A DNA stretch of 60,656 nt, the filler included. It is 7 parts of 7 records of this genome, joined end to end, with 100 filler letters (N's around TTAATTAATTAA, not from the genome) between each part and the next. Parts side by side here need not be neighbours in the genome. Positions count along the whole stretch, not along the records: positions 30,892 to 41,412 come from SRR31156797_29161; 6 more parts are not named here. One strand, written 5' to 3'. The notes beneath the pieces were generated by a model, which searched no databases, was not told the DNA's origin, and worked only from the letters and a program-made list of their open reading frames with translations. Both the position numbers and the translations under genes were made by a program. Numbering within the stretch: position 1 is the stretch's first letter; every line of letters starts with the position of its first letter. Shown here piece after piece: positions 1-60,656 of this stretch.

Positions 1-247
1 CCTGGGAGTCCTGGGAAGCGTCGTCGGCATTGCCTTGATGATCCGGTTCCAGAAGGAACTCACTCCTACCAAGGCTGTTATCATGTACTCCCTGGAGCCC
101 CTGTTCTCCGTACTGATCGCCATGATATTCCTGGGGGAACGGCTTACCGGAGCCGAATGGGCCGGCTGCGGCCTTATTCTGGCCGGTGTAATGGTATCGG
201 AACTGGAATTCAGCCCGTCCTCTCCCGCTCCCGCCGAAAAAAAATAG
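1..247 (+). CDS. EamA/DMT family transporter, C-terminal fragment (5' truncated)
   Basis: Hydrophobic ORF open from the window start, with the typical EamA C-terminal pattern 'SLEPLFSVLIAMIFLGERLT...GCGLILAGV'. Confidence 0.85.
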   Translation, partial: LGVLGSVVGIALMIRFQKELTPTKAVIMYSLEPLFSVLIAMIFLGERLTGAEWAGCGLILAGVMVSELEFSPSSPAPAEKK

Positions 248-330
248 GAAAACCCTCCGAAAACTGGATTTCCGTCTCCGGTTTCTTTATATTGATATAT
301 AAGAATTATCTAATACAATGGAGGTTTGAT

Positions 331-858
331 ATGACTAAACAGAGGATACTCGTAATACTCCTGCTCCTGATGACTTCAGCCGTCTTCTCCCAGGCCGCTG
401 CGGAAAGTTATCCCCCCGAGGGCTGGGTGACCGATATAAAAGAAGCCCAGAGAATCGCCGAAGAGGAGGATAAACTCATCCTCCTGAATTTTACAGGCTC
501 TGACTGGTGCAGCTGGTGCATCAAACTGAGGAATGAAATCTTTACCAAAGAGGATTTCAAAGAGTATGCCGATGAGAATCTCGTTCTCCTCTTTCTCGAT
601 TTTCCAGCCAACATCAGCCTCTCGGAGGATCAGCAGCTGCACAACGGGGCACTGGGTCAGGTTCTGGGAGTGCAGGGTTATCCGACGATTATCGTTCTGG
701 AATCGGATTTAACACCTCGTCTGAAAACCGGCTACACCGGGGCCTCGGCAGCGGATTACGCCGAACATCTGGGCCGGGATACCAATATCACCGCCGAAAG
801 CGCAGCGGCCGTGGGTGCGGAATTGAACAGAATCCTTCCGCTTCTGCCGCAGCTCTAG
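331..858 (+). CDS. Exported thioredoxin-family protein (DsbH/Thioredoxin_7-like)
   Basis: GGAGG RBS before ATG at 331, signal peptide, 'FTGSDWCSWC' CxxC motif and cis-Pro 'GYPT'. Confidence 0.85.
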   Translation: MTKQRILVILLLLMTSAVFSQAAAESYPPEGWVTDIKEAQRIAEEEDKLILLNFTGSDWCSWCIKLRNEIFTKEDFKEYADENLVLLFLDFPANISLSEDQQLHNGALGQVLGVQGYPTIIVLESDLTPRLKTGYTGASAADYAEHLGRDTNITAESAAAVGAELNRILPLLPQL

Positions 859-869
859 AAAGGCGGAAC

Positions 870-917
870 GCCGGGAACAACCGTCTGAGAGACAGGACTC
901 AATTCCCGGCTTTTTTT
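870..917 (+). terminator. Probable intrinsic terminator between convergent genes
   Basis: GCCGGGAA...TTCCCGGC stem with an internal hairpin, followed by T7. Confidence 0.55.
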
Positions 918-1770
918 ACTCAACGAATTCCGCAATCAGTTCCGCCGCCATCCCGGCGGAGGTTTCGTTCAGATGGAGCTGGTCGGGCATTAAAAGAAGA
1001 CCATTCTCTTCTGTAATTTTATTGTAGCTCCTGCCCAGGAGATAGTGAGAAACAACGGCCTTTGCCGTCAAATCCATAAAACCGTCATCCCAGGAGAGTT
1101 CCGGCATGCTGCCCTTCTCTTCCAGATACTTCACCATCCTTTCGTTAAGGGGCAGGTAGGAAAAACCATATCGGTCACAGGTCTCCCTGATAAACAGACT
1201 GTATCCGGCGGCATGCCGGAAGGCTTCGTGATCAAGCCTCTCACCCAGAGGGGGGATCGAAAGCAGGGCGATTTGGGCCCCGGATTTCTCAGACAGCAGG
1301 TCACAGATTAGATTCAGGTTCTCCCTGTACCAGTCGTCATCCGGCATCTGCGGCAGGCCCTGCTCTTTTAAGGATTTCTCACCGTCCTCGGCTCTAAGGC
1401 TGCCTTTGGCATCATTGCTGCCGATGAGGATCGTTATATAATCGGGCTCACAGGCAATAATCTCTTCTATACGCTGGAGGATATTCCAGGCCAGCTGACC
1501 GTTTATACCGGCATTAACCATCCGGTATCCGGCCCCCAGCTGCTCCCCGACCATCCGGACATAGTCGGCGCTGACCCGGCCGTGGGTGATACTGTCCCCG
1601 ACACAGACCACTGTTTTCCCCGGGGGAAGAGAGTCCTTGTTCGCCAGGAACCAGGCGGGATTGTTTTCAGGAAGCTGCTTCGCCTTTTTTGCAGCATTCA
1701 ACAGCAGAAGGCCGCAGACCAAACAGAGAGCCAACAGAAGAATCAATACGGATACGATCACTTTTTTCAT
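916..1770 (-). CDS. SGNH/GDSL hydrolase (lipase/esterase), membrane-anchored
   Basis: Blocks GDSIT, NAGING, GSND and DQLH; N-terminal TM helix; GGGAGGAG RBS. Confidence 0.9.
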   Translation of the reverse strand: MKKVIVSVLILLLALCLVCGLLLLNAAKKAKQLPENNPAWFLANKDSLPPGKTVVCVGDSITHGRVSADYVRMVGEQLGAGYRMVNAGINGQLAWNILQRIEEIIACEPDYITILIGSNDAKGSLRAEDGEKSLKEQGLPQMPDDDWYRENLNLICDLLSEKSGAQIALLSIPPLGERLDHEAFRHAAGYSLFIRETCDRYGFSYLPLNERMVKYLEEKGSMPELSWDDGFMDLTAKAVVSHYLLGRSYNKITEENGLLLMPDQLHLNETSAGMAAELIAEFVE

Positions 1771-1822
1771 CACTCCTCCCGGGAAACCATTATACATGGT
1801 TAAGGTCCGGTAGAAAAAGCAT

Positions 1823-1855
1823 AAAAAAGAGGCTGATCGATTTCCGATCAGCCTC
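1823..1855 (-). terminator. Rho-independent terminator of the opp operon
   Basis: 11-bp stem GAGGCTGATCG/CGATCAGCCTC followed by a T-tract on the minus strand. Confidence 0.8.
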
Positions 1856-1885
1856 CTGTATTCTCAACAAAACCTTGTATAAATC

Positions 1886-2899
1886 CTACTTTACATGCAG
1901 GAAACAGGCCACCTGGTGGTCACCACCCATGTCGGTCAGCTGAGGCAGCGTTTCCCGGCACCGGGGCATTACTTTGGGACAGCGATCGGCAAAAGAACAG
2001 CCGGGTCTCTGGATATCCGGTGAGGGAACATCCCCTTTTAGAATAATCCGTTTCCGGTTCTTCTCAACCTCGGGGTCGGGAATGGGAACGGCGGAAAGCA
2101 GCGCTTCGGTGTAGGGATGGAGAGGGTTCTTGTAAAGCTCACTGGCCTTGGAAATCTCTACGATCTTGCCCAGGTACATAACGGCGATTCGGTCGGAGAT
2201 ATGCTCGATGACCGCCAGGTCATGGGCAATAAAGAGATAGGAGAGGTTGAACTCTCCCTGGAGATCTTTGAGAAGATTGAGAATCTGCGACTGAATCGAT
2301 ACATCCAGAGCAGAAACCGGCTCATCGGCCAGAATCAATTTCGGCTTGAGAGCCAGAGCCCGGGCCACACCGATCCGCTGACGCTGACCTCCGGAGAATT
2401 CATGGGGATACCGGTTTCTGAAAAACTTGGATAATCCGACCTTTTCCATCAGCTCTTCAACTCTATCGGTGATGGCCGACTTATCCATATCCAGCATTCC
2501 GCGCTGTCGGTAGATCTGCATGGGTTCGGCGATAATATTTCCCGCCGTCATCCTGGGATTCAGGGAAGCATAGGGATCCTGAAAGATCATCTGCATATCC
2601 TGACGGGCATCCAGGAGTTCCGCCCCCTTTTTACCGGCAATATCCCGACCCTCGAAGAGAACCTCGCCGCCGGTAGGGGCATGAAGCTGGGCTATCGCCC
2701 TGGCAGTAGTTGATTTTCCACAGCCGGACTCACCCACCAGACCGAGAGTCTCTCCCTGGTAGAGTTGAAAATTCACACCGTCGACGGCGTAGACATTTCC
2801 TACGTGCTTCCTAAACAGTCCGCCGTAGATGGGGAAGTGCATCTGAAGGTTTTTTACCTCCAGTAAAGGCGTCTTTTCAGACTTCATATTATCTGCCAT
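1886..2899 (-). CDS. oppF: Oligopeptide ABC transporter ATP-binding protein
   Basis: Walker A GESGCGKS, FSGGQRQR signature, HPY motif, C-terminal Cys cluster. Confidence 0.93.
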   Translation of the reverse strand: MADNMKSEKTPLLEVKNLQMHFPIYGGLFRKHVGNVYAVDGVNFQLYQGETLGLVGESGCGKSTTARAIAQLHAPTGGEVLFEGRDIAGKKGAELLDARQDMQMIFQDPYASLNPRMTAGNIIAEPMQIYRQRGMLDMDKSAITDRVEELMEKVGLSKFFRNRYPHEFSGGQRQRIGVARALALKPKLILADEPVSALDVSIQSQILNLLKDLQGEFNLSYLFIAHDLAVIEHISDRIAVMYLGKIVEISKASELYKNPLHPYTEALLSAVPIPDPEVEKNRKRIILKGDVPSPDIQRPGCSFADRCPKVMPRCRETLPQLTDMGGDHQVACFLHVK

Positions 2900-3883
2900 C
2901 TATTTACCCTCCTTGAAAAGCCAGCACCGGACTTCCCGTTCATCACTTAAAGCGGTAACGGGGGGGTACTTTGATTTGCAGACATCCATCACCTTTCCAC
3001 AGCGGGGATAAAACGGGCAGCATTCGGGAAGATCAATAACATTGGGCGGCTGACCGTCAATTGAAAAAAGCCTCTCTTGTCCGGGCCTATCCAGCCGGGG
3101 AACGGAATTGATCAACCCCTGGGTATAGGGGTGCTTGGGATCTCCGAAGATCTCCACATTGGTCCCCTTCTCTACCAGCTGACCGGCGTACATGACGACA
3201 ACCCGGTCACACATACCGGCAACAACACCGAGGTCGTGGGTGATCATCATCACGGCCGTTCCCAGCCTCTTGGAAAGATCCTGAATCAACTCCAGGATCT
3301 GAGCCTGAATCGTCACATCCAGCGCCGAAGTCGGTTCATCCGCAATCAGGATCTCCGGGTCACAGCTTAAGGCCATGGCGATCATAACCCGCTGTCTCAT
3401 ACCACCGGAAAACTGATGAGGATAGTTGTTGATCTTTTCCGCAGGGTTGGGGATACCAACCAGATCGAGCATCTCGACGGCCCTGTCACGGGCGGCGGCT
3501 TTATCGACACCCTTGTGAAGAACGATGGTCTCGATCATCTGGGTGGCTATGCGCAGGAAAGGATTGAGGGAGGTCATAGGATCCTGGAATATCATCGATA
3601 TCTTATTGCCCCGGATCTTCCTCATCTCGGCTTCCGATTTCTTGAGGATATCCTCACCATCCATCATAGCCGTTCCCGCCATTATTTTTCCCGGAGGAGA
3701 GGGGATCAGCTTCATGATAGAGAGGTTGGTCACCGACTTGCCGGAGCCCGACTCACCGACGAGACCCAGGGTTTCGCCCTTTCTCAAATTATAGGAAACT
3801 CCGTTCACGGCCTTAACGACCCCGTCATCGGTATTGAAATAGGTCTTGAGACCTTTGACTTCTAAAATAATATCATTATTCAT
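2900..3883 (-). CDS. oppD: Oligopeptide ABC transporter ATP-binding protein
   Basis: GESGSGKS, FSGGMRQR, HPYT, C-terminal Cys cluster. Confidence 0.93.
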   Translation of the reverse strand: MNNDIILEVKGLKTYFNTDDGVVKAVNGVSYNLRKGETLGLVGESGSGKSVTNLSIMKLIPSPPGKIMAGTAMMDGEDILKKSEAEMRKIRGNKISMIFQDPMTSLNPFLRIATQMIETIVLHKGVDKAAARDRAVEMLDLVGIPNPAEKINNYPHQFSGGMRQRVMIAMALSCDPEILIADEPTSALDVTIQAQILELIQDLSKRLGTAVMMITHDLGVVAGMCDRVVVMYAGQLVEKGTNVEIFGDPKHPYTQGLINSVPRLDRPGQERLFSIDGQPPNVIDLPECCPFYPRCGKVMDVCKSKYPPVTALSDEREVRCWLFKEGK

Positions 3884-3894
3884 GTCTTCGCCCT

Positions 3895-4974
3895 CTACAT
3901 CTTATTCTTGCTCTGGGGATCAAGAGCGTCACGCAAACCGTCTCCGAAGAAGTTCATCGAAAACATGAAAAAACTCATGGCAACAGCCGGGAACCAGAGC
4001 AGCCAGGGATAGGTCACCATGGCGGTCACACCATCCTGAATCAGAACACCCCAGGATGTGAAGGGTGCCTGGACACCAAGTCCCAGATAGGAGAGGAACG
4101 CCTCCAGCATGATAAAGGAGGGAACTCTCAGGGTGGTGTAGATTACAATAACACCGGCAGTATTGGGAACCAGATGTTTGAAAACAATCCGCCAGACTCC
4201 GGCACCGGAGGCCTTGGCCGCTTCGACAAACTCCGAATTCTTGAGGGAGATAATCTGCCCCCGGACAACCCGGCAGACCGTCAGCCAGCTGACGATGGCC
4301 AGGGCCAGGAAGAGGTTCGAAATATTCTTCCCGAAGATCGCCATAAAGATAATCACCAGAAGCATATAGGGCAGGGAGTACATGATGTCGACAAACCGCA
4401 TCATAAAGGCGTCGAAGGTCCCTCCGATATACCCGGAAAGGGCCCCGAGAATAACACCGATAAAAACGGATGTAAGTGCACCCAGGAGACCGATGAGGAT
4501 GGAAACCTGTCCGCCGTAGATGATACGCGAGAGGAGGTCACGTCCCAGGGAGTCGGTACCCAGGCGATAAATCCGCTGATGCACAAGAACCTCTTCACCA
4601 GACAGGAGAACCTTGGTTTCGGTCTCAATCCGCTCTTTCAGTTCCGCAAGGATATCGATTTCAGCCTGTGTCAGCTCCCTGTTCTCCTTCTCGGCGATAC
4701 GGCTGGTAAGATCGGCCTTCTTCTCATACATGAGTTCACCCGCCATCTTGGAGGACGGGGGAAGGTACTGATGTTCAAGAACCTGTTGTTTGTAGGAGTA
4801 GATCGGCAGGATAGGAGCCGAGAGACTGATGACCGCGTAGAGTATGATCAGAATCATTCCCCCCATGGCCATCTTGTTCTTTTTCAGCCGTCTCCAGGCG
4901 TCCTGCCAGAGGCTGACACCCTTAACAGGCTGGTTCAGTTCGTTAAGTACGACTGTCTTTTCTTTCTTAGCCAT
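3895..4974 (-). CDS. oppC: Oligopeptide ABC transporter permease
   Basis: 'SLWQDAWRRLKKNK' OppC_N, 'LGTDSLGRD', EAA loop, terminal 'GDGLRDALDP'. Confidence 0.93.
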   Translation of the reverse strand: MAKKEKTVVLNELNQPVKGVSLWQDAWRRLKKNKMAMGGMILIILYAVISLSAPILPIYSYKQQVLEHQYLPPSSKMAGELMYEKKADLTSRIAEKENRELTQAEIDILAELKERIETETKVLLSGEEVLVHQRIYRLGTDSLGRDLLSRIIYGGQVSILIGLLGALTSVFIGVILGALSGYIGGTFDAFMMRFVDIMYSLPYMLLVIIFMAIFGKNISNLFLALAIVSWLTVCRVVRGQIISLKNSEFVEAAKASGAGVWRIVFKHLVPNTAGVIVIYTTLRVPSFIMLEAFLSYLGLGVQAPFTSWGVLIQDGVTAMVTYPWLLWFPAVAMSFFMFSMNFFGDGLRDALDPQSKNKM

Positions 4975-4984
4975 TCGTCTCCCC

Positions 4985-5911
4985 CTATTTATAGGAAATC
5001 CGCGGATCCAGGAATCCGTAGGCCAAATCCACGAGGAAGTTCATAACAACGAGGATAAGGGAGTAGACGATGACTGTACCCATAATCATGGTATAGTCCC
5101 TGTTGAAGGCCGACTGAACGAAGTGACGGCCCAGACCGGGAACCCGGAAGATGGACTCAACAACGATTGAACCGGTAACAATTCCCGAAAAAGCAGGACC
5201 GAGGTAGGAAACAACCGGAAGGGAAGCCCCTTTCAGAACATGCTTGAACATGATGACCGAAGTTTTCAGCCCCTTGGCCTTGGCAGTCCGGACATAATCG
5301 CTCCGGAGGGCTTCCAGAAAACTGGCCCGGCTCAAACGGGCAATGGTAGCGAAGTAGGCAAAAGAGAGGGCGACAACAGGCAGGATCAGGGCGACGGGCC
5401 CGTGCTCATCCAGCCAGCCGGCTACCGGCAGCACCTCAAGTTTCATGGCAAAGACCCACTGCATCACCGGGCCTATGACAAAGAGTGGAACGGATATCCC
5501 CAGAACGGCGACGGCCATCGACGTGTAATCCACCCAGGTATTTTGACGCAGGGCGGAAATCATCCCGGCACTCATCCCGGCGACCAGAGCCAGGAGCAGA
5601 GCCAGAGATCCAAGTCCCATGGACTTGGGAAGCCCCTTCCCGATGTAGTAATTTACATCGTAGTCCTTGTATTTGTAAGACGGCCCGAGATCTCCCCGGA
5701 CAACATCCCACAGGTACCGCCCGTACTGTTTGATAAGCGGTTCATCCATATGATATTTAGCCATAATATTGGCCATAATCTGTGGAGGAATTTTTTTCTC
5801 ACTGCTGAAAGGTCCACCGGGAGCCACACGAATCAGAAAGAAACACACGGTAATAATGATGAACATTGTGGGAATCAGCGCGAGAAATCTGCGGATAATA
5901 AATTTCGACAT
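4985..5911 (-). CDS. oppB: Oligopeptide ABC transporter permease
   Basis: 'APGGPF', 'GDLGPS', 'DYVRTAKAKGL', terminal 'LDPRI'. Confidence 0.93.
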   Translation of the reverse strand: MSKFIIRRFLALIPTMFIIITVCFFLIRVAPGGPFSSEKKIPPQIMANIMAKYHMDEPLIKQYGRYLWDVVRGDLGPSYKYKDYDVNYYIGKGLPKSMGLGSLALLLALVAGMSAGMISALRQNTWVDYTSMAVAVLGISVPLFVIGPVMQWVFAMKLEVLPVAGWLDEHGPVALILPVVALSFAYFATIARLSRASFLEALRSDYVRTAKAKGLKTSVIMFKHVLKGASLPVVSYLGPAFSGIVTGSIVVESIFRVPGLGRHFVQSAFNRDYTMIMGTVIVYSLILVVMNFLVDLAYGFLDPRISYK

Positions 5912-6283
5912 TCGAATCCCCTTTTAGATTGTAAAATCTAAAAATTAATTAAACTGATAAGTACCTGCTATTTTACTACCCTTTACCGGATCCCGCAAGA
6001 AAGGTTTCCTTCAGGCCGCCGCTCCGGGCAGTAGGACAGGCAAGGAAATATAAACCATATCTTCAACTAATGCAACGATTTATTTAACTTGCACCCATTC
6101 GGTAATAATGAAAATCACTCCACCCTTCGCCAAAAAACTCCAAGAGATCCACAATAAAAACGAAAGATCCTTAAAGAAAATCAAAGGAAAATACGGATGC
6201 AATGGAAAAACAGCAATTCACTTTTTCTCCAATTTCTCATCTCGCGGTTTGAATAATTGGAGAAAAAGGATTAATCTAAAAAC

Positions 6284-7069
6284 ATGACTCATAAACCAGG
6301 CCTGATATTCATGTTTCTTTTTCTTTTCATCGCTGCAGCTTTTGCAGAAACAATTGCAGAAATTCGATGTATTTTTACGGAAGGAGAGGTATTAATCGGA
6401 ACAAACGGCGATTGGAATCAGTTGGAGCCGGGTTACAGTACGAATTCCGAAGAATCCCTCCGGATTACGGGAGGCGGCATAGCCTCCTTCAATATGAACG
6501 GCCGTCACGTCACGGTCTCTTCTTCCGGCACCTACAACATAGGTGATATTGCAGGGGAAATCCCTCAACGGCAGAGAGTTTCGGCCCTCGACAGTTTTCT
6601 GATCAAATTGAAGGTAATCCTTAACGGACAGGAAGAGGTCAACCCGACCGAAGCCCTGGGACTAAGAGCCGCGGAAGTAGAAGATACTGGGTTTGAGTGG
6701 AACGATGTGGATGAAGAGGATTTCGAATACGCCCTGGAGCTGCTGGAATCCGACGATCCCGAAGAAGCCGGGTATATCCTCGAAGACCTGCTCCTCTTCG
6801 GCAATCCCTACCTGACCGATGAATACAGGTTCTATCTGGCTTACGCCCTCCTTCTGCAGAACCGTGCAGCCGAAGCCCTGGCCCAGCTGCACAGAATCGA
6901 GGATGCCATGGACTTCGATTTCTACGAGGGGTATCTCGTTCTTCTGGGCCGCTTGAGTTATGAGGGCCTGGATGATAAATCCTCCCGGGAAGCCTGGAAA
7001 ACCTATCTGGAAGAGTTTCCGGAAGGTCCCGCCGGAGAAGAGGCCCGTATCTATCTTCAGAAATTGTAG
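6284..7069 (+). CDS. Exported protein, FecR-like beta N-domain plus TPR-like C-terminus
   Basis: Signal peptide, 'FTEGEVLI...WNQLEPG' FecR-like start, helical acidic C-terminus ending in TPR-type 'YLEEFPEG'. Confidence 0.55.
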   Translation: MTHKPGLIFMFLFLFIAAAFAETIAEIRCIFTEGEVLIGTNGDWNQLEPGYSTNSEESLRITGGGIASFNMNGRHVTVSSSGTYNIGDIAGEIPQRQRVSALDSFLIKLKVILNGQEEVNPTEALGLRAAEVEDTGFEWNDVDEEDFEYALELLESDDPEEAGYILEDLLLFGNPYLTDEYRFYLAYALLLQNRAAEALAQLHRIEDAMDFDFYEGYLVLLGRLSYEGLDDKSSREAWKTYLEEFPEGPAGEEARIYLQKL

Positions 7070-7078
7070 ACGTTTCTT

Positions 7079-7453
7079 TTATATTTCCCGTCTCCGGGCG
7101 GAGGCGGGGTCTTCCAGTTCAAAATCAATAATAGCCAGAGCCTCCCCTTCACAGGCGGCGGAAAAAGAGTAGGTTCGACCGGTCCTTTCGGACCATCGGC
7201 CTGTCAGCCGGGTAGACTCGTGGGCATGGCCGTGGAGAGTGACCCGGGGCTCCCGCTCTTCAATCAGCCTTTTCACCGCATAACTGCCGATGTGGGGATC
7301 CAGAGGGACATAATCGATCATCCTGCCTTCCAGATCCGCCAGATCAAGATTCGTGCCGTAGGGTGGGACATGGAAGAGGAGAACGGCCTGCCCCAGATCC
7401 CCCCTCAATGCGCCCTCCAGATCCTTTTGAATCGTTTCATACTCCAGCCTCTC
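7079..7453 (-). CDS. Icc-like metallophosphoesterase, C-terminal part (truncated at contig end)
   Basis: 'FHVPPYGT', 'HIGSYAV' and 'LHGHAHES' motifs. Confidence 0.85.
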   Translation of the reverse strand, partial: ERLEYETIQKDLEGALRGDLGQAVLLFHVPPYGTNLDLADLEGRMIDYVPLDPHIGSYAVKRLIEEREPRVTLHGHAHESTRLTGRWSERTGRTYSFSAACEGEALAIIDFELEDPASARRREI

Positions 7454-7553
7454 NNNNNNNNNNNNNNNNNNNNNNNNNNNNNNNNNNNNNNNNNNNNTTA
7501 ATTAATTAANNNNNNNNNNNNNNNNNNNNNNNNNNNNNNNNNNNNNNNNNNNN
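7454..7553. other. Artificial contig spacer
   Basis: N44-TTAATTAATTAA-N44 (stops in all six frames); composition changes across it. Confidence 0.98.
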
Positions 7554-7554
7554 T

Positions 7555-7600
7555 GCTTCGACTTCGCTCAGCAACCATGCTACAACTCCGCTCAGCAACC
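7555..7600 (+). repeat. Bacteroidetes REP-like palindromic repeat (one full and one partial copy)
   Basis: GCTTCGACTTCGCTCAGCAACC followed by ACTCCGCTCAGCAACC; inverted relative at 8282-8301. Confidence 0.65.
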
Positions 7601-7653
7601 GACATTAAGATTAGTTAAGCTGTCTAATTAACAATCTTAATGATTTAATTATC

Positions 7654-7661
7654 TAACTTTG
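7654..7661 (+). promoter_or_regulatory. Bacteroidetes sigmaA -7 element
   Basis: TAACTTTG matches TAnnTTTG, 12 nt before the ATG at 7674. Confidence 0.6.
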
Positions 7662-7673
7662 CTAAAAAACAAT

Positions 7674-8255
7674 ATGCAACCCACACGCGAACAAGCTTTC
7701 GATTTACTCAAACAATACAACCAAACTCCTGGCCTTATAAAACATGCTTTGGCAGTTGAAGCTACCATGCGTCATTTTGCACGGCATTTTAATGAGGATG
7801 AAGAAAAATGGGGTATAATTGGACTTATCCACGATCTCGATTATGAAAAATATCCGGAGCAACATTGCACTATGACAAAAAAAATTCTGGAGGAAAATAA
7901 CTGGCCTGTTGATTATATCCGAGCAGTTCTAAGTCATGGCTGGCAAATTTGTACAGATATAAAACCTGAAACATTACTTGAAAGAACACTCTACACCATT
8001 GACGAATTAACCGGTTTAGTAACAACATCAGCATTGGTTCGTCCATCAAAAAGCATACTTGATATGAAAGCCAAATCGGTAAAGAAAAAATGGAATGACA
8101 AACGCTTTGCAGCAAAAATAGACCGTTCAATAATTGAAAAAGGTGCAGAAATGTTGGAAATGGAACTCAGCGAAATAATTTCCCTCACCATTGAAGGTAT
8201 GGCAAAAATTGCCGATGAACTTGAGCTGGATGGGCGCCTTGCCACTCAAAATTAA
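7674..8255 (+). CDS. HD-domain (HDIG) hydrolase
   Basis: 'KHALAVEA', 'GLIHDLDYE', 'AVLSHG', 'DELTGLV'. Confidence 0.9.
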   Translation: MQPTREQAFDLLKQYNQTPGLIKHALAVEATMRHFARHFNEDEEKWGIIGLIHDLDYEKYPEQHCTMTKKILEENNWPVDYIRAVLSHGWQICTDIKPETLLERTLYTIDELTGLVTTSALVRPSKSILDMKAKSVKKKWNDKRFAAKIDRSIIEKGAEMLEMELSEIISLTIEGMAKIADELELDGRLATQN

Positions 8256-8264
8256 CCTGCTTAA

Positions 8265-9002
8265 TTAAACGGAGTCGCGTTCACTGAGCGGAGTCGAAGT
8301 GACGAGACCGCGTATAACCACCGACGCACAAAAACAACCAAACACATTAGGCATATACGAAATTGTACCCACATTACTGGCTTTATTGGTGCTTTCTTCC
8401 AGCCGAATAGCATCCTTTTCTACTTCTTCAGGCGAGTAAACAGCCTTAACCCCTTTCTTAACACCTAATTTGTGTAATCTTTTGCGAACCATTCGGGCAA
8501 GCTGACAATGGTGCGTTTTACTAATATCTGCAATATTTACCTGAGTTGGATCCGTTTTTCCTCCGCTTCCCATACTGCTCACTATCGGAATATTCTTTTG
8601 AATCGAATGATAAATCAAATAAACCTTAGGCGCTAGTGTATCAATGGCATCAACTACAAAATCAAATCCTTCGTCTAATACATCTATCATTCTCTGGTCT
8701 CTCAGATATTCTGATAAAATGGTTAATTCTAGTTCCGGATTAATATCTTTTAATCTACTCCCAACCACCTCAGCTTTATACTTACCAATTGTAGAGCGCA
8801 TTGCCGGTAATTGACGGTTTATGTTTGTAACATCCACTACATCTGCATCCACAATAGTCATTTTGCAGACTCCAGCCCGCACTATTTGTTCAGCAGCAGA
8901 AGCTCCTACGCCACCTAATCCCACAACCAATACGTTGGATTTTTGTAGCTTCTGTATGTTTTCTTTTCCTAATAAAAGCTCAGTACGATCAGTCCAACTC
9001 AT
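8265..9002 (-). CDS. tcdA: tRNA threonylcarbamoyladenosine dehydratase (ThiF family)
   Basis: GLGGVG, 'TNINRQL', 'DAIDT', 'SSMGSGGK', 'GTISYMP'. Confidence 0.9.
   Translation of the reverse strand: MSWTDRTELLLGKENIQKLQKSNVLVVGLGGVGASAAEQIVRAGVCKMTIVDADVVDVTNINRQLPAMRSTIGKYKAEVVGSRLKDINPELELTILSEYLRDQRMIDVLDEGFDFVVDAIDTLAPKVYLIYHSIQKNIPIVSSMGSGGKTDPTQVNIADISKTHHCQLARMVRKRLHKLGVKKGVKAVYSPEEVEKDAIRLEESTNKASNVGTISYMPNVFGCFCASVVIRGLVTSTPLSERDSV
8282..8301 (-). repeat. REP-like repeat inside the 3' end of tcdA
   Basis: Minus strand CACTTCGACTCCGCTCAGTG is near-identical to the repeat at 7555. Confidence 0.6.
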
Positions 9003-9651
9003 CAATATTTTTCTTAAATACTTTCTTAAAATTTACAAAAACAGCTTCTTTTAACTCTTGTACTGTTATCAATTTTTGTTGTGCCAAAATTTGATAAAGC
9101 TTATCTATTGATACTTCTGATTCATCTGTCTCTAAAAATAAGCGATCTACAGGAATTATTCCTATCGATTGCTTCATTTTCTCAGTCATGTTTTCAAGTG
9201 CAAACCCAAATGAAAAATATGTATTATACTCCATCAATTGACTTGTTTGAATTTCATTACCATTATAGGCATGAAAAATATAAGTTAAGTCTGAAAACTG
9301 ATTTAAAAAAGGCAAAATATCACTAAGGGTTTTCACCTGATGAATAATAACCGGAAGATTCATTTCTCTGGCCAGTTCCAATTGTCTTTCAAATATTTCC
9401 TTTTGCTGATTTAAAGATGGCCCTTTTACTCTATCTAAACCACATTCTCCAATACCAATTAGATTATTTGGTTTTCTTTCTTTTAATTCTTTTAAAAAAA
9501 TGTCGTTTGTTTCGTCCTCTACATACCAGGGATGAATACCAGTAGTGAAAAATTGTTTGTCGGGAAAGCTTTTATTGATAAAATCATTAGCTTGAACACT
9601 CTGGACTGCCCGTGGCGATTCGCTGATGTGTGTATGTACATCAATAAACAT
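8989..9651 (-). CDS. tatD: TatD family hydrolase
   Basis: 'DVHTH', 'GIHPW', 'IGECGLD', 'LFLETD'. Confidence 0.9.
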   Translation of the reverse strand: MFIDVHTHISESPRAVQSVQANDFINKSFPDKQFFTTGIHPWYVEDETNDIFLKELKERKPNNLIGIGECGLDRVKGPSLNQQKEIFERQLELAREMNLPVIIHQVKTLSDILPFLNQFSDLTYIFHAYNGNEIQTSQLMEYNTYFSFGFALENMTEKMKQSIGIIPVDRLFLETDESEVSIDKLYQILAQQKLITVQELKEAVFVNFKKVFKKNIDELD

Positions 9652-9656
9652 CTCGT

Positions 9657-10817
9657 TTACAATTGAAAAGCTTTTAATTTTCCTGCCGCTTCATCTATAA
9701 TTTGTTGCGGACGCGCAAAACAAAATCTTAATATTCCGAAATTTGTCTTATCATGCGAATATGCTGATAATGGCACCCCGGCCACACCGCATTCTCTGAT
9801 TAATTTTAATGCAACATCTTTATCAGATAAACCATTCTTATTTTCGAAACTAACCGGCTGAAAAATGCCCGATTTTACTTTCAACGGGGTAAAGGGTGTA
9901 TTTTCCAAAAGCGTCGCAAAATAGTCCCTTTTTTGAGCAAATTCATCCGTCAATTCATTGAAGTTGATGTTTGAATCCAAATAATCAGATAGAGCAAACT
10001 GAGCTGGAGTGTTTACATTAAAGGCGATATATTGATGTAATTTGCGAAACTCGTGCATCAAATCCTCAGGCGCAATGCAATAACCAACTCTCCAGCCGGT
10101 AACCTGAAAGATTTTCCCAAATCCCCCAACAATAAAACTTCGTTCTGCCAATTTCTGATATTTCGCAACACTATGATGCTCATAACCATCATAAACTAAA
10201 AATTGTAAAGATTCGTCTGAAAGAATTAAAATATCAGTTCCATTTACAATTCGCTGTAGTTCTTCAAAATCATGCGCTTTTAACAATGCTCCGGTTGGAT
10301 TATGAGGGTTGTTTAAAATAATCATCCGGGTTTTTGGCGTGATTAATTTTTGAACTTTCTCCCAATCTATAGCAAAATTTGGTTGCTCAAGCTTTACATA
10401 AATAGGTTTACCCTGGTTAATCTCAATGGTAGGAGCAAACAAATCGTAAGATGGCTCAAATACAATAACCTCATCATTTTCCCTCACTAAAGTTGACAAC
10501 ACTGTGTAAATTGCCTGCGAAGCACCAGCAGTTATTGTAACCTCTTTTTTTGATTCATAGGTAGTACCATATAAGTCAGCCGTTATTTTTGCAATATTTC
10601 TTCTTAAACCGGCATGACCATTAATAGAAACATAACTGTTTCGATCTTCATTTATATGCTTTTGAATCAGCGAGGTAAGGTGCTGGTTTTGTCTAAAATT
10701 TGGAAACCCTCTCGATAAGTCAATCGCTCTATATTCATTAAATAAATGCGAAACCTCTGAAAAAATCATGGTTCCATAATCAGCAATCTTCCCCCTGACT
10801 GAATGATTGAATTTCAT
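9657..10817 (-). CDS. PLP-dependent class I aminotransferase (YbdL/methionine aminotransferase-like)
   Basis: 'NNPHNPTG', 'LSDE', 'GKIFQVTGWRVGY', 'LRFCFA'. Confidence 0.88.
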   Translation of the reverse strand: MKFNHSVRGKIADYGTMIFSEVSHLFNEYRAIDLSRGFPNFRQNQHLTSLIQKHINEDRNSYVSINGHAGLRRNIAKITADLYGTTYESKKEVTITAGASQAIYTVLSTLVRENDEVIVFEPSYDLFAPTIEINQGKPIYVKLEQPNFAIDWEKVQKLITPKTRMIILNNPHNPTGALLKAHDFEELQRIVNGTDILILSDESLQFLVYDGYEHHSVAKYQKLAERSFIVGGFGKIFQVTGWRVGYCIAPEDLMHEFRKLHQYIAFNVNTPAQFALSDYLDSNINFNELTDEFAQKRDYFATLLENTPFTPLKVKSGIFQPVSFENKNGLSDKDVALKLIRECGVAGVPLSAYSHDKTNFGILRFCFARPQQIIDEAAGKLKAFQL

Positions 10818-10923
10818 TATAAAGTCATTTAATTATTAATCCTTCTGCTACAATTCACAATAAGCTGCATTGTTCTCAAAACTTGCTTTTTGACAATTTT
10901 CTTTTGCGAAAATACATAAACAT

Positions 10924-11634
10924 TTACTGACTAAAAATTTGTTTTAAAACTTCATATGATTTAATTTCTCCCACACCCATCTGAACTCTGTAGAAATCAA
11001 TTAAATGACCTAACAATAACACTTGCGTGTCTTTGTTTAATTTTAACTCATTAAACCTTGAAACAGGAGTAGAGAGTAATAAATCAAATTGATTACTAAG
11101 TTCATCAGGAATAGTATCATGCATTATTTTTGACACATATGTCCCCTCAGAAGGAGAAAAGAAGGAATTCTTGATGTCTTTACGACCTGGGAAAAACCCA
11201 AGAAACCTAGTGAGATGAACCAAAAAAACTAAATGAAAATGGTGTGCATTATCTTCAACCTCATCAAACAAATGAAATGCATTCGCTAAAAAGGCAAACA
11301 AATCTCGATCGGCTTCATTTTCGGGAATAACTTTGTTTAGAATTTCAGCTAAAAACTGCGCTATGGTATTTTTGGAAATTGAAAATGGAATGGTGGCATA
11401 AGGATGTTCAAAACGCAATTGGCTTATGCGCTGCACACTTTTTTTAGCACTAAAATTAATCTCAAAGTTTAAATGAAATAATGGTTGAAAGAAATTTGAG
11501 CTTCCCTTTTTACGACTTCTGTTTACAATGGTTGAGATTCTTCCATACTCTTTGGTAAATAGGGTCACAATAAGCTGACTATCACCATATTTTATAGTTC
11601 TAATTACAATACCTTCAACAGTTGACGGGCTCAT
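10924..11634 (-). CDS. recO: DNA repair protein RecO
   Basis: 'GIVIRTIKYGDSQLIVTLFTKEYG' OB-fold start, 'LTRFLGFFP'. Confidence 0.9.
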   Translation of the reverse strand: MSPSTVEGIVIRTIKYGDSQLIVTLFTKEYGRISTIVNRSRKKGSSNFFQPLFHLNFEINFSAKKSVQRISQLRFEHPYATIPFSISKNTIAQFLAEILNKVIPENEADRDLFAFLANAFHLFDEVEDNAHHFHLVFLVHLTRFLGFFPGRKDIKNSFFSPSEGTYVSKIMHDTIPDELSNQFDLLLSTPVSRFNELKLNKDTQVLLLGHLIDFYRVQMGVGEIKSYEVLKQIFSQ

Positions 11635-13949
11635 TGACTAACTACAAATATTTTACCAGATACTGTTTGAGAACCATCAGCAGATGAAGCATAAATCATA
11701 TATACACCGGTACTAACTCGCACATTATTAAAATCTTTCATGTTCCAATATGCAGTACCTCCAATAGCTTTTGTTTCAAATACAATTTGTCCGGCAACAT
11801 CTGCTATTTTTATTTTCATTTCATTTTGCAACCCCTCTATTTGAACTAAATCATTAAAATGTTCATACACAGGATTTGGAAATACTTTCAATTCATCAAC
11901 TGCAGCAACACTCTCTTTTACACCGACATAATAAGCCATTAAGCCCTCTTCAGTTCCGATATAAACAATTCCATTTTGTTCGTCAACTTCAATATCTCGA
12001 ATAAAATCTGAAGGCAAAGGGCTATTGCTTGTATTTAAATTCAATATTTGTTCTGTTCCATCAGGTGAAATCAAAAAAGCTCCACCAGTTTCTGTACCAA
12101 TCCATTTTCTATTTCCGGCATCTACAGCAACAGCTGAAACTCGCTCGTTTTCTAATAAATATTGAGCTATACCACCTTGTTCAACTATAATCCTGGAAGC
12201 TGAGATATCGTTTTCCAATGCAGAAGATGCGTTATAAAAAACTGCCAATCCACCTTCATCCATTCCAAACCAAACATAACCATCCTGATCCACTTCAAAA
12301 GCTGTTACAATATTGGTTAAGCTACTTCCATCACTACTCCTTACAGAAAATTTATTATAAGCATCTGTTGTCTCACCCGATTTTAATTTCTCCGGATCGA
12401 AAACTACCATGCCAGATCCCTCCTCAGTAAACCACATATCACCCCATGGCATTTTTTTAAGTCTTTTTACAGTGCTATTAGAAATTTCATTATTTAAACT
12501 ATAGGAACTCCACTCACCTGTTCCATTGTAATAATTTATTGGATTAGGAACGCCTGATGCCAAAACCCAGGCACCTATATCATCATCGGCCTGTAGACCC
12601 GTAGTTATAATATACACATCCGGATAACCTAATATATTTTGTAGTGTGCTGTTATCCTCATTATAAAACTCAACTACTGAAGTATCTTCAAAAACTAAAA
12701 ACCCATAACCAAAAGAGGTAGCATACATTCTGGAGCCATTACCTTTTTCAAATGCCAAAAAATTAATATTGGGTATACTCTTTAATCCACTATTATTAGT
12801 ACCGTTAATATTAAACCAATAATCATCATAAATATACATACCGTATTGTTTGTATTTTGCCCCAGATGTACCACCTGTGACATAAATTTTACCGTTTTTT
12901 TCCACAATTCTATAGATAGTATTTGCAAATGGACTATTCGGATACATTGATACCTCCTCATTACCAGCAACTTGAACCAAACCTGCATCAACATCAGCAT
13001 AAAATATCTTATCATTAAGTATTACAGCATCTCCGGGTGAAACCCAACTATTTTCATACCCATTAAAGTAACTCTTAGATATAATTCCCCCCTGACTGTT
13101 AAAAAACCATGTTACGTATGATCCGGTCAAAACATAATATTTGCCTCTTTTATCTAACCTTCTAGCATAAAATGGAGATGGTGTCTCTAATTCATGAAAT
13201 ACCCCATTTTTATATAAAAAAACAATATCATTGTCGCCATCTAAACTATTTCCGACACAATAAATAGAATCTCCAATAAACTCAACAAAACTAAAATAAG
13301 TCCTCTGCGAAAGAAGTGTGTCAATAATGTTCCAATTTTGGAAATTATGCAAATTATTCTCTGCCTGAGAGGCTACATAAATACCCTTATCGGTGGCAAC
13401 CCATACTGAATCTAATCCTAGTGCTACATCTTTTACCACTACTGCATCCTGGCTGGAGCCAAGAAAATACGTACTCTGAATTTCTTTTTCAGGAATATTT
13501 ATGACTAACAAGCCAAAATCACATGCCACATATGCAGTATCACCTGCAAAATGGAAATTATTTATCGTCTTAGAGCTCAATGAACTATTCTGTTGCACAT
13601 CAACAATAGTATATACTTCATTATCTTTTACAAAATCGATAATACCACTGGAATAACCTACCATCAGAAAATTATGCTCTTTATTGTATTTTATAGTAGT
13701 GATATCAACATCAGATAAGCCTTCGACAGTAGTTTTGGTTGAAAACTCACCAGATTCAGTATCATATTTAAATATAGCAGATCTTGTGGCTGCGTAAATA
13801 ACTCCATTATGCTCATCAATCATTGTCACATTACGTTTGGAAATATGGTCTATCCATTCCCCAATTTCATATGTCTGAGCACTTGAAATCTTTAGTATAC
13901 TTAAAAATATAATTATTAAAGCGTATCGAAATAATTTAATGATTTGCAT
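11631..13949 (-). CDS. porZ: Type IX secretion system component PorZ-like (beta-propellers plus T9SS CTD)
   Basis: 'IGEWIDH', 'AVDAGNRKWIGT', 'NSPLPSD', CTD 'VFPNPV...STGVYMI'; lies next to recO as in other Bacteroidota. Confidence 0.82.
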   Translation of the reverse strand: MQIIKLFRYALIIIFLSILKISSAQTYEIGEWIDHISKRNVTMIDEHNGVIYAATRSAIFKYDTESGEFSTKTTVEGLSDVDITTIKYNKEHNFLMVGYSSGIIDFVKDNEVYTIVDVQQNSSLSSKTINNFHFAGDTAYVACDFGLLVINIPEKEIQSTYFLGSSQDAVVVKDVALGLDSVWVATDKGIYVASQAENNLHNFQNWNIIDTLLSQRTYFSFVEFIGDSIYCVGNSLDGDNDIVFLYKNGVFHELETPSPFYARRLDKRGKYYVLTGSYVTWFFNSQGGIISKSYFNGYENSWVSPGDAVILNDKIFYADVDAGLVQVAGNEEVSMYPNSPFANTIYRIVEKNGKIYVTGGTSGAKYKQYGMYIYDDYWFNINGTNNSGLKSIPNINFLAFEKGNGSRMYATSFGYGFLVFEDTSVVEFYNEDNSTLQNILGYPDVYIITTGLQADDDIGAWVLASGVPNPINYYNGTGEWSSYSLNNEISNSTVKRLKKMPWGDMWFTEEGSGMVVFDPEKLKSGETTDAYNKFSVRSSDGSSLTNIVTAFEVDQDGYVWFGMDEGGLAVFYNASSALENDISASRIIVEQGGIAQYLLENERVSAVAVDAGNRKWIGTETGGAFLISPDGTEQILNLNTSNSPLPSDFIRDIEVDEQNGIVYIGTEEGLMAYYVGVKESVAAVDELKVFPNPVYEHFNDLVQIEGLQNEMKIKIADVAGQIVFETKAIGGTAYWNMKDFNNVRVSTGVYMIYASSADGSQTVSGKIFVVSQ

Positions 13950-14027
13950 AAACAGTTGTTTCTTGTTTTATTTTACAATAACTATTTTCTGGGTTAATTA
14001 TTTTGTTGATCTGGGCTTAACGCTATT

Positions 14028-14606
14028 TTATTTGTTTTTCAGATATTCTACAAATTTCTGAAATGCCTTTCCACGGTGACTAATTTTGTTTTTGATGCTT
14101 AATTCTAATTCCGCAAAGGTTTGATTATATCCATCAGGCACAAAAACCGGATCATACCCAAAGCCTTCATCTCCTCTCTTTTCATCTATTATCTTTCCAT
14201 TTACAACCCCCTCAAAATAAAGGACTTCTCCTTCAGACATATAGCAAATTACAGTGCGAAAACGTGCTTTGCGGTCTTTATGTCCCTGCATTTCGTGAAG
14301 TAGTTTTTCAAGGTTTGCTTTATCACTTTTAGGCTGACCGGCATACCTAGCAGAATGTACTCCAGGCTGTCCATTTAATGCATCAACTTCAAGACCGGTA
14401 TCGTCAGCAAAAACAGATTTGCTTATCTTATTAAACACAAAAGATGCCTTTTCATAAGCATTGGCTTTTAATGTATCTCCATTTTCAGGTATTTCTGTAA
14501 AAAAATTAATATCGTCCAGATCCAGAATTTTCGAAATCCCCTGGGTAATATGTTTTATTTCTTTTGACTTATGCCTATTATGTGTAGCAAATATTAATTC
14601 TTTCAT
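14028..14606 (-). CDS. rdgB: Non-canonical purine NTP pyrophosphatase (Ham1)
   Basis: 'FATHNRHK', 'ADDTGL', 'GFGYDP', 'SHRGKA'. Confidence 0.93.
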   Translation of the reverse strand: MKELIFATHNRHKSKEIKHITQGISKILDLDDINFFTEIPENGDTLKANAYEKASFVFNKISKSVFADDTGLEVDALNGQPGVHSARYAGQPKSDKANLEKLLHEMQGHKDRKARFRTVICYMSEGEVLYFEGVVNGKIIDEKRGDEGFGYDPVFVPDGYNQTFAELELSIKNKISHRGKAFQKFVEYLKNK

Positions 14607-14607
14607 A

Positions 14608-16245
14608 TTAGTCTATTTCAGGTTGTCTTTTAGGAATTGGTCTCTCTGAAATGCCCCATACAAAAAAAGTATAGAAAAAGGCAAATAATAATCCACCGGC
14701 CTGAGTTTCAATGGTATCCTCATTAAGCATTGAAAGTAGAATAATTCCAAATACAATCAATGCTGGCATATTTAACTTCCGCTTAAATAATTTATAGAAT
14801 ACCGGGAAAAAGAAGCCCCAGATAAATATCGCAAAACCAATTATTCCAAAAGTCAGCATTATGGTAATATATTGATTATGGGTTCGCAACCTCCATCTTT
14901 CCGACAAAACGCTATTTGTTTCTTCATAATACTTTGCAAAAGCATCTTTGACATCGCCTGTTCCAATACCTATAATTGGACTTGTTTTAAAAATATCTAA
15001 ACCTGCATCCATGTAATAAAATCTTTGAACTATTGAATAGCCACTGGGATTTGCACCATTTCTATATCTTTCAAACTCCCAAAAGATTTTATACAAACTG
15101 GCATATATATTCAATTTTTCTGTGTAGAGGTAATTTGCAAAACCATTTTCGATAGCTTGTATGTCTTTTGTGGTCAACTTTGAGACACCTACAGAATCTT
15201 TATTATAACCTTTTGATGTCAAATACCTGATTAATGTATGTTTTATTTTGTGACCTCTATTGTCTTTACCATTAAAATCAAATCTGCTAACTTTATTCCA
15301 TTCTTTACTCAACTCTTTTGTTGAAATATTTGCATACACGTAATGCCCATTTTCATAAAAATTTTTATTGAGATAATGAGCGTACTTATTACCATTTACA
15401 GTAAACTCCGGTAATTCCTCTTTTACAGGAACTATTCTAAAATTATATCTGGCGTATGATTTTATAATAAATGAACTTACAATAAGGAACAATCCAAGAA
15501 TAATCATAAAAGAAATAAACCTAAATACGAAATGCCTGATTAGATAAGCAAAATACAATGAAAGGAAAAACATACCTGCCGCTAAAACAACAAAACCAGT
15601 AATAGATTTTAATATAAAGAGGAAAAAAATCAGCCATAAAATCAACGGAATACCCCAATATTTAAAATACCTATCCCTTTTAGCAGGAAAAACAAGCATG
15701 TAAAGAGAAACAAAAATGACAATGCACACATAAAGCGCAAATCTAATATGAGAAACAACCTTTACTATTCTTCTGGTGGTTCCCAGATTAAATAAGCCTT
15801 CGTCATATAAAACATACATGCTTCGGAAAGTGGCTAAAGCTATTGATACTGCAAATATTTTAAATACCAGTCTCCATTGATCGGATGACAATGGTTTAGT
15901 TGTCGAAAATACTAATGGAAGCAATAAAAGCGGAATCTTTACGCGAAAATCCTTAGCTGCATAATTGAAATTTTCGGTCCAAATTAACCCAATAAAATGA
16001 ATAATTATAATACCAAGAAAAGACAACACAAGCTTATCGCTCAATGCTGCACGCAGCTTATCTAAAACTTTTGGATCAATTACCCAATTTGTAAATATAA
16101 GTCCCAGCCCAATTGTCATAAACGACCTGGAAAAAGACAATCCAACCAATAAAATAAGGATTCCGAAAATATGAATATTTTCTCTGGAAATAAAAGAGGG
16201 TAGTTTTTTTATCATATTTCCAAAATTAACATTTTTGGTTTTCAA
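14608..16245 (-). CDS. O-antigen ligase family membrane protein
   Basis: Multi-TM protein with 'PIIGIGTG' and 'THNQYI...GIIG' Wzy_C motifs; TTG start uncertain. Confidence 0.8.
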   Translation of the reverse strand: MKTKNVNFGNMIKKLPSFISRENIHIFGILILLVGLSFSRSFMTIGLGLIFTNWVIDPKVLDKLRAALSDKLVLSFLGIIIIHFIGLIWTENFNYAAKDFRVKIPLLLLPLVFSTTKPLSSDQWRLVFKIFAVSIALATFRSMYVLYDEGLFNLGTTRRIVKVVSHIRFALYVCIVIFVSLYMLVFPAKRDRYFKYWGIPLILWLIFFLFILKSITGFVVLAAGMFFLSLYFAYLIRHFVFRFISFMIILGLFLIVSSFIIKSYARYNFRIVPVKEELPEFTVNGNKYAHYLNKNFYENGHYVYANISTKELSKEWNKVSRFDFNGKDNRGHKIKHTLIRYLTSKGYNKDSVGVSKLTTKDIQAIENGFANYLYTEKLNIYASLYKIFWEFERYRNGANPSGYSIVQRFYYMDAGLDIFKTSPIIGIGTGDVKDAFAKYYEETNSVLSERWRLRTHNQYITIMLTFGIIGFAIFIWGFFFPVFYKLFKRKLNMPALIVFGIILLSMLNEDTIETQAGGLLFAFFYTFFVWGISERPIPKRQPEID

Positions 16246-16271
16246 AATATCTAAATCCTAAAAGTAGTATA

Positions 16272-16490
16272 CTATTTTATCAAAATAGCACCAACAGGGC
16301 ATTTTTCAGACATTTCCCTTAAGGCTTTGTCATCCATAAACGGATAAACTGATTGCTGTATTGTAGCAAGCGGCTCATTTAATATAATGGCCTTGCCATC
16401 GTCATCAGAAATGGTAAAAAAATCAGGGATAATGTCAACACAAATGGCACAACCAATGCATTTCTCGCGTTGAAGAACTATTTTTTTCAT
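16272..16490 (-). CDS. Single-cluster ferredoxin
   Basis: CIGCAIC...CP motif; start overlaps the U32 stop (ATGA). Confidence 0.85.
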   Translation of the reverse strand: MKKIVLQREKCIGCAICVDIIPDFFTISDDDGKAIILNEPLATIQQSVYPFMDDKALREMSEKCPVGAILIK

Positions 16491-17773
16491 TGTAGATTTG
16501 CATATTCAGCCGGAACAACCTTATAAATCTTATCATTTCGACGAACCACTCTGGGAACCGGAATACTTACAAAGTTGCCTTGAGGCGCATGATCAACCTG
16601 TTTCAGGTCCAATCTAATTTCTTCAACTGTTTTCTCAATAGTACCTGTAGTTGGACCAATAATTAGGATTTTATCTCCAACTTTAAGATCATTTGCTTCA
16701 AGCTTAAATTCTGCTACTCCAATTTTTGAAAAATAATTAGTGGTTTTGCCCACAAGCATTTTTCTTTCTGTAGCTTGAGATCCATAGATATGACTCCACT
16801 CACCCATTTTTTGCCCCAGATAATATCCATCCCAAAAACCTCGATTAAAAACTCTTCCAAGTTCTTTCATCAAACCATCAATCAATTCCTGGGAATAAGT
16901 TCCATCTGCGATGGCTCTTACAGCTTTGTCATATGCAGTAATTACTGTTTTAACATATTCGGGAGATCGAGCCCTTCCTTCAATTTTTAACACAGAAACA
17001 CCAGCATCTAGTATTTTATTTAAAAACCCAATTGTACATAAATCTTTTGGCGACATCAAATATTCATTATCCACGCCAATCTCATAGCCTGATTCATTGT
17101 CAGTTAAGGTGTAAGAACGCCTGCAAGTTTGCATGCATGCCCCACGGTTTGCACTGGCATTAAATTCATGCAAACTCAAATAGCATTTCCCTGAAACAGC
17201 CATACACAATGCCCCATGTACAAATATTTCAATACGCATTTTATCACCACCAGGACCTGCAATATTTTGCGCTTCAATTTGCCTTACAATTTCAGCAGTT
17301 TGATTTAAATTCAATTCACGCGCAAGCACAGCCACATCCACAAATTGTGAAAAAAACTTAAGCGATTGTGTATTACTTATGTTTAATTGAGTTGATGCAT
17401 GCACCTCTAAACCAATCTCTCGTGCATACATCAAGGCAGCCATATCTGAGACAATTACTGCAGAAATACCAGCCTCCTTGGCTTTATCCATCAATACTTG
17501 GGTAGGCTTTTGGTCATGATCGTACAAAACAGTATTTACCGTTAAGTAGGATTGTACTCCTTTCTGCTCACACCTCGAAACGATTTCAGGTAAATCATTC
17601 ATGGTAAAATTCACAGAAGAGTGTGCCCTCATATTCAAATGACCCACACCAAAATAAACCGCATCAGCTCCAGCATCAATTGCAGTTTGAAGACTTTCAA
17701 AATTTCCGGCCGGAGCCATTATCTCAATATCTTCCCTTCTTATCTTACGGTTATATGTAACTATATTATTCAT
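16487..17773 (-). CDS. Peptidase U32 family protein (TrhP/YegQ-like Fe-S hydroxylase)
   Basis: 'APAGNF', 'GADAVYFG', 'HGALCMAVSGKC', 'NRGACMQTCR', 'LKIEGR'. Confidence 0.9.
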   Translation of the reverse strand: MNNIVTYNRKIRREDIEIMAPAGNFESLQTAIDAGADAVYFGVGHLNMRAHSSVNFTMNDLPEIVSRCEQKGVQSYLTVNTVLYDHDQKPTQVLMDKAKEAGISAVIVSDMAALMYAREIGLEVHASTQLNISNTQSLKFFSQFVDVAVLARELNLNQTAEIVRQIEAQNIAGPGGDKMRIEIFVHGALCMAVSGKCYLSLHEFNASANRGACMQTCRRSYTLTDNESGYEIGVDNEYLMSPKDLCTIGFLNKILDAGVSVLKIEGRARSPEYVKTVITAYDKAVRAIADGTYSQELIDGLMKELGRVFNRGFWDGYYLGQKMGEWSHIYGSQATERKMLVGKTTNYFSKIGVAEFKLEANDLKVGDKILIIGPTTGTIEKTVEEIRLDLKQVDHAPQGNFVSIPVPRVVRRNDKIYKVVPAEYANLQ

Positions 17774-18776
17774 TCAAATTCCAATAATAATTCAGTTGGC
17801 TAACAATTTTTTCATCGTCTTGTTGTTGCATGCAATTAAAATGCTTTTTAGGGCACTTTTCATAGCCAATTTTGGAGCACGGCCTACATGAAAGGTTATT
17901 TACCTCCGCAACATAAAAAAAGTCTCTTTTTGAGGGCATATAAGGATACATACCTAAATCAGGGGTTGTATTTCCCCAAACGCTTACAATTGGTTTTTTT
18001 AATGCCGCTGCAATATGCATCATTCCGGTATCAGGTGTTAGAACAACTCTGGCATTTTTTATTAATAATGCTGAACCATCTATTGATACTTTACCACAGG
18101 TATTCTGTACAGGAATGTTGACCTTTGAGGCAAGCTTTTCAGAAACTTCAACTACATCAGGTCCACCAATCAAAATTACTGGTTTGCCAAAAGCATTGAG
18201 CCAATTAACCATTTTATCTTCAGGGATTTGCTTCGTTGCGTGGTTGGCGCCCAATACAGCTACAAAATATCCTTTATTAAATGAATTATCTAACTGAATT
18301 TCTTCCTTTTGATCAGGATTCGGGAAAAAATCAAGTCCTTGTTCATCGTTTTGAATATCAAATAGCTTCACTGTCTCCAAATATCGATCAACAATATGAA
18401 CATTCGGCATTTTATTCATTTTAAATCGCACGTATAACCACTTTTTCCAATTCAGCTTATTGAATGAAAATGAAACCCTGCCTAACGCACTTTTTACTCT
18501 AGCCGATCTTAAGTTCTTATGTAAATCAATTACATAATCAAACTGGTCCTTTTTAAGCTCTTGAAGGGTTTGTTTTAAATCTCCATCAAACTCATGAACC
18601 TTATCTACGTATGGATTATATTTTACTAACCCACTAAATCGCTTTTTGGTCAGATAATGAATCTCTGCTCCTTCAACTTGCTTTTTCAACATTCTGACAA
18701 CAGGAGTAGTTAGCACAATATCACCTATTGAACTAAAACGGACTATTAAAAAACGAACCTGGTTCATATTCTTCAT
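17766..18776 (-). CDS. Glycosyltransferase family 9 (heptosyltransferase-like)
   Basis: 'RFSSIGDIVLT', 'DTGMMHIAAA', 'CRPCSKIG'. Confidence 0.9.
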   Translation of the reverse strand: MKNMNQVRFLIVRFSSIGDIVLTTPVVRMLKKQVEGAEIHYLTKKRFSGLVKYNPYVDKVHEFDGDLKQTLQELKKDQFDYVIDLHKNLRSARVKSALGRVSFSFNKLNWKKWLYVRFKMNKMPNVHIVDRYLETVKLFDIQNDEQGLDFFPNPDQKEEIQLDNSFNKGYFVAVLGANHATKQIPEDKMVNWLNAFGKPVILIGGPDVVEVSEKLASKVNIPVQNTCGKVSIDGSALLIKNARVVLTPDTGMMHIAAALKKPIVSVWGNTTPDLGMYPYMPSKRDFFYVAEVNNLSCRPCSKIGYEKCPKKHFNCMQQQDDEKIVSQLNYYWNLNE

Positions 18777-18792
18777 GCTTAAATCAAGTGCA

Positions 18793-18800
18793 CAAAGGTA
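18793..18800 (-). promoter_or_regulatory. Bacteroidetes sigmaA -7 element for the GT9-U32-ferredoxin operon
   Basis: Minus strand TACCTTTG matches TAnnTTTG. Confidence 0.55.
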
Positions 18801-18821
18801 AAAAATATTGGGTAGGAAATA

Positions 18822-18878
18822 TAAAAGAAAAATTCATCGCCGGGAATCTGGGCAGATTTGAAATTGTCCCGGCGATGA
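18822..18878 (-). terminator. Terminator after atpC
   Basis: 12-bp stem TCATCGCCGGGA/TCCCGGCGATGA followed by a T-rich tract on the minus strand. Confidence 0.7.
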
Positions 18879-18886
18879 TAATATTA

Positions 18887-19132
18887 TTAAATACTCATTT
18901 CAGTGAGTACCACAATTTGATTTTGTTTTACCTGAATTACACCACCCGGTATATCAAAAAACTCTTCAGTTCCACTGGTGGTTTTTATTTTAACTTTTCC
19001 TCTGACTAATGTCGAAATAATTGGAGCGTGGTTTTTAAGTACTTCAAACGTTCCCTTTGCACCGGGAACCTGAATTAGATCAACCTCACCATCAAAAAGC
19101 AATTGTTCAGGTGTAATTATTTTGAGTTGCAT
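18887..19132 (-). CDS. atpC: ATP synthase F1 epsilon subunit (short Bacteroidota type)
   Basis: 'LKIITPE', 'VPGAKGTFEVLKNHAPIIS'; directly downstream of atpD. Confidence 0.92.
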   Translation of the reverse strand: MQLKIITPEQLLFDGEVDLIQVPGAKGTFEVLKNHAPIISTLVRGKVKIKTTSGTEEFFDIPGGVIQVKQNQIVVLTEMSI

Positions 19133-19135
19133 AGG

Positions 19136-20221
<1,086 letters not shown>

Positions 20222-20321
20222 NNNNNNNNNNNNNNNNNNNNNNNNNNNNNNNNNNNNNNNNNNNNTTAATTAATTAANNNNNNNNNNNNNNNNNNNNNNN
20301 NNNNNNNNNNNNNNNNNNNNN
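20222..20321. other. Artificial contig spacer
   Basis: N44-TTAATTAATTAA-N44. Confidence 0.98.
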
Positions 20322-20686
20322 ACTGGGAACAAACAGTAAAAGATGAAAATTATTCTGGCGACAATCCCGGCTCAGAGCAGGAAACTCAATACATGATTGA
20401 ATTGCTGAATAAAATAGAACCAGAAATAATTTTAACACTCCATGCCCCGTTAAAATGTGTAAACTATGATGGTCCGGCTAAAAAAATGGCAACTAAAATT
20501 GCTGAATTTTGTGACTACCCGGTAATAGCCGATCTGGGCTATCCTACTCCGGGATCGTTTGGAACCTATTGTGGCATTGAACGCCAAATCCCAACCATTA
20601 CTCTGGAATATGATGATCAGGAAAACAATGAAAGCATTTATAGAAAATCAAAGAAAGTTTTTGACTGGCTCTCTGAATTAAAGTAA
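20322..20686 (+). CDS. M14 zinc carboxypeptidase / murein peptide amidase MpaA-like (5' truncated)
   Basis: 'PGSEQETQ', 'LTLHAPL', 'GYPTPGSFGTYCG...TITLE'. Confidence 0.8.
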
Positions 20687-20711
20687 TCAGATTAGCTTTC
20701 TCAGTTCTACG

Positions 20712-22769
20712 CTAATGCTCAATGCGGATTCGGGCATCTACAGCCAGTATTTCCTTTGGATTGCCCAGCAAAGGATTAATATCAATCTCCTTAATTTCAG
20801 TAGCATAACGCAACAACCACGACAAACGAACAACAACCTCGGCATAACTATCTATATTAATTCCAGCTTGTTTTCGAAAGCCCTTTAAAATACGATACGA
20901 TTTCAGACTTTTTATCATCGATCTGGCCTCTACTAAACACAATGGAGCTAATCCTGAAGCTACATCCTTCATTACTTCCACATAAATGCCACCCAAGCCA
21001 CACAGTACTACATGCCCAAATTTATCTTCATAGGTTGCTCCCAAAAACAGTTCTGTTCCGGAAGCCATCTGTGCGATTAATACACCTTCAGCATCCTCGA
21101 TCTCAATCAAATGATGAAACTCCTTCCGAACCTGAGCAACGCTACGAACATCAAGGATAACACCGCCAACTTCGGTTTTATGAACCGGGCCAACTACTTT
21201 CATCACCACTGGGAAGCCAATTTCCATTGCAGCCAACACTGCTTCTGATTCCGAATTCACCACAATTTCTTTAACCCTAGGAATTCCTGCTGTATCAAAA
21301 AGTTGATGGATAATTTCAGGAGCCTGGTAACCATTTTGCGTTTTTGCAATTATCGCTCTTATTTTATCCGGATCAATACCGTAACCATCTTCATTCTGAG
21401 CAGATGCTACAGGAGTTCTTCTAACCTTAGTTAAAGCACGTCCCAACAACACTTCATCAGGGAAGTTAACATTGCCGTGCGCAAGAAAATGAGCAACATC
21501 TTCTTTTACATTAATAATCGAAGGCAGAATTGGATATATTGGTTTCTGGCATACCTTCATTTTCTCGGAAAGCAAATCATACACATCTCCTATTGGAAAT
21601 AATCCCGGACTTCCAAAAATCACAGCCATTCCATCAACATCAAAACCATTTTCACAGGCATCAATTATATGTCCTAACTGCTCAGCCGTACCGGTGGCCA
21701 AAAAATCAATAGGATTTTCAACCGAAGATCCGGGGAACAATTTTTCCAGCAAGGCTTTTTTAGCTTCCGAATCCTGAATTTCAGGAATTTTTAAACCACC
21801 GTCTTCCAATGCATCGGTAAGCATAACACCCGGGCCACCCGCATGAGTTACAATCGCAAGTTTATCACCTTGTAGCTCTTTACACATAAAAACACTGGCA
21901 ACAGTTGTTAGTTCTTCCCGCCCATAACAACGTACAATACCGGCTTTTCTGAACAGGGCTTCAACTGCAGCATCCGAGCTTGTCAATGCTCCGGTATGCG
22001 ATGACGCAGCCCTGCTACCTGCGTTTGAACTACCAGCTTTAATGGCTGCAATTTTACATCCTTTACGAATTAATGAAGTTGCATGACACAACAACTTATC
22101 GGGATTATTAATGTTTTCGATGTAAAGTAATTTTACCTGCGAACTTTCGCCTTCAATATAATTTTCATCCAGATAAGCCAGAATATCTTCTACTCCAATT
22201 TGAGCACTATTTCCAACCGAAAAAACATTGGCAAACCTTAATCCTTTTGGGATACCCGATTCCATGATAAATACGGCCGTAGCTCCTGATCCGGAAATAA
22301 AGTCGCACCCATTTGGTGTTAATTCCGGAATTGGAGTGGTAAATACACTGGCATGTGCCGGAGTCATTACACCAATACAATTAGGACCGATAAGACATGC
22401 ATCGTAACGTTCAACTACTTTAACGATTTTTCGCTCGAGCTCTTTCCCCGCATCATCCATTTCGCCAAAACCTGCCGAAATAATAATAAACGCCTTAGTA
22501 TTGTTGTTTTCAGCAAGATCAGCTATGGTTTTCAAACAATATTTAGCGGGTATTGCCAAAATTGCCAAATCAACTTCTGGCAATTCTCCACTATCGGCAA
22601 AAGAAGGAATACCCTGTATCTTCGATTCATTTGGATTAATGGCAAATAAATCACCACCATAGTTATTATCCAAAAGGTTTTTAATAATTTTCCCTCCAGG
22701 CTTGGCAATATTTTTTGAAGCTCCAACAACCACAATGCTGCGTGGATTGAGCAATTGTTGATTTATCAT
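20712..22769 (-). CDS. ADP-forming acetate/acyl-CoA ligase (fused alpha-beta)
   Basis: 'LLNPRSIVVVGAS', 'IGPNCIG', phospho-His 'SHTGAL', ATP-grasp 'HKTEVGGV', 'DINPL'. Confidence 0.9.
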   Translation of the reverse strand: MINQQLLNPRSIVVVGASKNIAKPGGKIIKNLLDNNYGGDLFAINPNESKIQGIPSFADSGELPEVDLAILAIPAKYCLKTIADLAENNNTKAFIIISAGFGEMDDAGKELERKIVKVVERYDACLIGPNCIGVMTPAHASVFTTPIPELTPNGCDFISGSGATAVFIMESGIPKGLRFANVFSVGNSAQIGVEDILAYLDENYIEGESSQVKLLYIENINNPDKLLCHATSLIRKGCKIAAIKAGSSNAGSRAASSHTGALTSSDAAVEALFRKAGIVRCYGREELTTVASVFMCKELQGDKLAIVTHAGGPGVMLTDALEDGGLKIPEIQDSEAKKALLEKLFPGSSVENPIDFLATGTAEQLGHIIDACENGFDVDGMAVIFGSPGLFPIGDVYDLLSEKMKVCQKPIYPILPSIINVKEDVAHFLAHGNVNFPDEVLLGRALTKVRRTPVASAQNEDGYGIDPDKIRAIIAKTQNGYQAPEIIHQLFDTAGIPRVKEIVVNSESEAVLAAMEIGFPVVMKVVGPVHKTEVGGVILDVRSVAQVRKEFHHLIEIEDAEGVLIAQMASGTELFLGATYEDKFGHVVLCGLGGIYVEVMKDVASGLAPLCLVEARSMIKSLKSYRILKGFRKQAGINIDSYAEVVVRLSWLLRYATEIKEIDINPLLGNPKEILAVDARIRIEH

Positions 22770-22884
22770 AGTTAATGCTTTAGCATTCGTAAATGTAGGG
22801 AAATGTATGTTAACCAATCCTGATTTTTTTCAACATCTGCCAAATCAGACAATCGATTTCTTTATTTTTGTTCAAAAACCAGAG

Positions 22885-23697
22885 ATGGAAGACAGCAAAG
22901 ATCAAAAAATTGTAGTTATTACAGAGCTAAAGCAAACCGACCACAACCTGATTCTGCATGGTCTGAAACTGGCTACTATTTTTAAGAAAGAGCTTTGTTT
23001 GTTGTACCACTACCCTGCAAAACAAAAAAAATATCACGCTCGCTTTAAAGAACAACTACAGCAGTATTCCCAAACAATAAAAATCGAATTACCCAAACAA
23101 AAAATCTCGACCTTATTGCTATCAGAGAATCCGGGCAGATTGCCCGATATTCTGGCAGAAACGTACGAGGCAATAATTTTGCTGGCAAACGCTAAAAGCT
23201 TTAAGTCGCAATCGACGGCATTAGCCGAAACACCTATTCCCTATATTTTTATACATCCCGAATCGAAAATCACTACATACAATAACCTTGTTCAGCCTAT
23301 CGATTTAAGAAAAGAAATTAGCGACAGTGCATTATGGTGTTCGTATTTTGGCCGCTTTAACAATGCAGAAATTGTTGTTATAGCTGCTAACGATAAAACC
23401 AGGGAAGCCCGGAATAATGTGAATAAGAACGCGGAACTTACACGCAGACTTTACCAAAAATTCAAAATCAACCACAAACTTTACAAAGGCACAAAATCCA
23501 GTTTGCGAAATGCGTTTGAAGCCCTCGACCTTGCTTTGGCTTCCGACTGCAACCTACTGGTGACCCTGGGCAGTTCAAACATTACTCTGCTTGACCTGCT
23601 CATTGGTTTACCTGAACGCAAAATTGTAAACAAGGCAGGAAAGCTACCGGTGATGATCATCAATCCTAAAAAGGACAACTACATTCTTTGCGACTAA
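22885..23697 (+). CDS. Universal-stress-protein-like tandem domain protein
   Basis: Two USP-like alpha/beta repeats ending 'LPVMIINP'; TATTTTTG promoter element upstream. Confidence 0.6.
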   Translation: MEDSKDQKIVVITELKQTDHNLILHGLKLATIFKKELCLLYHYPAKQKKYHARFKEQLQQYSQTIKIELPKQKISTLLLSENPGRLPDILAETYEAIILLANAKSFKSQSTALAETPIPYIFIHPESKITTYNNLVQPIDLRKEISDSALWCSYFGRFNNAEIVVIAANDKTREARNNVNKNAELTRRLYQKFKINHKLYKGTKSSLRNAFEALDLALASDCNLLVTLGSSNITLLDLLIGLPERKIVNKAGKLPVMIINPKKDNYILCD

Positions 23698-23817
23698 TAC
23701 CTGCTACCATTGAAAAACCAATATTGCACTTCACTGTCTTCATCTTTTGAACTTTAAACTCCAATCGTTGAACACTAAACGAATAAGTATTACTTTCGCA
23801 GCTACAATAAATAAACG

Positions 23818-24795
23818 ATGAAAAAAACACTATTTATATTTCTTGTTTTAAGTTCTTTTTGGGGAAAAGCTCAAGATTTTGAATACCAGGTTCTATTTGA
23901 AGGAATTGGCGACAACAGGGAGTTCTCAAGACCTTATGCCATTCCTCAAACCATCATGGGAACACGTGGTGCGATTGAAGTAGGCGTGAACATTGATGAT
24001 CACAAATTACGTGGAGGCTTAAGTTATTTATTTGAGTTTGGTAGCGATATTGACGCGCAAAAGCCCAAACTAACACTGTATTATCAATTCAGTGACACCC
24101 AAAAAGAATTTATGTTCGGTGCATTTCCGAGGAGAGATAAAATTAATTTCCCTTTAGCGATGCTAACCGACACCTTATTGTATTATCGGCCTAATATTGA
24201 AGGCCTTTTTGGAGAAGTAAATTGGGATTGGGGTTTTCAAAGTGGTTTTGTAGACTGGGTAGGACGACAAACCAAAGAACAACGCGAACAGTTTATGGCC
24301 GGTTTTTCAGGTGAAATATTTCATAAAAACCTGTTTCTTCAAAATTATTTGTTAATGTTTCACGATGCACACACGAAACTGAACATCCCTGATGACCATA
24401 TAAAAGACTACATTGGCTGGGCATTCCAGGCCGGAATCCGCACAAAAAAAGATGCAGCTTTACATGGAGATTTCAAGGCTGGAATTCTAACCTCTCTTTT
24501 TCGCGAACGAAGTGTAACCGATGGCTATATTACTGCCAATAGTTTATTTGCTGAACTGAATGGCCGGTATAAAAACTTTGGATTAAAATCGGTATTGAGT
24601 TCGGGTGAGGGGCATCATTTTAAATTTGGTGATGGATTTTACCAGGCAGAAGATTACTGGCGCACCGATTTTATATGGTACTTTATCAATCATAAAAATA
24701 TAAAAGGGAAGTTTAATCTATCCATTCATATTGTAAACTGGGATTACCTGGATCAGCAGCAACAACTTTCAATTGTTTATGTTTTTGGGAAATAA
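23818..24795 (+). CDS. Hypothetical exported protein, probable outer-membrane beta-barrel
   Basis: Signal peptide, alternating aromatic beta-strands, terminal 'LSIVYVF'. Confidence 0.55.
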   Translation: MKKTLFIFLVLSSFWGKAQDFEYQVLFEGIGDNREFSRPYAIPQTIMGTRGAIEVGVNIDDHKLRGGLSYLFEFGSDIDAQKPKLTLYYQFSDTQKEFMFGAFPRRDKINFPLAMLTDTLLYYRPNIEGLFGEVNWDWGFQSGFVDWVGRQTKEQREQFMAGFSGEIFHKNLFLQNYLLMFHDAHTKLNIPDDHIKDYIGWAFQAGIRTKKDAALHGDFKAGILTSLFRERSVTDGYITANSLFAELNGRYKNFGLKSVLSSGEGHHFKFGDGFYQAEDYWRTDFIWYFINHKNIKGKFNLSIHIVNWDYLDQQQQLSIVYVFGK

Positions 24796-24865
24796 AAAAG
24801 TAATCAATAGCAGTCGCAGTTAACAAAAATCAGTCAACTATTACAACTATTACTGCTATTGCATG

Positions 24866-25582
24866 CTAATATCGAATCTCCATTTCATCCAGCAAATATC
24901 CCGCACCAGCAAACTTATCGATGATAAAAAGTGCATAACGAATATCCAATGAGATATTACGGCAACGATCAGGATCGAACATAATGTCGCTCATTGTTCC
25001 TTCCCAGCATCTATCGAAGTTTACACCTATAAGCTCACCATTTCCGTTAACTACCGGACTACCCGAATTACCACCTGTTGTATGGTTCGATGCAGTAAAA
25101 CAAACCGGCACATCACCATTAACCGCATATTTACCAAAGTTTTTATCCATGTACAGTTCTTTCAAACGGTCAGGTACATCGTAGTCGTAGATTTGAGGAT
25201 TATCTTTTTCCATTATACCACTTAGCGTTGTACAGTGTTTATAAGAGATCCCATCTTTCGGATCGTAGCCTTCCACTTTACCATAAGAAACACGAAGGGT
25301 TAAGTTGGCATCCGGGTATATGGCCTCTCCCCTTTTCATTTCCATCACACCAGCCATGTATTTTTTCATGTTCTCGTTAATTTCACCCGAAATCTTTACA
25401 ACCTTAGGAAGAATATGTGTTTCGTTTTTAAAATTAAGCTGGTTAAACAAACCAATCAAAGGATCTTTTCGCAATTTTAAGATTTGTTTATTGCTACCAT
25501 TTGCCAATAGCTCCTCCAGTTTTTCCCGGTCTACAATTATTGATTTTCGATACACCTTATGAAGTAATTCATCGGAATCAAA
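24866..25582 (-). CDS. S46 dipeptidyl peptidase, DPP11 (Asp/Glu-specific) type, 5' truncated
   Basis: Catalytic 'HTTGGNSGSPV'; 'FDRCWEG' has Arg at the S1 position (DPP7 has Gly). Confidence 0.88.
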   Translation of the reverse strand, partial: FDSDELLHKVYRKSIIVDREKLEELLANGSNKQILKLRKDPLIGLFNQLNFKNETHILPKVVKISGEINENMKKYMAGVMEMKRGEAIYPDANLTLRVSYGKVEGYDPKDGISYKHCTTLSGIMEKDNPQIYDYDVPDRLKELYMDKNFGKYAVNGDVPVCFTASNHTTGGNSGSPVVNGNGELIGVNFDRCWEGTMSDIMFDPDRCRNISLDIRYALFIIDKFAGAGYLLDEMEIRY

Positions 25583-25682
25583 NNNNNNNNNNNNNNNNNN
25601 NNNNNNNNNNNNNNNNNNNNNNNNNNTTAATTAATTAANNNNNNNNNNNNNNNNNNNNNNNNNNNNNNNNNNNNNNNNNNNN
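25583..25682. other. Artificial contig spacer
   Basis: N44-TTAATTAATTAA-N44. Confidence 0.98.
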
Positions 25683-28600
25683 CGAACTTATTGATGTTAC
25701 CCGAAAAATAAACGTTGAAACAGAAAACGATAATATAGAAAATATCTTATCCCAATTATTCGACAAAAATGAAGTAAGTGTTTTAATTAAAGATAAATAT
25801 ATTGTATTAACACCACTAACGAATGATACCGGCCAACCCAGAAAATCTGTTTCAGGCACTATTGTTGATCCCGAAGGATTACCTCTTCCGGGAGTTACCG
25901 TAGTTATAAAAGGTACAACTTCGGGAACAATAACGAATGTCGATGGAAGTTTTTCTCTTTCAAATATCCCTGAAGATGCTGTTCTTCAATTTTCTTTTGT
26001 TGGCATGAAACCACAGGAAATAGTTGTTGGTTCAAATGAAACTTTGGAAATAAAAATGGAAGAATTAACCATTGGTGTTGACGAAGTAGTTGTAACGGCA
26101 CTGGGAATAAAACGAGCACAAAAAGCATTGGGTTATTCCATTCAGAATGTTGTTGGCGACGAATTAAATACGGTAAAAGGAATTGATATTGGTACATCGT
26201 TAACAGGTAAAATTGCTGGTCTTCTTGTAAAAAACAGTACAGAATTTGCCCGTGAACCCGAGATTGAAATCAGGGGTGAAAATCCGCTATTGGTAATCGA
26301 TGGTGTTCCATACGGAAATATGACACTCCGCGACCTTCCATCAGACGACATTGAAAATATTAGTGTTCTAAAGGGGGCTACAGCATCTGCATTATACGGC
26401 TTCCGGGGCGAAAGCGGTGCAATTATGGTTACCACAAAAAAAGGAAGTGCTAATAAAGGTCTAACGGTAACCGTAAACAGTAACACCATGTTTACTGCGG
26501 GTTATGTAGCCATTCCCGAAATGCAGTCGACCTATGGAAGATTAGTTTCTTCTTCAACAAACCAATATAACAATAAAGGACAAGGTTCGTGGGGGCCACC
26601 AATGGAAGGACAGGAAGTTATACAATGGGATCCTATCTCAAAATCATATCAACCAATGCCCTATTTACCTATCGGAAAAAATAATTTTGAAAACTTCCTG
26701 GAACAGGGATATATTGTAAACAACAATATAAGTGTGGCTCAGCAGGGAGAATATGGAAGTATTCGTTCTTCTTTAACCTGGGTAAGAAATAAAGGACAAT
26801 ATCCCAATTCAAAATTCGACAAAATTACATATACACTTGGTGGAGATATGAAGATGAATAATTTTACCCTTTCCTCATCAATATCATACAACAAACAAAA
26901 TTCACCAAATATTGGATTTAGTTCTTATACAGGTTACGATCCAATGTACAACATATTGATTTGGTCGTCGCCCGATTTTGATATCAGACAATATAAGGAT
27001 TACTGGCTGGTTCCAAATGAATCACAAAACAGTAGTTATACATCGACAAATAACAATCCCTATTTTGATAGGCACGAAAGACTTCACTCGCTTAGCCGTG
27101 ATATTTTTAATGGAACCCTTTCAGCCAGCTACGATTTTACACCCTGGCTAAAAGCTACTTTCCGTTCCGGGTTCGACACATACAGCGATCATCAGGAAGT
27201 AAGAATATCAATGGGATCGTTCCAGGGCGGCGGAAGTTCAACAGTAATCAAAAATGGTCGCCAGGTTTGGGGAGAATCAAGAAATGGTTCTTTTAATTAT
27301 GGACTTGGAAGAGGCTTTAGTATAAATAACGATTTACTCTTATCAGGGAATAAAAAACTGGGCGAAATTACAATCGACGGGCTGGCTGGTGGCACCCTGT
27401 TTTATACGCAGGATGAAGGAATTGAAGCCAGAACACAGGGTGGTATTTCAATTCCCGGGTTCTATTCCTTAAAAGCATCGGTAAACCAAATTTGGGTAGA
27501 CTCAAGAATTAATAAACGCCAGGTTAACAGTTTATTCGGAAGGTTATCATTATCGTGGAAAGATATTCTTTTTGCTGAAGGAACTGTTCGTAACGACTGG
27601 AGCTCGACATTGCCCGAGTCAACCCGTTCTTATCTTTATCCATCGATAGCAGGAAGTTTTATAATTTCTGAACTGCTACCTGAAAACAATTGGCTTTCGC
27701 TTTGGAAATTAAGAAGTTCGTGGACAACATCAAAAACTCCGGCCGCAGTTTATGCCATTAACTCTGTTTATTCTGTAACAACAAATGCATGGGCCGATTT
27801 ATCTTCTGCATCTTACCCAACAGCAATCCGCGGAACAGATGTTTTACCACAATCATCGGAAACCTTCGAGATTGGTACTATGGTTAATTTATATAAAAAC
27901 AGAGCATCAATCGATATTGCCTATTACAACAAAAGAATGTTCGATTTCTTAGAATCTGCTTCAATTAGTTCTGCATCAGGTTATAATTCAAACTATGTAA
28001 ATACCGATGAAGAAATTACCCGAAAAGGAATTGAAATTACGGCTAATGTAACACCAATAAAAACAAACAATCTTCGTTGGGATATTTCTTTAAACTGGTC
28101 GAAATATGCACGTTTTTATACGCAAATCGATTCGGTATATTCCGACGACAGACCCTGGGTTAAAGTGGGAGAACGCGCCGATCATTATATGATTAAGGAT
28201 TTCCTTAAAGACCCCGATGGCAACTACATCCATACTGCCGGACTTCCGGTCTATTCTCCCTACTATTCACTGGCTGGATACCGCGATCCGAATTGGATTT
28301 GGGGAATCAGTACTTCATTAAATTATAAAAACTTTACTTTAAGCATTTCTGCCGATGGAAGAGTTGGTGGTTTGGCTCAGTCTTATACTGAAATGTACAT
28401 GTGGAATTCGGGAAACCATCCTAATTCAGAAACAGAAGAACGATACCTTGACGCAACGAATACGGGCACAAAAAATTATCTCTCTGAAGGTGTTGTGGTT
28501 GCTGATGGCTCAGTTACCTACGATACGTATGGAAATATTACCAGCGATACCCGTGAATATGCACCTAACGAAACTATGGTAACGTATCAAAGTTATATTA

Positions 28601-28878
28601 AAAGAATCCATAAAGGAACTGCCTGGGGAGGTGTGCCATCTCCATACGATTTATATTCAACAACTTTTTTTAAAGTCAGAGAAATATCCCTCACTTATGA
28701 ACTTCCAGAGAGTATTTATTCAAAAATAAAAGCAAAAGGAGGTTCAATTTCAGCAGTTGGGCAAAATATGTTCTTCTGGGCAAAAGATTTTAAATATTCT
28801 GATCCGGATGGTGGCTCAGAAAACTTTGCTGATCCATCGCAGCGGTTTATTGGTTTTAACCTAAAAATAAATTTCTAG
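25683..28878 (+). CDS. SusC/RagA TonB-dependent transporter with partial STN and CarboxypepD_reg N-domains (5' truncated)
   Basis: Frame open from the contig start; 'LPGVTVVIKGT', 'DEVVVTALGI', 'VLKGATASALYG', terminal 'FNLKINF'. Confidence 0.93.
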
Positions 28879-28897
28879 AACTTTTAAAATCAGAAAA

Positions 28898-30421
28898 ATG
28901 AAAAACATAATAAAATATACAGCAATATTACTCATCGTTACACAATTTTTTGGTTGCAAGAAATTCGAAGAAATTAATACCGATCCTGACAAAACAACTT
29001 CTGTTAGTGCTTCAATGCTTGGAACTCATGTAATTCTTGGAGTGGCAAAATTCGATGGAAGAGATGCCAAAGTAATGATTTCTGGAAATGCACTGGTTAA
29101 ATACGTGGGCTATGCAAACGAAGGCCAAATGGCTACACAATATAATAAAATTGGTGCCAGCGGATTTGGTGAGATGACATTATTACCAAATATTGAGCAA
29201 ATGGTGGAATATGCTAAAGGTAATGTTGCAGAAAATTCATACAAAGGACTGGCAAAATTTGCCAGGGCGTTTACCTTTTACAATGCAACAATGCAAATGG
29301 GAGATGTGCCATACAGCGAAGCCAACAAAGGAGCAGAAGGTATTTATAAACCACAGTACGATGCTCAGGAAGTAATATTAAAAGGTATCTTAGATGAACT
29401 AAAGGAAGCCGATCAGTTTTTTGCTGAAGGACGTACTTTCGATGGCGACCCAACACCATTTAACGGAGATCCTGTAAAATGGAGAAAAGCCACCAATGCA
29501 TTTGCCCTTAAAGTATTAATGAGCTTAAGTAATAAAGAAGGAAACTCTTCATTAGACATAAAATCACGTTTTACTGAAATTGTAGCTGCAGGAAATTTAA
29601 TGGATAATACATCGGATTTCCTAGGTTTGGAATATTCTTCTGAAAACAGACATCCTTTGTACAGCACAAACGATTTGTTTACCAGCAAAACCATTCTGAG
29701 CTCACTTTTAATAAATCATCTGAAAAATTTAAACGACCGCAGAATGTTTTATTTTGCTGAACCGGCTGGAGCCGAAATTGCTGCCGGTAAAACTGAAGAC
29801 GATGCAGAAGCCTACGTTGGTGTTGATGTAGCTATGGATTATACAACCATGAACGCCGACCATAATGCCGATAAATATTCATTGATAAACCTGCGCTACC
29901 TGGTTGAAGAAGCCAATGAGCCACGTATGTTAATGACTTATGGAGAGCAACAGCTAATTCTTGCCGAAGCAAAAATTCTAGGATGGATTTCTTCTGGCGA
30001 TGCAAAAACATTTTACGAACAGGGAGTAAAATCAGCATTGGAATCAATTATGAACACCAAACCTGATTATGCCCATGGAATGGCAATTAGCCAGGATTAC
30101 ATTGACAATTATTTTACAGGCGAAGCAGCTTTTAAAACTTCTTCAAATGATCAATTGAAACAAATTTGGTTACAAAGGTATATCCTTAATTTCTTTCAGG
30201 ATGCCAGATCCAGTTTCTTTGAATACAGAAGAACAAATTATCCCGAGTTTCCTATAAATCCGGAAACCAGCCTGAATGAAAATAATAAGAACGGAATTCC
30301 AATGCGGTGGTTATATCCCGAGTCGGAAACAAAATACAACCGGGAAAACCTGATAGAAGCATTAAATCGCCAATACGATGGATACGACGAAATAAATAAA
30401 CTAATGTGGGTACTTAAATAG
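28898..30421 (+). CDS. SusD/RagB lipoprotein
   Basis: Lipobox 'FFGC', 'FEEINTDP', 'GDVPYSEA', 'RRTNYP', 'PMRWLYP'. Confidence 0.92.
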   Translation: MKNIIKYTAILLIVTQFFGCKKFEEINTDPDKTTSVSASMLGTHVILGVAKFDGRDAKVMISGNALVKYVGYANEGQMATQYNKIGASGFGEMTLLPNIEQMVEYAKGNVAENSYKGLAKFARAFTFYNATMQMGDVPYSEANKGAEGIYKPQYDAQEVILKGILDELKEADQFFAEGRTFDGDPTPFNGDPVKWRKATNAFALKVLMSLSNKEGNSSLDIKSRFTEIVAAGNLMDNTSDFLGLEYSSENRHPLYSTNDLFTSKTILSSLLINHLKNLNDRRMFYFAEPAGAEIAAGKTEDDAEAYVGVDVAMDYTTMNADHNADKYSLINLRYLVEEANEPRMLMTYGEQQLILAEAKILGWISSGDAKTFYEQGVKSALESIMNTKPDYAHGMAISQDYIDNYFTGEAAFKTSSNDQLKQIWLQRYILNFFQDARSSFFEYRRTNYPEFPINPETSLNENNKNGIPMRWLYPESETKYNRENLIEALNRQYDGYDEINKLMWVLK

Positions 30422-30450
30422 ATACCCAATTGGTTTATTCCGATACCTGG

Positions 30451-30498
30451 GTACATGACATAAATTAACAACAATAATTAAAGATTTCTGTCATGTAC
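30451..30498. promoter_or_regulatory. Inverted repeat downstream of susD
   Basis: GTACATGACA...TGTCATGTAC, 10-bp perfect arms. Confidence 0.4.
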
Positions 30499-30620
30499 TT
30501 GTTTCTCTAATACTATTACGCTGTAAAACAATACAGCAAGTCTTTAAATTCATTAGAATTTAATCTCGCTAAGCGGGAATTTTCAAACAAATTATTAAAC
30601 AAACTTTTAATTGTTCCATT

Positions 30621-30791
30621 ATGAAAAAAAATCTACTTTTTCTGGTTTTTGTTTTATTTATGATGAATTCATTCGAAGGAATAGGTCAGCAACATGCATT
30701 GGATTTTGCTCGAAACAGCTGTGTAGACATACCTGAAATTACAGAATTAACCGGTACTGCTGCACGTTCTGTTGAAGCTTGGATTATGGTT
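30621..30791 (+). CDS. Secreted LamG/concanavalin-like domain protein, N-terminal fragment
   Basis: Signal peptide, then 'HALDF...RSVEAWI' LamG-like start. Confidence 0.65.
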
Positions 30792-30891
30792 NNNNNNNNN
30801 NNNNNNNNNNNNNNNNNNNNNNNNNNNNNNNNNNNTTAATTAATTAANNNNNNNNNNNNNNNNNNNNNNNNNNNNNNNNNNNNNNNNNNNN
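30792..30891. other. Artificial contig spacer
   Basis: N44-TTAATTAATTAA-N44. Confidence 0.98.
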
Positions 30892-31160
30892 TCCTTCTCC
30901 TTATCTACTTCCTTTTGCATCCGAAACATAAGGTTTCGTAAATGATGTATTAAGACTCGATAGAAAAAGTTATTCCAATCTTCATCGAGTCTTGCTGTAT
31001 CTACAGCCTTAACCACAGCGAAATAGGCCTCTTGTAGAAACTCTTCCTTATCTATACCGCGATGCAGTCGATTTGCAAATATTCTGATCTGCATTTCGTA
31101 ACGCTTATGCAGTTCAGCATAGTTTTTTTCGGCCACTAGTGTTTGATCGTCTTTATCCAA
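30892..31160 (-). CDS. Phage-encoded sigma-70 family factor (region 2), 3' truncated
   Basis: 'YAELHKRYE...IDKEEFLQEAYFAVVKAV...NFFYRVLIHHLRNLM' resembles sigma region 2; TTG start with AAGGGGG RBS. Confidence 0.7.
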
Positions 31161-31423
31161 CAGACACCCCCTTCTAACTACTCATATACGCTAATGCGCT
31201 CCCCTTTGCCTATATCGCTCCTCTAGCGAGCATAGACTACCTATGAAATTTCCCCTCCCGGGAGGTGAAACTTTCACCCGTATTATCAGTAATGTCAAGT
31301 ACATTTTTGACAACTCTAGCATCTTTTTTTTAAACAAGTGTTCTCATACCTTTGTATGACACCGGTCCTGAAAAAACGTTACAGAACTTATGCACAAGTG
31401 TATGATAAATGTATGACACGGCC

Positions 31424-31783
31424 CTATTTCCTTAGGACATGAAAATATATTTCCTTAGGTGGTGTTTCGTAGTAGTGAAGGATGCAACCGCACAGCCAGC
31501 CGACCTCTTCTCCCATTGTATACCAAGCACCCTTCCCCTCATTCCTGAGGTGCACAAGGTGTCCAGCACTAGGAAAAAAGGAGTCTGAGAACTGAAGAGT
31601 ATATTCTCCTGTATAGGTCTGTCCTTTAGTTCCACTGATTTGATTTAAGTAGGTCTGAAGCATCTGGGGGACCCCAGATACGAGAGGCTCATCTACCATA
31701 TCCACTTTATGGTCAGTCACCATGGCAAGAGTGGCTGAAATAATCGACAATTCAATATTGAGTATGGAATTTCCTGATTTCAT
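31424..31783 (-). CDS. DUF6717-like protein
   Basis: 'DEPLVSG', 'LQFS...FP', 'GAWY...GWLC...YYETPPKEIY' pattern; AGGAG RBS places the start at 31783. Confidence 0.65.
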   Translation of the reverse strand: MKSGNSILNIELSIISATLAMVTDHKVDMVDEPLVSGVPQMLQTYLNQISGTKGQTYTGEYTLQFSDSFFPSAGHLVHLRNEGKGAWYTMGEEVGWLCGCILHYYETPPKEIYFHVLRK

Positions 31784-31810
31784 ATTGTCTCCTATATTAC
31801 TCATACACTG

Positions 31811-31841
31811 AAAAAAAAGAGCCCTCATCGGGGCTCTTTTT
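31811..31841 (-). terminator. Intrinsic (bidirectional-capable) terminator
   Basis: AAAAGAGCCC-tcatcg-GGGCTCTTTT, with T8 on the minus strand. Confidence 0.8.
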
Positions 31842-31895
31842 CAGGCCTTTTCACATTGTAAGACCTGCGGATAAATAAGTAAAGAAGACAGAAAA

Positions 31896-32045
31896 TTACT
31901 TCAAGATGCGATATTCTTGACCGGCGCGGATCGACTCCAGTGTACCGGGGATACGAAATGACTTTTCAGCCACGATAGCAGAATATTCCTTCTCCTTCTT
32001 TTCCTGTTTCACCTGTTCATTTAAAATACTGAATATATGTCTCAT
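31896..32045 (-). CDS. Small hypothetical phage protein, 49 aa (absent from the ORF track)
   Basis: MRHIFSILNEQVKQEKKEKEYSAIVAEKSFRIPGTLESIRAGQEYRILK; ATG lies 1 nt after the upstream stop. Confidence 0.6.
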   Translation of the reverse strand: MRHIFSILNEQVKQEKKEKEYSAIVAEKSFRIPGTLESIRAGQEYRILK

Positions 32046-32046
32046 G

Positions 32047-32187
32047 CTATACCCACCCTAGCTCTTTAGCTATTTTGTCTGCAATATCTTGGATGTCATC
32101 GTCTACGTAGACGGCGTTGTCATCCCCCAATTCCGCTTCAAGAAGAGCATCCTGCTCTTCTTGAACTGATTGTTCCCTTATATCCAT
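32047..32187 (-). CDS. Small acidic hypothetical phage protein, 46 aa
   Basis: MDIREQSVQEEQDALLEAELG...; GAGGT RBS overlaps the end of the upstream AAA gene. Confidence 0.65.
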   Translation of the reverse strand: MDIREQSVQEEQDALLEAELGDDNAVYVDDDIQDIADKIAKELGWV

Positions 32188-32189
32188 AC

Positions 32190-34373
32190 TTACCTCAACT
32201 TCAGCATGGCCCAGACCTTCCAGCCCGGATCGTCCAGAGTCTTCCCTTTCCGCTCCCATGCTCTTGCCGTAGAAACTGCATCACGGAACTTCCGAAAGTC
32301 CATCTGCCTAATAGAGCCGCTCTTTTCGACCAGAAACTCCCAAACCTTAACTTTGTACTCCAGAGAAACCTCGGGGTACTGGCCGAGCAGATCTCCCAGA
32401 ATAGTTCTCATGTATTCAAGGGTCTGCTCTACCGTCATGTCGATCTTGATTTCTGCACAACGTGAAAGCAGAGCCTCAGGGAAGTTCATCATATTGGAAA
32501 CGATGATTATCTTTGACAGGAACTGGAACTTCTCAGGGGGAGCTCCGACGTTCATGAATGCGCCATCACCGTATTCCACTCCATCGTCGGAAGTGAAGTC
32601 GATCTCTTCTTCCTTTAGAGCTCTCATGTCCTGCACATGTGCATAATCAGCTTCATCCAGCTCAAACAGCATATTTCCGCTGTCATCGACAGATATCGTA
32701 CTGGGTCCAGCAGACTCCTTTTTGATATAGGAGATCCAGCGATCCTCGGCATCGGATTGCAAAGCGGCTTTCAGGAAGTTCTGAGAGTCCTTGTTGGTGA
32801 TGAACTGATCCATATCATCCAGAATTAGGATTGTATCCCGTGCATGCCTCCAGAGAAGCTGAAGAATACCAGTCTTACCTGCTACCGATCCAGTATAAAC
32901 AAAGAAGTCCCGATCTGGAGCAAGACCCATTGCCTTGAACTTCTTCTTGATGGTGAAGGACTTTCCGATACCGGCCTGCCCATAGAGGATCAGACCATTA
33001 ACCATAGGGTCCCCTGCCCCCATCTGCTCAAGCGTCGCATCCAGAATATCGTAAACGACTAAGTGCTCATTTTCGATGATCTCTGTCTGGAACCGCTCAA
33101 CATCAGGCCGCTCTTCCGGAGGAGTAATAGGTTGTTCCTGCCGTGGACGGCGCCGTGTAGCCGCTGTAACATTCAGCGAAAGCCCTTCTGCTTCAAAGTG
33201 CTTCTGAATATTCCGCATCAGGGTAGTCCGGTTCTTCGGCTGCTCATTTACATCCTGACAGTACTGGGTGTAGTCATCCAATACTTCCTGCCAACCACTG
33301 TAGCGTCCAGACTGAAGGTCACTCATTACGTTACCCGTCTGCATGAAGTTCATAACAACATTGTTGACTCTCTGACGCTCATCCAGAGATACAGCCTCCC
33401 AAATATCCTCACCACGGACCATCAGCTCGATGTCAGCGATAGTCTGCACAATGTTCAGCCCGTTTAGTGCCAGGTTCACATCAGGGGCTTCGGAGGGGCC
33501 TGCGAAATAGTCTACGGAAATGACCTCATCTGACTTGCCCAGCAGGAAGTTAACTCTCAGGGCTTTATCCCCTCCATCGAAGAATGCCATATACCCAGCG
33601 AACTTTCCTTCTGAGGTCTGGTATGTGCGAGGGATGTCGGAGAGCATAAACTCAGTTCCGAGCCGTCTTCCCAATACATTCAGCATTTTCTCTACGACCT
33701 TCAGGGCATCCCCAGAGGCAAACTTGGCCTCTTGTAAGGCGTCTTTCTTATCCACGATTTGATTCTCCTGTTGATTCTTACTATTCAAATATGTCTGGTA
33801 TCTTTCCCAGAGCTTTTGAGTGATAAGGTAGAAAGATGAGCTACTACCTCGACTGGCATCCCTCTGAGAGTTCTTTTTATTTGCGAAGAAGAACTTCTCC
33901 GGTACTCTTCCGAGCCCTTGCTCCTCAATCGTCTTACTAGTCATGTAATACATGGCCGTTAATCTTGGGTGAGCTGTACAGAACGTCAGGCAGTTGATCT
34001 GTACTTTCCTCAAAAAGATTTCAATACTCTTAAGAACATTTCCCAAAACCAAGGGGCCGATCCCCCCGCGAAGCTCTCTCATTCCCGTTCGGTTGTTTCG
34101 AAAGGTCAGGTTGTAGCTTTTATTTAGCTTCACTACATCACTACGCTCAGGATATTCCTGACGGGACATATGAGCATTGTTCTGAGATGGTCCGGTGATG
34201 CTTACCTCGTAGACGATTGAATCCCATTCATCGCTTAGCTGACCACCTTGCTCGGGGTCCCAAAGATGCGGGTAATCCTCTCTACGGACAGTAAACTCTG
34301 CTTGCAGACCTTCATTGTTCACAGATCTTATGAACAGAGGGACTTTCATACGTCCCCTTTCTTGCAACTGCAC
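32190..34373 (-). CDS. Multidomain phage protein with C-terminal AAA+ ATPase (probable virion-internal protein)
   Basis: Walker A GQAGIGKS, Walker B ILILDD, sensor 'VSN', 'ALLSRC'; AGGAG RBS plus GTG start. Confidence 0.75.
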   Translation of the reverse strand: MQLQERGRMKVPLFIRSVNNEGLQAEFTVRREDYPHLWDPEQGGQLSDEWDSIVYEVSITGPSQNNAHMSRQEYPERSDVVKLNKSYNLTFRNNRTGMRELRGGIGPLVLGNVLKSIEIFLRKVQINCLTFCTAHPRLTAMYYMTSKTIEEQGLGRVPEKFFFANKKNSQRDASRGSSSSFYLITQKLWERYQTYLNSKNQQENQIVDKKDALQEAKFASGDALKVVEKMLNVLGRRLGTEFMLSDIPRTYQTSEGKFAGYMAFFDGGDKALRVNFLLGKSDEVISVDYFAGPSEAPDVNLALNGLNIVQTIADIELMVRGEDIWEAVSLDERQRVNNVVMNFMQTGNVMSDLQSGRYSGWQEVLDDYTQYCQDVNEQPKNRTTLMRNIQKHFEAEGLSLNVTAATRRRPRQEQPITPPEERPDVERFQTEIIENEHLVVYDILDATLEQMGAGDPMVNGLILYGQAGIGKSFTIKKKFKAMGLAPDRDFFVYTGSVAGKTGILQLLWRHARDTILILDDMDQFITNKDSQNFLKAALQSDAEDRWISYIKKESAGPSTISVDDSGNMLFELDEADYAHVQDMRALKEEEIDFTSDDGVEYGDGAFMNVGAPPEKFQFLSKIIIVSNMMNFPEALLSRCAEIKIDMTVEQTLEYMRTILGDLLGQYPEVSLEYKVKVWEFLVEKSGSIRQMDFRKFRDAVSTARAWERKGKTLDDPGWKVWAMLKLR

Positions 34374-34429
34374 AGTGATCTCTCCTACGTTATTTCTTAC
34401 TCTTTAATAGTGAGAAAAGGGGCAGAATG

Positions 34430-34454
34430 AAAAAGCCGCCCGTGAGAGCGGCTT
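34430..34454 (-). terminator. Intrinsic terminator after phage polA
   Basis: Minus strand AAGCCGC-tctcacgg-GCGGCTT followed by T-tract. Confidence 0.75.
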
Positions 34455-34473
34455 GGGGAGTGAGGAGATTACC

Positions 34474-37323
34474 TTATGCGGCTACAGCCTCGACTTCCTC
34501 TTTATTTGATAGTTCCGGAAAAAGATCTTTGAAAGTTTCACCTTCCCATACCGGTGCAGATCCCCAGTACGTACGCTTTTCCTCAACTGGGTGAACCGGG
34601 TAGGCAATATCCGCTTCCGCAGTGAAGCTGATACCGTTGTATTCAGGGTAGTCCTTCTCCATATTCTCTTTGATGATTCGGTATGCTTCAGCCATTTCAT
34701 CCTTATGGATGTACTTGTTAACCGCGTCATGGATCATCCCAAAGAGGAAGGACTGCATCTTATTCTTCTCGAAATCGACATGAATACCGGTCATAGCCCG
34801 AGCCACAACAGCAACCTCAAAGTTCTGCACTCTGGAGTTGACTGCAATGTTCTCCCATCCCCCGACTTCTTTCTTATCCGAGTCCTTCCCTATATAGGTG
34901 AGCTGTGGGAGGAGTCGGCGAGCTCCGTGTAGACACCGGATATACCCCATTTCCTTCGCCTCATTATGGCATTCTTCAATCCAAGGCTGGAGTCTCTTGT
35001 ATCTCCCAAAGAACGACTCGTGCACGAACCCAGCCACGAGAAGTGCAATTTCTTGGAAGTTTCTCTTTAGCAGACCGGTAAAATCTCCTTCAAGTTTTCC
35101 TAGCCGTTTCAGGGATTTTTCATCAGTGGCCCCCTTAAGGGATTCAATTTCCGCCTTCAAAGCCTGAAGAGTATCAAACACAGTTTTCAGTGAGGAACCA
35201 CTGTCTGTTGGATTGAGTTCCATCTCCAGACTGAACTCAAAACACTCGGAAGGCTTCCAGTCTTTCATGATTACATTAAAGCACACTCCGTATACTGTTG
35301 AACCAAAAAGCATTCCGAAGTTCGCTCCTTTGGCTTTCTGCCTAGCATTCTTACAGAACGGTGAAACCTTCTTAAATCGCAGGAAATCATCAAGCTCAAC
35401 GACCTTGTGCACTTCCCCAATTTGTACCGCTCCTTCCTTCAAAAGTTTGTGTCTATCATCTGACTTCGGTGTGATGTCCCACAGAAGCTCATCGGTGCTA
35501 CCGTCCGGGAACTGCCATTTTATGTACTTCATCGGGAAGTTACAGAATATTGCATGACCCGTCAGGCTGTGCATATCCCCGTGTCCCATAAAGATCTCTC
35601 TCATAACTGGGTCTTCTGAAAGCACTGCACCGATCCTGAGCTGAAGCCCATCAAAGTCGGTCTCGGATATAAGGAAGTCATCCGAGGGAACTGCAAAGCA
35701 CATTCTGATGAGCTTCGCAATGGCTCCATGCTTGGGATAGTTCTGGAGGTTTGGGTTATTGCACCGGAGTCTGTGCGAGTTCGCCATCATGACAAGGAAG
35801 TTCGGGTGAAGCTTCTCGTCCACTCCCATATACTTCCAGAAACCTTTTCCCTGCTCTTCCAAGCCCACAAAGGTGCCCTGTGCGGTGACATACTTCTGCC
35901 GCTTAGCTATGAGGTCAGCCCCTTCAAGCCCCAGCTCTACCCATTCTTTGACCGTATCTTTATTGATCTTGTAGAAGCCTTTCTTATCTCTGTCGATCTC
36001 AGGCCAACCGAGAGCTTCCAACTTCAGTGCAAATTCATCACCATTGAAGTTAATCTCACCAAAGTACTGGTGCATCTCCTTCTCTATATTCTTTATGATT
36101 CCCGTGAATTCAGCTCCTACCTTGCGAACCATATCCCAAGCCAGAGTTACACCGGCCAGCTCAATGTCCGGGAAGATCCGCACGAAAGGCATCACGATAT
36201 TCCAGAAGTAGTCATTCAGTGTAGGTTCACGGGCTAGTTGCTCCTTCATACGCTCATACACCTGAAATGTTACGATGGCGTCCATGGTGGCGTATTCCCT
36301 TAAGATGGGCTCAGGGATATCCGCATAGCTATCCATTTTCTTATACTGATGTTTGAACAGCTCCAGTTCCAGATCATAGCCGCCGTAAGTAGTGTATAGC
36401 CATCCATGCGTTTTCAGAGAGTTACTGCGCATTTCATTAAGGATGTGACCGGCATGCATGGTGTCAAAATCCACCTTTAGGTTTTTAAAAGGGTAGATCC
36501 ACTTCATAAACTTCAGGTCGAATTTCAGGTTTGCCCCTACCTGAAACTTATTCGCCATGAACTCATCAAAAAGCTCCAAATCTTTCAAATCCTTGAAGCG
36601 GAGGTAATACCCATCCAAACCATTGAAGGTGATTGTGAGGCATATAATATAGCCCCTCTGGTAATCTAAGGAGCTGGTCTCAAGGTCCCATGCACAGACT
36701 TTCTTACTCCAGTTCTCTCGCATCCACTGTACTGGATCCTCAACCAGAAACTTCCCAAGGAGTGGCGTTCTGCGGGGGACGCACACAAACTTAAGAGCTC
36801 GCCTGATCTGATCTTTCAGGAACTTCAAGTAGAAATTATCTAAACCCCGTCTTTGACCAGCGTTATACCACTTGAAACCGGGGTCTACTGGAAAGACCTG
36901 ACACTGGAGGTTCGGTGCATAGAAGTGAGTTTCTTGGAAATTACTGTCATAGAAACCTTCAACTTTGATGTCGGAGTCCATAGTGACACCCATCAAAGCA
37001 CGTCCAAGAGTAATTACTTTCTTATGTGCAGGTATATATTTCCTTATATCAAGTGCATTCTTGATATAGAAGTTAGTTGGATTTTTGGATATCTCACTTG
37101 ACTTAACATTCAATCCGAATGTATTTATCACTTGAAATCCAACTTCAGGAAACAAAGTCTGCATATGACGAATAAGATAATTAATTTCCCCGATACCTTT
37201 TGTTTCAGTCAAAAAGTAAACATCATGGTTTGTATGGAATGACTTAAAAAGTATTGGATTGATTTCTTTTCCCTGAAACTTCTTAGTTATTGTTGCTTTC
37301 TTTTTCTTAAGCGGGCTAGGCAA
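34474..37323 (-). CDS. polA: Phage family A DNA polymerase with 3'-5' exonuclease and N-terminal degenerate UDG-like domain
   Basis: Exo 'WDLETS', 'NLKFD', 'YATMDA'; Pol 'NPNLQN', motif A 'DFDGLQLR', motif B 'RQKAKGANFG', motif C 'IHD'; GAGGAGG RBS plus TTG at 37323. Confidence 0.92.
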   Translation of the reverse strand: MPSPLKKKKATITKKFQGKEINPILFKSFHTNHDVYFLTETKGIGEINYLIRHMQTLFPEVGFQVINTFGLNVKSSEISKNPTNFYIKNALDIRKYIPAHKKVITLGRALMGVTMDSDIKVEGFYDSNFQETHFYAPNLQCQVFPVDPGFKWYNAGQRRGLDNFYLKFLKDQIRRALKFVCVPRRTPLLGKFLVEDPVQWMRENWSKKVCAWDLETSSLDYQRGYIICLTITFNGLDGYYLRFKDLKDLELFDEFMANKFQVGANLKFDLKFMKWIYPFKNLKVDFDTMHAGHILNEMRSNSLKTHGWLYTTYGGYDLELELFKHQYKKMDSYADIPEPILREYATMDAIVTFQVYERMKEQLAREPTLNDYFWNIVMPFVRIFPDIELAGVTLAWDMVRKVGAEFTGIIKNIEKEMHQYFGEINFNGDEFALKLEALGWPEIDRDKKGFYKINKDTVKEWVELGLEGADLIAKRQKYVTAQGTFVGLEEQGKGFWKYMGVDEKLHPNFLVMMANSHRLRCNNPNLQNYPKHGAIAKLIRMCFAVPSDDFLISETDFDGLQLRIGAVLSEDPVMREIFMGHGDMHSLTGHAIFCNFPMKYIKWQFPDGSTDELLWDITPKSDDRHKLLKEGAVQIGEVHKVVELDDFLRFKKVSPFCKNARQKAKGANFGMLFGSTVYGVCFNVIMKDWKPSECFEFSLEMELNPTDSGSSLKTVFDTLQALKAEIESLKGATDEKSLKRLGKLEGDFTGLLKRNFQEIALLVAGFVHESFFGRYKRLQPWIEECHNEAKEMGYIRCLHGARRLLPQLTYIGKDSDKKEVGGWENIAVNSRVQNFEVAVVARAMTGIHVDFEKNKMQSFLFGMIHDAVNKYIHKDEMAEAYRIIKENMEKDYPEYNGISFTAEADIAYPVHPVEEKRTYWGSAPVWEGETFKDLFPELSNKEEVEAVAA

Positions 37324-37363
37324 GTGTTCCTCCTCATAGATTGTGAATATCGTTTCCAAAGAG

Positions 37364-37394
37364 TAAGTACACCAACAAAGCATTTTTTAGAGAA
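37364..37394 (-). promoter_or_regulatory. Putative phage-sigma promoter upstream of polA
   Basis: TTCTCTAAAAA-N12-TGTACTTA; identical boxes and spacing at 40735-40765. Confidence 0.65.
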
Positions 37395-37469
37395 ATTATT
37401 AAATCGTTACTGGACTTTGAAATATTTAGCTGATTGAAGTAAAATACAATATATGTTATCAATCAAAAC

Positions 37470-37498
37470 TTGACATCGAAAAGATGGCATGTTAGTTT
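37470..37498 (+). promoter_or_regulatory. Sigma70-type promoter for the 122-aa ORF
   Basis: TTGACA-N17-TAGTTT with extended TG. Confidence 0.65.
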
Positions 37499-37564
37499 TG
37501 CATACGTTAAGTGAACACGGATGATACGTATCCAACTATCGATATGTAAAAGAGGATAAATAAA

Positions 37565-37933
37565 ATGAGTAAAAGTAAAGACTTCCGTAAACTTCATAAA
37601 CTTCTGAAAGAGCAAACTGAACTTGCAAAAAGAATTTCAGATGGACTTCAAATGATTCACCATATAATGAGTGAATATCAAATTAAAAGTGCTGAAGATA
37701 TTCTCTCAATAACTGAAAAATGCGATTCCGTTGATGACGTATATAAAGCGGCAAAAACTATAAACATTTCGACAGATTGTTTGATTGCCGAAGTTACAAA
37801 AGAAGAGCTTGATACCACAATTCAACAAATTGTCATGGGTGGTGGTGGATTAGTATGTTACTTTAATGAAGGTGAAAATTATTATATTTCATATACACCC
37901 ATTGAAAACTTTTCATCAGATTATTTTATTTAA
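37565..37933 (+). CDS. Hypothetical phage protein (AT-rich, opposite strand to neighbours)
   Basis: 122-aa ORF with AGAGGA RBS and its own promoter; no recognisable motif. Confidence 0.7.
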   Translation: MSKSKDFRKLHKLLKEQTELAKRISDGLQMIHHIMSEYQIKSAEDILSITEKCDSVDDVYKAAKTINISTDCLIAEVTKEELDTTIQQIVMGGGGLVCYFNEGENYYISYTPIENFSSDYFI

Positions 37934-38552
37934 TTAACTTTTTCCTTTTTGTTATTTTTTCACTGTTAAAACCTTTAAATTGACCGAGACTTGCATATTC
38001 GTGAACATCAAATATGCTAAGTCTAGGTTTCTCTATATAGCTCCTTTCATATACAAACCAGCCAGTAACCAGCCCTCCTAAATGATATAGACCGTCCTCT
38101 CTGTAGGTTGTTCTGTAGTCAACCTGCCGGTTGAACACATACACATCCCGAAGACCGTTCCATATACCATTCCGGCTTCTTCCGACACATCCGTAATAGT
38201 TCATACGTCCTAGAACAACAAGCTTCTGAGGGTTTAGCTCTTTGGCTCTAAAAACAAAGGCATCCCAGAGGTCAAAGGGAGGATTCATCAGAATCTCTCC
38301 ATCCCATGAGTCAAACTCCTCGGAGAGTAGGAAGTCATGCCCCTGCATGAGATCCCTTTCGGTAATTTGGACACCGGGTTGTTTCTGTTTCAAAGCTTTT
38401 CCAAGGGCCCTATACCCACAGCAGGGGTCAAGGACGTTATGAAACTGCTCAGCTTCCGAAAGCGCCCATGTCAGGCTGAATGGTGTATGGTATAGATCAT
38501 TATCAGGTCGGTCATTGGCCTTTTTACGGCTCAAGTATGCTTTTCCACTCAT
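37926..38552 (-). CDS. Orphan amino-DNA methyltransferase (N6-adenine/N4-cytosine)
   Basis: 'DLYHTP', motif I 'LDPCCG', motif IV 'NPPF'; ATGA-coupled to primase. Confidence 0.85.
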   Translation of the reverse strand: MSGKAYLSRKKANDRPDNDLYHTPFSLTWALSEAEQFHNVLDPCCGYRALGKALKQKQPGVQITERDLMQGHDFLLSEEFDSWDGEILMNPPFDLWDAFVFRAKELNPQKLVVLGRMNYYGCVGRSRNGIWNGLRDVYVFNRQVDYRTTYREDGLYHLGGLVTGWFVYERSYIEKPRLSIFDVHEYASLGQFKGFNSEKITKRKKLIK

Positions 38553-39583
38553 ATCAGGGCTTCATAGTCCGGGCTTTCCTCAGTCTCGAATAGATTAAAG
38601 AAATCGATCAACCATTCTGTTGATCGACTTAAGTTCTGCATCGCGGCATGAATTTCCTCCGATGAAGCGTCACCCGGATCATTCCCCTCCCTCTCAAGGA
38701 ACGCGATTCTGAACTCTCTGGGATAAGCAGCTTCCACATTCAGCACAAACTGCCGCCCTCCATCATCAGTATCAGGAAAGAGGATAAGGTCTGGTATTAG
38801 AGTGAGCTGTTGGATCTGAATTCCTGTCAGTTGAATTCCGAAAGTGGTGGACACATTTCTGTACCCGGCCTGCCAGACTTGGAAGAGGTCCATCAACCCC
38901 TCCACCACGATGACTGGCTTACTCAGGTCAAGATCCCCGAAGTTGAAGAGTAGGTTTGTAGTTGCTCCTTTCGGGTACAGGACCTTTTTCTCACCGGGAT
39001 CAGACTGAAGCGCCCTACCTTCTAGCGAAGCAAGCGCCCCGTACTCGTTGTAAATTGGAATTGTAAGTCGATTCCGAAAAGTGTTCACATTGGCGATAGA
39101 GTGCTCAGCTACCTTGATTCCAAAATGTGCAATAGTTTCTGGTGCAATTCTCCGGTGCGAGCAATAATACCGGGCCATGGGGACCTCCATGACTTCCTTC
39201 AGCGCTCCTCCAGTGATCACAACCCGGTCATCAGTCTCCTTTCGAAAGGCCGTGCGATCCTTCTTTTCATACGTCCGTAGATTCCCTTCGAAAGCTTTAT
39301 CTGAAAGGAAGCTGGAGTCAACAGAAAACGCCTTAATAAGAGACTCCCCTGTCACCTCCCGGAAGAGAGAGTAAATGTTCCCGCTGAAATCCCCGGCAAA
39401 ATCAATAACACGACCCGACTCCTTGTAATATACACAGGATGGGTTTTTGTCGGTTCGGAAAGGTGACGAAAATGACAGAAGATGGCCTTTATCTACGAAG
39501 CTTATCCCCATGGTGTGGAAGATGGTCTCCACGCCTATATTAGCTACAATCTCTTTGAAGACTGCGGGATCTATGTCAGGCAC
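38549..39583 (-). CDS. dnaG: DnaG-type primase (TOPRIM)
   Basis: 'FRNRLTIPI', 'EGRAL', 'VIVVEGLMD', 'FPDTDDGG', 'NDPGD'. Confidence 0.88.
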   Translation of the reverse strand: MPDIDPAVFKEIVANIGVETIFHTMGISFVDKGHLLSFSSPFRTDKNPSCVYYKESGRVIDFAGDFSGNIYSLFREVTGESLIKAFSVDSSFLSDKAFEGNLRTYEKKDRTAFRKETDDRVVITGGALKEVMEVPMARYYCSHRRIAPETIAHFGIKVAEHSIANVNTFRNRLTIPIYNEYGALASLEGRALQSDPGEKKVLYPKGATTNLLFNFGDLDLSKPVIVVEGLMDLFQVWQAGYRNVSTTFGIQLTGIQIQQLTLIPDLILFPDTDDGGRQFVLNVEAAYPREFRIAFLEREGNDPGDASSEEIHAAMQNLSRSTEWLIDFFNLFETEESPDYEALI

Positions 39584-40700
39584 TAAGAGGTACCCTCTCT
39601 ACAATTTGACGTACAGGGACTGGATCTTTCTTCTTGGTTTCTGTTTCATGCCCGCTAAGTGTCCGGAGGACCTCAAACTGGAACACATCCTCCCGGAGAT
39701 ATCCCTTCTCCTCTGTTTTTGAGTAGGCATCCATCAAAGCTTCCACCGGAGCACCTTTCAGAGCCTCATAGAGCCGCTTTTGCCACTTATGGGTTACCTT
39801 TCCCGTCAGGTGGTACAGATAAGCATTCAGGAGGGCCTTGCGGGTTTTGTAGAAAACCTCTGAAAAATCAAACTCCTTGAACTTAAGAATTTCTGCATAT
39901 TCATTATGCACAAAAAGCTTGGTGCATATTTGGTCCAGTCGATTGTTTGAGATAAGCCCCAGTTCCGTTGCGACCTCTTCCTCTGTGAACAACTTTGAGC
40001 TCAGGCACCTCTGTAGGTAAACCATCGCCAGCCGCACTGACCCCCGGCAAGCCTGTGCTAGCGTGAAGCACACATTGGTAATAAAGTCCTCATGACTTTC
40101 TGGTAACTCGACCCCTGAAGCAACAGACAGATTGTACAGGTGCTCTGCAATATCGTCCTCGGAAGGGCTTCTGAAATTGTAAGGGGTACATCTAGAAAGA
40201 ATTGCTGTATCGATCTTCTCAGGGTTCATTGTGGTAAGAATCAGGGTCGTCTTCCTATACTTCTTCTCCAGCAGGTTCAGTACAGCACCACGTGAATGGG
40301 AGTTGAGCTCTTGGAACTCATCCAGAATGAAAACTCTGTGCCCACCTGTGAGTGACCGGGAGTTGAGCTGATCCTTCAAAGCCTTAACGTGATCCTTCGT
40401 CATCACTGAGCAGTCGTAGTATTTCACATCCCCGGAATAGGTTTCCTGAATAATGCTCTGGCACACCTGAGACTCCGGATTCGGCTCCTTCACTCCATCA
40501 TCATGGATTATCGGATTCTTATCAGCGATAGTGGCCCCTACCAGCCGCGCCATAGTGGTTTTCCCGGTACCTGTTTGACCCTGAAACACCATTACGGAAG
40601 GGAAAGTTTGAGCTTTGGAATGCTCTTTCATCTCGTTTACAATGAGCTGATGCCCCACGATTGCATCCCAGCTAAACGGTCGTTCTTCTATTGTCAGCAC
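39576..40700 (-). CDS. dnaX: DnaX-like clamp loader AAA+ subunit (gamma/tau-like)
   Basis: 'ERPFSWDAIVGH', 'GQTGTGKTT', 'ILDEFQEL', SRC motif, 'GSVRLA'. Confidence 0.85.
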   Translation of the reverse strand: MLTIEERPFSWDAIVGHQLIVNEMKEHSKAQTFPSVMVFQGQTGTGKTTMARLVGATIADKNPIIHDDGVKEPNPESQVCQSIIQETYSGDVKYYDCSVMTKDHVKALKDQLNSRSLTGGHRVFILDEFQELNSHSRGAVLNLLEKKYRKTTLILTTMNPEKIDTAILSRCTPYNFRSPSEDDIAEHLYNLSVASGVELPESHEDFITNVCFTLAQACRGSVRLAMVYLQRCLSSKLFTEEEVATELGLISNNRLDQICTKLFVHNEYAEILKFKEFDFSEVFYKTRKALLNAYLYHLTGKVTHKWQKRLYEALKGAPVEALMDAYSKTEEKGYLREDVFQFEVLRTLSGHETETKKKDPVPVRQIVERVPLSA

Positions 40701-40734
40701 TGTTTTACTCCAATTTTTGTATTTTCTACCCCTT

Positions 40735-40765
40735 TAAGTACAAGAAAAACTCGATTTTTAGAGAA
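40735..40765 (-). promoter_or_regulatory. Putative phage-sigma promoter upstream of dnaX-dnaG-MTase
   Basis: TTCTCTAAAAA-N12-TGTACTTA, second copy. Confidence 0.65.
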
Positions 40766-40791
40766 TTTATATGAGATATCCGTTCGCAAAC

Positions 40792-40820
40792 TGGACATCG
40801 AATAAGTGTCAAGTTATACT
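40792..40820 (+). promoter_or_regulatory. Sigma70-type promoter for parA
   Basis: TGGACA-N17-TATACT; flanks resemble the 37470 promoter. Confidence 0.65.
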
Positions 40821-40850
40821 GATTTTCATAACTTCAGGAGGCTCGTAAAT

Positions 40851-41412
40851 ATGACAAAAATCATTCTCTTCGGATCAGGGAAAGGCGGTATAGGAAAATC
40901 TGTTTGCTCGGAGTATACAGCTCGACTTGTAGCCGCAAATGGCAAAAGAGCATTGATCATTGATCTTGACCACATGAACGCATCTTCACGCTCTCTTCTT
41001 CCCGGCTATTACGGCGATGGAACTTCCTCAGATACTCGCAAATCTATCAGACGTGTATTTAAAAAAGAAGCTTCACTTCGCTCACAGATTGAAAGGTCGG
41101 AAACCCGTAATGTATATATTGTTCCCGGAGATAGTGATCTTGGACTCTACACTCCTCCCCCATTTATTCTTAAGCAAGCCATTGATGAACTTATGAATGA
41201 CGGTCACCTCCAATACGACTACATCATTATTGACACACATCCGGAAGTCTCTGCGGTTGAGCTTACCGGAGCACATGCCGCTGACCTCATCATCACTCCG
41301 ATCAAGCTGGCGAATGCACCAATGGAAGCCTCGAAAGGGTACGGGGAGTTTTTAGAGTCAAATGGCATTCCTTTGTCGAAATGGAAGGTTTTCATCATGA
41401 GAATGAAAGATA
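40851..41412 (+). CDS. parA: ParA/Soj family ATPase (3' truncated)
   Basis: Deviant Walker A 'KGGIGKS', 'LIIDLD', 'YDYIIIDTHP', 'ADLIITP'; AGGAGG RBS. Confidence 0.88.
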
Positions 41413-41512
41413 NNNNNNNNNNNNNNNNNNNNNNNNNNNNNNNNNNNNNNNNNNNNTTAATTAATTAANNNNNNNNNNNNNNNNNNNNNNNNNNNNNNNN
41501 NNNNNNNNNNNN
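41413..41512. other. Artificial contig spacer
   Basis: N44-TTAATTAATTAA-N44. Confidence 0.98.
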
Positions 41513-41743
41513 GGCACAGGGCTTTTGAAAATGGCAGAATTAATGGAACTTGAAACGACTGACTTTGTTGCAATCGGGGATTCAGTGAACGATCTGGAAA
41601 TGCTTCAGGAAGCCGGATTTGCAATTGCTGTAGGAAATGCTGATGATTTCCTGAAGGATATTGCAGATTACGTCAGCAAAGCAAGCTACGGGGACGGAAC
41701 TGTGGAAGCGATAGATTATCTGCTATCCAGAAAACTGATCTGA
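41513..41743 (+). CDS. HAD phosphoglycolate phosphatase, C-terminal fragment
   Basis: HAD motif IV 'AIGDSVND', 'AVGNA', 'ADYVS'. Confidence 0.82.
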   Translation, partial: GTGLLKMAELMELETTDFVAIGDSVNDLEMLQEAGFAIAVGNADDFLKDIADYVSKASYGDGTVEAIDYLLSRKLI

Positions 41744-41804
41744 TACAAAAAAGATTGTAGAACTGCAAAGGTAATTGCACTTTGCAGCCTGAGTTCTTTA
41801 ACTT

Positions 41805-42086
41805 TTAAAGGTTGACTGGTTCTATATCCAGTCCGCGTGCCATATTCTTATCAACAACTATGTAGTCCTTGATTGCCCTTACAGATTCAAATGGCAGCAA
41901 AATGTACTGTTCGTCAGTCTTATACTTGGAAGTGTCAAGACTCATATCAGGTTTAACTATCAGGTCAATAAGATCTCCTGATCCTATATCCATTACAATG
42001 TTGTACAGAATTCCTATTTCTGTTCCATCTGTTGCCATTACCTGTTTGCTGGAAAGGTTCTTTGCAAAGACGTTTGCCATTTTCAT
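41805..42086 (-). CDS. PRC-barrel protein (CdpB1-like)
   Basis: 'LSSKQVMATDGTEIG', 'LPFESVRAIKDYIVV'; start may be 42080. Confidence 0.85.
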   Translation of the reverse strand: MKMANVFAKNLSSKQVMATDGTEIGILYNIVMDIGSGDLIDLIVKPDMSLDTSKYKTDEQYILLPFESVRAIKDYIVVDKNMARGLDIEPVNL

Positions 42087-42128
42087 TCACCCTCATATAT
42101 AATAGTAACATGCAAATTTTTCATATAT

Positions 42129-44375
42129 CTATCTGTATCCTATATAAGAACTTGCTTCTTCTTTCTTAATGCCACCTTTAAACTGTGCCTGTATTTTCTC
42201 ATAATACTCGACAAGGTTCTCCGACAATGTTGGCCTTACTTTGTTCATGGCGTCCTTGAAATATTTCATGCTAACCTTTTCAACATCGAAATCATCCCTT
42301 AAAGCTATCATTACAGCTTCTCTGCATACTGCTTCTATGTCAGCTCCAACAAAGCCTTCTGTTTGGGTTGCAAGATCATCGATTGTGACATCATCTGCAA
42401 GAGGTATGTCCTTTGTATGTATCTTGAATATGTCCTTCCTGCCTGAATAGGTCGATTGTCCTACAAGTACCATCCTGTCAAATCTTCCGGATCTTAATAG
42501 TGCAGGATCGATTATGTCCGGGCGGTTGGTTGCGGCAACGACGACAATTTCTTTTAATGGTTCAAGGCCGTCAAGCTCGGTCAAAAGCTGGTTGACAACT
42601 CTTTCGGATACTTTTGAGTCCTCTGAAGCAGCACTTCTCATTGGCGCAATTGAGTCAATCTCATCAAAGAACACAATACATGGGGCTACCTGTCTTGCTT
42701 TCTTGAATGTCTCTCGGATTGCTTTTTCAGATTCTCCTACCCATTTGGAAAGCATTTGCGGTCCTTTGACACTGATGAAGTTTGCATTTGATTCGTTTGC
42801 AACAGCCTGTGCGATCAGTGTTTTTCCGGTTCCTGGAGGGCCAAAGAGCAAAACACCTTTTGGTGGTTTGATTCCCATGCTTACAAACTTCTCCGGTTTT
42901 GTAAGTGGCCATTCAACAGCTTCTACTATTTCCTGTTTGGCTTTGTCAAGACCGCCTACATTTTCCCATTTTACATTTGGAACTTCCACAAGCACTTCTC
43001 TCATTGCAGAAGGTTCAATCTCACGAAGAGCGCTCTCAAAATCATCTTTACGTACGGTAATGGTTTCCAGTATTTCCGATGGTATGTCCTCGTCTTCAAG
43101 ATTAATATCCGGCAAAGCACGTCTAAGCGAGCGCATTGCAGCTTCCTGCACAAGTGCAAGCAGGTCAGCACCTACAAAAGCCTGTGTGTGTGCTGCAATG
43201 TAATCCAGGAAATCTTCATCCACATCATCGGCAAGTGGAACACCTCTTGTATGGATCTGCATAATTTCCAGACGGTCATCTGTATCAGGGACTCCGATCT
43301 CAATTTCCCTGTCAAACCTTCCAGGTCTTCGAAGTGCCGGGTCAATGGCATCCACACGGTTGGTGGCACCAATTACAACAACCTGTCCTCTCTCCTCAAG
43401 ACCGTCCATCATTGTGAGCAACTGGGCAACAACCCTGCGCTCAACTTCTCCGGTAACATTCTGCCTTTTTGGTGCTATGGAATCGATTTCGTCGATGAAA
43501 ACAATAGATGGTGCATCCTCTTCTGCATCCTCGAAAATCTTACGGATACGTTCTTCACTCTCTCCATAATACTTGCCCATAATTTCAGGACCAGCTATAT
43601 AGAGGAAATTTGCCCGGGATTCATTGGCAACTGCCTTGGCAATCAGTGTTTTACCTGTTCCGGGTGGTCCGTAAAGAATGATTCCCTTTGGAGGTTCAAT
43701 ATTGAGTCTCTGGAAAAGTTCCGGGTGTTTCAGTGGGAGTTCTATCATTTCCCTTACACGCTGGATCTCAGTTCCAAGGCCTCCGATGTCTTCGTATGTG
43801 ACTCCCCGGGTTGCATCATCATAACCACGTACCGGTTTCTGTCGGAGTTCAATTTCGGTAAATTCCCCGATGATCAGTATTTCATCTTCAGGGTCGGTCT
43901 CAACTGCAATCAGTGGAATTGCCTGTCCGCCACCCACCTGGTTTGTCATGGGCTGGGTCATTGAGCTGATTATAGGGATTATGTCTCCTTGTACAAGGGG
44001 ACGTTTCATGATGTTACGTTTGATTATTTCGCTGATATGATCTCCATATTCCATTGAGACGCCTTCAGGTGGTGCCAGAATGACCTTGGTTGCAGTAACA
44101 ACTTCGGCTTTCCTGACGGTAATCCTCTCTCCGATACTTACTCCCGCATTCTGCCTGATGAAACCATCAATTCTTACGATTCCCTGCCCCCAATCCTGTC
44201 TTTCGGCTCTCCATACCTTAGCGGCGGTTTTCCTCTTCCCTTCTACTTCAACAATGTCGCCGGGTGAGAGCTGCAGGCTTAACAGGGTAGTTGGATCCAG
44301 ACGGATTATTCCCCTCCCAAAATCATTTGGGTGTGCCTTTTCTACTTTAATCTGTACTTCATCCATTATTTTCAT
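42129..44375 (-). CDS. cdc48: CDC48/VAT AAA ATPase
   Basis: N-domain plus two AAA modules (GPPGTGKT twice, DEID, 'RRPGRFD'). Confidence 0.95.
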
Positions 44376-44632
44376 CCCAAAAAAATTATTTCATTATATA
44401 CTATGATTATGAATATATGTACCTATTTCCTCCTAAAGAATAAATAAGGTATGGTTTCCGGCATTCTTTCTATTCGTTTTTCCTGTTGAGAAGATTTAAA
44501 TATTTGTCATGTATACTAATCGATGCAAGATTTGATACTATTCTGAGATTTACTTTTACCGGATTGTTTGATCTATTGAGTTTTTCAGCATGGTTTTAGA
44601 TCTTTGAGTTGAATTAAAGGACGTGCATTATT

Positions 44633-44845
44633 TTGTTTAACAACAATGACAGAGAATCAACAGCTCCTGTAGATGTTGGAGAGACCTATGAAGTAACGAT
44701 TGAAGATATCGCAAGAGAAGGAGACGGTATCGCCAGAGTAGATGGATTTGTAATCTTTGTGCCACAAACCCAGGTTGGTGACACTGTAAACATTAAGATC
44801 ACAAGAGTACTTCGCAAATTTGCTTTTGGAGAGAAGGAAGAGTAA
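44633..44845 (+). CDS. Stand-alone TRAM-domain RNA chaperone
   Basis: 'APVDVGETYEVTIEDIAREGDGIARVDGFVIFVP'. Confidence 0.9.
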   Translation: MFNNNDRESTAPVDVGETYEVTIEDIAREGDGIARVDGFVIFVPQTQVGDTVNIKITRVLRKFAFGEKEE

Positions 44846-44940
44846 ATCTTCAAAGAATGGCTAAAACTCATTCTTACAATCTCTTTTTTTACTTTTGTTT
44901 TTAGGAAAGCTATTTATGCACTGGTACCCCATTTTTTATC

Positions 44941-45591
44941 ATGGGGCTAAAAGCATTATTTTTGAACTGTACTTTGAAGTATTCTCCTGAGACCTCTAAC
45001 ACAAGGGTCCTTATTGACAAGGCTGTTAAACTATTTGAGGAACTTGGGGTCGAAAGTGAAGTAGTGCGGGTAACAGACTATAACGTTAAGTTCGGTGTTT
45101 CTTCTGATGAGGGTGAAGGTGATCAGTGGCCTTTGATACTGGATAAGGTAAAAGCATGTGACATTCTCATAATAGGTTCGCCAATATGGTTCGGTGTACG
45201 TTCCTCAGTAGCACAGCTGGTATTTGAAAGACTGGATGGTACCTATGAGGAATATGATAAAGAGACTGGTCAGTTCCCTCTGTATGGAAAGGTTGGGGGA
45301 GTTGTCATCACAGGCAACGAGGACGGAGCGCATGATGTTGCTGCCAATACCTTGTTCAACCTGACTCACCTTGGGTGTACTATTCCTCCTAATGTAGACA
45401 GTTACTGGGTAGGTCCGGCAGGCCCGGGTCCAAGTTATATTGATGCCGGAGGCGAGAGGCACCTTTACACCAATAAGACCATCCGGTATATGGTCCACAA
45501 CACTACTTTCTTTGCAAAACTGCTAAAGGACAACCCGATTTCCACTGACATAAATAAGCTTTACGCGGATGCTGTGGCGGAAAGTGATTAA
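44941..45591 (+). CDS. Flavodoxin / NADPH-dependent FMN reductase family protein
   Basis: 'LNCTLKYSP..SNT', 'GSPIWFG', 'ITGNEDGA'. Confidence 0.85.
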   Translation: MGLKALFLNCTLKYSPETSNTRVLIDKAVKLFEELGVESEVVRVTDYNVKFGVSSDEGEGDQWPLILDKVKACDILIIGSPIWFGVRSSVAQLVFERLDGTYEEYDKETGQFPLYGKVGGVVITGNEDGAHDVAANTLFNLTHLGCTIPPNVDSYWVGPAGPGPSYIDAGGERHLYTNKTIRYMVHNTTFFAKLLKDNPISTDINKLYADAVAESD

Positions 45592-45647
45592 GAGCGCTTA
45601 ATCATAAAAGCTAAAAAACAAGACAGAAAAGTAATTGTTGATGATGG

Positions 45648-47795
45648 TTATTCCATCATCAATGTCATTAGACTGTCCCTTGCTTCTTTTATTTCTTCAA
45701 GGTTCAGTTCTACTTTTGCATCTCCAATCTGGATGTTTAATGCATCTCCACCTACTGTTCCAATTGTCATGTATGGGACATCCTGCAGCAGCTCTTTAAC
45801 TGCTTCTGGCTCTGATGTGCATAGCAATGCTCTTCCGTATGATTCAGAGAACAGTACATCATCGACTCTGAGTTCACCTGCAATATTGCTAAGGTCAATA
45901 TCAGCACCTGTGCTTTCACACATTTCGCAGATTGCAGTTGCAAGTCCACCAAGTGAAACATCATGTGATGCAGTGAGCTTTCCGCTCTTTGCAACGTTTA
46001 TGAGCGTATCGATTATCTTTGCGATATTCTCTGGTGTCTTTGGAGCTTTTCCATTCATCTCCTTTCCAGCAATGTTGTAGTACTCGGAACCTCCAAGTTC
46101 ATCACCTGTTGTACCTACAAGTATTATGGTGTCGCCCTGCTTTGTGAATACGCCGGCTGGTGCCATGTTAACATCTTCTATGTGTCCTACAAGTCCAATG
46201 GATGGTGTAGGTGCAATTGCAGTGTTAAACTCGCCACTTTCGTTGTACAGGGAAACGTTTCCACCAACAACAGGTATTTCAAGATCTCTTGCACCGTCTC
46301 CCAGTCCAAGAATTGCATGTTTGAACTGCCAGTATATATCAGGTCTTTCAGGGTTTCCGAAGTTAAGACAATCCACAATTGCAAGTCCGCGTCCTCCCTT
46401 AACAGCAAGGTTCATGGCGTTCTCAATAACGGTTCCTTTTCCACCTGAATATGGGTCAAGGAGTGTGTGTCTTGGATTACATCCGCAGGAAAGTGCTATT
46501 CCTTCATTCCCGTCGATACGAAGTATGCCTGCATCATCGCCTGGTTTTCTTACGGTGCGAACCTGTACTTCATGATCATATTGTCTGTAGATCCATCTCT
46601 TTGATGCTACATTGTGTGAGGAAAGTAAATCGAGTACTGCTTTGTTCAGGTCTGCCGGAAGTTCTGGTTTATCTCCAATGTTCCTTTCTTCAGGCGCAGT
46701 TGAAGGACGCTCAAATGTTGGTGCTCCCTCTGTCAGCAGCTTGACTGGAATGTCAGCAGCTATTTCTCCCTCAAACTCCACGGTGTAGTTGAGTTCTTCT
46801 GTGAGCTCTCCTATCATACTGGCGTTAAGATCATACTTCTTTGCAATATCCAGTACCGTATCTACCTTATCAGGTTCAACTTCAAGTAGCATACGTTCCT
46901 GGGATTCAGCAATGAGTATCTCATAAGGTGTCATGCCGGTTTCACGCAGTATGACGTTGTCTGCTATGATCTTCATTCCAAGCTCACCTTTGGATGCCAT
47001 CTCCGAACTTGCACCTGCAAGTCCTGCTGCACCAAGGTCTCTGCATGACTTCACATATCCTTTACCAATAGCTTCCAATGTTGCTTCTATCACTAACTTC
47101 TCAGTGAATGGATCTCCAATCTGGATGCTTGGTCTGTCCTCTGCTTCAGAATCCTCAGACAGGTCCCTTGATGCGAAGGATGCACCGCCAAGTCCGTCCC
47201 TTCCGGTTGTGGAACCCATGAGTACAAGCTTGTTACCGGCGGTTTGTGCACATGCTGTTACGACGTCTTTTTCGCGTGCAAGGCCTACTGCGACGACATT
47301 CACAAGAGGGTTTCCGCTGTATGATTTGTCAAAATAGGCTTCACCGCGAACAACAGGAACTCCAATACAGTTACCATATCCTGCAATTCCCTCGATAATA
47401 TGTTCAAAAAGATAGAGGTTCTTGGGGTTGTCTAGGGGACCAAAGTATAGCGGGTCCATTAGTGCAATTGGTCTTGCTCCCATGGAAATAATGTCACGAA
47501 CAATACCTCCCACGCCAGTGGCTGAGCCGTTGTAAGGGTCTACATATGATGGGTGGTTGTGGCTTTCCATACCTACTGCAAGTACCCATCCCTTTCCAAA
47601 ACTGATGATGGCTGCATCGTCTCCGGGACCAATTATAACTTTGTCTCCGGTTGTTGTAAATGTCTTAAGTAAAGGTGCACTTGAGCGGTATGAGCAGTGC
47701 TCACTCCAAAGGTTTAAGAAACAACCCTGCTCCACAAGGTTTGGTTCCCTGCCCATCTTTTCTGTTATGATCTTTAAGTCCTCTTCAGGTAACAT
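45648..47795 (-). CDS. purL: Phosphoribosylformylglycinamidine synthase subunit PurL
   Basis: 'WSEHCSYRS', 'ESHNHPS', 'ESQERM', 'GGNVSLYN'. Confidence 0.96.
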
Positions 47796-47953
47796 TAATG
47801 TGCCTCGGATTATTTTGATTGAGATTGTTCAGATTGATTATGATGTGGTGATTCTATCAAGGGCTTTAAAGAACCCGCGATGTAATAAACATTTCTTTGA
47901 ACAGGATTATAGGCAGATGCTTTCTTTGTGATACATCCGGCACTATGCTGCCA

Positions 47954-48310
47954 TTAGCATTGGTTTTCAAATTCTATTGTGTCCCCTATTTTTATTCCTG
48001 CTTTCTCTGCTTTTCCGTGATAGGTTTCAATAATGTACTTTGACTTTTCCCTGCAGGAACATTTACCGATCCAGGCTCTTAAGCTGGAAATTTGAATGAC
48101 CTTCTTATTTTCATCAAGGAATATCGCATCGATTGGGAAATTTACAAAGAGCATATGCAGTGAAATTTTCTGTTTTCTCTTCATAACAAATACAAGTGCA
48201 TAGCTCTCAGGTATCCTGGTGCTAAACATAAGTCCCTTAATCTGCGACAGGAGGCTGCAGGCAAAATCAACGTCCGTTGCTATCTCTTTACCATTAGATT
48301 TTAATATCAT
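47954..48310 (-). CDS. DUF192 family protein
   Basis: 'KGLMF', 'HMLFVNFPIDAIFLD', 'IKIGD'. Confidence 0.85.
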   Translation of the reverse strand: MILKSNGKEIATDVDFACSLLSQIKGLMFSTRIPESYALVFVMKRKQKISLHMLFVNFPIDAIFLDENKKVIQISSLRAWIGKCSCREKSKYIIETYHGKAEKAGIKIGDTIEFENQC

Positions 48311-48394
48311 CGAAGTTGTACTCTATTATCTATTTTAATTAAAAGCATATGGAGTGTTTAAAATAGATAATAATGTCGGAGGAAATACCACAAG

Positions 48395-48703
48395 ATGAGT
48401 TCAGAAATGTGTTCGGTTTGCGGATTGCCAAAAGAGCTTTGTATATGCGAAGAAGTGGCAAAAGAGCAGCAAAGAATAACTGTCAAAGTAAATAGAAGAA
48501 GATATGGTAAGGAAGTAACAGTCGTAGAAGGACTGGATGGCCATGAAATTGATCTTCATGAACTTTCAACTTACCTGAAGTCCAAGTTTGCATGCGGTGG
48601 AACTGTAAAGGGAAATTCAGTAGAATTGCAGGGAAATCACCTGAGCCGTATGAAGGACGTTCTTATTGCAAAAGGGTTTTCTCCGGATCAGATCAAAAAT
48701 TAA
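48395..48703 (+). CDS. Translation initiation factor SUI1/aIF1
   Basis: '[13 protein letters not shown]', 'RRYGKEVT', 'ACGGT', 'ELQGNH'. Confidence 0.93.
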
Positions 48704-48829
48704 CTCTATCTTTTTTGTGTGTGGTTTATCCACACATTCATTTGCAGGCACTCTCTGCTTGCCCCAGTTCTTCAGCAGTTGTGTTGAAGGATATTTATTT
48801 ATTGTACGTCCTCTCTAATTGTAGGTATT

Positions 48830-49996
48830 ATGAAGCGGATCTATATGGACCATAGTGCAACCACCCCAGTGGACCCTTTGGTGGTGGATGCCATGCTACC
48901 TTATTTTGATGAGACGTTCGGTAATTCTTCCAGTCTCCATTCTTTCGGCATGGAAGCTGCAGAGGCTCTGACAAGGGCACGTGAACAGGTTGCTGAGGCT
49001 ATTGGAGCTTCTCCTGAAGAGATAATCTTTACATCCGGTGGAACGGAATCTGACAATCTTGCCATAAGGGGCGTAATACCTCACAACCCGGAAAATACTG
49101 AAAAGAAACACATCATCACATCGGTCATCGAGCATCCTGCAGTTCTCAATACCTGTGCTTATCTTGAGGAACTTGGTCATGATGTCACGTATATTCCGGT
49201 AGATGCAGATGGGATCATCGACCTTCGGGAATTGAAGGATTCGATCCGCAATGATACTATACTTATCAGTGTGATGCATGCGAACAATGAAGTAGGCACT
49301 ATCCAGCCTATAGAGGATATCGCAAAGATAGCAAAGGAACATAACATTTATTTCCATACTGATGCGGTGCAAACTGTGGGCAAGGTCCCTGTCAACGTGG
49401 ATGAGCTTGGTGTGGACATGCTTTCCATTTCCTCTCATAAGATACATGGTCCCAAAGGTGCCGGAGCTTTGTATGTACGCAAGGGAACAGTCATCGAACC
49501 CATAGTCTTTGGTGGCAATCATGAAAATGGACTGCGCTCCGGTACGGAGAACATTCCAGGTATAGTCGGTTTGGGAATGGCAATGTCCCTTGCAAGACAA
49601 CGTCTTGAAGCCGACTCAAAGCACATGCAACAGATGCGTGATTCTCTGATAAGCAGGATATTTGATATTGTATCAGATGTTCGCCTCAACGGACATTCCA
49701 TGCAGCGCCTTCCCAATAACGTAAACCTGAGTTTTAAGTATGTTGAAGGTGAATCTATGCTAATGATGCTGGATATGAAAGGTATCGCAGTATCAACAGG
49801 TTCAGCATGTTCCTCTAAGTCCATGAATGCATCCCATGTACTCAGCTCCATTAAACTGGAGGATGATTATATACATGGTTCCCTGAGGATAAGCCTTGGA
49901 AGGGAGAACAGCATGGAGGATGTGGACTACGTAGTTGAGAGCCTGGAGGAGATCGTACTGAAACTGAGGGCCATGTCTCCACTTGCCAATTCATAG
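48830..49996 (+). CDS. iscS: Cysteine desulfurase IscS/NifS
   Basis: 'YMDHSATTP', 'SGGTESDN', 'SSHKIHGPKG', catalytic 'STGSACSS'. Confidence 0.94.
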   Translation: MKRIYMDHSATTPVDPLVVDAMLPYFDETFGNSSSLHSFGMEAAEALTRAREQVAEAIGASPEEIIFTSGGTESDNLAIRGVIPHNPENTEKKHIITSVIEHPAVLNTCAYLEELGHDVTYIPVDADGIIDLRELKDSIRNDTILISVMHANNEVGTIQPIEDIAKIAKEHNIYFHTDAVQTVGKVPVNVDELGVDMLSISSHKIHGPKGAGALYVRKGTVIEPIVFGGNHENGLRSGTENIPGIVGLGMAMSLARQRLEADSKHMQQMRDSLISRIFDIVSDVRLNGHSMQRLPNNVNLSFKYVEGESMLMMLDMKGIAVSTGSACSSKSMNASHVLSSIKLEDDYIHGSLRISLGRENSMEDVDYVVESLEEIVLKLRAMSPLANS

Positions 49997-50017
49997 AACA
50001 GGAGGAGTAGAATAGAT

Positions 50018-50386
50018 ATGTATTCAAAACAAGTGATCGAGGAGTTCAGCAATCCCCACAACGTAGGTGTTATTGAGGATGCTGATGGAGTGGGTGAGAT
50101 AGGAAGCACTGTTGATGGGGATATAATAAATATATCTATAAAGGTAAAGGACGATGTTATAGAGGATGTGAAGTTCAGGACATTCGGTTGCGTAGTTGCT
50201 ATTTCCACATCAAGTGCTGTAACAAGGCTTGCAAAGGGAAAGAAGGTAGATGAAGCTCTTGAACTGGCCAATGAAGATGTACTTGACGCACTTGGTGGTC
50301 TTCCGGAAGGAAAAGACAGGTGCTCAGGTTTTGCCCTTGATGCCCTCAAGCTGGCTATCGAGGACTATCAGAAAAAGAATGAATGA
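50018..50386 (+). CDS. iscU: IscU/NifU Fe-S scaffold, atypical ligand set
   Basis: 'YSKQVIEEFSNPHNVG', 'FRTFGC', 'LGGLPEGKDRCS'. Confidence 0.88.
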   Translation: MYSKQVIEEFSNPHNVGVIEDADGVGEIGSTVDGDIINISIKVKDDVIEDVKFRTFGCVVAISTSSAVTRLAKGKKVDEALELANEDVLDALGGLPEGKDRCSGFALDALKLAIEDYQKKNE

Positions 50387-50403
50387 AAATTAGGTGATTT
50401 CCT

Positions 50404-50766
50404 GTGAAAACAGCGTGTGAGATAATGGTTCAAAGAGTACTGCCAGCGATTCGTGCAGAACTTGCAAGGAGTATAATAAATGATCATGGAAAGAACCAGC
50501 AGGTAGCTGCGGAAATACTTGGACTCTCAAGAGCAGCCGTATCTCAATATCTCAATGATAAGAGAGGAGCAGAAGTTGATTTTTCAGATGATGTCCAGCA
50601 GGAGATCCAGGATTTTGCTTCAAAGCTTGTGGAAGGGATGAGTTCCAGAGACGAGGTTGCAGGAATGTGTAACGTCTGTAAATTCGTCCAGCGCTCCGGC
50701 TGGCTCAATAAGAATGAGCCTGATGCAGTTTGTTGTATTCTTTGCGGAGATGGCGAGGATAATTGA
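50404..50766 (+). CDS. Archaeal HTH transcriptional regulator with Cys motifs (COG2522-like)
   Basis: 'ACE...VLPAIRAELA', 'AEILGLSRAAVSQYL', CxxC and CCxxC. Confidence 0.82.
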   Translation: MKTACEIMVQRVLPAIRAELARSIINDHGKNQQVAAEILGLSRAAVSQYLNDKRGAEVDFSDDVQQEIQDFASKLVEGMSSRDEVAGMCNVCKFVQRSGWLNKNEPDAVCCILCGDGEDN

Positions 50767-51986
50767 GCCCGACTCTCTGCGTTAAATGTAAGGGCAAAGG
50801 TCTTTGTGGGCGACCACGATGCCCGATTCTGGAAAAATTCAAATCAATTGAATCTGTTGTTCCGTCTTCTTCAGGAGATACATCTATATTTGGAGCATCT
50901 CCTCCATCTGTATTCGTGGGCAGGTACAATTATCCTGATGTAAGGGCAGGACCCATGATACCACCACAGCTTACCGGGGATGAGGCAATACTTCTTGAGG
51001 ACCCAAAAGCTCTTTTGAAAATGAACATACAGGATGTCATTTCTTCCCGTTCGCAGCTTGTAAGGGCAAATACAGGTATCAATGTGAAGAAAGCCCGTTC
51101 TCCTGACAATCCGCTTATTGAAAGGTCACAGGAGCTGGCACTTTCAAAGAAACCGGTGGATACTGAAGCCTGGTTCAACAAACCTATCGCTAACAAGCTC
51201 AAGTTCGATAATGTTCTCACACCCATGGGTCCTTCAGGTGACCTGAAAAAATTCGATATTACTGAAAACCCGACTGTTCCTAAGAAAGTAGATTACCTTG
51301 TCTATGACGAGGAAGCTCTGGCAAAGGATGTGATATCCGAATTGTGGGACGGTAATATCCCTGCAGAGCATATATCCCGTCTGCTTTCCATAGGTCTGCT
51401 GGGTCAGGAAAGAAAGCTGGTCCCTACCCGCTGGTCCATAACAGCAGTTGACGATATGGTTGGCAAGGACCTCCTCCCTGGCATAAGGGATTATCAACAG
51501 ATTAGTGAGGTCACTGTTCTCAGTGGAGGTGTATTCGGTAATCACTTTGAGATTGTTCTTGTCCCCCGGCTGTTCTCCTTCGAGCTTATTGAGGTATGGA
51601 TGCCACGTACGGTCTGGTCAGGAGGAAACACCTGGATCGATTCAGATTACGAGGATTTTGGAGGGAAAAAGAAATATTCCAATCTCGCAGGAGGCTATTA
51701 TGCAGCCAGGCTTGGTGCACTTGAATATCTCCATTCCATACGCAGGCAGGCAACCGTTTTCATGGTAAGGGAGATTAGGCCTGAATACTGGGCACCCCTT
51801 GGTGTATGGGTGGTCAGGGAAGGTGTCAGGGAAGCCTGCAAAAGTGAACCCGAAAAGTTCGAGTCCGTTGATAAGGCACTGGAGGATATCTCTAACCGTT
51901 TGAAGACCCCCTCGTCAGAATGGATGGAAAAGGCAGCTATGTTGCCAGATGTCCGTTTCCAGAGGACTCTTGACTCGTTCTTCTAA
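50763..51986 (+). CDS. nreA: Nre family DNA repair protein
   Basis: N-terminal 'CVKCKG..LCGRPRCP', 'SPPSVFVG', 'LVPTRWSITAVD', C-terminal PIP box QRTLDSFF. Confidence 0.9.
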   Translation: MSPTLCVKCKGKGLCGRPRCPILEKFKSIESVVPSSSGDTSIFGASPPSVFVGRYNYPDVRAGPMIPPQLTGDEAILLEDPKALLKMNIQDVISSRSQLVRANTGINVKKARSPDNPLIERSQELALSKKPVDTEAWFNKPIANKLKFDNVLTPMGPSGDLKKFDITENPTVPKKVDYLVYDEEALAKDVISELWDGNIPAEHISRLLSIGLLGQERKLVPTRWSITAVDDMVGKDLLPGIRDYQQISEVTVLSGGVFGNHFEIVLVPRLFSFELIEVWMPRTVWSGGNTWIDSDYEDFGGKKKYSNLAGGYYAARLGALEYLHSIRRQATVFMVREIRPEYWAPLGVWVVREGVREACKSEPEKFESVDKALEDISNRLKTPSSEWMEKAAMLPDVRFQRTLDSFF

Positions 51987-52089
51987 AAACACTATATATT
52001 CTATTTATCTCTATATAGTATATGATAGGTACATTTATCTCTGTACTCTCCATTGCCATACAAAATCTATATAGTGGAGAATATTGTCG

Positions 52090-53121
52090 ATGAGTCTTTT
52101 TGATCCTCTCGTATTATTACTGGTTGCAGCAGGTCTGTATATGGCATGGAACATAGGTGCCAATGACCTTGCTAATGCAATGGGAACGTCAGTAGGCAGT
52201 GGTGCACTGTCTATCAAACAAGTAATTATCATTGCAGCTGTTTTTGAGTTTGCAGGTGCCGTGCTATTTGGTAAAAGGGTTACTTCGACCATTGCTAAAG
52301 GTATTGTACCTATTGATTCTATTCTTGATCCGCACCTTGTGGCCGTGGGAATGCTTGCAGCCATTTTGGCAGCAGGTTTCTGGATCACCCTTGCCACTTT
52401 CTACAATCTGCCTGTCTCAACCACACACTCGATCGTAGGCGCAGTCCTTGGTTTTGGCCTGATGTCCGCATACAGCGGTATAATTGGATTTGGCGATATC
52501 AAGTGGGCAGTACTCGGTAAGATCGTAGGTAGCTGGCTGGTATCGCCGCTTCTTGGAGCTTTGATAGCCTTCATCATATTTTCTATTATCAGATACTTTA
52601 TACTCCAGAAGGCAGACGATCCCTATTACATCGAGAAGAAGTTCGTTATCCTGCAGATAATGACCGCATGTTACATCGCTTTTGCACATGGTTCCAATGA
52701 TGTTGCAAATGCTGTTGGTCCTCTCTACGCAGGTCTTCACTCACTGGAGATGGCTGGTCTTCAGATCCCTATATGGGTGATGATCATTGGTGGTATTGGA
52801 ATGGTAGTAGGTCTTGCTACCTGGGGATATCGCGTCATAGAGACCATAGGTACACGTATCACTGAACTCACCCCGACACGTGGCTTCTCTGCAGAGTTTG
52901 CCACTGCATCTGTTGTGGTCCTGCACAGTTACAGCTCCCTGCCCATCTCGACAACACACACACTAGTTGGTTCTGTCATTGGTGTCGGACTTGCAGGCGG
53001 ACTTGCAGCAGTTGATTTAAGTGTGATCGGTAAGATAATTGTATCCTGGGTAGTTACTGTGCCGATTGCGGCACTCACGTCTGCTCTTCTATTTGCAGGA
53101 TTGCTGGGAGTTGGAATATGA
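52090..53121 (+). CDS. PiT family inorganic phosphate transporter
   Basis: 'GANDLAN' and 'HGSNDVANA' signature repeats, 'PVSTTH'. Confidence 0.93.
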
Positions 53122-53810
53122 TTAGAAAAGACTATATCCGTTCAGTACTGGACGTATTTGCAAGTTCACCTTTCAAACCGCTTGTTGTTCATGCGAACAA
53201 AGGTGGGGATTGTGTAAGGAAACTCAATGAATCGCTCATCGCTTTTTGTAATGGCAATATGGCTGTTGTGGAAGAACTGAGTCAGCAGATCGATGTGATC
53301 GAGCATGAGGCGGACGTAATAAAGCAGACTATTCGCTCAGAACTGTCTTCGTCTATCATGCTTCCTGTACATGCAGATGACCTGCTCAATTTCCTGAAAC
53401 CTCAGGACTCCATATCAGATGATGCACAGGAAGTGGCATTCTGGCTTACTGTAAGGAAGTTCGAAGCACCTGACAATGTACGTGATGGTTTCAGAGAACT
53501 TATGGCAAAGACACTTGCTACAGTGGAAATGTATGAGGAGCTTGTATCAACTATCAGTGAACTACTGGAGACTTCTTTTAGCAAAAAGGAAGTTGAGGAA
53601 ACTCTTGAGCTTGTAGTAAAAGTAGAGGAAATGGAGCATAAGGTAGATGTCATTGAAAAGGAGCTTGTGAAGTTGATCTTCATCAATGAAGACAATATAG
53701 GCCCAAACGGTGTGTACCACCTTTCCCGTCTTGTTAGGGGTATTGGCGATATTGCAGACAAGGCAGAGCACGCTGCTGACAGATTAAGGACAATGATCCT
53801 GAGAAGGTGA
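53118..53810 (+). CDS. DUF47/PhoU-like phosphate transport regulator (TIGR00153-like)
   Basis: 'IEHEAD', 'MEHKVD', 'IADKAE'; ATGA-coupled to pit. Confidence 0.88.
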
Positions 53811-53825
53811 TCACCTTCTCAGGAT
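53796..53825. repeat. Perfect 30-bp palindrome at the contig end
   Basis: ATCCTGAGAAGGTGA|TCACCTTCTCAGGAT, centred just after the stop codon. Confidence 0.8.
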
Positions 53826-53925
53826 NNNNNNNNNNNNNNNNNNNNNNNNNNNNNNNNNNNNNNNNNNNNTTAATTAATTAANNNNNNNNNNNNNNNNNNN
53901 NNNNNNNNNNNNNNNNNNNNNNNNN
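53826..53925. other. Artificial contig spacer
   Basis: N44-TTAATTAATTAA-N44. Confidence 0.98.
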
Positions 53926-54510
53926 AGGTATACTCAGTTCCTGCTTGATCTTCTTCACGTGGTCGTGGCCCGCCTTCCCCGAATACTGCTGCTGCCTCGT
54001 TCTTCCATGCACGGTTAGCGCAGATGCACCAGCACTCTCTATCAGGTGGGCTATTTCCAGTGTCTTTTCCATGTCTTCCAGGATGCGTATCTTTGCGGTC
54101 ACAGGCGTGGAGAGATTCTCCGAGAGGCTGCTGACTATATCATATATCAGTTCAGGTGTCTTCAGGAGTGCAGATCCGCAGCCATCCTTTGTCAAGAGTC
54201 TTGCAGGACAGCCAAAATTGATATCAATAATCTCAGGCCGGTACATTTCCTCTATCCGAAGAGCTGCCTTTGTCATAACTTCTGGGGAGTTGCCAAATAT
54301 CTGAATTCCCAGTGGCCGTTCGTCCTCGCAGCTCATACCGCGGGTAAGTGTTTTCTGATTCTCGTATATGACAGCGTCTGCACTAATCATTTCAGAATAT
54401 GTGATGGACGCTCCGTATCTTCTGCACATGAGACGGAACGGCAGGTTCGTCACATTTGCCATTGGCGCAAGAAGGACGTTTCCGGGGATATTTAGGTCTG
54501 CAATCTTCAT
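53926..54510 (-). CDS. dusB: tRNA-dihydrouridine synthase (3' truncated)
   Basis: 'LAPMA', 'IDINFGCP', 'GSALL', 'VTAKIR', 'VHGRT'. Confidence 0.9.
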
Positions 54511-54696
54511 GGGAATCTGATGTAATATTATCGACAGTCAAGAACAGTCGATGTCTAGCAAGTATATTAATGATATTCAGGAACATTTCTATCGAAGGGT
54601 ATACTAATATATAAGTAGGATGTATGGAAAATTCTATTGAACTCATCCGAAATATCATTTATTCTTTAAATATTACAAAATAGAACAGGTTCATCC

Positions 54697-55233
54697 ATGA
54701 CTAAAATCTTAGCTTTTGTTGGAATGCCGGCCTCGGGCAAATCAGAGGCAGCATCCGTTCTGCGCCAGAAAGGTATCACTGTTATCAATATGGGAGATGT
54801 CATCAGGGAAGAGGTCGTCCGCAGAGGACTGGAACCCACCGATGCCAATACAGGCGGCGTAGGCACCGACCTTCGTGAGAAGGAAGGCAGGGATGCCGTT
54901 GCGAAGAGATGCATCCCCAAGATCAAAGCTACAAATGAAGATTTCATTGGTATTGATGGTGTGCGCAGCGTTCCTGAAGTCGAGAGATTCAAAGAGGCAT
55001 TTGGAGATGACTTCACACTTGTGTCGGTGGATTCCCCTCTTGAGATAAGGTTCCAGCGTGTCCTTGCCCGTAAGAGATGTGATGATATGAAGGATATAAG
55101 TGAGCTGAAGGTCAGGGACGAGCGCGAACTTGGCTGGGGTATGGGCGAGGCAATGGAGGTTGCTGACCTTGTTGTTGAGAACAATGGTACCCTTGAGGAA
55201 TTTGTGGAAAGGATCACAGCACTTCTTAAATAA
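54697..55233 (+). CDS. Archaeal dephospho-CoA kinase-like NMP kinase (UPF0200)
   Basis: 'GMPASGKS', 'MGDVIRE', 'IDGVRS', 'RDERELGWG'. Confidence 0.82.
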   Translation: MTKILAFVGMPASGKSEAASVLRQKGITVINMGDVIREEVVRRGLEPTDANTGGVGTDLREKEGRDAVAKRCIPKIKATNEDFIGIDGVRSVPEVERFKEAFGDDFTLVSVDSPLEIRFQRVLARKRCDDMKDISELKVRDERELGWGMGEAMEVADLVVENNGTLEEFVERITALLK

Positions 55234-55259
55234 AACCAGGACACAGGGGCATTGATAAC

Positions 55260-55700
55260 ATGATAAAGGTTACAGTTTCAACAGTTGTAAATCCTACTGA
55301 GAGCAAGGACAAGGTATGTTCTGCCCTGAACCGGCTATTCCCGGAAATTGACTTTGACTATGAGGAAGTCTCAGAAAATAGTAGCTTCACAGGTGAGGGT
55401 GATATCTATGCCCTGAAGCATATCCATAACCAGATCAGGACAGAGGAGATCATTGACACTTCCCGGACAAGGCTCAATGTAGGATTGTCAGAGGATGGTC
55501 TTGAAACCTCTTTTATCATCAGTAAGCAGGTTGCAACGGTTGGTCGTCTGAACTATCCTGCCCAGGCAGAACCCCTTGGTTCTATAGATGTGACTATCGA
55601 AGCAGACAATGAGTCAGAAATGGATAGATTCATTGACTGGCTGACTCCACCCACCGAAGATGGTGTAGCGGATTTTGAAATGGATATAAAGGATGTGTAA
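55260..55700 (+). CDS. UPF0201 RNA-binding domain protein
   Basis: 'VNPTESKDKV', 'KQVATVG', 'IDWLTPPTEDG'. Confidence 0.8.
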   Translation: MIKVTVSTVVNPTESKDKVCSALNRLFPEIDFDYEEVSENSSFTGEGDIYALKHIHNQIRTEEIIDTSRTRLNVGLSEDGLETSFIISKQVATVGRLNYPAQAEPLGSIDVTIEADNESEMDRFIDWLTPPTEDGVADFEMDIKDV

Positions 55701-55701
55701 A

Positions 55702-56475
55702 ATGAATATCAGGAACCTGAGCTTTTCATCACGTGCAGTTGTTGAAGAACCTTTTGAATGGGCTTACAGCCTTGAGGATGTTGGATACACCGGCTGGGAG
55801 ATAGTTCAGGAGGGTCTGCAGTGTCTCACAGAAGAGAACCTGCCAAAGGTCAGGGATGTCAAAGAGACCACCAACCTGAAATTGAGCATGCACCTCCCAT
55901 TCTCAGATATGAATCTTGCAGGCCTGAACCCTGGTATTCACGGTGAGGTTATGAGGCAGATGAAACACTACCTCAGTATGGCATCAGGTCTTATTGAAGT
56001 AGCTGTGCTGCATCCGGGTTATCTCTCACCTTACGGTTCTAAACTGCCTGAAAAGGCATGGGATACCTGCATAGAGTCAGTTCAGATCCTGTGTGACTAC
56101 TCGGCAGATATGGGAATCACCATAGCTGTGGAGAACATGCCGAATTTCCCTAAGATATTTGGTCGCTATCCCGATGAGATGCTGGACATACTCGAACAGG
56201 TAGACAGGGGTAACGTGGGTATGACTCTTGACGTGGGACACGCAAACACCATGGGACTTCTGGATGAGTTTGTAGCCAAGTGCAAGAGCAAGCTCTCACA
56301 TATGCATATCCACGACAACAACGGTGCACACGACGAGCACCTCCCAATAGGACAGGGCAACATAGACTGGAAAAAACTCATGGAAGGACTGTCAGGTTAC
56401 AAGGGACTCATGGTCACTGAGATGGGTAGCGTCGATGAGGGCAGGCAGTGTATTGAGTATTTGAAATCTCTCTAA
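55702..56475 (+). CDS. Sugar phosphate isomerase/epimerase (AP endonuclease 2 TIM barrel)
   Basis: 'HLPF', 'HPG', 'VENMP', 'LDVGHA', 'HIHDN...DEHL'; alternative start 55693. Confidence 0.85.
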   Translation: MNIRNLSFSSRAVVEEPFEWAYSLEDVGYTGWEIVQEGLQCLTEENLPKVRDVKETTNLKLSMHLPFSDMNLAGLNPGIHGEVMRQMKHYLSMASGLIEVAVLHPGYLSPYGSKLPEKAWDTCIESVQILCDYSADMGITIAVENMPNFPKIFGRYPDEMLDILEQVDRGNVGMTLDVGHANTMGLLDEFVAKCKSKLSHMHIHDNNGAHDEHLPIGQGNIDWKKLMEGLSGYKGLMVTEMGSVDEGRQCIEYLKSL

Positions 56476-56535
56476 TCACTGAATAGAAAAAGTGTGAACT
56501 AAGTATAGAACAGAACGAGTTCTCTATTTTTTTTC

Positions 56536-56706
56536 TTATTCTTCCAGCCTGCCATGCCTGCGGTCTATATCGTCAAGCTGGTCCAGCATCTTACGCAGAG
56601 CTGTCCTTATGGCATCGGCCTGTGTAACGAACTTCTTGTTATCACCGATATGCTGATTTAAGTCGTCAAGAAGTTCTTGGGGAATGTCAACACTCACTTT
56701 TGGCAT
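56536..56706 (-). CDS. Ribbon-helix-helix (CopG/Arc/MetJ) protein, 56 aa (absent from the ORF track)
   Basis: MPKVSVDIPQELLDDLNQHIGDNKKFVTQADAIRTALRKML...; GGTGA RBS. Confidence 0.88.
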   Translation of the reverse strand: MPKVSVDIPQELLDDLNQHIGDNKKFVTQADAIRTALRKMLDQLDDIDRRHGRLEE

Positions 56707-56793
56707 ACTTTCACCTTTATAATGCGCGTTAATGGATAAACTAACGGATATAGATAAAACTGGTGGCTTGAAATTTTATAAGTCCCGGAAACA

Positions 56794-58578
56794 TTAATCC
56801 TGTTTAATTGGTATCTCAAAAGAAAAAGATGAGCCTTTTCCAAGCTCGCTTTCAAACCATATATTTCCATCGTGCATTTCCACAAACTTCTTGACAAGAG
56901 CAAGTCCCAGCCCGGTACCTCCATATTTTCTTTTGTTTGATGCATCAACCTGTGTGAAAGGTTTGAATATCTCTTCCTGTGTACCAGCAGGTATCCCTAT
57001 TCCGTTATCTGAAACTGAAATGTATATCTTATTATTGCCTTTTCTGCAAACAATAGAGATTTCACCGTATTCCGGAGTAAATTTTATGGCATTACTGAGC
57101 AGGTTGAACATTATCTGTTGGATTCTCATTTTGTCGGCAAATATACTGAACTTCCCTACTTCATCCGTGAAAGAGATCTCTATGTTCTTTTTATCTGCTA
57201 GTGGATATATGGAATCTTTTACTTCAGTCAGTACGTGGGATATAGGAAAATACTCACATTCAAGTCCAACTTTTCCAGCTTCCACTTTTGAAAGATCAAG
57301 GATGTCATTTATAATCTGAAGGAGGTGTCTCCCGTTATTGTGTATTCGGTATACATATCCACGTTGTTCAGAATTGAGGCTGCCTGATATTTCTGTATCC
57401 AGTATATCTGAAAATCCTATTATGGCAGTAAGAGGTGTGCGCAATTCATGACTCATGTTAGCCAGAAAAGCACTTTTTGCAGCATTAGCTGCTTCTGCCC
57501 TGGTTGCCAGAACATTGGCTTTTTCAGTTGCTTCACGGAGTTCCTCCTCATCACTCTTGCGTTTGGTGATATCACTTATTATCACCATTTGTCCCATTGT
57601 GTTCCTGCGTTTGTCATGTAATGGCAGGAACGTGACACTGAACCAGAATGTAGAATCCTTGATATTTTCCCTGACCTCTATGATGTCTATATCGCTTGAA
57701 TCGGAGTTTCTTTCTAAAAGATTACACCATGGCTTCTGCAAATCGGAAATCTTGATTCCTATATCATTTGCTTCAATATTCAGGTTCTGTACGGTGGAGT
57801 TATTGTAATCCACTATTCTATTCTCTTTATCAAAAACGATGACAGTGTCAGGAAGATTCTCAAAAAGCAGTCCTCTGGCAAGGGGAGTGAGGTTAAACAG
57901 TTTGTATCGGGTAAATCCTATGTATATTATTATAGCACTCAATGTAAGAGAAAAGGGAGAGGGATCAATGCCCCAGGGTGCCATTCCAGCCAGATGGATA
58001 ACAAGGGCTGAAAGTGGAATGGAAGAACCGATCATTACAATAGTTATCTGCTTACGGAAGACAGAGAGGGTTCCACGTAGTGTGGTTAAAAGCAAACTGA
58101 GACTAAGAATGGTACAGAGGATAGCGTATGAGTGATGCATCCAGTACCATATACCGGGCTCATAATCCAGTACCGGGAAAAGACCATCGTAATTCATGTA
58201 CAAGGCCCTGTGGAAAAATGCGTGATATTCTGTGGTAAAGACAAGTATGACAGTCGTGAGAGATATACAAAAGAAAATGAGTATTAAAGGTATTGGAAGC
58301 CAGTTCCTTTTGCCGGTGTAATTCATCGTGAACAGCAGAAAGAATAAAGGGATAAAAGCTACTCCTATATATTCCAGCTTGTAATATATCAGGACTGTTT
58401 GAAGGTCCGTAGAAGATATCTCAAATGCATAAAAGAATGTATAATATGCGATTGAAACCAGGAGCATGGAGATGTACTTTGATCCAGGAGTGCTCTTGTA
58501 GTCCCTTACATAATAAAGAAGAATGCAAGCGATGGTGCACATTATGAACAAAGGTATCGAGTAAATATTGAAGTACAT
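56794..58578 (-). CDS. Sensor histidine kinase (7TM N-domain, PAS, HisKA, HATPase)
   Basis: Seven TM segments, PAS '[11 protein letters not shown]', H-box 'MSHELRTPL', '[10 protein letters not shown]', 'GGTGLGL'. Confidence 0.93.
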
Positions 58579-58709
58579 CTTTGTTTCCTGTTTTATTGGA
58601 TAAGTGTATTCAAATAATCACCTGTTATAAAAGCATCGTATATATAATTACATTTTTAAACTTATAAATTTACGTAATTATTGCATATTGTTCTTTTATT
58701 AAATTTTCG

Positions 58710-59005
58710 GCTCTGTAGAAATCCTGCAAATTCCAACCTTGAACTAAGCAATTTTCAATCGCTGCCTTTATTCATTACTCTTCAGAACAATAGTCAAAGA
58801 ACGTGCCGCATGCAGTGGATGGTCGCAGTGTTCTTTGTTTGTCAATGATTTTTTGTAGGGCTATCAGAAACGCAATGTTGCCTTCAACTCTTTTTCTGAA
58901 CACCGGTAATTGAAAACCGCAATTTTTCCCACAAAATTGATAGCCCACAATCATGATAGCATGTACAATCGCATGAGTCATTCAAATAAAGATTTTCTAC
59001 AGAGC
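58710..59005. mobile_element. MITE or internally deleted IS (probably IS5-like), about 296 bp
   Basis: Terminal inverted repeats GCTCTGTAGAAA / TTTCTACAGAGC; similar flanks TAAATTTTC and TAAATTTCC; no transposase ORF. Confidence 0.7.
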
Positions 59006-59105
59006 TAAATTTCCCACAATATTTCAGGTTGTATTTTCGAACAAGTTTTAGAGGAAAAATTAGAATAAAGAACCAAATATGATAAGAAAAAGAGATTGTA
59101 AGATG

Positions 59106-59179
59106 CGAGCCGGAAGGGAGTTGAACCCCTGGCCTACGGATTAAGAGTCCGTCGCTCTGCCTGGCTAAGCTACCGGCCC
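59106..59179 (-). tRNA. tRNA-Lys(CTT), intronless, CCA not encoded
   Basis: Cloverleaf: acceptor GGGCCGG/CCGGCTC, anticodon arm ACGGA-CTCTTAA-TCCGT, T-loop TTCAACT. Confidence 0.95.
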
Positions 59180-60038
59180 GCGTTGTTCTGCTCAGTTGAG
59201 CGAGACATCCATACGTATTAGCCTGATATATACGTTTCGGTAAAAAGCTTTCAAAAACATGAGATTCCTCACAAAATTCATGATTTTTGGTGGCTTGTTT
59301 TCTATGACTTGAAAAAAATATTGGGCGGCATTATTTGCAGGTAACGTGGATATCAGTAAGAAAATGTCTGACTCGCAAAATTAGGTTTTTCGTTACTAAC
59401 CTTCAACTACAGCATGGTTATAATAGCAGTCTATCTGCAAGATTCAAACTGATTACGGGTATATTCCATTTTTTGATGCTGTAAAGAACAATTCCTGTCA
59501 TGACACATGACATTAAAGCTGCTATCAATGAAGTTACAAAAAAGGAGTACGAGAGTTTCATTAAAATAAGATAGAAAAAAGCGAACCTATCCCTGCAATA
59601 ATGGATACTTTCGAATTTTTAAATAAAAACTGAGAAAAAACGAGTCCTATTGAGAAAGGTATTACAGCTAATATAATTATATAAATAATAACGAATCCCA
59701 AAGTAGGTACATTAGTCATATTTGCTCCCCGGATAGATATTCATTGAATTCTACATAGTGTGAAATGAATGTTACTTATCCAAGTAACTCATAGGACAAT
59801 AGAATAAGTTTGTGAAGACTATCTGGGAAAATAGCTCTGCTTTAGTTTTCAATGCTCAAACATGCTTTACAACACACTGTGACACTCCCATTCTCTCGTC
59901 TTATCACTTTTATCAGAGTTTTCTACTATTGTTTGTCTTTTTTCAGGTATCTGATACGTTTCTCAAATTCCAGAACTATCTGATAAAACAGAAACTTTAT
60001 TTATAAGAAAATGTAACTATATTATTAAGGAATTTATA

Positions 60039-60554
60039 ATGCGTTGTCACAATTGTAGTAGTTTTAATGAAGCCACTGAAGTCTTGTGTGGAAAATGTCG
60101 TAAACCTACCGGTGTCCCTCCTTATGCAGGCTATTGGAAAAGATGGGGTGCCTGTAGAATTGATGGAGCATATTTGTTCGCCTTGGATTTTGTTATCATA
60201 GTAGGTGCACAGATCATTGGAGGTTTTATGAATTGGTTAATTTCAGATCTTATTTTGTTTTTGATTATTCTGTTTGCTCTACTTATTGACCTGCTTTATT
60301 ATGTAGGCTTTGAAAGCTCAACATATCAGGCAACACCCGGTATGAAGTCAGTTGGCATTAAAGTAACAGACCTTAAAGGCAATAGAATATCTGTTAGAAG
60401 GGCAACAGTTAGAAATTTTCTAAAAGGGATTTTTGGAATGGGCTTTCTAACTGTCATTTTCTCCAAAAAGAAACAGGGTCTGCATGATATGGCTACCGGA
60501 ACAATATTAATCCACGAAAATTTCCCAAAGGAAGGCTTTGATTATCTTTTCTGA
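60039..60554 (+). CDS. RDD family membrane protein with N-terminal zinc ribbon
   Basis: CxxC...CxxC, 'YAGYWKRWGACRID', 'QATPGMK', 'QGLHDMATGT'. Confidence 0.88.
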   Translation: MRCHNCSSFNEATEVLCGKCRKPTGVPPYAGYWKRWGACRIDGAYLFALDFVIIVGAQIIGGFMNWLISDLILFLIILFALLIDLLYYVGFESSTYQATPGMKSVGIKVTDLKGNRISVRRATVRNFLKGIFGMGFLTVIFSKKKQGLHDMATGTILIHENFPKEGFDYLF

Positions 60555-60559
60555 AAAGG

Positions 60560-60584
60560 GTTCTGTAGAAATCCTCATTTGAAT
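60560..60584. mobile_element. Additional end of the same IS/MITE family
   Basis: GTTCTGTAGAAATCCTCATTTGAAT resembles the reverse complement of the MITE right end, GCTCTGTAGAAAATCTTTATTTGAAT. Confidence 0.6.
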
Positions 60585-60656
60585 ACAGAGGCAAAGTTTA
60601 AACAATCAATTATTTTTCATTTTTTAGGATCGCGCCGGCTTCGCCGGACCCTTCGG

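Follow-up and report, generated by a model that had tools for sequence, protein, structure and literature searches.

In Pol I-type DNA polymerases, textbooks attribute sugar selection and fidelity to a glutamate gate and its tyrosine partner. The glutamate has been called universally conserved, and the O-helix tyrosine that is hydrogen-bonded to it invariant (Hohlbein 2013, PMC3715850). In its passages on Klenow fragment mutants, the same study describes E710Q as a slow mutator that binds the correct dNTP about 280-fold more weakly (Kd2 of 230 vs. 0.83 µM), and Y766F as close to the wild type. For rUTP, the K2 values given are 0.056 for E710Q, 0.083 for the wild type, and 0.16 for E710A (Hohlbein 2013, PMC3715850).

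Among viral family A polymerases, the DpoZ enzymes of 2-aminoadenine phages keep genomic company with PurZ, along with DatZ and MazZ. In these enzymes, the O-helix Tyr-to-Phe change is presented as the sole substitution common to both clades (Czernecki 2021, PMC8599892). Later work, which sorts PolA enzymes into 19 clusters, describes Phe at position B4 as unique to the DpoZ clusters (phiVC8-like and Wayne-like) and deems it unlikely to affect the choice between adenine and aminoadenine; its main-text passages make no mention of a residue other than Glu at position A2 (Czernecki 2023, PMC10201439). Other viral polymerases are UDG-PolA fusions, in which a UDG fold, an exonuclease and a polymerase follow each other in this order. 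They occur in the N4-like cluster 17 and in SPO1, SP-10 and SP-15-like phages, and structures exist for those of phiLo and YerA41.

The polymerase described here shares features with each of these systems and has a different pocket floor. It was found in a stretch of DNA of 60,656 nucleotides (the window), which, according to the map of its N runs, is made of seven unrelated contigs strung together with N spacers. At both ends of the polymerase-bearing contig, the spacer consists of 44 N, 12 nucleotides and 44 N, and the element is known in the window from these 10.5 kb only. The contig, the gene and two of its domains are as follows.

30892..41412, strand (.): polymerase-bearing contig, 10,521 bp, GC 0.45, delimited by the N-run map
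34474..37383, minus strand: family A DNA polymerase gene (P0001), 969-aa ORF with PF00476 and PF01612
36739..37296, minus strand: UDG-fold domain, aa 30-215, assigned by fold comparison, with no recognisable glycosylase motifs
36235..36726, minus strand: 3'-5' exonuclease domain, aa 220-383, PF01612, with D233, E235, D289, Y364 and D368

The flanking pieces of the window have Bacteroidota-like and archaeal-like Pfam content. They are contigs separate from that of the polymerase, and a host assignment based on these neighbours was rejected for this reason. Genome collections pointed to no host either, the nine loci found there lying on MAG contigs of 2.5-46 kb whose labels name seven unrelated taxa, both bacterial and archaeal.

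The 969-codon frame is without interruption. The encoded protein matches the Pfam families DNA_pol_A (PF00476, 137 bits for a cut-off of 34.3) and DNA_pol_A_exo1 (PF01612, 46.1 bits for a cut-off of 23.6). An AF2 model (pLDDT 91, pTM 0.87) was compared by Foldseek with Klenow (1kfs, 1d8y) and Bst Pol I, giving E-values of about 1e-26 and TM scores of 0.82-0.87 by target length; identity with these enzymes is 18% in the structural alignment. The exonuclease motifs, of the DnaQ-like type, are complete, with D233 and E235 in Exo I (DxE), D289 in Exo II, and Y364 and D368 in Exo III (YxxxD), and the five residues are conserved in 220-229 of 230 relatives. Polymerase and exonuclease residues of this family A enzyme are both intact, and its activity is predicted from the sequence. 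The range given in the preliminary description, 34474-35800, takes in only the C-terminal portion of the gene with the active site.

From its N-terminus on, the protein consists of a UDG-fold domain, a 3'-5' exonuclease domain and a polymerase domain of the Pol I type. The identity of the first domain was settled by a fold search, after sequence searches had given nothing. Indeed, the domain has no Pfam match, UDG included, and a five-sequence profile run against the PDB returned only chance-level rows (E of 0.23 or worse). In contrast, the model of the domain (pLDDT 85) aligned by VIA-align with the UDG of T. maritima (1l9g; Z 13.1, rmsd 3.4, 157 aligned residues), with UdgX (6ail; Z 12.4) and with the phiLo UDG-PolA (9qhs; Z 9.7), unrelated rows reaching at most 7.5. 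In a comparison by eye with the family 4 motifs, no glycosylase motif was recognised. The order of domains is thus that of the UDG-PolA fusions, from which the enzyme differs in that its UDG-like domain is without a Pfam UDG match; some of its relatives also encode a separate UDG. Moreover, P0106 (PF03167 + PF00476), the sole fusion in our set, has the canonical Glu and Tyr.

The active-site motifs are located as follows.

35761..35781, minus strand: TGR-type motif N-S-H-R-L-R-C, aa 535-541, with Arg538 conserved
35635..35658, minus strand: motif A DFDGLQLR, aa 576-583, with Asp576 as metal ligand and Gln581 at the steric-gate position
35302..35343, minus strand: motif B (O helix) RQKAKGANFGMLFG, aa 681-694, with canonical Arg681, Lys685 and Phe689, and Phe693 in place of Tyr
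34816..34839, minus strand: motif 6 NSRVQNFE, aa 849-856, with canonical Asn849 and Gln853, and Glu856
34720..34737, minus strand: motif C MIHDAV, with canonical His885 and Asp886, and Ala887 at the Klenow E883 position

Alignment with Klenow chains by phmmer pairs D576 with D705, Q581 with E710, R681/K685/F689/F693 with R754/K758/F762/Y766, and H885-D886-A887 with H881-D882-E883. Motif B alone scores just 1.5 bits in this alignment because about 60 residues are inserted upstream of it; MAFFT and hmmalign pair the residues with Klenow as phmmer does. The preliminary description had read Gln at the E710 equivalent and Phe at the Y766 equivalent, and both its motifs and its codon coordinates proved exact: Gln581 is encoded by CAG at 35641-35643 and Phe693 by TTT at 35305-35307. 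It had also taken the catalytic aspartates, the motif B Arg and Lys, and the exonuclease to be intact, as is borne out by the Klenow alignment, Pfam and conservation in the clade. Glu856, at the Klenow A852 position, has its codon at 34816-34818.

Compared with Klenow, the fold, the exonuclease motifs, the two metal-binding Asp, the O-helix Arg, Lys and Phe, the motif 6 Asn and Gln, and the motif C His are alike. In contrast, Gln replaces E710, Phe replaces Y766, Glu replaces A852, and Ala replaces E883. The 5'-nuclease domain is absent, with the UDG-fold domain in its place. Motif B is preceded by about 60 extra residues, and the distance from motif B to motif 6 is greater as well: F693 and N849 are 156 residues apart, vs. 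about 79 by Klenow numbering.

Cultured phages offer distant counterparts only. In a tblastn search of 50,697 phage records, no record covered 80% of the query, and the best matches, which aligned with no more than 59% of it at 20-29% identity, were Streptococcus phage Dp-1, Vibrio phage V-YDF132, Aeromonas phage AhSzw-1, Brevundimonas phage Strzyga and Thermus phage P74-26. Their PolAs are likewise viral exonuclease-plus-polymerase enzymes, but all five keep Glu at the gate and Tyr at the O-helix position, and their motif 6 residue is Ala, Ser or Leu instead of Glu. The preliminary description had also read IHDA (aa 884-887, at 34723-34734) and HRLRC (aa 537-541, at 35761-35775) correctly. 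Motif C variants of this kind are ordinary: HDA occurs in V-YDF132 and Strzyga and HDS in AhSzw-1, all with the canonical Glu and Tyr, and Ser stands at the equivalent of position 887 in Tt72, a polymerase that has been characterised.

Relatives are numerous in metagenomes. A word-index search gave 101 of them, and when 1.84 billion representatives were searched with a profile, the best 150 of 52,666 matches all scored at least 561 bits. A scan of viral contigs with the single protein as query found nothing, whereas an alignment-based scan did find relatives. Residues were counted in 230 metagenomic proteins of the family and in an outgroup of 19 canonical Pol I sequences. At the gate position, the family has Gln in 200 proteins, His in 9, gaps in 20 and one misalignment due to an intein, with neither Glu nor Asp, vs. 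18 Glu and one Asp in the outgroup. At the O-helix position, the family has Phe (164) or Tyr (9), and the outgroup Tyr in all 19. Finally, the motif 6 position of Glu856 is Glu in 170 of 170 family sequences, an invariant acidic residue in the clade, vs. Ala (16), Cys (2) or Ser (1) in the outgroup.

Around these three positions the catalytic apparatus is kept. The metal-binding Asp is present in 210 of 210 relatives covering motif A and in 170 of 170 covering motif C; the O-helix Arg and Lys are each found in 176 of the 178-179 family sequences covering them; and the motif 6 Asn and motif C His are kept in nearly all sequences that reach them. The motif 6 Gln remains in 163 of 170 sequences, and Phe689, at the Klenow F762 position, in 149 of the 177 with a residue there. 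Other sites are freer: position 887 of motif C is Ser (95), Ala (62) or Glu (8), and in the TGR-type motif Arg538 is constant (227 of 227) next to Gly (91) or His (82) at 537 and Ser (198) or Thr (23) at 536. Several relatives carry inteins within the conserved motifs of the polymerase, in some cases directly after the TGR-type motif.

The two substitutions of the preliminary description had been presented as a joint change, with the question whether Gln and Phe co-vary in a clade. They do. Among the 169 family rows with residues at all three trait positions, 159 combine Gln with Phe and 8 His with Tyr, the two mixed rows being one Gln with Tyr and one His with Phe. In an IQ-TREE phylogeny of 45 of 188 rows (the 169 plus the 19 of the outgroup), the His-Tyr label needs five changes, of which at least four are forced by supported branches and represent separate switches. 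Of 4 independent pairs, 3.4 have the O-helix residue changing along with the gate, and none shows the opposite pattern, in a comparison that is underpowered (p 0.125-0.5). In addition, the motif 6 Gln is changed to Leu or Ile in 7 of the 9 His-gate members, which ties helix Q to the gate.

Hence the idea of an uncharacterised PolA subfamily gains support: this is a large family A clade, known from metagenomes only and not found described. A search of the main texts of mostly open-access papers found no report of a naturally occurring Gln or His gate among family A polymerases. As to the DpoZ enzymes, the clade resembles them as viral family A polymerases with proofreading and with Phe for the O-helix Tyr, but its gate is Gln or His and its motif 6 has a Glu, where DpoZ, judging from the passages cited above, presumably keeps the Glu gate. 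No chain named DpoZ is among the PDB sequence matches listed (60 of 63), nor does a DpoZ appear among the best phage matches listed, and no clear PurZ partner was found. Lying outside the preliminary description are the invariant Glu856, the N-terminal UDG-fold domain and the make-up of the window as a chain of contigs.

We propose the following account, which we consider probable on the basis of the sequence comparisons. The gene would encode the replicative polymerase, with proofreading, of a tailed virus that is uncultured and about 150 kb in size. In the floor of its pocket, which is unlike that of any characterised relative, the hydrogen-bonded Glu/Tyr pair is replaced by a neutral Gln/Phe pair, or in a few lineages by His/Tyr, and helix Q (motif 6) has gained a Glu at a position that is Ala, Ser or Cys in canonical enzymes. 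The enzyme would still copy DNA from dNTPs by two-metal catalysis and would still exclude the 2'-OH through the bulk of Gln or His. Given the loss of binding caused by E710Q in Klenow, an enzyme of the clade without compensation would be a poor one. The motif 6 Glu may assume the role of the lost carboxylate, either as an anchor for the gate residue or in pocket closure, and such compensation would account for a change that cripples Klenow being tolerated and then kept. The rewiring would thus be an alternative structural answer to the same task.

The genomic setting is consistent with a viral replicase, as are the inteins in conserved motifs of several relatives. Four other genes were annotated on the contig.

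32190..34373, minus strand: 727-aa protein, P-loop ATPase region present, matched by phrog_1250 (E 7e-18) and by no Pfam family
37926..38552, minus strand: DNA methyltransferase-like protein, 208 aa, phrog_799 (E 2e-23), one relative (locus L002)
38549..39583, minus strand: DnaG-type primase (Toprim), 344 aa, phrog_47 (E 4e-33), Pfam Toprim_2
39576..40700, minus strand: clamp-loader-like AAA+ protein, 374 aa, phrog_5846 (E 4e-37), Pfam DNA_pol3_delta2

Among 36 viral loci, the primase has relatives in 8 and the clamp-loader-like protein in two (L004 and L011); the 727-aa protein has none. A viral origin, given as phage in the preliminary description, is supported by the presence of polymerase relatives on viral (IMG/VR) contigs of 135-155 kb, one of which has a T4-like portal gene. 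Replication modules surround the gene, with flap endonuclease, SNF2 helicase, primase and clamp-loader-like genes. Five related viral records, three of them at least 90% complete and two at 82-86%, each have a single PolA ORF, with no PolB and no Pol III alpha among the three Pfam families searched.

These genomes also bear on a second reading, that of a pocket adapted to non-canonical dNTPs such as a 7-deazaguanine derivative, 2-aminoadenine, or modified dU or dT. FolE, QueD, QueE and QueC lie directly upstream of PolA in one of the 36 loci (L023), the only one with QueD and QueC; FolE and QueE are also near PolA in L018 and L024. TGT/DpdA (PF01702) was detected in none of the five records, two of them rated 100% complete, which would fit incorporation at replication, but a divergent DpdA could escape this Pfam search. 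PurA-like and ThyA-like genes each occur in two of the five records. The UDG fold recalls the UDG-PolA fusions of modified-thymidine phages, and the Phe is common to both DpoZ clades (PMC8599892, PMC10201439). However, that Phe was judged, in the passages cited, unlikely to steer the choice between adenine and aminoadenine (PMC10201439), and Gln, Phe and Glu are fixed in the clade while the distribution of the pathway genes is uneven, with FolE and QueE near PolA in 3 of 36 loci. The search for nucleotide-modification genes that the preliminary description had called for thus found such genes in some relatives, but they differ from genome to genome, and on the 10.5 kb contig of the window there is no nucleotide-synthesis gene, PurZ included. 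Altogether, we regard this reading as unlikely.

A Z-genome deduced from the PurA-like genes is unsupported. Their products match best bacterial PurA chains (E 1e-26 to 1e-18) and, among cultured phages, PurA-like genes of large Rhizobium, Vibrio and Mycobacterium phages, with no PurZ signature shown. As for dU, a dUTPase and a UDG are each found near PolA in 5 of the 36 loci, which speaks against dU genomes.

The preferred account and the reading based on modified nucleotides can also be combined. The clade would then represent a third natural design of the family A pocket, with the carboxylate moved from motif A to helix Q and a neutral Gln/Phe (or His/Tyr) floor left behind, and associated, in part of the clade or more, with replication from modified purine triphosphates. 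This last point draws on complete 147 kb genomes in which the preQ0 genes adjoin PolA and no DpdA transglycosylase is detectable; they would insert 7-deazaguanine in the course of synthesis and not later. We find this combination improbable.

A loosened gate, with ribonucleotide tolerance or relaxed sugar selectivity, is very improbable. The substitution does fall at the canonical sugar-gate position, with loss of the hydrogen bond to the O-helix Tyr, and in Klenow E710A doubles closure on rUTP. However, Gln and His equal Glu in bulk, the E710Q value for rUTP quoted above is below that of the wild type, the gate-supporting Phe689 is largely kept, and an intact exonuclease in what appears to be the sole polymerase points to a faithful replicase. 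More generally, for the retuned selectivity toward rNTPs, dU or modified bases that had been suggested, nothing in the sequence gives support, Gln being isosteric with Glu and E710Q, in the Klenow data cited, not favouring rNTPs.

Finally, an artefact of assembly or sequencing, or a decaying inactive gene copy, is scarcely credible: the harm done by E710Q in Klenow (PMC3715850) and the finding of the gene, as contigs, in one sample only (the probable source, a second run of which holds almost no words of the gene) would fit it, but run X1 of that sample also yielded, in a separate assembly, a 152,783 bp contig on which the gene is complete and identical (0 differences, word depth 93), the same residues occur in at least 159 distinct protein clusters from many sources, the frame and the other catalytic residues are intact, and the five related genomes have no further polymerase of the families searched. 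The codons in question are thus backed by a separate assembly, and this contig, together with the recurrence of the same residues across the clade, excludes a sequencing slip.

The textbook rule of conservation is not absolute, since a large clade found in nature does without the Glu gate and its Tyr partner. E710Q cripples Klenow but its equivalent is fixed here, which makes compensation testable. Viral surveys type PolA by the 762 position, and the clade adds a second informative site. For enzyme engineering, its members are scaffolds in which evolution itself has made the pocket floor neutral. If the link with 7-deazaguanine is true, it would bear on how base-modified viral DNA is made. The rewiring may shift substrate preference, and the enzyme is worth biochemistry.

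The polymerase gene is an uninterrupted frame of 969 codons on the minus strand (34474-37383), whose product matches the Pfam families DNA_pol_A (137 bits) and DNA_pol_A_exo1 (46 bits). On the translated frame, the four motifs and the two codons singled out in the preliminary description, a Gln at the Klenow E710 position (the gate) and a Phe at the Y766 position of the O helix, fall exactly where it had placed them. A phmmer alignment pairs D576/Q581 with D705/E710 of Klenow in motif A, R681/K685/F689/F693 with R754/K758/F762/Y766 in the O helix, and H885/D886/A887 with H881/D882/E883 in motif C. The AlphaFold2 model, built from 39 relatives, is confident (pLDDT 91, pTM 0.87) and resembles Klenow and Bst Pol I, with TM-scores of 0.82-0.87 by target length. 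A 152,783 bp contig, assembled separately from the probable source run, spans the gene with 0 differences at a word depth of 93; coming from the same probable source, it is not an independent sample.

The possible new PolA subfamily of the preliminary description proves to be a large uncultured viral clade marked by these residues. A word-index search yielded 101 relatives at 196 bits or more, below which scores fall abruptly to canonical bacterial Pol I (at most 118 bits). In a profile search of 1.84 billion representatives, the best 150 matches all reach at least 561 bits, which puts the family at more than 150 clusters at 50% identity. In total, 249 proteins (230 family members and 19 canonical outgroup enzymes) were aligned to the family profile.

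Residues at three active-site positions (Klenow numbering) in the family (n=230) and in the canonical outgroup (n=19)
Gate (E710): family Gln 200, His 9, Val 1, gaps 20; outgroup Glu 18, Asp 1
O helix (Y766): family Phe 164, Tyr 9, Ile 2, Val 1, gaps 54; outgroup Tyr 19
Motif 6 (A852): family Glu 170, gaps 60; outgroup Ala 16, Cys 2, Ser 1

None of the 230 family proteins has an acidic gate, and the lone gate Val and the O-helix Ile and Val are misalignments where inteins insert. Every family sequence covering the motif 6 position carries Glu (Glu856 in the window enzyme), a feature that had been overlooked. Elsewhere in motif 6 there is remodelling too: Q-G-[ST]-A has become Q-[NTSDA]-[FYM]-E. 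Where covered, the two metal-binding Asp residues, Arg and Lys of the O helix, Asn of motif 6 and His of motif C are near-universal, and the exonuclease residues are kept in 220-229 of the 230 proteins.

The co-substitution of gate and O helix is borne out across the clade. Among the 169 family rows covering all three positions, the gate, O-helix and motif 6 residues combine as Q+F+E in 159, H+Y+E in 8, Q+Y+E in 1 and H+F+E in 1. A FastTree phylogeny of these rows and the outgroup (188 rows, trait columns removed) splits the family from canonical Pol I at support 100, and places His/Tyr members on a single deep branch and, scattered, within a 28-member subclade. On a better-modelled IQ-TREE tree of 45 of the 188 rows (all 28 of the subclade, the deep branch, 11 further family rows and 5 from the outgroup), the H+Y label needs five changes, at least four of which are forced by supported branches. 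Among four phylogenetically independent pairs with different gates, an average of 3.4 show the O-helix residue following the gate and none the reverse, four pairs being too few for significance in a sign test (p 0.125-0.5). Of 170 proteins, 163 retain the motif 6 Gln (Klenow Q849 position), and all seven exceptions are His-gate members: seven of the nine His-gate proteins have Leu or Ile instead, and helix Q therefore changes together with the gate. The observation is thus stronger than the preliminary description knew, a clade hallmark with a third coupled position.

Characterised relatives are distant. Identity is only 20-29% for the top matches in 50,697 phage records, none of which covers 80% of the window polymerase. 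The five closest phage polymerases were aligned (Streptococcus phage Dp-1, Vibrio phage V-YDF132, Aeromonas phage AhSzw-1, Brevundimonas phage Strzyga and Thermus phage P74-26); unlike the window enzyme, all five have a Glu gate, an O-helix Tyr and a non-acidic motif 6 residue. The reading IHDA rather than VHDE in motif C, earlier listed as a difference, is in fact ordinary, since three of the five have HDA or HDS and the active, characterised Tt72 polymerase carries Ser where Klenow has E883, its S616A variant retaining 76% activity (PMC9324360). Hohlbein et al. (2013, PMC3715850) describe E710 and Y766 as conserved throughout the A family and the hydrogen bond between them as invariant. No naturally occurring Gln or His gate in family A turned up in a full-text literature search.

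In the window polymerase, a beta-rich insertion of about 45 residues between motifs A and B (aa 617-661, window 35530-35665 region), where model confidence falls to 64 near aa 640-650, is missing from the family consensus, and additional helices (aa 697-795) separate motif B from motif 6. Residues 1-29 (window 37297-37383) have pLDDT below 50 and are unlike the MxxFF with which relatives begin; translation may start at a codon further in. Residues ~30-215 matched no Pfam family and no PDB sequence, and are modelled confidently (pLDDT 85) with a uracil-DNA glycosylase (UDG) fold. VIA-align gives Z 13.1 with T. maritima UDG (rmsd 3.4 over 157 residues), 12.4 with UdgX and 9.7 with the phiLo UDG-polymerase, unrelated rows reaching at most 7.5; Foldseek weakly agrees. 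With this fold, the enzyme has an architecture like that of the UDG-PolA fusions found in N4-like and SP15-like phages. No family 4 glycosylase motif was recognised in the domain, some relatives also encode a separate UDG, and a structural role for the domain is probable.

Scanning IMG/VR with an alignment gave 36 loci; contigs of 130-155 kb with 27-36% GC carry many of them. Among 185,579 species-representative genomes, the family is confined to 9 short MAG contigs labelled as seven unrelated taxa, from Woesearchaeota to Gammaproteobacteria, a pattern typical of mis-binned viral DNA. In five viral records searched whole (CheckV completeness 100, 100, 92, 86 and 82%), the clade polymerase is the sole PolA frame, and neither PolB nor Pol III alpha was found. 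In some relatives, inteins occur at two positions: immediately behind the TGR-type motif (HRxR|C...) and within motif B, past the Lys. The sole PolA, the intact exonuclease and the inteins in conserved motifs suggest an essential role in replication. Many relatives are split, with proteins of 610-760 aa stopping shortly past motif A. Matching pieces lie several hundred to 3,400 bases apart in L005, L006 and L028; in L017 the order is reversed, with the C-terminal piece upstream; no C-terminal half was found within the locus in L008-L013, L015 and L016. A neighbour scan, which covered 61 of the 78 ORFs picked in L003, L020 and L023, and comparison across loci show a flap endonuclease (14 loci) and an SNF2 helicase (10) as recurrent neighbours. 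Of the 36 loci, 12 have a conserved protein of ~327 aa, matching no Pfam family, immediately upstream of the polymerase; it might be a polymerase accessory factor, and no relative of it was found on the window contig. L023 has a T4-like portal gene, with a relative in L025.

Features of the viral loci and relatives
P0041, P0043, P0065, P0079, P0084, P0088, P0102, P0194, P0198: intein-bearing polymerases (Pfam Intein_splicing for several)
L005, L006, L008-L013, L015-L017, L028 (proteins P0075-P0101): split polymerases
L003:9024-10007, L023:9001-9984, L020:8747-9742, and 9 further loci: conserved ~327-aa protein
L023:5185-7740: 7-deazaguanine (preQ0) set QueD, QueE, FolE, QueC, directly upstream of the polymerase (146.6 kb record, rated 100% complete)
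L044:1489-2607 (372 aa) and L045:1489-2586 (365 aa): short adenylosuccinate synthetase homologues (PurA-like or possibly PurZ-like), in two of five related viral genomes

The 60,656-base window consists of seven contigs, and the N-run map shows each spacer as 44 N, 12 A/T bases and 44 N. Gene adjacency across the spacers is meaningless. GC ranges from 0.35 to 0.52 between pieces, which combine Bacteroidota-type with archaeal-type genes, and the source resembles a mixed bin. By Pfam, the flanking pieces carry PorZ, SusC/SusD and peptidase S46 (Bacteroidota-type) as well as CDC48, Nre and SUI1 (archaeal-type), and are uninformative on the host of the polymerase gene.

Features of the window
7454-7553, 20222-20321, 25583-25682, 30792-30891, 41413-41512, 53826-53925: spacers
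30892-41412: polymerase-bearing piece, 10,521 bp, GC 0.45
32190-34373, minus strand: P-loop ATPase-region protein, 727 aa (phrog_1250), adjoining the polymerase; relatives absent from all 36 viral loci
38549-40700: DnaG-type primase and clamp-loader-like AAA+ gene, adjoining the family A polymerase
Polymerase piece: DNA methyltransferase-like gene
Polymerase piece: truncated ParA-like gene

The primase and AAA+ pair also stands beside the family A polymerase in two relatives, L004 and L011.

The interpretation in the preliminary description is supported in part: the new subfamily and the co-substitution are borne out, and a retuned nucleotide selectivity of the clade polymerase is possible. 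The O helix offers a parallel with DpoZ, for which the text of Czernecki et al. (PMC8599892, PMC10201439) gives Tyr-to-Phe as the single substitution common to both clades and mentions no cluster with a non-Glu gate. The preQ0 pathway of L023, with FolE and QueE relatives also in L018 and L024, points the same way, together with the finding that no TGT/DpdA (PF01702) was detected in five related records, although a Pfam TGT search may miss divergent DpdA; so do PurA-like and ThyA-like genes, each in two of five records. However, these pathway genes are patchy whereas Q/F/E is fixed, and the window's own contig lacks such a pathway. The PurA-like proteins of L044 and L045 find their closest matches in bacterial PurA chains and in the PurA-like genes that ordinary large phages of Rhizobium, Vibrio and Mycobacterium carry. 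DNA containing dU is disfavoured by the dUTPase and UDG genes of relatives.

Ribonucleotide acceptance is unlikely. The gate would act by bulk, and Gln and His match the bulk of Glu. In PMC3715850, the closure constant K2 for rUTP is 0.056 for Klenow E710Q, 0.083 for the wild type and 0.16 for E710A; with bulk kept and E710Q no better than wild type on rUTP, ribonucleotides are expected to stay excluded. The window enzyme should be a normal two-metal, DNA-templated, proofreading DNA polymerase, whose pocket floor would differ in charge and hydrogen bonding. According to the same source, Klenow E710Q is a mutator that incorporates slowly, with a Kd2 for correct dTTP of 230 uM vs. 0.83 uM, and Y766F resembles the wild type. 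Some compensation would be needed, because E710Q alone harms Klenow, whereas in this clade Gln has been fixed and clearly kept by purifying selection. The obvious candidate is the clade-invariant Glu856, one helical turn past the motif 6 Gln, on the helix that co-varies with the gate. The carboxylate may thus have moved from motif A to helix Q, where Glu would anchor Gln or His; the Tyr hydroxyl would be dispensable with Gln and still useful with His. The clade polymerase is a good candidate for enzymology.
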